Positions 1 to 64,000 of a DNA stretch of 64,000 nucleotides are shown piece after piece. A program made the translations under genes and the position numbers. Source of the stretch: Auanema rhodensis (Eukaryota > Animalia > Nematoda); the NCBI GenBank assembly GCA_964057225.1, contig OZ059898.1, positions 5,704,001 to 5,768,000 on the forward strand, given 5' to 3'. The first letter of the stretch is position 1; every line of letters starts with the position of its first letter. The notes beneath the pieces were generated by a model. The model made no database searches, was not told where the DNA came from, and saw only the letters and a program-made list of their open reading frames with translations.

Positions 1-2094
1 TTTCAATTTCTAAACATCCTTTTCATATATGATGCTATTTCTTCTTTTTTTTTATTTTCTTATTTTTTCTATGAAATATCAATTTGAAAAGAAATCAATA
101 TATTGTATAATACATGCATATATGTATGTTTCTTCTATATTCATCTACATATCTGTATAGTTTCTTAGAAGAAGAAAAAGTTTTTTTCTCAATCCTGAAC
201 ATTCATCGAACATCAATGAATTCAGAAGGCATTGACTGCACGAACAGTTTCTTCATCATAGGCAACCGACGATTATTATAAGAGATCTTGTTGTCTTGTT
301 TGTCTATAGACTTATGCAGAATTCTGAAAAACAAACAAATATCTGTCATTCAGGAATTTTAGAATACCTTTAACGACTCTTTGATTTAATTTTCGGACAA
401 CAGAAAAAACATTTTTCTTTTTTTTTCTTCAAATTAAAAAGAAAAAAGTATTTTCTTCAAATGATAATTATTAAACTGAAACAATTTCATCAATCGTTAC
501 AGTAAAACAAGAAGATAAACTTGAATTATGCTAGGAAAGTTCAAAAAAATATTCATGCATTTCTATACTGAATATCTTTCCTTTTTTTGCAAAAAAAAAC
601 GTAATTAGGTGTTTTAAACATATTTATTTTCTTAAATATTGACGATCTTTGATTGACTTGTTGAATAGATTATTTGTTTAAAGGATATTCAGTTGTTCTG
701 GCTAGTCTTTTCATACATGTAATTTTGAAATTAGCATGGAACATGTCACTGTTCTTAATATTTTGAAACATTTGTAATTTAAGTTATATCTCAAACTATT
801 AAAAGATTTTTAATGAAATTTATTAAGATTTCTTTTTATGCTGCATGTATATGATTTGGGAATCATGCCAATGATTCTGTTAGTAAATTGAAATTAGCGG
901 ATATCGTTCGATTTCAATCACCTTTAAGTTTTTTTTCCAAATAAATATATCGGTCATATCGTTGTATATGTCGCATAGATTATCATAAATGTTTGCTATT
1001 GAAAGCAAAAACGAAATGGAAAATATCTTAAACTTGTTTTCACAATGCTTTCACATTTACCTTTTCATTTAACCGCTCATTTCCCTCTTTCATCTCACTT
1101 TTCCAGTTATCTTACTTCTCTTTTTGAACTTCTTTTTCTATCTTTGCCGGTGGCCTTATAATAAGATTAGAAAACATAAAAAGAAAAAAAATTAAACTCT
1201 ATATCCATATTTATATCTTTATAACTATATGTGTATAGTTTAAATTATATTTCAAATATAAATAAGAATTTTTAAATTTATTTATATAATCTTAAAAACC
1301 AATCTTTATCTGCATGTTCAACAATCTTCTTGGCATGGCTTAACAGCAATGTTTACATGACGGTTATCAGGTCATGCTCACAACTTCTTCGAATAATTTT
1401 TGGCTTTCCGTTCGTTTTCTTGTACTATTCAGAACTTTCTCTTCTATCAATTTGCTTCTTCAAGCTACTACACATACACTTCGTCATTCACCTTTCATCT
1501 TGTCATCAGCTCATTCTATCATCTTGATTCTTCCAAGTGAAACAAAATGATGACCATTGACCAATAAGCTTCTAAGAACATGAAAAGCATGGGTAATCAG
1601 TAAACTAGACTGTCACACATTTACTGTGACACATCCCTATTCTTCTCAATTCATTCCTTTATTAGTTCTAAGAAAAAAAGAAAGAATTTTATTAATTGTT
1701 ATTAATCTTCAATACCATATTCAACCTTTTGTATACGTAAATACCACTTTCTAAGTACTTTTGTCATGTTATACACACTATGCCCCCATGCTGCTTTACC
1801 AATAAGATTTCATACTATTGAAGAACAGATTCAATGTGATTTGCAATGATGATCGTTGTTCGTAGTCGTTCTACTACCGACTATGAGAAGAGGACACACC
1901 CACATCTGAAATTCCGCTCTGACCGCACAACGACCCATCATCAACATCTTCTCCATCTCTTTCGTTGACGATATTCTATCCATCGACAGACCCCCACACC
2001 CTAATGATTGTTGATGTTTCAAATAGGTAAAGGCAATGGCACAAATATGGGAGGATAGATGGATAGGTTAGAAAATCATACAACAGGAAAGATA

Positions 2095-2145
2095 AAGAGA
2101 GAGAAAGAGAGAGAGAGAGAGAAAGAGAGAAAGAGGGGGGAGAGA
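2095..2145. repeat. Imperfect (GA)n tract
   Basis: Read directly; a similar tract lies at ~3085-3175. Confidence 0.8.
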
Positions 2146-3576
2146 TATGAAAGAGAATATGAGATTGATATTGAACTTGTAGTAAAAATAAATGGCTTGT
2201 AAGTTGTCCAAGTAGTACAAGGAATTTGTGTACATGTACTTCATATGTTTCACATATTCTATGATAGACGTTAACTTGGAACTCACTCTTATACTCTCTA
2301 TCATATCTCTTCATGTTTCATTCTATTTTTCTTCATTTTTTTCTTATTTCAAATACAATAACGTGTCATGTCATTGGTTTCAATACTTTTCATTCTTTTG
2401 GTCATTTGTATACAATGGACGTGTCTTCTGTATGTATGTATCCTCGTCGTCGTCGTTGTCGTATCACTGACCACACACACATAAGCATACATACCACCTC
2501 TTCTATCTTTTTGCTGTAAACCTGTCTAATATCGTGAAGGCCTTTCTAAGACCATTTGGCAGATACCTCTCTTTTTCGATCTGAGTCATATAGTTTCATA
2601 GCTCCACCTACTTCCTAATTTCTAAAAAAAAATTCGATCAGAGGTCTAGCAAACTTTATACCGATTCTTGCATAGGATCGTAATGTTCTACTTTTTTTTT
2701 GATTTTCCTTTGTTTAATGTTTTATTTATGTTCTTAATTAACCTAATTAATATTATCATTTTTAATTTTTTTTTCTAAAAAGTCGAAAATTTTATTTTGT
2801 AGTTATATCTCATTCATTTAGTATATTCATTTAAATGTAAATGTATTACTTATATAAATTACTATACTATCTTCTGAAAAACATTTATCTTATATCAAAG
2901 ACTATCATTAAGAATATTACTGCCACCTTGATGGTATTCATCTTGTGGTCACGTAACCTTGTCTAAGAGGTTTACACTTCTGTAATCGTTGTGGCTTGCA
3001 TCTATGTAGACAAATAAATGCCTATGCTAAACGAAATCAGACAACAAGACAAGGCTCATATAGCGAGAGAAGCAAGGATTGATAGAGAGATAGAGAGATA
3101 TAGAAAATAGTATGTGTTTCAGAAAAAGAGAGAGAAAGTGAGAGAGAGTGAGTGAGAGAGAAAGAGAGAGAGAGGAAAAGCTTCCGTAAAGATACATTTG
3201 CGAATCAGAGCTAATTGTTCGTGCTTAAGAAAAACGTAATTCAGGTTAACTTCTATATTTTTTTTGTGTTTTTGTCTTCTTTTAACAAATCTGTTAATTT
3301 AAACCAAACTATAATGTTTTTTTAATTATAATCCCTTATTATTAAATGTTTTATATAATATTATCATATATTAATTTTAAAAAGTTCTTATAGTTTATCT
3401 AATAATCTCAACAATGCATCATTATTCTGATGTTGTAATCATGCATGATAGTATGAGCTTTTGTATATTGTTTCATTTCTTTTCTGCCATCTTCTTTTCA
3501 TATACTGTCAGTATACTTCGATTACGTGTCAAGTATTTGATGACAGTTCTTCTTCTTTTCCTCTCCACATCTGATA

Positions 3577-3581
<5 letters not shown>

Positions 3582-3607
<26 letters not shown>
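3582..3607. repeat. (GT)n microsatellite
   Basis: Read directly. Confidence 0.92.
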
Positions 3608-5729
3608 AGATGGCTGTGTATCTTCTGGACGCCCCCGCTTGAAACCGTCATCATATCGGTTCTTCCAATATTGAACTCATTTTCCTCTGTCATTTAGTAT
3701 CACGATTTTCAGTATATTTAAGAAAACTCTATTATTCATATAACTATTTTTATATTTTTTATCTTTAATCATCTTATATGAATCTAATCATAAGAGACAT
3801 CTGTTTACTATCTTAATCGAGCTTATGGGATGAAAAGAACAAGAAGTAGCTGTCGTCCTCGTTGTGGAAGCCGCTGTTGTCCGGCTTGTGATCGTCATTG
3901 AGGCCGACAACGTTAAAGCTTTTGCGTTGGCTTCACTGTCATTATCATCGTTATGAAGATTATCAATTATTCTTATAAAGATAATAAGAAGACATAGCCG
4001 TACTTGCATCAGCAGCAACAGCAGCAGCAGCCGCATTGTCGTGATAAGCGAAAAAACCGGTCTGTCCGCCTTGTTTCTACCTCTTGTTATACAAATATTT
4101 GATCTTGTATGCATTCTTACCCAGAAGGAGGAGACGCATGCCGCAAAGGACTTTCTTTCCACCCCTTAGGCTCTCGCCCTCTCTATACTTATCACCCCTC
4201 TCTTTCTTTTTCCCTCTGAAAATCTCTCTTATTTATTGTATAACGCTTCATCAATTCGCTTTTCTCTTTTTCATAATTCCAGCTCTATAATATTTCTCTC
4301 ATTGCCCGAACAGTTCTCTTTCAACTCTTCATTCATTTTTCCGTATTCTCTCACTATCCCAATGTTGCTCCTGCATGAAACGTTAGAACAGCTTGTGTTC
4401 AAGACTAGAAGAAAGTGAGCAAAAGCCAAGTTCTCATTGAGAGATGACCAACTCAAAAGCTATTGCATGAATAGAGAGATGAAACTAAATAGGATGATGA
4501 AGAATATAATCAGAGAGATTTAAACATAAAACTGAAGAAGGAAAGGTTGAAAATCTTATTGCAAAGCATAGAAATCAAAGAACATGGTCGTAAAACATAC
4601 AAAAGAATATACTTCAGGAACTTCTTCTGATTATCAAGATGCAACATCAAAGCATTCTAAGCATATACTTGATCCATTCAATATGTAATCAGACTTAGCA
4701 TCCTTCATCTTCCTATCATTCCCTTACTACTTCTATGCGTCGTTCAATTTTCTATTCTCACTCTCTTTATCTTTCTTTCAACCTTCTCTTCCATCTTTCT
4801 CTCTTTCTCTTATTCATTTCCTTCGTTCCATATGGTTATGGCTATAAAACTTCTTAGCCAAACCAAGTGTATGACACCTTTTGGATGTTGTTAGTGTCTA
4901 ATGCCCTTGTACATCTATTGAAATATGAATGTTCCTCTAACTCTATACTAAATATTCTTTCAAAACTATATGTTTTCTTCTATTACTTTTTAATCAAATA
5001 ATTCAAATTTGTTAATCTTCTAAATAAGAAAACAATTGTATACATATACAGTTATTTTTGTGAAATTTCCCCAAAAATCTTTTATAATTGTACTCTACTT
5101 TAGATATAATTTAATAAACCATTAATTTTTTACTATGCAAGTTATGCAAAAAATAGTATAAAATGAATAAAATTAGTAATTTTGATCTTATCTTATAGTA
5201 TGATGACCTCTGCTGACACTATTTATGTTTTAATTTTATTTTATTAAAGCAAATTTTTAACTCAAAAATGATTTGAGTTTTAAGCTTTTTATTTCATATC
5301 TTTCAAGTTTTAAATTGATAATTTTTATAATATTAATGTTTATTAATGCATATTGCAAGTTCCTGTGACTGACTAATGGTCTTATCTTTGTGAGCTGTAT
5401 ATGTAAGTATCTATAAATGCCTTTCTTTTTCTCTGACTTTTATATTATATTTTTTCAAATTTTCTATGTTTTCTGGAATATTTTAAATTAAATAAACAAC
5501 GTAATTAAAAGTATAAATATAGTTTAAAGCTGCAACATTTGAATGATTAAGTTTGCAAATGAAATGAAATCGGTGATTTAGTCATGAACCATTTGTGCTA
5601 TAAACTATAATAGAAATGATAAAAACATTCAGGTATTGATACTGATTATTTTTCTTTTTCTCTCATTATCTCTATGAATATACGTATATCTTTTTCTTTT
5701 TTTCATCATTTTCTTCATTTCAATTGTTA

Positions 5730-5732
<3 letters not shown>

Positions 5733-5827
<95 letters not shown>

Positions 5828-5839
5828 TTCTTTCTCTCT
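5733..5839. repeat. (CT)n/(GA)n microsatellite, ~105 bp
   Basis: Near-perfect CT dinucleotide run read directly. Confidence 0.97.
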
Positions 5840-8800
5840 GTACCTAATTCATTTTTCTCTCTATATCTTCAATTTCTTCAATTTTTTCGATATTATAAGT
5901 AGTTCTCATGTATTTTCAAAACGTCAGCATTATCTTTATATGCTCTTCGCATTGAAAAGAAAAGTATTCTATTCGTGAACTTGAAGAATTTACTTTAACT
6001 ATAACACTTATAATACATTAAATGGAGTTTTCATTAAGATATTGATCATTAAAAAGAAACAATGATAATTTACTTAAATATAATCTTTATTTAACAAACG
6101 AGTTGTGTCCTTGGCATCGTTATCGATTCTTACTCTCACGTACACACAAGCAATTGCTTGCCGATCAAATCTCAAGACGTCCAGACCGGAAAGTCTGAGA
6201 ATTTTGTAGTTTTTGCAACTTTCGATGAGCACATAATCTCTTGGCAAAACTTGTCTACCGAAATATTATAGAAAGGCATGATAGATTAGAAGATTTATTA
6301 TTATAATTATTAGAAAATATACATATTAATTATTTTTATTATTCTATTCATATATATATATTTTTTTGGTAAATAGGAATGAAACTCATATTTATTTATT
6401 TGTTTTCTTTCTATGTTTCTAAGTAGTTTTCATTTTCTTTTATAACTACTTCATTTTAGTAGATATATGTACAATACATACATACATATATTAAGAAAAA
6501 AAGAAAAATATATATTATATATTATATAATATTTTATTATAAATTAAATGAATTATTATTAAATATATTTTTATATTTTTCAACAAAAATCTTTAAATTA
6601 TCTTTTAACTTTTGACATTAACATCAATATATTTTGATTATAATATTATAATAATATTTTGTTATAATTAATTAATTAATTAATATATTCGCACTTATTT
6701 TATAGTGATTAAGTTGTATAGATGTATGTAAATATATCAAATGTTTATACAAATATTATATATTAACAATATTCTTATCTTTATTACTTAACAATACTCA
6801 TATCCTTTTATGGAATATTTGGTGAAAATTTATAGTTTTCAAATGCTTTCAATTCGTAATCTGACCTTCATGATTTGCAATTTGTTAATGTTCCTTTGGG
6901 AAATCTAAACTGTTGTTCGATTCATGTTTGCTTCTGAAGTTGACAAAAATTCTTTTTTTTTTCAAATTGAGATTAAAACGTCTATCAGTTCGATTTCGAA
7001 CAAACTCATATCAGTGTTTATTTGTTTTCTTTTTATAGTTTTCTTGATTTAACTTTTTCTATCATTATGACCTTCTTAATTATTTTCTTTCCTTGTTCAC
7101 TAAAATTCAATATATTTATATCTATTTTAAATTTTTTTTTATTTATCATATACTCACAGATAGTTTAGATATAGTTAAAATTTAAAAAATAATTCTTTTG
7201 AATGAATTAGTATTACTAATAATACAAAATAGATATACCAATCAATCGCACCCTCACAAGTCAAGTTTTTTCTATGTTTGTGACTTATAATTGATGATAT
7301 AAAAGAATTTCGGTATAACTATAAGGGTTGAAGGAATTATTGATAACATAAAGAGGTAGTAGGAGACAAGAAGAGAAAAGACTAATGAAGAGATTAGGTT
7401 TGTTTCTCGGAACTCTCACTACTACTAGTTACTATTAAGATCTAAAAGGAAAAAGATATGATGATCATCTAATGATGAAGACGTCATTAAGTAATTTCAG
7501 GACATTGGTTAACTATAAGACATGTATATCTTTTCTCTCTCTCTTTCTCTCCTTTTTCTTTTCTTTCTCTTTCTTTCTTTTTATGTTTCTTTATCCTTCC
7601 CTCGCATTCATTATGACTCATTCGCCATTCCGAGGTTAGCTCTGTGGATCAAGACTTTAGATAGTGATTCTGAGGGGAGGGCGGATATGATGAGTCTGTA
7701 TTTTTCTGCCTGGCTGGTTAGAATCTGTTTAACCCTGTACCTTGAGTCAACGTCTTAGATAGTGATCGGCCTTCAGATGCCTGACCGCACCCGCAATCAC
7801 TTATTACGATTTCTAACCAGGTATCTGTTGAACTGATAGAAGACTAACTGACTACTTAGTATACAAACTCATTAACAACATTGCTGAACTTGTCGATTTT
7901 TTTCTTTGTTGTTCATTTTCATTCGTTTTTCTGAATTATCTATTGACTTTGATTGCTTCGTTCTCACTCTGTGTCTATAATTCTTCTTTTCTCAGCTTTT
8001 TTTTTGAATTTTAACGTTTTGTTTAATATATTTCACGATATTTACATCAAATATTATTTTTACTTTTTATAATTTTTATTCTTTTCGTTTAATTTTTTTT
8101 ATTTAAAAGCATAAAGTATCAAACCATTAAATTATCTTTCTTGTACCTAAGAATTTGTTTCACAAAATTCTTCTTCTTCTTCTTCTTATTCACCTTCTTC
8201 TTCTTTACAAGATGAATGCCGTTTTACGTCAACGTCGGCACGTATTAAAACTGTTTGGGAGTAAGATTGACCACGCCCTTGCATCGTCGCTCTAAACAGC
8301 ATCATCTTCATCATCTTTTCGTAGAAGTTATTGATATTTAAGTTTCTTAGTGTCTGTTTATATCTATCAAAAAATATTTTTTAAATCATTTATTTCTATT
8401 AAATACCATTTGTATATATGATGTCTTCAAATATTTGGGGCATATTTAGCATTTTTCAATCTTGATTTATCACTTATTCCATTTCAATAGAGTATCTCCT
8501 TAATTAGTCTTAAATGCCTTCATGTTGATTAGAATCTGTCATTTCCATTACAGATTTTTGAATGATATATTTTATGAAGAAGTATCATTTTATCGGCCGG
8601 ATCGGTAAAAGCGTTCTCACTTTCCTTCAGCTTTTTCTTCACCTCCGTTCAATCACTTGCTTATATTTAAAGTCTCTTTATCTTTCTATTCCATTCTGTT
8701 TCTCTCTTTCTTCCCAGTGTTTCGATCATTTTCTCTCAATTTCACACACATGGAGGTTCTAGGTGCTTATGTGTCAAGGGCCTATGATCATTCTGGTCTA

Positions 8801-11165
8801 CAATCAGCTGGCTTTTGGCCAACTTTGAAAATTATTCAGATTCTTCTTGAATACCAATCAATTAATGTTATCATCATTTGAATTTTCTCTCATATTTTCT
8901 AATTCTCTCTGAACCTTAGCTATTCTCTCGCTCATTCTCTATCCCATTTTTCTTTCTCTTACTATCCATCTTTCTCACACGTAAATCCACACACACCACA
9001 CGCGAAGACCACTATGATCATCAGAATCAAACCCACAACGTCGAACCGTTTTCCGACGACAACGTCGTCTCTTGATAATCTATGGTTCTATTTTGGGTCA
9101 TCCATCATCTTCATAGTTCTCTTATTTCGTTCTCGCTCTGTAAATTGCTTTCGCAATCTTTGCTTCTCTTAACATCGGAACATGTGTGAGAAGTTGTAGT
9201 ATAGGTGAGATGCGGAGTTCTTCTGTTAACTCGAATACAGTCGCTCATGATGTACTGTTTGGTCGACTTTGTACTTCATTGGTCAGTATGGCTTTTTCTC
9301 CCGACTCTTGATCACATTTCTACCTCTGCTGTTCTTTCTCTAACCACGCTCTTGTCGTATAAGGATTTTTATTGATCTTTCTATGTCCTTTTCTTTGATA
9401 ACCTCTCTTCTCTCTCACAATTTCTACGACCTTCTACTCGCCCACACAAGCAGGCTTGCAAGTCGCTGTGTTTGTCTCCTGGCTGTTCTGTGCTGTATTC
9501 GGGTCGCAGATTTGTTTGATAACTCTAACACCCGAAACTATTCTACAATCCATGCTTTCTGAGCAACTTCAGCTTCTTTTTCTGTTTCATTAATCATTTG
9601 CCACTATCTTCTAGCGCTTCTTCTCTTTATGTTACTTCTTCTTCACTCTCCGACGTTATTCTCTTTGTTTAGTACTCGCGTTATCCAACAAATACACTCG
9701 TACGTTGTCTGTCTGTGGACAACGGCAGTCAGAGTGCTTATGCACCATCTGATTTACTCACGTATTGGCTTTTTCATGTAAAGTTTGTATAGTCAATACT
9801 TCTTTTGATGAATAGTAAAGTTATGATCTAATTGATTATTTAGAAATCATATATTTCCAATCAGATTGCATCCACAAACAATCATTAAGGTCGTCATATC
9901 TTATACGAACTAACTCTCACTTCTATTTCATTTTCTCTCTTTTATTCACATCATCTCATAACTCCTTATTCTATTTCTATCTCTTTTCCTTTTTTTTCAT
10001 GAGATACGAGCGGAAATAGATAGTTTAACAGACTCTTAATCAAGTTGCTTTCTCTAATAACTGTCAGTTTTCTTCTTTTTATTCTACAAACTGCTTCTGT
10101 AAACCACGCGAGTATAGTAAAAGGGTCGAAATTAACGTGGTAAATAACCTTATTTCCTTTCTATCAACTTGCAAATGTTGTCTATTTTTCTTTTTTTGAT
10201 ATTAAATTGGAAAGTTTCCTCATTTTAATCAGAATCCTTCTTAAACTGACATAATGTTCTTCAATGTGATTCTTAATGGAGGGGAAAAGAGACGAGGTAT
10301 ACAAGATAGTAGTATGTGATAGCGAAAGAAGACCTTCTGGCTATGACATTGTCCTCAAGTAGAGGGCAATGTTCTTTCTTTTCAATTTGATTTCTTCAAT
10401 CACTTTCTATTGCTTTATCTATCTTTACCAGAAATGATATTCACGTGTGAATCGACACATCAGTGAAAGTTGTATTTATGACCAAAATAGTTTTTTGTTT
10501 TCAGTTATATACTATATATCCTTTACTTTAAACCTTTAATATTACATAGATATTATTTCAGAAACTTTTTATTCTAATTTACTATAAGTTCTTTTATTAT
10601 TTGATTAAATAATAATATGTAACTATGAAAAAGTTGAAAATATTTCTGTATTTTTATGTGATTATTTCGCCAATTACTATTTCATCATATTAAAAAATAA
10701 ATAAAAAATAATATATAAATCTACATATAGTATAATACATAATTTTATTTAATTATTTGTTAATAATATTGCTACAATTTATGTTTCTGACAAACTGTTT
10801 CCGATTCTTTGAACGGCTAATGTCGTCGGATTAGTCGACATTTCTTCAAGTAATCAAGTCACGGTCAGCTAGTATTTCATTCTATTTTATATTGTTCATA
10901 CTAGTAATAGTAGTTTATATAATATCTTCTCTTCATTTCACATAATCTTTTGACGAATTTTTTTCTCTTTACTATGTCTTATTCCTTTTTGATTCTTGCG
11001 GTCTTCACATACCTTGTAACTCATTCAAAAACGCTTCAACGACGTTTAACAGTGTTCCTTGGAATTTTAATTTTATTTTCTCATTCACATTTTATTCGCA
11101 TTTCGTATTGTAGAAAGATCTTGTATTTCTTATTATATTCCATTTTAGTATATATTTTATTTTAT

Positions 11166-11175
11166 TTTTTTATAG
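11166..11175 (+). promoter_or_regulatory. Putative SL trans-splice acceptor (outron end) immediately before the myotactin ATG
   Basis: T-rich tract ending TTTTTATAG at 11175, one base before ATG 11177. I found no upstream coding exon. Confidence 0.6.
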
Positions 11176-11176
11176 A

Positions 11177-14100
11177 ATGGGTCAGACCTCGAGGGGTACA
11201 GGGCTCCTCCTGTGGTTTGTAGCCTCATTGGCACTTGCAGGTATGTTATATAAGATATATTCAAATAATTTTCAATAAAATTAATTTATTTTCTTCATTT
11301 CTATTACGACTTGTTTGATAAATTCTTTTCTTTATCATCTATTCTCCTTCTTCTGTAATGTTTGGCCGAGGTTTAAACAGTGCCTGAGTGGCACTCTTCA
11401 ACAAGCAAGCCATCACGAATCTGACTCTTTTTCCTTCTATTTCCTCAATCGCCACCTCCGCAGATAAATAATTTGTGAAAAATACTGAATATTTGGAATA
11501 AATGCATTAAAAGAGTAAAAGCAGTGATAAACTCTTTAATTGCTTAAAGTAACAATAGCATAAAATTAATTTTTTTTTAATAAAAAAGGAAATAAAAAAT
11601 TATTTTTTTCATAGAGAATTCCTTATATATCAGCTTGATTTTCGATCACTTAATTTTGTGATTATCATTTCTATCATAAAAGAATGAGATCGGCAACTCA
11701 AAAACTATACGAATATCATGATGAATATCATCTTTTATACCAAAAGTTTTGCTTTTGACATTATAAAAACGATTAAAATCTTTTCAATAAATTCATTTGG
11801 CTACTTATCTTGAGACTCAATATCTCGAATGAAAAAAAAACATTCTGTAAGGACATTTTGTTTCAAAAGCTAGGCAACGCCAATGACAGTTTTTTTCCTG
11901 AATATACCAAGGGTAATTGAGAAAAAAATTCCGACAAAACAGAAGACACAATTAGGCCTACATGCTTGTGTTATCGCTTGATCTGTTTGTGTTTTTTTAT
12001 AAAGCTTTCTTGTTCAAATTAGGTAAACTAAATAGAAATGTTTCATGCGATAAGTACTGCTGATACTTATATTTCGCAACAAACGGCTGATCCGATTGAA
12101 AGATAAATAAATCTTTAGCTAGAATTATAATTAAAAAAATGCATGACTGCCTAGCTGACTGAATGAAATAGCTTTTGATATTAACAAGTCAGAATGACGT
12201 TTGTTCCTATCGGAAGACTGTTTGACCTTTTTTTCTAAAATACTTCTCTAGCTGGTTCATCCCATATGCACATGCTGTGTCGTGGAATTCTTTTTCATTT
12301 CTTTTAAAGTTCTGAACAACACCCTCTATACAGTTATCCATACGTTTTCGTCCTTTTCCTTCTCATTCAATTCCTCTTTAAACATCGTCAATCTCTATAG
12401 GCGATGCTAAACGATAGGAGAAACAAAAAAAGGAAAAGAGAACTTGGTTAAGACAAAAACTGTTTTGCGGACGGGTCGTTCACCTATCAACCTCTTCTGT
12501 CTTCATCATTATCAGTTTAGTTTATTTCCATAAATGGATTCTTTATTCACGACTGTTTAATGGGATATATGAATGAAGTCAGAAAGTGAAATTTTTCTTT
12601 TTAATTCGAATTGATCCATTTTCCAAAGTCAAAGTCATTATTCAGCAAATTATTGTATATAATATTTAAAAAGAATTTGAAAAAAAAATTGCTAAGGCTC
12701 AATAAGATCAATGCTCATTTAATGATTTACAGGAGCTTTAAGAGCAAAACGTGAAACCCGTGGAACGGAGAGCTTATTAACAGTAGAATGGGAAGGAATA
12801 CAAACTGGTATAGAATATTTGAAAAGACTTATTATAATGAATATATTTATAAAGGAGATCATCCCGATTCGGATGTCAAAGGTTTTCTCGTAGAATATAG
12901 AGCTGAAAAGGAAAAACATTGGATGGTTCATTCAAGCATTATTCCCTACAAAGGTCCCAATCATCAATATCGAGTTCAGGTAGATGAGCTTATAGGATGG
13001 CAAACACTCGTAAACTTCAGATTCCTAAGTTGCCTACTGGGATGGCTTATTTCGTGAGAATCAAAGTTCTTGGCGAAAATAACGATGTCTTAGTCGAAAC
13101 TCCAGAAATTCGAGCCCGTAATGAAATCGTCAGCATAAAATGCGAAAATGGTATCAGCATTCATTAGGAGTTCATCATATAATTATAATTTTTAAGACGA
13201 GCTTTCCGCTCCACGTAATTTGGAAGTAACTCACGCTGGACAGTATTCACTGGCTATTAAGTGGGATGCTCCAGAATGCGGCTCAATCGGAGAATATCAA
13301 GTTGAATTGACAGGATTAACTGCTCCATTTGATGTTCATAGACAAATGGTCACACAACCCCATCTCTCAGCAACAAATCTTTTGCCTGGTACTATTTATA
13401 GTGTTAGGTTAGTTTAATTTTATAATTTTTTATAATAAAATTAAGTATATTCAATATTTGATGTTTCAGAATTCGTGCCAATGACCGTTCTAGACGTACA
13501 GGACCATGGAGCAGCCAGGTCTTAGAAGCAAAAACAAAGGGAGAACGTAAGCAAATACTTTGTTTGGTCCAAAAAAAACATTTTGTGAAATAATACCTTA
13601 CTATGAAAGGAATGTATAGTTGTAATACGTGAACTTTGACGTGAATTGACGTGAAAGGTCACGTATGGCAAGACGGAAAGAAGCGCACTGTTTTACTCAG
13701 GGGAAATTATCATGAATCTGTTCATTTTCAGCTCTTCCATTATCGCCACATGCCCATGTTCTCTATAGAACCGATTCCGAACTTCGCGTTGGATGGCAAC
13801 CAGTAGATGGAGAACTTATTCAACATTACGAGGTTGTTGCCGTAGAAGAAGGAAAGGACTCACGAGGAGTCGAAAGAGCTCGTGTTGCTCCAATTCATAA
13901 CAGCTATGCTCTCAGTGGACTTAGACCAAATACTAAATATCTCATTGGAGTTATTGCTTTTATTGATCACGAGCCCAGACGTGTTTATCGTTTGGAAACA
14001 TCAACTGTAGCTCAAACACCAGAAAAATGGGAAGAAAAGCCAGAAGTTCTGAGTCACCCAGGAAACAATCATGCCATTCACTGGACATTACCAACCACTG

Positions 14101-17100
14101 GACGACCTGTTCATAAATTTGTTCTTGAATACAGATTACCAAATGAGACTCACTGGAGAGCTGCTGAAGAGAAGGTATTTATATCTCCTACAAACCTGAA
14201 TAAAAATTTGTTTTTACAGCACGTCAGCGATGAAACTGGAGATTACAGTGTTGCTATCTCCGGAATTGATGAAACTCCATTCTTCTCCATCCGTATTGCT
14301 TCTATTGACTCACATAACAAAGTCATCAGCCGTACAGAAGAAAAAACAGTTGGTGAAGCTGCTGAGCATACCTGTGTTGGATCAGCTGGTATTCCAACTG
14401 ATGTCCGTCCTGTCTTAGTTGATTCCACCAAGATTCGTATTGAATGGAATAAACCAGTCTGTGATGAAGCTATTGCACCAATTGATGGATATGAATATTT
14501 AGTAATGATATATACTATATAAGCACAACAAAGTTTATTATATTTTAGTTCCATGATTCATCGGAGATGCCAACTCACGATGGAGCTTCATATGTTGGTG
14601 GTAACGGAGTTACCATCTCTGATTTGATTCCAAATGCTAGATATACTTTCCGTGTTAGGTATAATAAGATTCATTAACTTAAGCATTCTTCATGTTATTG
14701 CTTTAGATCACGTTCCGGTAATGGACATTCACCATGGAGCGCATATCTTCATGTATCAACTCATATTGATGGTCTTGAAGGTATAGTTTATATTTTTATT
14801 TATATCTTATTAATATAATTATCAACTTGAAATGTTTATAATATAATAATCTCTAACAATATTAAGTTTCTAATCTCATTTAACCAACATAACTATAGAC
14901 CTTAAATTAACTGCAACTAATCACATCATCAACACATTTACACCTTCTAAGCAACGACGTCAAGCTAAACATCAGATTGTTGGTCTGTTTGCTTGTGAAT
15001 CGGCCACTGTAACTATGGTAACTTAACTTGTAGATCCTGAAAATTTCTACCAACTTCGATTGGTATTATGGCCACCAGAAGCCTATCTGGTTTGGACACC
15101 ATTGCGTGAACACCGGAATTTTGTAGCTAATTTCCAGTATGTACTTAGGTGTTTTACGTCAGACCATTGTGAAAACATATATCTGACTAATCATGTTTTG
15201 AATAACTGTTTTACTAGTACTAACACGTTTACAGGTTAGCATATAAAGAGAAAAGAAGTGAGAGATGGCGTGAAATCGCTGGAGCCCCTAGTGCCTTCAG
15301 ATGCCCAAACGACGTAGATGGCATAGATCGTGAAGATTACTGTTACAGCCTGAGGAATTTATTTTTTGGAATCCGATATATCAGCACTGTACTCAGTTGA
15401 TAACATATAATTGAACGATCATTAATCACCTACTACTAATCCTTTACAGATTACATATAGCTTAACTAACGGTGAACGAGTTCCTAAAACAAATTTGGAT
15501 TTCACTCTTGTTCAACTTGGTAATTAATCATGCTTCACGCTAATTGTGTTTTATTGGGTTATACTACTGCTTTATCCCCTATGTATATAGATGTCTTCAC
15601 GTATCATCTGAATGTCTAGTGTTTTCTTATTGCATGCATTTCCTTTGTTTCTAAACTCCCTAACATGCTTAACTTATTGTATTATGCTTTTAGCTAATAA
15701 TTATATAATCATGTATATATTATATTAATTATTATATTTCAGCTGGATTTAATCAACCATACAACAGTAAGCTTACCATATCTCAGCCTCGCATTGAACA
15801 GCAAGGTCTTCGTACTGTTGCTTATTGGAATGCCGAAGGAGATGCTTCCCAAGTTTATGGATTCCAAGTTTGCTAATTACGCTCAGCCAAATCAGAATTA
15901 TTTTTCCAGCTTGATATCCGAACTGATCAAGATCGTGAATGGAAAGAAACCGGAGGAATTCTCCGTAGTGAACCATCTCAAAGTCATTACCGTCAAGCTC
16001 TTGGAACTTTACCAGTTGCTTCCCAGTACTTCCTTCGTGTCCGTGCTGTAGATGGTACTATGTCCACTATTTCAACATCAACTCCAACATCTTTCTCTGT
16101 GAAATGCCAACGTAAGTATCAATATCGTCATTATATTCTATAACTCCTTATTGAAGCACCTATTTCTCCGGACAATATTCGATTAGATCGTGTTTCGGAA
16201 AATACCGTTCGTGTTTCCTGGAACTCTCCACAAGACGATCCAGCTTGTCAAACCTACTTCTTCATTACTGGAACTCAGAACGGACAAGCTATTAACGAGC
16301 GTGTTCCAGGAAGTGAGCGCAGTGTTGAAATCGAAGGACCTGCTCAAGGAGACTGGCGTGTTGAGGTAATTTTATTATAAATCAAAAGAAAAGCATAACA
16401 TTGTACTGTATTATAGGTTCGCACCGTAAATGCTGCCGGATCTGGACCATCTTCTCGTCAAGCCGTTCTCACCTCTGCCCAGCAATGTAAGCTTTAAGTT
16501 ATTAGTTTAATGTCTTTCTTCGTTTTTTTAATCAAAACCTTCCAATTTTTATAAAATAATTTTTGGTTTTGAAAGCAACTGCTTGCCAATTGCTAATTTT
16601 CAGATTTGCTCTTAAATATTTTTATATTCTCAGTTCTTTAAAATAGCATAATCAGTTATTATATTCCTATATCTATATATAACCATCAATTTTTATTGAA
16701 TACCTCAATATCTTTTCATAATTCTGTGAATTGTCATATTATTTCATCTTTTTGATCGTCTATGTTGTATTCATTTAGCTCATAAGCATCGAATTCGTGC
16801 GCATTTGCGACGCTCCAAGAGAACTGTTTGCGACCCGCGCATAGATTTCTGGTGTCGTGGTTCTAACGATGTGAACCGTCCATACTTGGATATGGAAACA
16901 GGAGGTAGATAACTAGATTAGAGAAGTAGGATGTTTATTCATTTATAGTAAACAAATTATATAAATTTGATTATTATAACTGAATATCATCTTAGAGTTT
17001 GATGTTTAGTGCGTGTGCATCAACTTCTCAATGCTCCTACGAACCCTATTTCAACCTATTATCTTACAACTTCTACCCTTCCAATATTTCACTCTTCTTC

Positions 17101-20100
17101 CAACTTTATCCAGCTCCTACTGCTTTCTTCTGTTTTGATTTCTGCTTCTTCTTCTAGCATGTACACCTACACAGAACATAATATAGAATTTCTATGACAC
17201 TTTAAATCAATTAACTAAACTTTCTTCTGATTATTCAAATTTTTTAAGTTTTTTTCCTATTAATCTATTAATTATGTTATTATTTTATTAGTTCTTTCAT
17301 TAACAAGTCTTTTAAGAACATTTATCTCATATTTGTGAGAAAAATTAACTTTTGAAAAGAAAGTTAATATATGAATTTTGATAAATTGTTCTAATCTTAA
17401 CATCCTTTTTTAACAAATTTACTTGTATAATTATTTTTTATATATTTAGCCCTTGTCTCTACTCCACGTGTTTCAACTCGTGGAAATGATCTTCATGTCG
17501 AATGGAGAAGTGAAGGCGACGGACGTGGTGTCTTCGGATATAGAGTTCAATTCCGTAATGAAAACTCCGGATGGAATCCTTATGGGTAATCTTGATTATT
17601 TGAAATATTTTGGATAATTCTTTCAATATTTAGACAAATTGTACCTTATGTTGGAGATAATATGGATTATTCTCAAACATTAAATGGACTTCAATCTGGA
17701 CATACTTACTTTGTTCATATTCAAGTTTTAGATCGTAATTCATATGTTATGTATGTTAGTCCAGAAGCATCTGCTAAGAGCAGTTGTACAGCCCCATCTC
17801 ATCCACCATCTCACCTCAATGTGCAAGCCCCTGATCCATCTCACGTGAAAGTTTCTTGGGTTTTGCCACCACAAAGCACTTGGGGATGTGCTGATCTTCA
17901 ATTCGAAATTCAAGTATGGATCCCTCACTGTATTCCGTTTAGAAATTAGTTTAGGTAGACGAGCCACGTGGGCATGCTCCTATCACTATTGGAGGAGGTC
18001 AAACATCTCATATCCTCAATAGTTTACCTAATCAGGCTTGGTCTGTGAAGATTCGTGCTAAGAACTCTGCTGGACATTCATCTTGGACACCAGCTGCTCA
18101 AGTTCGTACTTCACCTGGGGGTGAACTTATTATTGGACCTAATGTTGCCTACAGGTAAATATAAAATTTTATAAATAGTTTGGAATATATAAAATTTAGA
18201 CAAGGAAATCCAAGTATTTCTTGGAAATCTAAGGAAAATGTTGAAGATTTGATTGAAAGTTATGTTCTTGAATGGAAGGCTGTTAACGAACAACAATGGA
18301 GACAACACAGCAATCCAGTAAGAATCTAATTATCTTTTTCAATTTCACTTTTCTGTATTTTCAGATTCCATTCAGTGGATGGCAACGACCATACTCTATC
18401 GATTTGGGAGAATTGCCAAAAGGACAAAACTATGAAGTTCGTGTCGTCGCCAAAGATCCAAATCGAGGAACAGCCTTTACATCACCCGTTGTCACTATTC
18501 ACACTCAATCTACTTGTTCTAAGCCTCGCCGTGCTCCATCTAATTTGGAAGTAGCACCAATTGGACCTACTCAAATCCGCTTAACTTGGGCTCCTCTCCA
18601 TGAAACTGAATGGAACTGTGATCGTCTGTGGTACATTGTTAAGTACAGTACCCCTCGTAATCAAGGGTTCAAAAACTTGACAAATGGAGAGAACTCTGTT
18701 GTTTTTGAATCTGATCCATACACTAAGTGGACATTTGAAGTTCAAGCTGCTAATCCATCCGGCGAAACCGAATGGTCTCGCACTCAAACAGCTCAGACAC
18801 AAGATTCTCCACCAGGACCTGTTTCCGATTTACGTGTTATGCCTATGGGAGGAGACTCACTTCAAGTAACCTGGAGACCACCAACCAATCCTAACGGACA
18901 TATTACTCTATATGAGGTAACATACCAATTGTTATCTCGTGGTATGTGTGAAAATGCCAACGAAGCTCCACGAACTATCACCACATTGGGACCTCATCAC
19001 GTAATCTCCGGGCTTCATCCACATTCTCGTTACAGGTGTGTTTACAAATGATTGATCTGTTCAAAAAAAATTATTTTCAGAGTTGGTGTTGCCGCTAAGT
19101 CTACTCTTGTTGGTGAACGTGTTGCTCAGGAAGTTCAGACTGATCAAGCTGCTCCAACTGCTGCTCCAGTATACATTCGCGTTGAAGAGCCAAAGCAAAC
19201 TGAGGCAACTATCAGCTGGCAAAACCCTCCATGTATTCAAGTATGAATATCAAAAGTATATTACTTTATATCTATTGTTATTATAGACTAATGGTGAAAT
19301 CACTGAGTACGAATACGAAGTATCACCAGTTGATCGTCGCTCCAACGCTCAACGAATCACTAACACTGTTCGTGGAACTCGCGCTCAAGTATCTAATCTA
19401 CAGCCATATACCAACTATAACGTCAAAGCTCGTGCGTACACTGCTCGTGGTCCTGGACCATGGTCTAATGAAACTCCATTCCGTACTGCTTCAGCTGAAA
19501 CAGTTCAAGTAAATTATTTTATTATTAGTTTGAAAATTATGTTAACGTTATTCAGGCTCCAAATTTCGTACGTGTTGTTAACACTGGAGCTGATAACGCT
19601 CACCTTGTTTGGCAATCCCCACATCCAAACAACGGATACGTTGATAAGTACAAGTGCAAATTTGGAGTTGTGGGATCTCAGAAATTTGAAGAACGTCAAT
19701 TCCCAGCCGTATCCCCATGTCAACAACGTATGATTGAGCGCCAACAGCTTCCTCCAAGTCCACCAGGATCTCGTCTTCACTGCGGACGCATTGACAACCT
19801 ACAACCTGAAAAAACTTACGATTTCCAAGTTGCTGCTCACGTTAAGGATTCTGGATGGTCTTCTTGGTCACAACCTGAGCGTACTCTTGTTACCGATTCT
19901 CCAGTTCATATTCTTACTGTTGATAAGGTTGGGGGAAGTGAAAACTCATTGCACATTGTCTGGACTGTCCGTCCAGATGATCGCTCTCGTGTTACATCTT
20001 TCCGTCTCCACGTTCAACCTGTTGATGGATCAAACCGTCCACAGACATTCAATGTTGATCGTGCCACTTATCAATATCGTATTGAAAACCTCCGTCCACG

Positions 20101-23100
20101 TACTCAGTACAATGTTACTGTTCAAGCTGCTACATCAAAGGAAATGTGTGGAGTAAGTTTTAATTAAACTATTTAATATTATAAAATAGTTGATAATCAT
20201 TCTTAATTGTGATGTTTAGGGTACTACTACTACTATGTGGACTGATGCTGCTCCATTGACTGCATTAGCCGTTGCCCCACGTATTCTTGCCGAAGAAGCT
20301 ACTTCTATCACCATCGAATGGGACAGCCACAACCGTGAAGCAGGATCTTTCATTGTTGAATATCGTCTTGAAGGTGGAGCTTGGCAACAATCTGCTAGAC
20401 GCATACCTGCTCATCCATCTGTCACCACTTACACTGCTACTGTTGATAATCTTCCAACTAATAACGTTGTTGATCTTCGTGTTCGTGTAGTTAGTCAACA
20501 GAATGAGCAATCTAATCCATCCCCAGAAGTTCGTGGACGCACAAAATGTTCTCCACCACCAAATCCTCCACAGGGTATTCGTGTTGATGCTCCAAATACC
20601 AATGAAGTTCGTGTCTCCTGGACTCGTCCAGCTAAGAACACTTGGATGTGCGATGAAATGAATACTGAAATCAGCTACCGTGTTGGAAATCAACCAGAAA
20701 AAACTGTTAAAGTCCCAGGAGATCAGACTGAGTACACCTTCCCAGCTGAACCTAATCAACGCTGGATTATCAAGCTTCGTGCCACCAATCAAGTTGGACA
20801 CAGTCCATGGAGCGCTGAGCAAACTATTACCACCCGTCAAGGAGCTCCAGGATCTGTTCGTGATCTACGCGTTAAGGCTTTATCTCCTAACGAGGTTCAT
20901 GTTCAATGGCTGGCTCCTCTCGTTCAACGTGGTACCATTGTTGGTTATGACATCAGTTATCGTCTGAAACATCGTCTTGCTTGTCCAGAGGAAGAGCCCA
21001 GAGACGTCAGTCGCGACTTTGTTACCGTTTACAATCACAAAGATCTTGATTACACTATTACTGGTCTTCTACCATACTCTCTATATGAAGTTCGTGTTCG
21101 TGCTCGTACTACAGAACTTGGACCTGAAGAATCGAAGGAAGTTTCTACAGAACAACAGCCACCATCATCTCCACCACTCAATCTCGAACTTACTTATGCT
21201 CTCGAACGCTCATTATCCTTCCAATGGGAATCAGTTGATTGCTCACAGCGTCACGGACATATCGTTAACTACGAATACGAAATTCTTGGTCAAGACGATT
21301 GGGCTAAACTTGAACGTCAAATTGCTAACACATCTGATACAAAGATTACTATTGAAGGTCTTACTCCCTACACCAAATATATCATGCGAGTAAAGGCTTA
21401 TAACAGCATTGGTGGAGGTCCAAACACCGAAAATCTTGACGCCATGACTGCCAAGGCTAACGCTCCACTTCCACCACAAGATCTTGTTGTCGCTCAGGAA
21501 GGAACTGATTTCTTCATGGTTTCATGGCTTCCACCATATCCACCATACGGTCCTCATGATGCTTACAAGGTTCGCTACCAACTCTTGGGTCCCGACAACA
21601 AATGGAACACAATTGAAAAAGGAATTCATGATGCTGCTCTCAAATGCCCAGCTGAATCTCCAAGATTCTGCTTCAATGCTACCGGATTAGATTCAGGACA
21701 ACAATATCGTGTACAAGTTTCTTGTCGCATTGAAGGAGGAAACTATGGACCTTGGTCTTCTATCGTTATTGCTAATACACTTCAAGTTTTACCTGATGCT
21801 CCACGCGCTATTCATCTTATTGAAAAGAGTGATCACTCCCTTCATATTCGCTGGATACCACCTGTTGATCCTAAAGGACATGTAAAACAATATCGTGTTT
21901 CCATTGTTTCTCTTGATGATGTTAATGATCAGCGCAAGAGCTACACCGTTGATCATCCAACTCTCACACATCTCTTTGATGGCTTGACCCCAGAAACATC
22001 ATATAACATTTCGATTGCTGCTGGAACAAAACAAGGATTTGGACGTGAAATCTGGACTAGATACACCACAGATCCATTCGTCATTCCTGTTGTTGGAACT
22101 ATGCCAACAGTCACTCCTGATGGAGCATCAGCTTTAGATGTTCAATGGCAAGGAGTTGTAGATCCACAAAACCGTATCAAGGGATACATAATTGAAATTC
22201 GTAATGCTGACACACCTGTATGGCAAGAAATCGGAGGTGTTATTCAACACGACCCTGTGAAGAGAACTTATCTTAAGAAACTTACCGGTCTTGATCCTGA
22301 CACTCTCTACTTTGTTCGAATCAAGGTTGTTGATAACAAGCAACGAGTAGGAGTTCCATCACCTGAAGCCCAAGGGCGTACAGGATGTGCTGCACCAACC
22401 GCACCACCAAGCAATGTTAATCTTGCCTCTCCATCCAATGTTCAAGTTCGTGTTAGCTGGCAAGCTCCAGTTAAAGCTTCTTGGCTTTGCTCCAATATCA
22501 GATACCGCTTGGAATACACCAATGGAACTAGCGGACGCAAACAACTGGAAATTCCAAATGCTAACATTGAGCATATCTTTGATTCGCCATCAAACACCAA
22601 ATGGGTTGTGCGTATTCGCACCGAAAACGACGCTGGAGCCTCAGAATGGAGTAAGGAACTCGAGCTTACCACAGCTGAAGGTGCTCCAAGTGCTGTTCAA
22701 GATCTAACAGCTACTCCAAACGGACCAACAAGCGCTGTTGTATCATGGAAGCCACCTGCAAATCCAAATGGCGCCATCACTGGATACACTCTTGTTTACA
22801 ACTTACGTTCAATCGGGCAGTGTGGACCACGTAGTTCAACTCCAATTGAGAAGCACGTACGTAGTGAAACTCAAACTCTCGATGGACTTCTTCCTGACTC
22901 CACTTATGATATTCATGTTATTGCCCATACCTCACATGCTGGACCCCAATCTTCAGTTGTATCTGTTACAACAGAAGAAGCTGTACCAACAGGCCCACCA
23001 ACCAATCTCCGGTGAGTAAAATTATTTAATTTGCTTTTTTTATCATATTTATTTTAGTGTGGGATCTGTTACATCTAATAGAGCTGATGTTATGTGGTCT

Positions 23101-26100
23101 CAACCTGATTGTGAGCTTCGCAATGGTAAAATCACCGATTACTATTACGAACTTGAAAGCATCGATAGCTGGGGACACAATACTTCTGATCATCATACTC
23201 AGGAACGTCTTACCCTTAACGATCTTGTTCCATACACTGAATACCGTGTTCGTGTTCGTGCCATCAATGCTGTAGGTGATGGACCATTTAGTGAATGGGT
23301 TACTTTCAACACCCAATCTGCTGCACCTCCAGCACCAACTGATCTTCAAGAAGAGGCCAGCTTCCCACATGCCATCGAAATTAGTTTCTTGCCACCAAGT
23401 CCTCCACATGGAAACATCGATTACTATCGTATTCGTCATACTCCATCAGGCGATGCTAACTACAAGGAAGTTCGCGTTGAAGTTGATCGTCTCGAATGCT
23501 CTGATTCCAACAAGCGCGATCGTTTGTGCTTCCGTGTATCTGAGCTTGATCCTGAACAAGAATATGATATTCAAGTAGCTGCTCACACTGAGGGAGGAGC
23601 ATGGTCTGAATGGTCTGATGCTTTGAACGCTCGTACCCAACAACAGAATATTCCTGTATTGGAACGTGAGCTCGAAGTTATTGATACCAAACCAAACTCA
23701 ATCTCCTTGAGATTCGAAGGATTGCCACAAGACCAAGCTACTCATGTTCTTGGATATATTCTTGAATACAAACCTGAAGATGATGGTTCTGAATGGCAAG
23801 AATACAATGGAATGATCAAGCACCGTAAGGGTCTTACTGATTATAAGGTTACTGTCAAGGAGTTGGAAACTGCTACCCTATACTTCTTCCGATTGAAGGT
23901 TGTTGGTAAGGGTGAGAAACGTGGAGCACCTGGACCAGAAACTAAAGCAATGACTAGCTGCGGAAAGCCAGAAGAACCACCTAGCAACATCAAACTAGAA
24001 AGTGTCGATTTCCAGACAATGAAGATTAACTGGCAGCCACCATCAGAAGACTCATGGCGCTGTGATGATGTTGAATTCGTAATAGACTATGTCAACACTA
24101 CATCACGTGGACAGTGGACAGTATCTGTAGATGCTCCAAATGAGCTTATCGTACCAACATTACCAGGAACCAAATGGGAGATCAAGATGAGAACTCAGAC
24201 TAAAGAAGACAACGCTAAGCCACAGACCAGTAAATGGAGTGACAAGGTTTCTTTGACTACCCAATCTCTTCCCGGAGAGTTGTTTGTCAATGTTGAGCCT
24301 CAAGGACCACGTGAAGCTGTTGTTACCTGGGATCTTCCTGATAAGGATCAGAAATGGAATTATGGAGTTGATATCACTTACCGTCTTAAACAACTTGGAG
24401 GATGCTCTGAAACCGCAAGTGGATCTCATGAACCTATTACTAAACTTAATGTGCAAGAGAAACAAATCAAGCTTGAAGATCTTGCTCCAGGAAGTTTGTA
24501 CGAAGTTATTGTAACTCCACGTAGACCACCGTCACTTCACTCTTCTATCGTCGCACCAAAGACTGTTAGAACCTTCCGTACTGACAACGATGTCCCAGTT
24601 GGACCACCAACAAATCTTCAATCAACAACTAGAAAGGATACTGAACTTGGATTCAAATGGGAAGCACCAGATTGTATTAATCAAAATGGAAACATCACTC
24701 AATACGAATTTGAATTGGTTGGACTTGACGAATGGAATGAGGGAGTTCGTGAGGGTGTCAGCTCTCGTCTCAACACTGTCGTTGATCAACTTCAACCTGG
24801 TTCCCTTTATGGTATGCGTGTTCGTGCGTACACTTCTGAAGGTCCAGGACCATGGTCTGATCAACTTAGTGTCAGAACTACCGGATCTGAACTTGGACCT
24901 CCACGTGAGCTCACAGCGGTTCAAACAAAATCAACCCAGATTCAACTTACATGGCTCCCACCATATCCAGAAAAGGCTATTGTCACAGCTTACAGAATTC
25001 GCTACAGTCCACGTGCAGATGACTCAAATCCAACTGAAGTTGAACTCTCCGGTGATGATTTGACTTGTACTGGATACAAGAGTCCTATCATCACAACCGC
25101 AAATCTTTGTGCCACCATCAAGGGACTCCAGCCATCTACAACTTATCGCTTTGCCGTTCAAGGACAATCAGCTTCTGGAACATGGGGAGAATGGTCCAGC
25201 GACTACTTCTCCACTACCAGAAAGGATGACAATGATCTTTTGGGCGGAAGTCTTCGACTTCTCTCAGCTGGCCATGATAATTTTAAAGTTAAATGGACTC
25301 CACCAGCTGTTATTGGAGAAAAGATTGATAAGTATGAGCTTTTCATCTCCGTGGCTTCTGTTCTCGATCAGAATCCTAAGAAGTATGAGACACCAGGACG
25401 CGTTTATGAATATCATTTCCGCGCATTAGAACCTGTAACCCAATACAACGTCACTGTTCAAGGATTGGATGAGAACAGCAAGCTCTGGTTCATATCCGCT
25501 GTCTTTGCCACCACTGACTTTGCTGAAGGTCTTCTCAGCTGGCTGCCAGCTCCAACTGATCTTCATCTTATTGAAAAGAGTGATACCATGCTTCACGTCG
25601 ATTGGGTACCACCTGAGATCTTTGATCCAGAGCAACGTGAATTGATTACTCATTATCGTGTTACTATTGCTCCATTTGATCATCATACAGGCATTACTGG
25701 AACACCAAAGAATTACACTGTTCCAGTTCCCGGAAATTCTATCAAATTCGAAGGACTTAATCCAGAAACTGTTTACAATATAACCGTCCAAGCTGGAACT
25801 AACTCTGGCTATGGTCATATTCTCTGGGGTACCTACAGTACTCTGGCACCTGGACAACGTCATATTCTCCGTCTCCTTAACCGTACTCCAACCACCTTAA
25901 CGGTAGAATGGGAACCAGTTTGGGGCCGTAGCCATAGTGGATACACTGTATGTTTTAATTTTTTTGAACGTATTTTTATGATTCTTATTTCAGCTTACTG
26001 CTAGATCTCTTCACTCAGTTTTCCCACATGTCAGAATTCACCAGCTTAAATCATTTGATGTCGATGCTTCTGAAACTGAATTTGTTATTCGTGGACTTCA

Positions 26101-29100
26101 TCCATCTACCGTATACAACGTTACTTTAACGCCAAAGGATCATAATGAAGTTGCTTGGGGTGCATATGCTACTCTACCACCTGGCTGGTTCATGGTCAAG
26201 AACTTGAAGCAATGTGACCGTACCGATTTCGCTGTTTCCATGAGCTGGGAACCTGTTGAACTCAACATGGCCTCAGATTATCAAGTCAGATATCTTCGTC
26301 TTAAGGATAACGAAGCTAGCTGGATGGAAGAAGTTGCTCGTCCAGCTAAAGAGCTGTTGTGCCCTAAGGATGGATGCGGACGTCTTTGTTATCTCGTCTT
26401 CAACTTACCACACAATCCATCTGAATATGTGTTCCAAGTTCGTGCTAAGGTTGACGGTGAATGGAACCACTGGAAGTCAGCACCAAAGAAGGTTATAAGT
26501 ACTGAGCCAGCTGAGGTTCGCCGTAGCTGTTGTATCGTACCTCCACCTTACTTCGTTGATAACATCGGAGCACCAGGAACCTACTGGGAAGTTGATGTTA
26601 ACCCTGCTGCTACAGAAAAGAACATTACGTAAGTTTCTACATAAGCTATGAACTCTCAAAAAATAATGTCTTGCAGGAGATATTATGTTGTTGTTGATGA
26701 ACGTGATCCCCCTGGAGATACCAACTGGACCGAACTCACTGACAAGGTTACAGCTAACAGCATGAAGATTCCATATTATGTTGCCGCATCCTTCAATTTG
26801 GAAACCCTTCCTGAACCTAGAAAGGTTGGTATCATCTTAAATTATTAAAACTGAATATAGTAATTTCTTAAATTCTAAAACGATTTGGTGATAAAAATCA
26901 GATTTTACGCTAATATTATGATCAGCCTTTTCGTTTACTCAAGCAATGTAAAGACCACTTATAGTTTCCTATCGTTCAATATATGAGGTGTTATACTACT
27001 TCTCATTCTCTCTCAAAATTTTATAAAGAGACTTTAATAGTGTTTGATTTAGTACATGTTTACATTGCATGCGACAATACTATATACAGACATTTTATTC
27101 TTTTATATTGTGAATAATCAATATAATAATAGCCTTCTTAAAAGAAGCATCATAACCTAACTTGATATAGCTAGCTGGATAAAAATCGTTTTATTTATTT
27201 GTTTTGAAATGTACTCATTCTATTGCTTTAGGTTCGCCTCGGAGATGGACAAGTTATTGGAGGTTATTTGAATTATCCATTAACTAAAGGAAAGAAATAT
27301 AACTATGAGATTTATACCATATGGAATGTAACTGGAGCACCATTAGTTGGACGTCTGAGAGGTACGTGATATGTTCTAAGTTACATTGAAAACTTCAATA
27401 ATCGAATGCGTTCATATGAAAGCTAAAGAGACAAAGAAATGGAGTAAACGCCTTTCTAACCAAGCAAAAATCAAAATAAGAAAGAAAATAAGGAACAAGT
27501 TTGCCAAAACTAGAAGCAATTATGTGTAAAAGAAGAAAAATTGGTAGAAATAAATAGTTTCTGTCTCTATCTCTCTCTATCTTTCTCTCTCAATCTCTCA
27601 ATCTCTCTATATCTCTTTCTTCCTATTGATATCATGATGTTAATGATGACCCTCCAAATAGCTTATAGCAATCTCTATCTTTGCGTATGCCTGCTAGCGT
27701 AAAATGATTAATAAATCGACAATAATGTGAAGATAAGTGATGGAAAAGGAAGCAGATATAGACAAGAAAGGTGGATACATAGAGTAGAGGTTTAATCAGC
27801 GGGTTTATCGATGAAGTATATGTTGTTCAGATATATCTATAATGTTTAGATCATTAATATCATCGGTAAAACAGAATGAAATTTCCAATCTAACGATATT
27901 TCATTTTTCACTCTTTACCTCTACTCTTTTTTAATGATCTCTCTATCTCTCACTCTCTCATTATAATAAGTTTTCATATTCTATCACCTACATTTCCTTA
28001 AATCAACCAATGCGCAACACACCCTTTTACACACATCCATGTTCTCTTATTTTTCTTTGTTTCTCTATTCCTTCTCTAAATCTCTTTCTTATTTATTATC
28101 TATAACAGTCAACTTTAATTCAAGAAATGAGATAGATAGTGAAGTTAACCATGAGATTCAGAATTTCAAGATAGCGTGAATAGAACCAACTTGTGGGGCG
28201 GAGAGAAATAAGGAGAAAATAGCGAAAATGTAAAGACCCAGACGATAAAGGAAATGCAAGCAGTACGACTGTGCAATTGACGAGATAGCACAGACGCAAC
28301 CGTTTAGTTAGCAAGAAAGCTGAATGACATGGAGAAAGAGAATTAAGAAATGGAGAAAAAGGATGGAGTATATAAAGGAAAGAAACGAGAGGAAGAGAGA
28401 AGATGAACAAGTGTGAGAGTAAAAGAGAATGAGAGAGAAAAAGAAAGAGGTAGAGACAGAAAGAGAGAAAGAGAGAGAGAGAGAAAGAGAGAGAGAGAAA
28501 GCCACCAGCAGCCTTGTCACCCCCTGTGGCCACCCTACGGTTTTGTCGTCATCTACGCTCTACCCCGTACGCACCGTAAATGGCTTGGCTGCCCGACGGT
28601 ACGTTTACATTCCTGACATCCTCATACGATTCTACAATCATTCATATATATTCGAGCTCTAATATATTTAATAGTTTATATACATTTTTATTAAAACAAT
28701 AGTTAAATAATTAGTTGTATTGTTTTCATTCTATAATTATAAAATATAAACATGATATCTATTGATAATAATATCCTATCAATTTATATTTTATTTTACA
28801 ATTATTCTTCTAGTTATGGCAAACATTTATCCTTTACTTATATTATTTCTATTATTTTGAAATTTTGTTTTTTAAGTTTCTCAAGCAATTACAACGAAAA
28901 AAAGCTTAACATTTTCTTATCAATAGTCGAATGTTAGTTTATAATTCATTTTCACTTGAAAAACTGTGAAATTCTTTAAATGTCATCATATCAATCAATG
29001 CCATTGAAATGAATTATAGTGTTTTTATTTCTTTTTAATTATTAAAATTTCATGAAATTAAATATATTACTTTAACTATGTATTATTATTTTGATTATTT

Positions 29101-32100
29101 CCAAAAACAGATCAAAAACATTCTAGATGTACGTAGTTTCTGGCAACGTGTACCATGGTGGTGGATAATTCCACTACTTGTCACATTATGTATTCTTCTA
29201 CCATGTGTAGCATGGCTTTGTTGTTATGCTCGGTAAGGAAGAATAGTAGCTTCTTTGATGATAAAAGCATGTTTCCTCAACATTTTCTTTGTACAGCTAC
29301 TACTTCTTTCTAATTAACTTCTATAGACTGATGTCTTACAGTCACTATTCATCTATTACCTTTCTATCAAACTTTTCTTAATAAGTAAACTGACAACATG
29401 AATTTACATTACCATTCAAAACAACACTAATTAAAATTTATTAATTTACTGTAATAATTAATTGGAAAAATGCTTGTGGTTAAAATAATTACAGTATTAT
29501 ACCATCATTTATAAAATTTATCCCCCCCCCCCTCATAACAAAGATAACATGTCAACATTTTTATTCCAGCTTCACCATACATCACAGCCGGATGGCCGTG
29601 GTGGTGGTTGCTTCTTCTTCTACTATTACTTCTTCTTTTAATTCTTCTCACCTGCTGTCTACTATGGTGTATTCAACGGTAATTTAGTTATACATATCTA
29701 ATTATATAATTATAACAACAAGGATCATGGACAAAAAGGGAACTTCATTATAAAATTATGTGATTCACATGCATGATTGTTTGATACTTTTACATATTTT
29801 CCATTCCATTTATTATATTAACAATTCATTTTCCATTTAAAAGTTTCCATAAACAGTAATAATCATTATATTTTAGACGATTCCGTTCTCGTAAAGAACA
29901 CCGTCGACTTGTAACCAATGGACAACATGTTCCACTTCTTAATGATGTAAGTATTAAATTATTATTATTGTGTATATTATAATTATTTGTTTTATTACCA
30001 AATTTTCATATTTTTCTTACAGGACAAGGCTATGGAAGCTAATTTACGATCATTGGAATCACGATTGGATAAAATGAGAGATGGAAGAGGTAAGACTTGT
30101 ATAGAGAAGAATGTATTGAAAATCTAAAGATGAAAGAAGAGGAGTGATGAGTTGACAAACTGAACACAAAAGGATTGACATTGAAATCAATAGCAAAAGT
30201 AAAAAAATTTGAATTGAAATAGTAAAAGAAATAATGAGAAAAGAAGATTGATCTATCTCTCGTTCCTTTATTACCTTAAACTATTGCCATTATTCATTTG
30301 AACTACTAAAACATGTTGATATTATTAGTTATGGAAATCTCTTTATAAAAAAGGGATTATAACCAAGTTTTTATGAAATATTTAATGTGTGAAAACGAAG
30401 ATCAAACTTGAAAAAGAAGTATATATGTTTATATGTATATGATGTCTGTGGTATAAAACGTATCTCGACCTCGACACCATTGCTGATATCAAAGAAGAAT
30501 GAATGAAAAAGAAAATAAAGATAAAGAGACTAATAGATCTTACTCTTTCCCTGTTGCCAATTTCAATCTGTGAACTTCATGTTCAATTCTCTTATTTGTA
30601 GTTTTCATATTAGTTGAAGAAAAAATTTATCAATTAGTTTGATTCTAATTATACAGATGAGAAACCGTTTAATATTGAAATAGTAATAGTTTTTGATATC
30701 ACTTTAAATAAAATATAAATAAACTATATATTTTATTATAAATAATAATTAAATTATAAAAACATTTTTATCTTAAATTATTAGAAATATTTTGGTTTTT
30801 AAACGATATGTTCTAAATTTAAAAAAAACTTTTCTCTCTGTTTATCAATCAGCCGGAATGTCAAGAAGTCCTTGAATATGTGGGTGTGGTCGACGACGTC
30901 GTTCATATTAGGCGCTTCATCGCATGTCGTAGTTGTCATCGTTTGTAGTATAGGGTCGAATTTTCAGAATCATTGTCTTTATTTATTTTCTCACAAACAT
31001 ACATACATCTATACATACATATAAAAGAAAGTTATAGTATGACAGGGGAGAAAAAGAAGGACATTTGAATGTATGTATATGTGTATCTGTATCTACACCT
31101 GCATATGTTTTTTTTAAAATATATATATAAATATATATAATTCTAAATATTTTAATATAAAAATAAATATATTATATATATAATTATAAAAAGAAGAACA
31201 ATGTGTACATACAGATCAGTACATATTTGACATAAATTAACGAAAATTAGTGTGAATATTTCATAATGAAGATCTTCGCATGTGAGAGATAGAGATAGTT
31301 CGATAGATGTTCAATGATTTTTCTGATATATTTCTTCTGATTACGACAAGAAGACATCACTTGGAAAATACTATAAATTAGCATTAAATTGGATCAGAAT
31401 GGTGTTAGATTAGAAGAAAAGAAATTTTTATCCATCATTCGATTGAATAAATTTGATTTTTAGGTTCAGGAGATTTTGAGGATGGTTACATGAAGGGATA
31501 CCGTGATGCAAACAAGCTTGGATCAGCTTCAGCCGCCAGAAGACGTATGGATGATGATTTCGGAGGTCGTGACGATCGTTTCCGTGAGGGATACAGTAAG
31601 GGTCTCAAGTACGTATCCTGTTATCGCTAGATTATAGCATATAATATGAATTATAAATTATCTTTGAATTGGTTTCAGGGACGCTGGAATGACTGGAATG
31701 TCGACTTCTATGCATAATTTGGCCAATAAGGGAGCATCTGCTGGCGGATACTCTGCTGGCTTTATGCAAGGATACAAGGTAAATAATGTAGAAAATATTA
31801 TTATTAATACAAAGATAATTACAGGATGGTGGTTCTGGAATCTTTGGTGACCGTGTAACTCCATCCCTCATTTCACGCTTGGATGACCAATATCCTGGTC
31901 AAGACGATTTCAAGCAAGGATATGTTGACGGCTTCAAGGAAGGAGCTGCTTCACGTACTGGTGAAAAGAGAGTAAGTTTTAAGAAATAAATAAATTGTTA
32001 TACTTCTTTTGTAGACATTCGAGGATTCTCGCCGTCTCCAACAATCTCTGACTGAGCTTACCGAGAGATTGACTTCTCTTGAGAAGACTAAGGGAGATGA

Positions 32101-33738
32101 GATTCACTCTACTAAAATCTACCACGTCTGTAAGTTGCAACTACTTTCTTTAGCACCAAGCTTTTACTTTTCGAAGTAACTCGATCTTACTTGAAATGTT
32201 TAGATAACCAACAACCAGAGGTGGCCTTCTCTTCTACTGGACAACAATTGGCTCATGAGTTAGAGCAATTGGAAAACACCTCTTCCAGAAGAAGCACAAT
32301 GAGAAGACATTATACTGTATGTTTAACAATATTTTGATAGAAATTATATTTTTTGTTTTTTAGCCTGGAGATTACTTGAAGTATGAATCTGAAGGAGAAG
32401 GATACAGTAGTCTTTCTCGTAACCGTCGATCATTGTCTGCATCTGCTCTTGCAAGAGGTATGTTTTCTGATCAATGAGAATTACAACAATAGATAGATAG
32501 TAAAACCAAAAACTCGGAACGGTTTGATGTGAATTCCACTAACCTTTACCATTTTCCTAATTTTTTTTTGACTTATAAACCTTTTATGAAATGCTCTAAT
32601 GACCTTTTAATGCATGTGTGTGGTATATTTCAGATAGCTCAGAACGACGTGACTCTGAAGCTCGGTCCCGACATGCCAGCGGCACAATGGGAAGCTCTTA
32701 CATCACCCGAGCTGCTGTAGATCGTCAAGGAACAGACACCTACTCTAAGAGATACAATTATCGATCACGCTCTGATGTAGGAAGTCCACGTCGTTATGCC
32801 AGTCAAACTCTTTTGGACGGCAGTCGACCAGGACCCAGCACACCACATGCTCGACGTGATGCTCTTCATACACTTCAAAAGGAGTTAGATACTCTTAGTA
32901 GATCTCCAGACAGAGCTACACCACGTGGATATCTATCTGATAACAATCAATATGATACCGTACGTAGTCGAGCTCGTGGCCAAGGATATTCTAACTACGA
33001 CTACGGTAAAACTACTTTCATACAATAATAATAACTGATTTTTTGTTTTGTTGTGGAAATAATGACTTTTTTACTTAAAACATAATACATAGCATGATAG
33101 TTTTGAAATAGAATTATTGACTTTTTTAATTTTTTTCTTGATTAATAGTTTAAAACCGATATTGAGTATGCGTGTGTGTATTGAGCATGATTTGGACTCT
33201 TTCAGATTCTTATTCTTCTTCTCGTCAGCATGAAGTTAGACAGACAACATCTTCAGCTGTAAATAATGCTGGAGCAAGTGGAGCAACTACGCAAGCTGTT
33301 AGATATCCACCATCCTCAAAAGCTAAAGGTTTGTAATACTAATTGTGTGTTCTGCATGTGTGTGTATATATAAATGTTCCATTTATATACCTTTCCAAGA
33401 TTTTATTAATAAAAATTAAGAACATTTGAATGGAAAGATGATTTATTCATTTCAAATTTTTAAAACTTTTAGAATCAGCTGGAGATGAATCTGGTCGGTG
33501 GGCTGATGATCTCATAGAGATCGTTTCTGAACCAATGAATAAAACATTGGACAGAATGAAGAAATTTAGCAGCTCTACTGCAAACGTTGGTAAGTCAACT
33601 TTTAAAATATCAAACTGATATTCAAAGCTTTATGATTTGAGTCACTTCTAATTTTTAATTATAGAAGGCGGTGGAAGCAGTGGAGCAACTCATGAAGTCA
33701 CTGTAAAGAGTGAGGAAAGGACTACCCAATATAGTTAA
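11177..33738 (+). CDS. let-805: Myotactin: giant FN3-repeat type I transmembrane protein of hypodermal fibrous organelles; ~4,450 aa, 45 exons in the longest reconstruction
   Basis: Hand-spliced, frame-consistent exon chain. Exon 1 (11177-11240) encodes signal peptide MGQTSRGTGLLLWFVASLALA. Ectodomain exons: 12733-12807, 12855-12979, 13021-13150, 13197-13407, 13470-13546, 13732-14174, 14220-14501, 14549-14658, 14707-14780, [14899-14982, 15034-15136, 15235-15388, 15450-15519], 15743-15867, 15910-16111, 16157-16365, 16417-16486, [16779-16904], 17450-17585, 17634-17913, 17955-18154, 18200-18317, 18365-19035, 19081-19240, 19287-19508, 19556-20152, 20220-23011, 23058-25947, 25994-26628, 26677-26824, 27232-27361. 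TM exon 29570-29678. Cytoplasmic exons: 29877-29946, 30023-30089, 31464-31608, 31679-31778, 31825-31971, 32015-32129, 32204-32316, 32364-32457, 32634-33005, 33206-33328, 33473-33589, 33665-33738 (stop TAA). Dozens of FN3 signatures (W..P, Y.V.Y, L.P.T.Y.VRVRA....G.GPWS). The architecture matches C. elegans myotactin (>=32 FN3 repeats, one TM, unique tail). Confidence 0.93.
14899..15519 (+). CDS. let-805: Candidate optional four-exon block of myotactin (linker plus one divergent FN3 domain)
   Basis: Exons 14899-14982, 15034-15136, 15235-15388 and 15450-15519 total 411 nt, phase 1 in and phase 1 out, open frame DLKLTATNHIINTFTPSKQRRQAKHQIV-DPENFYQLRLVLWPPEAYLVWTPL...YCYSLRNLFFGIRYIST...DFTLVQL. 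Confidence 0.7.
16779..16904 (+). CDS. let-805: Candidate 126-nt symmetric cassette exon of myotactin carrying an RSKR site
   Basis: TTTAG acceptor, G|GTAGAT donor, phase 1-1, open frame (S)HKHRIRAHLRRSKRTVCDPRIDFWCRGSNDVNRPYLDMETG. It forms a GC-richer island inside an otherwise AT-rich ~960 nt interval. Confidence 0.75.
28430..28500. repeat. Imperfect (GA)n tract in the myotactin intron, directly upstream of a GC-rich island
   Basis: Read directly. Confidence 0.85.
28580..28598 (+). CDS. Candidate alternative first coding exon (MAWLPD, phase-1 donor) of a short myotactin isoform
   Basis: TAAAATGG start context; ATG GCT TGG CTG CCC GAC G|GTACGT. It lies in a GC-rich island after a GA-rich tract and is phase-compatible with both TM exons. 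Confidence 0.5.
29127..29232 (+). CDS. let-805: Alternative transmembrane exon A of myotactin
   Basis: TTCTAG acceptor, CG|GTAAGG donor, 106 nt, phase 1->2; encodes (D)VRSFWQRVPWWWIIPLLVTLCILLPCVAWLCCYAR. Confidence 0.8.
29570..29678 (+). CDS. let-805: Transmembrane exon B of myotactin
   Basis: TTCCAG acceptor, CG|GTAATT donor, 109 nt, phase 1->2; encodes (A)SPYITAGWPWWW, a poly-Leu run, then ILLTCCLLWCIQR. The next exon starts with basic stop-transfer residues RFRSRKEHRR. Confidence 0.9.
32611..32622 (+). promoter_or_regulatory. Intronic splicing element TGCATGTGTGTG (RBFOX plus GU-rich type)
   Basis: Ends 11 nt upstream of exon 32634; an identical 12-mer sits at 33353-33364. Confidence 0.6.
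33353..33364 (+). promoter_or_regulatory. Intronic splicing element TGCATGTGTGTG (RBFOX plus GU-rich type)
   Basis: Starts 25 nt downstream of the donor of symmetric exon 33206-33328. Confidence 0.6.
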
Positions 33739-34134
33739 CCCTCTAGATTTCATTAAACATTATACAATTATAAATATCATCCAACATAATTGAAATCTTT
33801 CACTAAATTTTTATTAACTAGCTAGAATTACATATGTAAAAATTTTTTTTCTAGTTGTATTTTCTACACAAATATGTTCAGATCATAATTTTTGAAATAT
33901 GAGTTTATGTTTTAATTTTTTTTTTAAATATATATATAAATATATATATTTACCTAACTACTGTAAGGATGAAACTAAGAATACTCGGTGTAGCAGCCAA
34001 ATAGTAAATTTCAAATATATAAAATTATTACCAAGAGCTGTCAATTTTATATTAAAACATACTAGAGTTTTTAAATTTTTTTGCCATCTGTTGTGGTGTC
34101 TTGTAATTCTTTTATACGATTCTCTTCTTACTTT

Positions 34135-34140
34135 AATAAA
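34135..34140 (+). terminator. Probable polyadenylation signal of the myotactin mRNA
   Basis: AATAAA ~400 nt after the stop at 33738, followed by T-rich sequence. Confidence 0.45.
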
Positions 34141-35239
34141 TTGAGATTTTAACTATTTGTTATAATTTGAATATATTATATAATAATAAGAATAATACAT
34201 ATACACAAAAATAAACAAAGAAATATTGATATATTAGAACAAAAAATTATAATATACTTCAAATATTATAACAGAATATGATTAATACATTTAACTATTA
34301 TATTCATACTGATTTTTGTTTTTTTTTATTTTATTTGAAAGAATATTTGAATGAGTAATCACTGAATATATGAATCTATCATGCATATATAATATATAAG
34401 ATTATCAGTAAATTTTAATTTTTAGTTTAGCAAATTAAAAAAATTAAATCATTTGTTCCTTACTTTTATTTCGGTCAAATCATCTATTACATCACAGCCT
34501 TGATTTTATTGGTTAGATTCAATTCATTTAATATCATACATACATATAGTATGTTTGTAATATAATTGTATTACTATCTTTAAAACTTCAAATTATTAAT
34601 GTTTCAAGTATATTTTTTTTAGTTTTCATTCTATTATCTTTGATTAATTTTTTACTGAAACTTACATCAAACATCTATCTTTCCTTTTTTTTTTGTTTCA
34701 ATAAGGAAGTACATTGAATCATTTCATGAATAATTCTAGATATTGTTTTTTTTACACAACTTCCCCATTTTTTTCAACAAAAAAAAGTTATAACTTGATT
34801 ATATATTAGTAAGTCATCTTTATCATTATGAATAAAAGATTTTTCATATGATATTATGTATATATCAAGAGTTTCAATAGAATTCTATGAAGAATTTTGA
34901 TTAAAGTGAGCGTCACATTTTGGACATATGATATGTTCATTCTATTATTTTTGCTGATGAACATGTGCATTCGAATATTTTCGCTGATATAGGCTTTGAT
35001 CTACAAATCTCTTTATTATACAAATGAGTGTATATGACGAAGTTATATAAAAAATGTTTAATGAAGTCGATGAGATTGTTATATTATCAAATATCAATGT
35101 GCAAAATCAGGATTTTGTCTAATTCGTATTTATAAATATTACATATATCTATGTTAATGACGTAAAATTTCGTTAATCTGACGAAGTAATTAAATTTTTC
35201 GTTGAAAAATAAATTTGTTATAAGGTTTTTTTCGTTCAT

Positions 35240-35375
35240 CATATATAATATATATGATATATTTATATATATATATATATATAATACATATCATATGTAA
35301 TTTAAAGAGTAAAATATATATAAAATAGTTATAACTATACATATATATTTATATATATATTTATATTGTATATAA
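35240..35375. repeat. (AT)n-rich low-complexity tract
   Basis: Read directly; a similar tract lies at ~42397-42462. Confidence 0.8.
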
Positions 35376-35778
35376 TAAAAAACTCTAACGTTTATTCATA
35401 TATTTGTAGACTTAATCATTAGTATTATTATAAACAAAATTATATTATTTGATATCAAACAGGTCAACGGTTAGCTTTGCCACTGATATGAATCTGTCTG
35501 GTTTTGGCATGGTTCGTTAACTGATTACAAATGCTGACTTGTCTTGTGACTTTGCACAATTAAAGTTATATTGGATAACACTGTTTAGATTGTACAAGGT
35601 TAATAACTAAGTTTTTTTGAATGATAACCTTCCTCTCTCTGGGCCGTCGGACATCATACAATACTGACCCTAAGTGACCTTAGTTAGCGAGAGTAAAAGT
35701 GCATTCTTTTGGGTTGAAGATGTAACAAGCCTTAAACGAAATCTTGATCGAATCATGTTCATCTCTCTTGTTCTATTT

Positions 35779-35781
<3 letters not shown>

Positions 35782-35830
<49 letters not shown>

Positions 35831-35866
35831 ATCTATTTATCTATCTCTTTCTCTCTCTATCTCTCT
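35782..35866. repeat. (CT)n microsatellite with degenerate CTAT flank
   Basis: Read directly. Confidence 0.9.
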
Positions 35867-36455
35867 TTCACCTTATTAACCTATCCGCACTTTTTTGAAT
35901 AATCCTCAAGTTCATAAATTTCTATCCTCTGCTCTGCTTTAGCTGATCTAATCATAAATCGTACAAGCTCATTAAGCATAGGATAGCAACCTTGGTAGCG
36001 AACACAAACGAGAAAAAGGATTATCAGTTCTTTCGTCTTTTAAAGGAATTTCGCTGCCAGAAAATCTCACAACAAGAATTTGACACAATATTGTCTCCCT
36101 TACGTGTATGATATGCTTCTGGTATCCTACATTCTGTGAATCTCTGTCGGCGTTTCCGTCATTGGCGCCATAGAAGATTTAGAGCTACCATATGTGAATG
36201 TATCAGCTATCAGAATCCATCAGCCAGCAATACAGTGATGGAGATGAAGTAGAAAAGTTGAAAGGAAAGGTCAACTGTCCCTAAAATCTGGCATTGCCCT
36301 TTTGACTAGTCTTTTCTTCATATCTTGCAATCTTCTATTAACTGTACCACTCTCTCCCTCTTTCCTTCGTTTTCTTTTTTAATTCTCTCGCTTTCTCTCT
36401 TTTCTACTCTCCCCCACCTTTTTTTGTCCCTCTCTTCCAACCTCTTTTTTGCAAA

Positions 36456-36461
<6 letters not shown>

Positions 36462-36504
<43 letters not shown>
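36462..36504. repeat. (CT)n microsatellite
   Basis: Read directly. Confidence 0.92.
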
Positions 36505-36507
<3 letters not shown>

Positions 36508-39500
36508 CTTTCAATCTCCCTTCTCTCTCCCTTAAGAACGTATACACATACATATTTCATGTAAAATAACGAATTATATATAATCATTGTTACGGATGTT
36601 TCTTGTTTTTCTAAACAGATCACGAACCCCTACCTATAATATGCTTGACCTTGTTCTTTTTCTTTCTTCATGCCTTCGAGTAGACCAATCTGGCCTCCAT
36701 GTTCCCACAATTCCTATTGCCAGCTTTCATGCACGTAAAGCCTATTTCATCTGAATTACACAAAAATTGAAGATAATAACATAAAATCAAATTTGAAATT
36801 TGAAATATGAAATATATAAAAACAAGTGTTCAATCACATTTACTATTTTCAATTATATTTTTGAAAATTTGATGTCTGAATCATTTTGATCTTACTATCT
36901 TTTCAACTGATCAGGGATAATCATACTATGGTTAAATTAATTTTTAATTTCAAAAAATATATGTCCCATGTTGATGTATAATGAAACAAGTATAACATGT
37001 ACCTGTTATGTACCTGCTGATGATGTTCATGTGTCAATCCAACAAAGAATTCTTTGATGTTATAACCTATTTTGAGCAAACTGCTGAGATATGTATTAGT
37101 ATTTGTTATGTAACATAAACTATTGTTGTGAGAATTGTTTTATTTGATTATATATATTCAAATTATATTATTTTAACCTTATATTCAACTAAGGTAACTA
37201 TTTAAACCGCTTGTTTAAAGATAACTCAAAAATGTCAGTTTTTTCATGTTTCTCTGCCCTTTTTGCTATATTAAGCAAGTCACATGTGAACTTTCTATGA
37301 ATCTGTTTTTAAAAAAAAATCGTTTGCTGCTATTGTTCTGTAATCAAAAAGCACATACATAGATCGCAGATTCCCAGACTGACTCAGGCGACGTGAAGGC
37401 GCGCAGACTGTCTGACTCGTTTGTTCGAAAACTTGGTTCAAAAGGTTCGCCATGTAATGCATTAAAGCTGTAATCTTTTTCATAAAATTAAAAAAACAAA
37501 AATAAATAAAACAAAAAAAAACCTTAATTTCTATTTTCTTAATGTAATTCAATAAATAAGATTATTTATTTATTTTTTCACGCACATTATAGTAAAATAC
37601 AAAATAAAATTCAAAGAACTTTCTCGTCAAGGTAATTTGACTAAGGCAGATAAAGACAATTTGTTAATTTTTGAATAGCCTTTGTACTTAGCTAAGACTC
37701 GAAACGTCGTGTGGACAATCCTTGAAGGTCGAGCAATTTGAAAAATGATCCAAAAAGTAGATCCCCTTCATCTTCTTTCTCTATTTGCATCCACCTTCAA
37801 TTTTCTATGTCATATATGCCCCCCCCCCTCTCCCTCCATCTTCAAACATTTTTTTTGAAATACCTCTTTAACTTTTAAATATGCTTCTACCTAAGTACAT
37901 ATATGCTATATATGTGTGTCAAGGTATAATATCATTTTTAACTATGAATACTATATACTGAAAAAATAATTATAAATTTAAAAACAAAATAGATAAATAT
38001 CAAGTTTAACAATTTCTAGACATATAACAGACATCATTTCAAAATCTATTTATAGAAAAATCCGTTTTGAATCTTCTTTTTTTGAGGAGACAAGGAAAGA
38101 GAATCTCTATATGCGACTACTTTAATCCCTGGCTTCTATTCGATAGCAAAATTCATAAATGAGAAATTCGTGTAGATTTATGATCGACTTAGTTTTTTCT
38201 CTACTGAAGATAATTAAAATATCATGAATACTACGTGTTTCTTATCCAATAATATACTCTGTATTTATGTGATGCAATCAGATACAAAATGAAATGATGA
38301 TGAAAATCCGGCAAAAACCAGACAAATCTACTCTTTGTTCATTGTTATTACAAATATAATAAATAGATAGAATAATTAACTTTGTTTATATGCATAATAG
38401 ATATTTGCAAATTATCAACATGTATATATCTACAAATATATATATTATTTAACTTTATGCAAAAATCTAAATTTAGAAATAATGATAGATCTCAACTGTC
38501 TGGAATTCACAACACTTTAGTCCCAATCATACATATGTGTATGTATTCGAGTGAATTTCTCATTTCCTTTTCCTGCAGTTGGCTGGCTGTTGCTACTTAT
38601 GACGATAGCTATTGGCGATGTTTCTCCTACATGATTGTTGGCCCAGATTCCATGGTTTTATCATATGACTGATTGTCAATCTTAATGTATGCTATATGCT
38701 ATCAACTTAATATAGTCATCCGGTAAAAGAATAATAGCTGAAAGTGATACTTCAAACAATTTTTTTTAGGTTCTCTCAAATAAAAGACCAATTTGCTCTC
38801 TAAATCTATATAGTTCTCCCTCTTTCTCTATTTTTTATCAATCACACATTTAGCTTGTTGCCATTTCCCTGTTTTCTTTATTTTCTCTGTATTCCCCCAT
38901 CCCCCTTTCCCCTCATCTTTCTCTCTCTTTCTCTCAAATAACACTGCTTAATCTCTTTCTCGAAATCTCCTATCTCTTTTCAATTTTGTTACCTCTTCAA
39001 TGGCTATTCTCTAAATCTTTATCCAATTTTATCTTTTTTCTGATATATTTCTTTTATTATGCGTGATTTCTTAACATTTTCATCATCAATAGTAACGGCT
39101 AACTAGAATATCTGTCGTCGGGTCAATCGCGAAAAAAACCTTCTTCGTCAACCTTAGCTTTCACTTTGTTCCAGAATTCTGTATCTATTACTATGATTTG
39201 CGTAAACTTATTTTTTAGCTCATTCATCTATGCCCCCTTACCTTCGAACTATTGCGAAATAAACAAGAATTTCAGGACTTCTGGATTTTACACTGGCTAT
39301 ATAGAATTACCCCAAAGATAGGCAAAAAAATTTTAAATGCATTCGAACTGTGCCGGATCTTTTATCCCGAAATCATGTGCCCTTCAATATATAGGACTCA
39401 CGGGGTTCTGAAAGAAAAGAAAAACCATATACGCCAACATAGTCATCAAGACTGTTAATGACTGGCGCCAGTATCAATCCGGAAATTGACGAACGAGGCA

Positions 39501-42500
39501 CATAGTTGACGAATACTTCATGCCGGCAACATAAAAAGAAAAGAAAAAAAGATGCTGAGTACGGTAGCCACATCGCTACGTAAGAAATGGGGAAGAAAAT
39601 GATCATTGACGACAACGATGGCTATAATTCTAACTTCCAACAAGCTGGCCTAGCCACTGAAAATCCGATGCCAAGTAGAGGTTCTTTTCATAGGCGATTA
39701 CGAGGCCGATTAGCAAATGCGATGCGTCGTTTTCCAATAACTTCACCGTTTTTTCAAAAACGTTGATCGTTTTCTTTTGCTCAGCCTTCGCAGCAATTCT
39801 TTTCTTGTTTCCACTCCAGTAGTGTCTTCGCTCTACTACTTTTGCACTGTTCGCTATATTTTCATTGGAATCTGTATTCTTTCTTATTATGGAATTCTTT
39901 TTCTTCCTTCACTTCCTCTTTTAAATTTTTTTCAAATCGTCATATCGTCATCTTCTTCTATTGCCTATTTCACCCCTTCATGCCATAGGTCTCTCTGTCC
40001 TTTCATAAAGAAAAAAGAACTTTTTTCCTAGTATAGCACCACTACAAAAGAAAAAAACATTTTAGCTCAACTGAAAATTCATTATAATGTCCAACTACCC
40101 GCGCAATTTCGAATTAGAAACAATAACGAAAAGACAAATGAAATGCTTTGAGAGCAGTCGAATGGAATGGCTGGTGTGACAGACAACAAGTAAGGCAGAT
40201 GTCTTCAAAACTAAAGAAACATAAAATATAAAAGTACAAATATATTGTTTATTCTTTTTCATTAAGTAAATATGTTAATAGACTTTCAAATAGAATACAT
40301 TTTAAAAAATTCAATTGGTTCAGACATTGAATAGATCAAAGCTATCCTGCTACATCTAGCGGAGGACAGCTGCTTCTCACATCATTAAGTGAAGAAATCG
40401 TACAACATTATATAAATCTCATCCCATATAATAATTTTTTGGAAAATGTTTTACTAATATTTACATCAAATTATTTGATACGTTTGATAATAAGTACATA
40501 GAATGTATTTGGTTTATTTTCTTCTATCACCACCTTGACAATGTTTCCACGTCATAATTCCTAGATTCAAACTGGTGCTAGTATATAGTCTGTTTTGAGC
40601 CCCTCCTTCGTGTCCCTCTCTATCTTCCTCTTTTTCTCTCTATTTCTCTCCTTTTCTATCTATTGATATCTCTCTATCGGTTTCTCTCTTGTACTCCTAA
40701 TTTGCTTCCCCTTTGCTCCAGTTTGACGACTCTGTTTGCTGATTAAATCTTACCAAAGATAAGTTATGATAATACATGCTACTTAAGATTTTCAATGTTG
40801 AATTTCATAGATACAGCATATTTCTCTTGTTTGCCTTGAATCTGATATACTGTACTGTCCCTGAAGTTTGTCACCAAGCATGTACACATGCTATCGAAAA
40901 AAAGTGTTGTAACCCGGAAAGAAAAATGAAAAGCATAGTCGAAATGGCACAAAGATTTAAAAAAAAAGCAAGACATGAATGAAAAACTAATAATTATTAT
41001 TTTCTCTGTTAATCATCTGAAAGAAACAAATCAAAAATGATGTTAAAAACCATTGACAGACGATAATTTGTCATTTTAAATTAGTTGTTAAAAGATCAAA
41101 AAGATTTTTTTGTCCAATGCTCTTTATTTCTCTTCATTGCTCAATATAATATTATCATCTTATCTATTTTTTCCATATTTTGGACATGATCGGGAACAAA
41201 ATACCGGAAAGAGAATAGAAGTAAGCCATTTATAGTTTTCGGCTTATTCATCAAAATTTCAAAAATATCAAAATTCAAAAAATTTTCTTATTATATTTCT
41301 AAAAAAAGTTATGAATATAATAAGAGTATTCTAATCTAAATTTGAAATAGGGATACTACGATAATTTACTCATGACTTCTCTTCAAATGGGCTACTAGCT
41401 TCTATCCATGAGATACTCACTTATCTCAAACTATTTCCAGGATAAAAAAAATTATGAAGAAAAATTTGTAAAAAATATTTCATGTCTTCTATCAAATCTA
41501 CATATATGATCTTCGTTGAGAGAAAAACTAGACGGTACGTATTCATCGCTCATCCTGACATTCATGCCATGATGTATGGGACAGTCGTTATGGTCCCACA
41601 TCTCTCGTTCTTTCTCACTTCCTCTCTCTTTTTCTCTTTTTTTCTCTTTATTTTATCTTCTCTCTTCTTTTCTTCACTTTTCATCAAATCTTTCAACTAT
41701 TGTTTCTATATGGGTTGTCAAAGCATGCACTATCTGCCGATGGTTCACCTTCATTCTCAAAGTGGAATTGGGGTTTTTCACCATCAATTAATACCACTTA
41801 AATCAGTTCTGTTTTTATTTTGTGAAACATTCATTTGGTACATTTTAAAAAAATTGCATTAAATTGGAGCTCATATTAGCATTTTTCCGAATTCTCATGA
41901 GTAAGCACATAGACGAAGGCTTAGATGAGGAACATTAGGCCGGTACTGATGTAGTCGAGTCACATACGCATTCAATCCATGTATTGGGTCGAGTGTCAAC
42001 ATCGTCGTATACATGATTTTGAATGTCGATAACCTTGATCATAGTCTTTGGCAAAAATCATGACAACGACGAAATCGACGACAACTTCAAGCCTGCAACT
42101 TAGACATTGTTGATCCAACTCGACGTGCATCTCCGAGAATCTCTACTGCAAAGATAGGTCTGATATGTTCAATTTTCATTAAAAGGACTGGAAAAACTGA
42201 TGCAAACGGAACATCTTTGACTTGTTTCGCTCAATTTTTATGTTTAAAATACATGAACTATGTCTTGTCATCGATAATGGCGTCTATCAATTTTAGATAG
42301 ATATCAATAAGTGATATGACAATTGAAAGCCTCCAAAAGGTATACATATTCATATCAGATAAATATATCCATTATAATTTAATTTAATGTTATAACTATA
42401 TATATATATATATATATTAATATATTAATTAATATATATATGTATATATATATTTACATATATCGATAGGTTATGACTGAGAGAGGTGGGATTTAAATTG

Positions 42501-45336
42501 AATAAATATTTGATGGAATGCTTGAAATCAGTAACTTATGCTATCTGGATATCGATGAGCCTGCTGACCTTTATCATTTGATGACCAAAGAACACAAAAT
42601 GCAGAAAAAATGAGAAATACGAAGATGATGACGATTAAAAAGAAAAAGAAATGTTAGTTCATGGAAAAAGGAAGAAAATAGTTGTAGTTTTAGAAAGTTT
42701 GTCTTTGTAATAATCCCATTTCTCAACAATAGCGATAAATGCCGTGTTCGTATTAATCGTTATGAACTTGTATTGAATATGACGAGTAATAGATAATGTT
42801 GCCAGAAAAAAATGGAAAAAGAGGTAAAGATGTGAAAATCGTCGATGAGCATTTCTTCATCGTTCGTTTAATCTTATCACTCAAAATTAACCAGGTCTGG
42901 TAGAGATAGAGGCAGGAGAACTGCTCCAGAGCAAAGGCGAAAGAAATAAAGAAGAAGAATCAAAAAGGAAATAAATGTGTCTAGAAAGAGGTAAAATGAA
43001 AGAGAATATGTGTAAAAGAGAGAAGAAAAGAAAATTCAATGGTCCAGTTGGAGGTATGATCTATAAGAGAGCGAGGAAAACTACATCTTTATATTTTAAC
43101 TATTCTGTAAGATTAATTAAAAGATTAATTGAAATAATAATATAATAAATTGGTAGCAAATTGTTTACTTTGTATTTCATTGAGTGATTATTACAAACAA
43201 CCTTTTTTGCTGATGTCAAACGTTTTTCTTTGACTAATCTGATTGGTCATCTGCTTTCTGATGTACCTATCCCAGACTATGATACTGCTTTTTAGGTTTT
43301 TGATGTTCAATGATTATTGTGATAATGTTTCATCACTTACTAATCTTTTAACTTGTATATATATATAGTTAGTTAGTTAGTAAGATAGGTAGATGTATGT
43401 TTACCTGATTCACTGTCTAGCTCTAATTTTGTCGTTGATATATATAGATATATTTCTTCTTTAAATTACAATTCTTTAATGTGAATTTACAACATCCAGT
43501 TTTAAATGATTAATGCCTTTCTTATAAATGTGATGAGCTTTACTTAAAACCTCTGAAATGTTTTTTAAAATGAAAAGTAATGTCATAAGCCAAAATAGGG
43601 GTACTATAAGTGATAAGAGAATCTATAGAAATAGTGGGTGAGAATAGTAGAGAATGAACGAGAGAGCTTATGTGTCTTTGAATCTCCGATATACTACTCC
43701 CTTTTGGTCCATATCATACGTCGTTCTCTCTCTTTTTCTCTTTATGTCCCCCCTCTCTTTATTTTCTTATTTCTCTACCTATCTATGCTCAATCTACAAT
43801 GTTATTTTTTTAACAATATATTATTCATAATCTTCATATAGCCTCTGACATTGAGCATTTTAACTAAGTGTGATGTATGATTATCTAAGCTTAACTTCTA
43901 AGTTGTCTTAACACTCATTATGATAAATGTGAAAAAAAATTTTTTTAATCTGTTACCGTAGTTTAAGCTACTACTACAATCTCATTTTACATATTTAACT
44001 GATCAGAAAAATTCATATCTTTCATCGTTCACGGATTTTTGCATTCAGTTCGCCAACGTTATCGGGCTACATAGCTTTTCCCCGTTTTTCTCTCACAATC
44101 ATTTTTCGATTTTTTGAATTTTTGAATTCATTACTACAATAAATGAATTTTTTTTACAGGATTCTGAAAATGGCTGCCTAATAAGTGTTCGTCTATTTTT
44201 AAAGCTTTACTATTATTAAATAGTATAAATCAGTGTTTCACGAGTTGAAAATACTTATAACTTAGGCGGATATTGTGACATTCATTTCAAAAATATTCTA
44301 CAGTAGTACTCAACAGTTATTCTGAACACGGAATTAATCTACGGATCATTTAGAATACGGTAAGACTTTTGTGATTTTTTCGAATCCTGATTTTCAACGT
44401 TGAGTCATACGTTGATGGAGCATCCAAAGCCTCCGTCGATTGATCATGACGATGCCTTAGATGGTGTCTGTATATTCGCCCTGGTTACCCAAGTACCAAC
44501 CCCTTTCCATTTCCCTGTCGCCTATAAATGCGAATCATCTCTCATTCCAGTGTCTTGACGAATCATCTATCCAGATCCGTTCTTTTCTTTTTTTTTCTGC
44601 TTGTTAGATTTATCCAATATAACTACTCATTTTATAATCAACTATCCAAACAATATTATTTTTAAATTTTCAATTATATAATCTAAATTATATATTTATG
44701 TCTAACATTACTAAACAAAAGTGATATATCTGAATCCTCAAGATTATGACTTGTTTCAGATTTCTTGCTAACACAATTACTTATAACTCCACATCATCCT
44801 ATATCTACGACATATATACATATACCTTTTAACAACATCAGTTTCATACTCAGAGGTTAGTTTAATTAGCTTCAGCTAGATTCTCATCTTTCATTAATCC
44901 CTTGTATTACAAAAAAACTTCATGTTTTTACAGGGAATCATTCGAAATCGCTCTCTCGAATTTTTCGAGGTTCATCTGATTCTCTCCTTATTTCCCCTTC
45001 ACTATTATTAGCTATATCTTATAAAGTTATATTAATCACTTTGTGATTTTTGTCAGTCAACTTATTCATCCTTTTTCAATTAAATAAGCCATACTTTAAG
45101 TGTTTTGTTAATTTTTATTTTATTTTTTTTATCCTTCAATTCCTCAATCTTGCTCCTGTTTTTCTTCTTTCTCTCTCTCCAAATTACATTTTATCGTTTA
45201 CTATTCCATTTAGACCAACCGTCTCTATCCTCTTCGATTCTCCTCCCCTTCTCCCACCAACTCCCCCTCCCCACCTTCTCCCTTCGTAAGTCGACTCCGC
45301 CCCTGGTGTCTTTCGCACTTCGGGTAGTGGCGCGGG

Positions 45337-48300
45337 ATGCGGCTGTTGCCTCTTTTGCCAATCGTCATTCTTGCCGCCCCCCTACCTAAGTCGACAGAAT
45401 TCGACAGAACTGTGGTAAGTTACAATTTTTCTATGATTTTTTTTAAAATTTAAGCTAATTTTATGAATTTTATGTAATTTTTTTTACTATTATATTCATT
45501 TATTTCATGATTGAGTGTGCGTTCAAGTCAGATGGCATACACATTCTTATTCTTTATCTGTCTTCGAAGCATTTCTTCTTTCTTGTGCAGGAAGTAATTT
45601 TGGTACATTAAGTGTAGAAGTCACATTTTTGTACTTGAAACAATTTCATTTTTAGTTTGATTTCAAGGCACTCTATACATTTCTCATTTTGTCTCTCTGT
45701 TTTTAGTCTTTCTTTTTCACAACCTTCTTCGTTTTTGTTCTCTATTATCGTCTCATTTTATCATCAACTTTACCGTTTTTTTCTCTATTTTTCTATTCAA
45801 TTTTATATTCTTAGCTAATATTCTCTAGCTGTTAGTATCTATATTAAAGAAAATCCGACGTATTTGATCTACGTTAATTCGGAAATTATGTAGGTTTTCA
45901 ACTTTAACTCTACTCTTTGTTCTTCATATTGAACGGTAGACTAAAAGAAAAAACAACAGCAGAATATCATAAGGATATATCCAAATAGATTAATATGAAA
46001 AGGGAAATACCTTCCGATGACGATCCGAATGATGTAGATCTGAAAAAAAATGTGTGGCTTACCTTACCATTTTTTTCGCCATCTCCAGGTCGTTCATCAT
46101 CATCTAAACTATCTAGCGATAAGAGCCATCTTTTCTATTACCCTTGATGTGTGGTAGTTATGAAAAATGACAGAAAAAAAAGATAAAGACATAGTATGAC
46201 CATAAAAAGAATGTCTCTTATTCTAATAAATCTTTTGAAAGACAATGTTTAACACACTTTTTAACAATTATCACCTTCTATCTCCAATATATAATGTATA
46301 TTGTTATAGATATCTGATATATACATATATACATATAATATTGTAGTTTGCAGATTTAGCCATAAGCAATTCAAGCCTACATGACTGTTATTAATGTTTT
46401 GTTGTCGATAGACATCATGCTGATGATGCCATGTCTGTTGCATATTCAGCATGGGTATTGATATGATTGGGATGGCTGGTATATGGTACTCATTCCTCTG
46501 TTCTCATGTAATATCTCATTCTGCTTCACACATTAAGATCATCATTGTCGTCCGTTTGAACTTTCTTCAACTTCTGCTGGACATGGCGGTCTATAATCTG
46601 AACCAATTGCCTTGACCTTAGAAAAAGTTTAATTCACGTGATCTTTTTGTCTTCCTTTATCTACCGTAACTCCAAAATTGCGATATTCCATCCCCCCTCC
46701 TGCTAATTTTCATAACAATCATCTCATTATCTATTCATCTTGTAATACCTTTCACACTCAGTTTTATCAGAAAACTGATAAGACATAAAAACATTTATCA
46801 AAGATATCACATTAGAGGAACCATTTTTGCGTTCTTAATCTTTATGTTTCGGTTACTCTAAGACTTATTCTTCCTGATGAAATAGGATGAATACACCATT
46901 TAGTATCACCTCTTATTATCAATTAGCTTTCAAGCCGATTTTTTGAAACCGAAATAACTATGAAAAATTGTTTTCCGTGTTAAAACTAGATAATTTAAAA
47001 AGTTTTACTTCCCTTATATGTTAGCCTATATATTTCATATGGATGAGGCTTCCTTCACTTCTTTGTTATATGTTGAAAGTTAATAAACTAATTCATAATT
47101 GAAAGAATTAGTTTACATTTCAAAAAATACTGATTAATACGATAAATATCTCATCAGCAATTCTATGTTAGATACAAGGGTTATTTTAGAAAAAATTAAA
47201 GGATACCAAATGAAATGCAACCTGTAAGGTGAATGTCTGGCGGCTTTATCAGGTCACTTTCCTATTAAATCTTCTGATTAAAACTGAAGGCAAGATCTGA
47301 ATGTCACTTAGATTGAAACTCAGCTCAAAAGGCATGACCTTCACATCGTCTCTATCTTCTTTTTCTTTATTTCTTTTTACCCTCTTCATTCTTTCTCATC
47401 TTTGTCTATCATTTTCATTTTTGTGTAGTTCAATCATCCGGATGTTTTTTTGTCTGTATATGACATAATGAACTCAATTTCTGGAAAAAAATCTCCGATT
47501 ACAAAAAAAAGTCCTTATCATAAAATATATGAAAATGTAATTATAAAATATCATATTTTGTGTATGACTAATTAAAGATCAGATTCAATCAAAACTTAAA
47601 TGTATGTTGGTTCCGATGACGTAGGAACCAGGTTCAAAGCCGTCTCGTCAACTGTTAATCAATATATTCACATCTGCTTAAACATTTATTTCAAGACAAA
47701 ATTAGTTTCGAAGCGGGGAAATCAATTTTTCTCTTGGTTCAAGATGTAAAATAAACGAACCTGCCAGGGCTACCCTGGGTTCGTGCCGTCACGACTGAAT
47801 GCTTTCTGATCCGTACTCAAAATGGCCGATGTCCTTGCGCATCCTCTACATAGTGTCCCACTAATTTTTCGATTCCTGTTCACTTTTTTTCTGTCTGATC
47901 TGTGTCGATGATACCTTTTAACGAACTAGCATCTTGTCAAACATCATATCGACAATGGGAATCGTCTAGTAATGCGATATGTGGACAAAGTAGTCTGGGG
48001 ATGACAATGCTGCAGGTGCTATTGCTCACATAATCTGTCTAAAAACAATAAATAGATAAGAGAAGCATTTAAAAACTAAGCTGCAAACTGTACATTTAGA
48101 TAAGCGGATTCAGATATATTAAGAAATTTAGATTATATCCGATAATCTTAATATTTCTCTCCTTCTTTCCCCCATGCTTTTGCTTGAGCTGGTATGAGTT
48201 GAATAGCGGCTAAAAATCATTTTGGCATTTCATGTCTGAACTATGAGTCAATTAAACTTGTCTTTCATTAGATAATCAACCTAATTTTCATAATAACACC

Positions 48301-51300
48301 TGCCTATTGTGTCTGGTGTTATCCGTTGGCTGATAATTAAGTTTAAAAAACGATGAGAAACTCAGAAGCGGGTCATGTGTTGCGTCGTGTATCGAGACGA
48401 CAAAAAAACTTATTATTATGTAACTGAAAAAATAATCGGAGTCTCAGAGAAAACGAGGTCGGTTTGGCGCTCCGATTCTCAAGCTCTATCTTGTTTAAAA
48501 ACTGTTTGATTAGATTAATACAGAAAAAAGCTAATTCATGGCCCTGATTTGAAGCGCTAATTGTCTGATCAAGTTCTGAGTTTTTGAAAAATATATTTTT
48601 TTCAATCACCAAATTCTTTATCATAAATTTTTTCAAAAATAAATTGTAGCCAATGTGAGGTCTGGTAACATCTATCATGCGAGTTATTACGTCATAATGA
48701 GATGATGTCAATATAATTACGAGAGTTGTGATGGGCTATGGGGAGGGGGCTGATAGACAGTTTAATATCGAAGGCCTCTTTTGGCTCTTCGTCGAACTGG
48801 TCTTTTCATCCCACACAGCTGATGTCGTAAACAAATGATATCAACTCTTCACGAAATGTTCGAAAATCTTTCACCTAGGTTACTAGCTCCTTAACTGGAT
48901 CCGCCAATGATGAAGTGAAGATCTTATTCTACTATTTCTCTAATATTCTTATCATTTTTCTTGTCATTTATTTCTTAAGAATATTCTGCATTTGTCATTT
49001 ATCATTGTTATCTGATCACCTGTCCCCATTTCGCTTATGTTCCCTTCGGAAACTGATAGCGAGCCGAACCTAGAAGTTCGAGTTTCTGTTACGCATAGTT
49101 AGCTAGCTTCTATCACATTACGCAAGATGAAATTAGATTAATTCTAAGACAAATACATTAATAATAAGAAATATATAAAACCTTATTTTTAAAAATTATT
49201 AAGCTATAACAGATGATAACAAAATTATTTCAGCAATATCTTTATCAATACGGGTATTTGGGTACTGCGCAACCAAGTCTTCATGAGTTTCGATCAGCTT
49301 TGGTAGTATTTCAAGTATGTTTCGTGTTTCGAATAAAAATAATAAATTTATCTAAAATAAAAACAATGAAATATAAAAGTTCACATGTCAAATATTTTCA
49401 TTCTCTGATGTCTAGATGGATGATTTTCTTCATGTAATCGCATGAAGCAGTTTTTGAAAACACAGACAGTAAGCTGTATAACATGATGTAATCACCTTGA
49501 CAACAGAAACAAAAAACTTGTTCAACTACAGTGCTAAATTTTATTTTACTCCAAATGTTTAAGGAAGTGGCGGGTGTGCCAATAACGGGAGAGCTAGATG
49601 AAGATACTCTACATTCGACTAGGCGATCACGATGTGGATTGGGTGATACTCAAAGAGCAAAAAATAGGCGAAAACGTTTCGGTTTGTAATTTTTCACACT
49701 AAACGGATATAAAATAATGATAAACATTATTATTGTTCTTTTCAGCGTTTCCTCAACAATCCAAATGGCCTAAACGTCATTTTACTGGAGAACATGAAAT
49801 TCACTTAAAATGGTATATATCTAATTATACTACAGATTTGAAAGAGAAAGTTATAAGGTTGATCAATCATAAAAAAACTATTATTTACATTAGTATTATA
49901 GATCAACGGTTCATAAAGCATTCCAACTTTGGGCAACTCAATCTAATATCAAATCTTTACCTAAAGTTACACTTCATTTTGAAGAAGTTGATAGCACAGC
50001 AGATGCTGATATTAATATTCTTTGGGGAGAAGGTGAACATGGGGATACATATAAGGTTTGTAATATTCTAATATGATCATTTAATGTTTTAACTTTTAGT
50101 TTGATGGTTCAAAGCCAACAAGCAACAATATTCTGGCACATACATTCTTTCCTGGTCATGCGCATCCTTGGAATGGGGATATACACTTCGATGATGCTGA
50201 AGATTGGGAAGTTGACCTGGAAAAAGTGAAGTCAAAGTGAGTTCAATAAATTTCAATCTTTAGTTCTTGATTTGTACATTACTCAATATCAAGTTCAGAA
50301 CAAGAAATAGACAGATACCATCAATTTTGTTTCAGCAGTGAACGCCGTTTCTTCCCATATGTGTTAGCTCATGAGATTGGTCATGCGCTGGGTCTGCAAC
50401 ATTCTCGAAAGCCGGAAGCTCTCATGAATCCTTACTATTCTGATACACCATTGGAAGAACTTCAGCTGGATATTGATGATAAATGCGGAATTAACTGGAA
50501 TTACGGTAAGTGGAACAAGATGTATAGAAGATGAATGTATTAGGTTAAGCAAATCCGCCTTGTTGACATTTGGATAAAATAGTTTAATTGCTTTACTAAG
50601 ATCCTTTAAATCATTTCTAACCTAAATAGTAATAGCAAAAAGTTATAAATAAAACTATATTCTGTATTTTGAACTAAAGGGTTATATTTTAGCTGGATCA
50701 TCGGATTTCTGTCTGTTTGTATGGCTTATGTCAGATATCGTTCACGTTAGAAAGAATAATTCGGATTATCATCATGTATATTCTTCGGATCATATCTTAC
50801 CATCGAATGAACGTATTCGAAAAAAACTAAGCGGTGAGATCATGAATAAATAACTCATCGGGGAATTTAGTATATTCAGATGCCAGTATACCTCGTTGTA
50901 CAAGAACCAATGAGTTTGAACAGTTTGCTGAAAGACGTCTTCATAGATTTTTACAGTTTTCTACTGATGAGGCTAAAATATTTAGTAAGAATATTAATGT
51001 TATTTTACTTTTTACCCAGTTCTTCTTTTAGGTCGTGTTGTTTGCAACTTTTTAGCTGGACTTCATGTGTATAGAGCAGAGAGGGCTAAAAAGGCTGAAA
51101 ATGATCCAGATTTCAAACTTGAAGAATCAATTGAACGTGAATTTCACAGTGTTTCCAAAACAGTCTCCGAGTTTTCTCAATCTTCAGTCAATTCCATTAG
51201 AAGGATGGTTAGACAAGCTGAAGAAGATCATGCTCATCATAAACCAAGTATTTTCGGTATAGAATGAAATTTCAAAGCAATTTATTAGTTTCTATGTTCT

Positions 51301-51375
51301 TTAGATCCAAGCTATTTCAATACGGAATTTTTCGACGGATTTTTCAATCAGTATCTTCAACTAAACGGGCAATGA
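45337..51375 (+). CDS. zmp-2: Matrix metalloproteinase (peptidase M10), furin-activatable, no recognisable hemopexin domain
   Basis: Exon 1 (45337-45414) MRLLPLLPIVILAAPLPKSTEFDRTV|GTAAGT joins in phase 0 to 49234-49314 (QYLYQYGYL). 49564-49681 carries TGELD, the cysteine switch SRCGLGD and RRKR. Then 49746-49857, 49902-50055 (HGD), 50100-50236 (FDG..LAHTFFP..GDIHFDDAEDW), 50336-50505 (HEIGHALGLQHS, Met-turn ALMNPYY), 50693-50833, 50880-50984, 51032-51256, 51305-51375 (stop TGA). The symbol rests on family motifs plus recalled adjacency of zmp-2 (H19M22.3) to let-805 (H19M22.2) in C. elegans. Confidence 0.88.
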
Positions 51376-53290
51376 TTGTGGTTCCATAATTTATTTTACC
51401 ACAAGTACCTTTAATCTCGTCAACAGTCCAGTCTTCTTGTTCTAGTTCTCCCTATATTTATAATTTAACAGTTTCTTATTTTTTATACAGAATTAATAAT
51501 TCATTATCTCGGGTCGTAGTTCTATTATCCCTTTACCGCGGGTGATCCGCTTTCCAGGTTGCACGAATTCCGAGTCAATGCTCCATCATTCTCAGTAAGC
51601 TATCCAGCTCTAAAATTCAAATATGCCCATTTTTCTCATTCATGTCGAGCTTCAGTTTCTTGCATTCTATTACCTTTTTTATATTCTTTCCAATAGTCTG
51701 GAATTTTAAAAAAATTGTGCAACGACATGTGAAGTGCAACGGATAGCATAGCGGACGATTTATCTATTTTCTTTCTGACATCAGTATATTTCTCATAATT
51801 TATAGGAAATATTGAAGATATGTATTTATGTATTACTGGTCGTTTTGGTTCAGTTCAATCCTTCATTCTCACCTTTCTTTTTTCTTTCTTTATCTCATTC
51901 TTTTTTTTCGAACAGTGCCCCTCTCCCGTTCTCCCATCCTTTTCCCTCTTTCGAAATTTTTGGCACCTTTCATCATCTTCTATTTAATTTAAATTTTTAT
52001 CTTATTTTTCCCTTTTCCGCAAATCTTAAACTTCAATCCGTAAAAGAACTGTTGAAGTAGATTAGACTCCACAGAACGAAATAAGAATGATCCTACACGT
52101 TATCTTTCACTGGTTAATATATGGCAATCATGATCCAGGGCTGGTTATAAGAGTTTTTGAAGAGCAATTTACTTGTTCCTCTGTATTGAGCTTTAAGCTT
52201 TAATTGAGATGCACCTGTACATAGAATGTTTCCCATTTTAGTATTTATTTCAAGAAAATGGTTTTTTTTCTTTTTTTTCTTCTTACCATCGTACGAAGTC
52301 CAAAGACTTCATATACCCAAACCTGTAGTAAACAATTCGTTCTCATGTCTGATCTAAGCTGGGCATTCTGAAAACAGAATTCAGTTGCTGGAAAGTGAAG
52401 TTGAAGAAAGAGCTCAAGAAACGCAAGTAATAATGTGCAACTTGTACCTCTAAGCTTCAACTATATTCTAATCATGTTATCCATATTTAACCAATAAGTA
52501 GCTGCTGGTTACAGCTTCATACTATCTTTTCTAGCTGTAGTTATAAAAAAATTTGTTTATTAGAACTTTTTAAAATTGTATTTCGTTTATCCGCCAGATC
52601 TGTTCTATAAACTATAAATATAATGTTATATTTATTATTGCAACTATTAATAGCCGGTAATAGTAATAATAATGTTAAAAACAATTAATCAGCTATACTA
52701 GATGTTAGATTTCTTCACCATTCTTTTATTTCTTCGTCTTTTCATTGTCTTCTTCCTCGAACACTCATATTTTCATAATCTCTGTTTCTTTATCTCTCTC
52801 CTGTTACTCTTATATAATTTCTAGACCCTGTTATATCCGCCCCCCCCCCCTTTTTAATATATCGTATTATCACATTCCTTCTACGTCAGTCCCTCCTAAC
52901 TTCTTCGTACTTATTAATAATTTCACAAGCTTCTTAAAAACAGATAGATTTGTTATATTATTGTGCTCGTGGTCCAACTCTTTCTGTACTCGCATCAAAA
53001 TTCATATTTGTCGCCTGCTGGTCTGTATACGGTTCACGATCTCTGTTTTAACATTTATACATTTTCCATGATTTCTCTTAATATTATTCTTGATTTTTGT
53101 ACTAAATCATTGTCCAATTATGTGCAAAAGTTTAGGCCTCGAACAGCTGTTAGTCTATTTAACAAAATATTTATTTAATTAAATATACGATTATATGTTT
53201 TTTATACTATAAAAACAACTTATATAATATGCATGAAATGTAATACAAAATTTAATACATTGACGGAGGAACAATAGATTCATCTGAATA

Positions 53291-64000: not shown

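What the first reader, a model, noticed from the sequence alone, without database searches (positions are those of the whole stretch)
28400..29232. Intronic start exon predicts an ectodomain-less 'mini-myotactin'
Seen: the intron upstream of the TM exons has a GA-rich tract (28430-28500) followed by a GC-rich island (28500-28610). The island ends in AAAATG GCT TGG CTG CCC GAC G|GTACGT (28580-28598). The donor hexamer and phase are the same as those of the last ectodomain exon (27361 G|GTACGT). Spliced to TM exon A it reads MAWLPDDVRSFWQRVPWWWIIPLL...CCYARRFRSRKEHRR followed by the whole cytoplasmic tail: ~550 aa, no FN3 domains, no cleavable signal peptide. The layout (polypurine/polypyrimidine tract, GC island, ATG, donor) resembles that around the MMP first exon at 45200-45414. 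Inference: an internal promoter produces a signal-anchored tail-only isoform that could scaffold or compete with full-length myotactin. Exon A may be dedicated to this isoform, an alternative to pure mutually exclusive splicing.
Basis: partly seen in the sequence, partly recalled or inferred. Interest (0 to 1): 0.8.

Follow-up and report, generated by a model that had tools for sequence, protein, structure and literature searches.

The report
Conserved start exon for tail-only myotactin
A 19-base start exon (Met-Ala-Trp-Leu-Pro-Asp) inside an intron of this worm's myotactin gene is conserved in the same intron of distant roundworms, so the gene probably also makes a short membrane-anchored protein without the extracellular rod, though no RNA from this worm shows it yet.

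Summary
The sequence is as described, apart from two details: the bases before the ATG read GTAAATG, and that TAA is an in-frame stop. ATG GCT TGG CTG CCC GAC G|GTACGT lies at 28580-28604, after a GA tract and a GC-rich block. It sits in the 2.2-kb intron between the last ectodomain exon and the two alternative transmembrane (TM) exons of a LET-805/myotactin orthologue.

It is not a chance ATG plus donor. The same mini-exon occurs once, in the same intron and on the same strand, in all five comparison loci without an assembly gap there:
- Ancylostoma caninum, MAWLPD
- Heligmosomoides polygyrus, MAWFPD
- an environmental rhabditid, MAWFPD
- Dictyocaulus viviparus, MALLPN
- Toxocara canis, MAVWPD

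Each has ATG, five codons, one extra base and GT. Among the four closest sequences most changes fall at third codon positions. Between the window's intron and two of the orthologous introns it is the only significant conserved block.

An environmental intron-free contig reads MSVLPD joined directly to TM exon B and the tail. Its 536-base leader has no FN3 coding.

In this organism, RNA contigs (four runs, one study) show only 27361->29570. Nothing covers the mini-exon or exon A. The promoter, the transcript start and the protein are inferred. The idea that exon A is dedicated to this isoform is not supported.

I found no description of a tail-only isoform. I rate it a new variant of a known kind.

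The parts
27232..27361 (+). Last ectodomain exon of the myotactin orthologue. It ends in phase 1 with donor G|GTACGT.
   Evidence: RNA contigs join 26824->27232 and 27361->29570. The translation VRLGDGQVIGGYLNYP...VGRLR matches the C. briggsae and strongylid LET-805 models.
28340..28500 (+). Purine (GA) tract upstream of the mini-exon. It may be promoter-proximal, or simply a microsatellite.
   Evidence: 74-91% purine at -300..-101. A similar purine tract lies upstream in the environmental rhabditid L007 but not in the strongylids or Toxocara.
28501..28579 (+). GC-rich block, the putative 5' leader of the short transcript. It holds CAGCAG| acceptor-like sites 68-71 nt before the ATG and ends in an in-frame TAA (28577-28579).
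   Evidence: GC is 0.62. The in-frame stop lies directly upstream of the ATG. No Rfam or tRNA match.
28580..28598 (+). Coding part of the conserved alternative first exon: ATG GCT TGG CTG CCC GAC G (MAWLPD plus one base, phase 1).
   Evidence: Found once, in the orthologous intron, in A. caninum, H. polygyrus, D. viviparus, T. canis and environmental contig L007. Joined to exon B in L001.
28599..28604 (+). 5' splice donor GTACGT of the mini-exon.
   Evidence: The same hexamer is a working donor at 27361 and 31608 in this gene (RNA joints; hexamers). A GT donor follows the mini-exon in all five orthologues.
29127..29232 (+). TM exon A (19A type; DVRSFWQRVPWWW...), phase 1 to phase 2.
   Evidence: Conserved in L002, L004, L006, L007, L008, L009 and in C. 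briggsae proteins. Not covered by any RNA contig of organism A.
29570..29678 (+). TM exon B (19B type; ASPYITAGWPWWWLLL...). This is the TM exon used in the available RNA.
   Evidence: RNA joints 27361->29570 and 29678->29877. It is the partner of the mini-exon in L001.
29877..31971 (+). First five cytoplasmic-tail exons common to all forms: 29877-29946, 30023-30089, 31464-31608, 31679-31778, 31825-31971. The tail continues downstream.
   Evidence: RNA joints. In-frame translation from the mini-exon through either TM exon. 63% identity to P0045.

Best explanation
28580-28598 is the coding part of a conserved alternative first exon of the myotactin (LET-805) gene.

Proposed mechanism: a transcript that starts inside the intron after the last ectodomain exon carries a short GC-rich leader and the start codon. 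Its start would be either its own transcription start upstream of the GC block, or a spliced-leader acceptor in that block. Its GTACGT donor is spliced in phase 1 to TM exon B or TM exon A, and then to the common tail exons.

Product: a protein with a stub of about 15-20 residues, one hydrophobic span and the whole cytoplasmic tail. It has no signal peptide and no FN3 rod.

Topology: there are six net positive charges just after the span and none before it, so the span should insert N-out/C-in as a reverse signal anchor. That puts the tail in the cytoplasm, as in full-length myotactin. There it could occupy or organise the same hemidesmosome and intermediate-filament partners without reaching the muscle side.

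Shown: the sequence, its conservation, the frame, and the joined form in another nematode. Inferred: the promoter or start site, expression in this species, insertion topology and function.
For: Position and form
- Six genomic sequences carry ATG + 5 codons + 1 base + GT once each. All are on the gene strand, between the last ectodomain exon and TM exon A, with no other match in 227 kb on both strands.
- They are the window (MAWLPD), A. caninum L009 (MAWLPD), H. polygyrus L006 (MAWFPD), environmental rhabditid L007 (MAWFPD), D. viviparus L004 (MALLPN) and T. canis L008 (MAVWPD).

Unbiased comparison
- In intron-against-intron blastn the mini-exon is the only significant block between the window and L007 (28 nt, 89%, E 3e-4).
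- The same holds between the window and A. caninum (21 nt, 95%, E 2e-5).
- The multiple alignment shows invariant columns only there.

Coding signature
- The ATG is invariant.
- Among the four MAW[LF]PD sequences, four of five variable sites are third codon positions: GCT/GCC/GCG, CCC/CCT, GAC/GAT, and the third base of the Leu/Phe codon.

Start, not internal exon
- In the window an in-frame TAA abuts the ATG. In L007 a TAA lies two codons upstream.
- No upstream in-frame ATG precedes the start in any locus where the upstream sequence can be read; in H. polygyrus an assembly gap abuts the ATG.

Joined form
- P0045/L001 reads MSVLPD|ASPYLAAGWPWWW... It is collinear with the window's mini-exon, exon B and five tail exons across six intron positions (63% identity).
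- Its 536-nt leader has no FN3 coding.

Splicing and topology
- GTACGT is a proven donor twice in this gene.
- Flank charges are 0 or -1 before the span and +6 after it.
Against: - Organism A's RNA contigs (four runs, one study) show only 27361->29570, with zero depth on 28400-28600 and on exon A. Contigs drop rare forms and the stage or tissue is unknown, so this is weak evidence of absence. It still gives no support.
- L001 comes from an unidentified organism and sample. That it is a spliced RNA is inferred from its lack of introns. Its 5' 536 nt could be unprocessed precursor.
- No other protein starting with this mini-exon was found in a 1.84-billion-representative HMMER search or in the word searches.
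- No promoter or start-site data exist.
- Three strongylid assemblies have gaps at or right beside the spot (L002, L003, L006). L002 and L003 are uninformative.
- C. elegans and C. briggsae DNA could not be retrieved.
Confidence: 0.72

Rival explanations
1. The ATG, short frame and GTACGT are a chance combination in a repeat-rich intron and have no function. This was my prior at the start.
For: No RNA contig of organism A covers it. It lies next to a GA microsatellite-like tract. Short ATG...GT strings are common in AT-rich introns.
Against: The same six-codon exon, with the same phase and a GT donor, lies in the orthologous intron of five other nematodes, out to Toxocara. It is the only significant conserved block between the window's intron and two of those introns. 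The pattern is expected 0.01 times per window. It is seen joined to exon B in L001.
Confidence: 0.04
2. The conserved block is a splicing-control element rather than a translated exon. For example, it could be a decoy 5' splice site or docking sequence that helps choose between the mutually exclusive TM exons A and B.
For: It sits just upstream of a known mutually exclusive exon pair (Hresko 1999, PMC2150558). In H. polygyrus and A. caninum it lies only about 46-48 nt before exon A. The donor is part of the conserved block. No expression was seen in organism A.
Against: The ATG is invariant, and among the closest sequences variation is mostly at third codon positions, with the peptide M-A/S-x-hydrophobic-P-D/N kept. 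These features are not expected of a pure RNA element. L001 shows the sequence in a mature-looking joined form, at the head of the open reading frame. The two roles are not exclusive.
Confidence: 0.12
3. A longer version of the exon, starting at the GCAG-type acceptor 35-91 nt upstream, is included as an internal cassette in the full-length mRNA. In the window this would stop the ectodomain frame at the TAA that abuts the ATG. The result would be a secreted FN3 rod, and possibly the tail by re-initiation, from one mRNA.
For: A GCAG lies 35-91 nt upstream of the ATG in all seven sequences; this was noticed after the fact. From the window's acceptors at -68 and -71 the ectodomain frame runs open to the TAA directly before the ATG (read).
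Against: The outcome differs between species: a stop in the window, an in-frame 18-residue insertion in D. viviparus, and a frameshift in A. caninum. These follow from the distances. Selection for one such product is therefore unlikely. No RNA contig shows such an exon. L001's leader has no ectodomain coding.
Confidence: 0.06

Closest known systems
C. elegans LET-805/myotactin forms A and B (Hresko et al. 1999, PMC2150558)
   Same: Same gene family. It has a long FN3 ectodomain, two alternatively used TM exons (19A/19B) and a unique cytoplasmic tail with optional exons. The window has the same layout, and exon B use is confirmed by RNA.
   Different: Both described forms start at the SL1-spliced 5' end and carry the whole ectodomain. 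No tail-only form or intronic start exon is described. The Northern blot used an ectodomain probe, which could not detect one.
Short gamma isoform of neurexin (C. elegans nrx-1; PMC11304965)
   Same: One adhesion-receptor gene encodes a long and a short isoform, and isoform-specific alleles give each its own genetic role. From my own knowledge, not checked here: the gamma form arises from an internal start and keeps the TM segment and cytoplasmic tail but almost none of the ectodomain.
   Different: It is an unrelated protein and a neuronal synaptic system. For nrx-1 the short form is shown experimentally; here it is inferred from conservation and one environmental transcript.
Internal-promoter short isoforms of giant linker proteins (dystrophin Dp71, PMC13305302; nesprin KASH-only isoforms, PMC3981789)
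   Same: A giant structural gene also yields small C-terminal products that keep the membrane or partner-binding end and may scaffold or compete. I saw these papers only as abstracts.
   Different: They are vertebrate genes of other families. The analogy concerns mechanism only.
Type III (reverse signal-anchor) membrane proteins
   Same: They have a short N-terminal stub, no cleavable signal, one hydrophobic span, and positive charges on the C-terminal side. This rests on the positive-inside rule, which is established knowledge.
   Different: The topology is predicted from charge counts only and was not tested.

Membership tests
LET-805/myotactin orthologue (host gene) | Long array of fibronectin type III repeats in the ectodomain | tested here: met
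   Pfam fn3 scores E 1.7e-89, with 7 stretches in the 978-aa exon 23068-26001. That exon is 80-85% identical to C. briggsae FN3 proteins whose C-termini carry the myotactin TM segment and tail.
LET-805/myotactin orthologue (host gene) | Two alternative TM exons followed by the unique cytoplasmic tail | tested here: met
   Exon A is 29127-29232 and exon B is 29570-29678. Exon B and the tail are joined in RNA contigs. The tail aligns to the C. briggsae, strongylid and ascarid tails. Pfam has no family for the tail, in line with the 'unique sequence' of Hresko 1999.
LET-805/myotactin orthologue (host gene) | Conserved neighbourhood (matrix metalloprotease gene downstream) | tested here: inconclusive
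   A Peptidase_M10 gene lies downstream of the D. viviparus orthologue. The window's candidate MMP first exon at about 45.3 kb was only read. It was not searched or confirmed.
Alternative-first-exon (internal start) isoform | A start exon inside an intron of the long form, with a conserved ATG and a donor in the phase of the downstream exons | tested here: met
Alternative-first-exon (internal start) isoform | A transcript that begins there and lacks the upstream exons | tested here: inconclusive
   L001/P0045 shows the joined form with a non-FN3 leader, but in an unidentified nematode. Organism A's contigs show none.
Alternative-first-exon (internal start) isoform | Promoter activity, a mapped transcription start or a spliced-leader site | not testable with these tools
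   No CAGE, RACE or chromatin data were available, and the one read-laying run returned contigs only. Indirect hints are the GC rise just before the ATG in most loci and a 30-nt element conserved between A. caninum and D. viviparus, 35-55 nt before the ATG.
Type III signal-anchor membrane protein | Short N-terminal stub, one hydrophobic span, net positive C-terminal flank | tested here: met
   The best 19-residue windows have mean hydropathy 2.6 (exon A) and 3.5 (exon B). The N flank charge is 0 or -1 and the C flank charge is +6. This is a prediction only.

The most novel reading that the evidence does not exclude
In some conditions a longer form of the exon (from the upstream GCAG acceptor) is spliced into the full-length mRNA. 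In this species the ectodomain frame would then stop at the TAA that directly abuts the conserved ATG. One gene would yield a secreted FN3 rod and a separate membrane-anchored tail, the tail either by re-initiation on the same mRNA or from the internal transcript. That would uncouple the muscle-side and cytoskeleton-side halves of the hemidesmosome receptor.
Probability: 0.05. Interest if true: 0.85.

Novelty: new variant of a known kind. Interest (0 to 1): 0.6.

Why it matters
Myotactin is the basal receptor of the nematode epidermal attachment structures (fibrous organelles) that pass muscle force to the cuticle. All published work treats it as a ~500 kDa protein.

A conserved ectodomain-less form would be a second gene product, with several consequences:
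- It would be missed by ectodomain antibodies and probes such as MH46 or the 1999 Northern probe.
- It would be hit by RNAi against the tail and by C-terminal tags.
- It could scaffold tail partners or compete for them.

Conservation from ascarids to rhabditids argues that it is functional. It is directly testable in C. elegans if the mini-exon is present there, by start-codon editing that spares the long form.

It also bears on gene annotation in parasitic nematodes. There the tail is often called as a separate gene with an arbitrary start.

Tried and rejected
- RNA gene in the GC block: Rfam at E<=10 gave only chance-level snoRNA hits, none with E below 4.5 and all far under their gathering scores. 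There is no tRNA there. Rejected.
- Repeat or transposon origin: the block has no second copy by pattern in the window. I did not run a full repeat search.
- C. briggsae locus: P0001 and P0003 are not on record as gene products. No Caenorhabditis DNA was obtained, and Logan contig L010 starts downstream of the TM exons.
- Nippostrongylus (L002) and Teladorsagia (L003): assembly gaps cover the spot. L005 lacks the region.
- Word search with the N-terminus of P0045: it found only itself.
- HMMER against 1.84 billion representatives: this returned no other protein beginning with the mini-exon. P0072, P0086 and P0088 are intron read-through fragments, and the locus of P0052 is not on record.
- Metagenome scan for exon B: one genomic contig was found (L007). 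It proved useful.
- Literature: searches for a named short LET-805 isoform or an internal promoter found none.
- Internal cassette use of the mini-exon: rejected as the main reading, because of the abutting TAA and the inconsistent frames between species.
Full report
**What is there**

The window carries a large gene on the + strand, running from about 12.7 to 34 kb.
- Its 978-residue exon (23068-26001) is full of fibronectin type III repeats (Pfam fn3, E 1.7e-89).
- That exon is 80-85% identical to C. briggsae proteins whose C-termini carry the myotactin TM segment and tail.
- Notes from this scan describe the genome as a Caenorhabditis-like rhabditid that is not Caenorhabditis. I did not test that.

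The finding lies in the intron between the last ectodomain exon (27232-27361) and two tandem TM exons, A (29127-29232) and B (29570-29678). These correspond to the alternatively used exons 19A and 19B of C. elegans let-805 (Hresko et al. 1999, PMC2150558).

**The observation**

One search confirms ATG GCT TGG CTG CCC GAC G followed by GTACGT at 28580-28604. It has the same donor hexamer and the same phase 1 as the exon ending at 27361.
- Upstream lie a purine tract (91% purine at -200..-101) and a GC-rich block (0.62 at 28500-28599, against 0.14-0.24 just downstream).
The TAA at 28577-28579 is an in-frame stop directly before the ATG.
- Joined to exon A or to exon B, the frame runs on into the tail.
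- The GC block is not a known RNA gene.

**Expression in this organism**

The run search found four runs of one study. The contigs laid on 26000-31990 are spliced at GT..AG sites, so they are RNA.
- Three runs have 13.2-kb contigs that join 27361 to 29570 (exon B) and then run 29678->29877, 29946->30023, 30089->31464, 31608->31679 and 31778->31825.
- No contig covers 28400-28600 or exon A.
- Contigs drop minor forms, so this shows that the long, exon-B form dominates in those samples. It does not show that a short form is absent, and it gives the claim no direct support.
- In run X2 the contigs break exactly at the junction: one ends at 27361 and the next begins with G plus exon B. That pattern is typical of a branch in the assembly graph. 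I treat it only as a weak hint.

**Comparative evidence, which changed my view**

I started at about 75% for a chance ATG plus donor.

A word search with the C. briggsae tail returned a 295-residue JGI protein, P0045, that begins MSVLPD|ASPYLAAGWPWWW.
- Its 1504-nt contig (L001) has 536 nt of leader with no FN3 coding, then the ATG.
- From the ATG an open frame is collinear with the window's mini-exon, exon B and five tail exons. It bridges six intron positions at 63% identity.
- The join falls after GAC G, which is the phase and place of the window's donor.

I then fetched the orthologous introns.

| Source | Locus | Peptide | Donor |
|---|---|---|---|
| Window | - | MAWLPD | GTACGT |
| Dictyocaulus viviparus | L004 | MALLPN | GTGGGT |
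| Heligmosomoides polygyrus | L006 | MAWFPD | GTGAGT |
| Environmental rhabditid (genomic) | L007 | MAWFPD | GTACGT |
| Ancylostoma caninum | L009 | MAWLPD | GTGAGT |
| Toxocara canis | L008 | MAVWPD | GTAGGA |

- In H. polygyrus the mini-exon lies 48 nt before exon A. In A. caninum it lies 46 nt before exon A.
- L007 also has a purine tract upstream.
- T. canis, an ascarid, is the most distant of the identified species.
- In each case the match lies between the last ectodomain exon and exon A, on the gene strand. It is the only match to ATG-N9-CCN-RAY-GGT in the locus, and there is none elsewhere in 227 kb on both strands.
- Nippostrongylus and Teladorsagia have assembly gaps at the spot.

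Because that pattern was shaped after seeing the sequences, the unbiased test is intron-against-intron blastn.
- Between the window's 1765-nt intron and L007, the mini-exon is the only significant block (28 nt, 89%, E 3e-4).
- The same is true against A. caninum (21 nt, 95%, E 2e-5).
- The multiple alignment has invariant columns only there.

**Why a start exon**

- The ATG is invariant.
- Among the four closest sequences, four of five variable sites are third codon positions. This points to selection on the peptide.
- In the window a TAA abuts the ATG, and in L007 a TAA lies two codons upstream. The frame therefore cannot be entered from the ectodomain exon in those species.
- If one assumes the nearest upstream acceptors, the result is a stop in the window, an in-frame insertion in D. 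viviparus and a frameshift in A. caninum (distances). Only the 'start here' reading is the same in all species.
- GTACGT is a proven donor at 27361 and 31608 in this gene.

**Mechanism proposed**

A transcript starting in the intron carries the GC-rich leader and the ATG, and is spliced to exon B or exon A and then to the tail.
- The promoter may lie in or before the purine tract and GC block.
- Alternatively a spliced leader may be added at one of the GCAG-type acceptors, which lie 35-91 nt before the ATG in all seven sequences. That was noticed after the fact.
- The product has a short stub, one strongly hydrophobic span and +6 net charge just after it. By the positive-inside rule it should insert N-out/C-in, leaving the tail cytoplasmic.
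- Function is inference. The tail may act as a membrane-anchored scaffold for myotactin's tail partners at epidermal attachment structures, or as a competitor for them.

**What is not supported**

- Exon A is not the dedicated partner. L001 uses an exon-B-type exon. C. briggsae and Nippostrongylus models join the ectodomain to an exon-A-type exon. The deposited form A sequence of C. elegans is described as including 19A.
- The likeness to the MMP first exon is only one of general layout.

**Known or new**

- The two TM exons and the optional tail exons have been known since 1999. The Northern blot in that paper used an ectodomain probe.
- I found no description of a tail-only isoform in the searchable literature.
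- No Caenorhabditis protein of 211-670 residues carrying the tail came up in the word search.
- No other protein beginning with the mini-exon appeared among 1.84 billion representatives.
- I could not inspect WormBase models or C. elegans DNA, so prior annotation there cannot be excluded.
- The kind of thing is familiar: a short C-terminal isoform of a giant adhesion or linker gene made from an internal start, as with the short gamma isoform of neurexin, dystrophin Dp71 or short nesprins.
- I therefore rate it a new variant of a known kind.

**Verdict**

- The core of the interpretation, a conserved start exon for an ectodomain-less myotactin, is well supported by comparative data.
- Expression, the promoter and the function in this species remain to be shown.
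- Confidence: 0.72 in the full statement, and about 0.85 that the mini-exon is a real conserved coding start exon.

Noticed in passing
L009:4197-4226 and L004:8103-8132; partly L002:2361-2388: A 30-nt element, GGGGCGTGGTRGTYGRYGGAGACGCAGACC, lies 35-55 nt upstream of the mini-exon ATG. It is 87% identical between A. caninum and D. viviparus. Its GGAGACGCAGA core recurs in Nippostrongylus just before the assembly gap. It is a candidate core promoter, leader or splice-acceptor element of the short transcript in strongylids.
   Followed up: partly
window 28507-28512 and the equivalent sites in L001, L002, L004, L007, L008, L009: A GCAG ends 35-91 nt upstream of the conserved ATG in all seven sequences. 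I noticed this after the fact, and the chance per sequence is about 0.4. It may be a spliced-leader or cis-splice acceptor.
   Followed up: partly
window 27361 / 29569-29570 (run X2): In run X2 the transcript contigs break exactly at the exon junction. One ends at 27361; the next begins with G plus exon B rather than AG plus exon B. This fits an assembly-graph branch with a second upstream partner ending in a base other than A followed by G, such as the mini-exon or exon A. No such contig was laid.
   Followed up: no
window 29127-29232: TM exon A is conserved across nematodes but has zero RNA-contig depth in all four runs. In those samples only exon B is assembled.
   Followed up: partly
window 30891-31047 and 27526-27695: Two short, low-depth RNA contigs (run X1 only; depth 4.3 and 2.8) lie inside introns. 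The first overlaps a GC-rich block at about 30850-30950 in the 1.4-kb intron 30090-31463. It has no clear open frame or splice sites. They may be pre-mRNA scraps or small unannotated transcripts.
   Followed up: partly
L002:2389-2986, L003:3368-4336, L006:1175-2216: Three independent strongylid draft assemblies have gaps at or immediately upstream of the expected mini-exon position. This suggests a region that is hard to sequence, for example GC-rich or repetitive. It explains why gene models there split the tail from the ectodomain.
   Followed up: no
L001:1394-1504: The environmental contig runs past the exon that ends ...SASALGR into GTCAGT-type sequence. It looks like an unspliced intron at the boundary where Caenorhabditis has the optional tail exons. 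The contig is therefore a partly processed or alternatively terminated RNA.
   Followed up: no
window 61928-61999 (-): A tRNA-Cys (GCA) gene was predicted by ARAGORN.
   Followed up: no
window 45338-45415: This is the candidate first exon of the downstream metalloprotease gene. An ATG is followed by a signal-peptide-like MRLLPLLPIVILAAP... and a GTAAGT donor, and is preceded by a polypyrimidine tract. A Peptidase_M10 gene also follows the myotactin orthologue in D. viviparus (L004:27461-30014).
   Followed up: no

Follow-up and report, generated by a model that had tools for sequence, protein, structure and literature searches.

The window, a stretch of 64,000 nucleotides of the Auanema rhodensis genome, contains two tandem transmembrane exons (A and B, Table 1) which, on comparison with other nematodes, we regard with high confidence as the orthologues of exons 19a and 19b of the let-805 gene: a pair of homologous, mutually exclusive exons, of which B would be the default and A the regulated choice. 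The orthologous pair has been published and validated experimentally in Caenorhabditis elegans, and the switch as such is already known. What the present comparison adds to it is modest: the conservation of exon A, the near-invariance of exon B, a GCAUG element downstream of exon A, and a number of errors in the public gene models.

The gene that hosts the pair is, judging by its protein matches and exon layout, the let-805/myotactin orthologue of this rhabditid nematode, encoding a giant adhesion protein of FN3 repeats. Its 981-aa ORF at 23059-26001 is 95.4% identical to the Auanema sp. JU1783 protein CAI4231782.1 (P0161) and 79.4% identical to C. elegans LET-805 (NP_001022641.1) across 973 aa, and matches strongylid and Caenorhabditis proteins at 79-82% identity. 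The big plus-strand ORFs of the window are rows of fn3 domains, with 7-8 of them in each large exon. In tblastn searches the JU1783 protein is colinear with the window exons from 11177 to past 33004, and its residues 3752-3795 map to the last ectodomain exon, whose end, YNYE[IV]Y...GRLR, is common to all nematode orthologues. The basic stretch of the first common cytoplasmic exon comes after either helix. The G+C content of the window is 33%, and the introns are much longer than those of C. elegans let-805.

Table 1. Features of the myotactin transmembrane region in the window (a slash marks an exon border)
Feature	Coordinates	Strand	Description
Last ectodomain exon	27232..27361	+	VRLGDGQVIGGYLNYPLTKGKKYNYEIYTIWNVTGAPLVGRLR; ends 1 base into codon; donor /gtacgt
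19-nt ATG exon	28580..28598	+	ATGGCTTGGCTGCCCGACG/gt; MAWLPD + 1 nt; candidate alternative first exon
Exon A	29127..29232	+	106 nt, 3n+1; encodes D-VRSFWQRVPWWWIIPLLVTLCILLPCVAWLCCYA-R; putative C. elegans exon 19a orthologue
GCAUG element	29267..29271	+	35 nt past exon A; candidate Rbfox-type (ASD-1/FOX-1) site
Exon B	29570..29678	+	109 nt, 3n+1; encodes A-SPYITAGWPWWWLLLLLLLLLLLILLTCCLLWCIQ-R; putative C. elegans exon 19b orthologue
First common cytoplasmic exon	29877..29946	+	(R)RFRSRKEHRRLVTNGQHVPLLND; preceded by ttttag

The first-pass annotation had described two tandem exons with AG/GT splice sites, phase 1 to phase 2 and lengths of 3n+1, and both the coordinates and the splicing frames hold up, as do the PWWW motif, the cysteine counts (four in A and three in B) and the split Arg codon (CG/A). 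Exon A is bordered by ...attctag/ATGTACG...TGCTCG/gtaagg, with a non-consensus TAG acceptor, and exon B by ...ttattccag/CTTCACC...TCAACG/gtaatt, with an acceptor close to the consensus (ttccag). When all splice combinations are translated, the product with A only reads ...VGRLR-D-VRSFWQRVPWWWIIPLLVTLCILLPCVAWLCCYA-R-RFRSRKEH... and the product with B only reads ...VGRLR-A-SPYITAGWPWWWLLLLLLLLLLLILLTCCLLWCIQ-R-RFRSRKEH..., whereas inclusion of both exons, or of neither, shifts the frame and leads to a premature stop inside the next exon. Since both exons are 3n+1, the cytoplasmic domain is in frame only with exactly one of them. The earlier proposal that only one-at-a-time use is productive is thus borne out, each exon alone joining 27361 to 29877 in frame. 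The likeness between the two peptides is modest yet above chance: aligned globally with BLOSUM62 they score 48, whereas shuffled sequences average 10.9 and 5 of 2000 shuffles score that high. Searches of 26900-31500 with the A-type and B-type profiles and with a WWW scan found no third transmembrane-like exon.

Whether such a pair had been annotated before was a question left by the first-pass annotation, and the answer is yes: the C. elegans exons were published in 1999, and RT-PCR validated them in 2014. In the earlier paper, Hresko et al. (1999; PMC2150558) presented let-805 exons 19A and 19B as alternative transmembrane domains that are used alternatively, and deposited cDNA forms A (with 19A) and B (with 19B). 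Kuroyanagi et al. (2014; PMC4165533) placed let-805 19a/19b among the RT-PCR-verified clusters of homologous mutually exclusive exons, with 19a of 118 nt (3n+1, 44 supporting reads) and 19b of 109 nt (3n+1, 34 reads) separated by a 97-nt intron and sharing 40.4% nucleotide and 33.3% amino-acid identity. In the same study, loss of NMD in a smg-2 mutant left the wild-type let-805 RT-PCR pattern as it was. The lack of an aberrant isoform with NMD off indicates that in C. elegans it is splicing itself that selects the exon, and not the decay of mis-spliced RNA. At the C. elegans locus (L002, chromosome III 2657096-2681723) we read 19a and 19b at their published positions, 19452-19569 and 19667-19775.

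The resemblance between the two pairs extends to their surroundings. Both lie between a phase-1 exon ending in ...GRLR and an exon encoding RRxRSxKEH, both consist of two tandem 3n+1 exons each carrying one transmembrane helix and a cysteine cluster, exon B is 109 nt long in both, and in both a GCAUG occurs about 20-35 nt past the first exon. The differences concern the length of exon A (106 nt in the window versus 118 nt in C. elegans), the PWWW motif, which the window exon A retains and Caenorhabditis 19a has lost, and the A-B intron (337 nt versus 97 nt). While splicing of the pair has been shown experimentally for C. elegans, the window pair is read from DNA. The notion of a mutually exclusive, frame-enforced transmembrane pair derived from duplication, put forward in the first-pass annotation, agrees with the experiments on the C. 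elegans orthologue.

The correspondence holds exon by exon, window A matching 19a and window B matching 19b, as judged from profiles built leaving out the tested sequences (no Auanema for the window exons and no Caenorhabditis for 19a). Window A scores 43.2 bits with the A-type profile and -1.2 bits with the B-type profile, and window B scores 3.4 and 70.0 bits, respectively. C. briggsae 19a, which retains the DVRGW start of other A-types, scores 15.3 bits with the A-type and 8.3 bits with the B-type profile. C. elegans 19a, with scores of -0.6 and 13.7 bits in the same order, is too diverged for an A-type call by sequence alone; its assignment to the A type derives from its position and phase and from a clear resemblance to C. 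briggsae 19a. Window B and C. elegans 19b share 70% identity. The lengths of exons A and B are 106 and 109 nt in JU1783, 112 and 109 nt in Pristionchus pacificus, and 118 and 109 nt in C. elegans.

Outside Auanema, A-type helices occur in C. briggsae (ULU01580.1), Acrobeloides nanus, three Pristionchus species, Nippostrongylus brasiliensis and an ascarid, and the N. brasiliensis helix, DVRGWWSRVPWWWLLPALLAVALLLPCLIWLCC, has its prolines at the same places as window A. All orthologues recovered, as far away as Trichuris and Trichinella, have a B-type helix. Compared pairwise over one set of 8 species, A averages 43% identity and B 77%. On this comparison exon A is maintained in nematodes of clades III-V and exon B is near-invariant; the comparative data establish the switch as old and place the B helix among the most conserved parts of myotactin. 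Neither Trichuris trichiura nor the filaria Loa loa, searched in its 4.7-kb intron, yielded an A-type exon, both being weak negatives given that the profile is short and hydrophobic. The T. trichiura locus (L003, at ~29268-29330) has a single transmembrane exon that follows an intron of only ~60 nt; its helix is B-like, yet the exon begins with Asp like the A-types. A single exon in Trichuris fits either a duplication after the clade I split or a loss in clade I.

Could the choice of helix be dictated by the choice of promoter? Blastn of the whole interval between the window and the JU1783 locus (L001) aligns the exons, their flanks of ~15 nt and one intronic block, and nothing else. This sole conserved intronic block (window 28472-28620, L001 18241-18368) contains a 19-nt exon beginning with ATG, whose phase fits joining exon A or exon B. 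Counterparts that are likewise 19 nt long are found in JU1783, in C. elegans (ATGTCCGCATATCCTGATG/gtgagt, L002 19398-19416, MSAYPD), 35 nt before 19a, and in P. pacificus (L005 28115-28133, MAVYPS). In an intronless, transcript-like JGI contig (L006), 536 nt of non-coding sequence precede MSVLPD (537-555), which runs into a B-type helix and then into the cytoplasmic tail, and this intronless MSVLPD-to-B junction shows that the donor of the ATG exon is used in an mRNA. The gene models of Mesorhabditis, Acrobeloides and Ditylenchus likewise run from MxxxPD directly into a B-type helix. These observations support the idea that a form of myotactin devoid of the ectodomain may exist.

If promoter choice dictated the helix, transcripts starting at the ATG exon would use one transmembrane exon and full-length transcripts the other. 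We consider such a coupling improbable. Its attraction lies in the ATG exon itself, which Auanema, C. elegans and P. pacificus all keep in a fitting phase, in the uniform MxxxPD-B-type arrangement of the contig and these gene models, and in the C. elegans gap before 19a, which falls below the minimal intron of roughly 40 nt (PMC4165533), so that there the ATG exon would probably have to join 19b. However, the ectodomain joins A in the C. briggsae model P0196 and the Acrobeloides model P0170 and joins B in most others, and the existence of ectodomain models with either helix means that the coupling is not strict. Moreover, the ATG exon of the window lies 528 nt before exon A, which leaves no steric bar to their joining, and the ATG exon is a candidate transcription start only.

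A different objection to the switch in Auanema would be that exon A is a decaying duplicate, a pseudo-exon left unspliced in this lineage, with B alone in use. The annotated JU1783 model has B only, and the acceptor of exon A departs from the consensus. Between the two Auanema species exon A also shows a high ratio of nonsynonymous to synonymous differences (6 versus 5), while exon B (L001 18711-18819; 82.6% identity) shows 17 synonymous-site and 2 nonsynonymous differences; these counts imply that protein-level constraint is weaker on A than on B. Nevertheless, we find the pseudo-exon explanation very unlikely. The JU1783 exon A (L001 18476-18581) has kept the length of 106 nt, the TAG acceptor and the GTAAGG donor seen in the window, and it is open in the coding frame only. 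At 89.6% nucleotide identity it is the best-conserved piece of the interval, set in an intron that is unalignable beyond the ~15-nt flank, and its four amino-acid replacements (P>A, L>V, T>S and I>L) are all conservative. A-type exons are kept in three nematode clades, and C. elegans 19a is expressed at a level similar to that of 19b. The conserved open counterpart of exon A, on whose presence in relatives the first-pass annotation had staked part of its reading, is found in JU1783, with A-types elsewhere. Still, it is from conservation only that we infer the use of exon A in A. rhodensis. Within the Auanema pair exon A exceeds exon B in identity at the nucleotide level and trails it at the protein level. 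The small number of synonymous changes in exon A is as expected if splicing signals sit in its sequence.

We thus favour the mutually exclusive use of both exons, in which each would supply a short extracellular stalk, a single transmembrane helix and a juxtamembrane cysteine cluster. Exon B would be the default anchor, given its near-consensus acceptor, its almost invariant sequence across Nematoda and its choice by most gene models. Exon A would be the regulated alternative, having a weaker acceptor and faster protein evolution while its frame is kept. At exon A both Auanema species have a TAG acceptor and C. elegans has AAG, and in these 3 of the 4 species A has the weaker acceptor; the acceptor of C. 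elegans 19b is tttcag, compared with ttccag for window B.

What could be the mechanism that selects between the exons? GCAUG is the core of the site bound by Rbfox factors (ASD-1/FOX-1), and such sites, when located downstream of an exon, generally favour its inclusion. GCATG is present within the A-B intron at 4 of 4 loci, at +35 in the window, +22 in JU1783, +23 in C. elegans and +116 in P. pacificus, with a shuffle probability of 0.03-0.05 per intron. The full UGCAUG is found in this intron only in C. elegans (as TGCATG); the window and the JU1783 locus have AGCAUG. The conserved (U)GCAUG past exon A would recruit an Rbfox-type factor (ASD-1/FOX-1) and thereby promote inclusion of A. The first-pass annotation had noted two elements, GCATG at 29267 and TGCATG at 29770. 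The former is in place and conserved; the latter exists at 29771, one position further on, and is not conserved. We rejected it as a conserved element, as JU1783 lacks it and so do the 150 nt that follow 19b in C. elegans.

A similar arrangement is seen in the C. elegans pairs regulated by Rbfox factors, egl-15 5B/5A and unc-32 7a/7b (PMC4165533), where (U)GCAUG in the flanking intron is likewise conserved and one exon has a weak acceptor, as let-805 exon A does. Unlike these pairs, whose regulation by Rbfox is established, let-805 has a candidate site recognised by its sequence alone, of the AGCAUG form in Auanema, and the gene acts mainly in the epidermis. In the literature on let-805 we found no named regulator of 19a/19b, and no link between let-805 and asd-1 or fox-1. 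Kuroyanagi et al. left the control of this pair open, and the conserved GCAUG after exon A provides a testable hypothesis as to the regulator.

Other ways of enforcing mutual exclusion fare worse. Steric exclusion was rejected, the A-B intron (337 nt in the window and 97-195 nt at the other loci) being longer than the minimum; U12 introns are absent from nematodes (PMC4165533). Pairing of a docking site with selector RNAs, as in insect Dscam1 clusters, is scarcely credible here, for the several imperfect inverted repeats near the exons are AT-rich and 70-82% complementary and lie in intron sequence that is unconserved between the two Auanema species, and the A-B intron varies from 97 to 337 nt across loci without an alignable core.

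The exon pair is a recurrent source of annotation errors. The public JU1783 model P0161 omits exon A. Both transmembrane exons are fused in P0206 (P. pacificus, KAF8358434.1) and P0201 (C. briggsae, CAP29382.2, CBR-LET-805), and both are also included in P0189, P0205, P0166 and P0254 (N. brasiliensis). These models are false two-helix or frame-shifted products. Three further models, P0001, P0007 and P0180, continue into the intron after ...GRLR. That intron, which precedes 19a in C. elegans, contains there a long degenerate array of TTAGGC-like hexamers (L002 ~18400-18690), TTAGGC being the repeat unit of nematode telomeres. The equivalent intron of the window has instead tracts rich in (GA)n/(CT)n, at ~27560-27620 and ~28400-28500.

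The consequences of exchanging one helix for the other are a matter of speculation. Literature searches found no role for either myotactin helix or isoform, and no localisation data for the LET-805 19a and 19b isoforms. Differences in helix packing, the prolines within the A helix, palmitoylation of the conserved CC/CCC cluster and altered targeting, the last two raised in the first-pass annotation, are candidate effects, all of them speculative. The swap of helix and cysteine cluster might alter lateral interactions, lipid modification or partition within the membrane at fibrous organelles. Exons 17.1 and 17.2 of Drosophila Dscam1 are reportedly alternative transmembrane segments for which a role in targeting has been demonstrated. 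In Dscam1, also a large adhesion receptor (Ig/FN3), mutually exclusive exons likewise exchange the part that crosses the membrane. However, the Dscam1 exons are not homologous to the myotactin switch and the comparison is one of analogy only; for the RNA-structure mechanisms of the other Dscam1 clusters, no counterpart was found around the window exons.

A broader interpretation, possible in our opinion although doubtful, would join these elements into one ancient module. It would comprise the A/B switch, an exon A made Rbfox-dependent by its conserved downstream GCAUG and its weak acceptor, and the conserved 19-nt start exon, yielding full-length and ectodomain-less forms of myotactin, and would date back at least to the common ancestor of ascarids, cephalobs and rhabditids while being absent from Trichuris. 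If this were true, either helix could be placed on both forms of the protein, and the helix would decide the membrane plaque or the partner with which myotactin associates.
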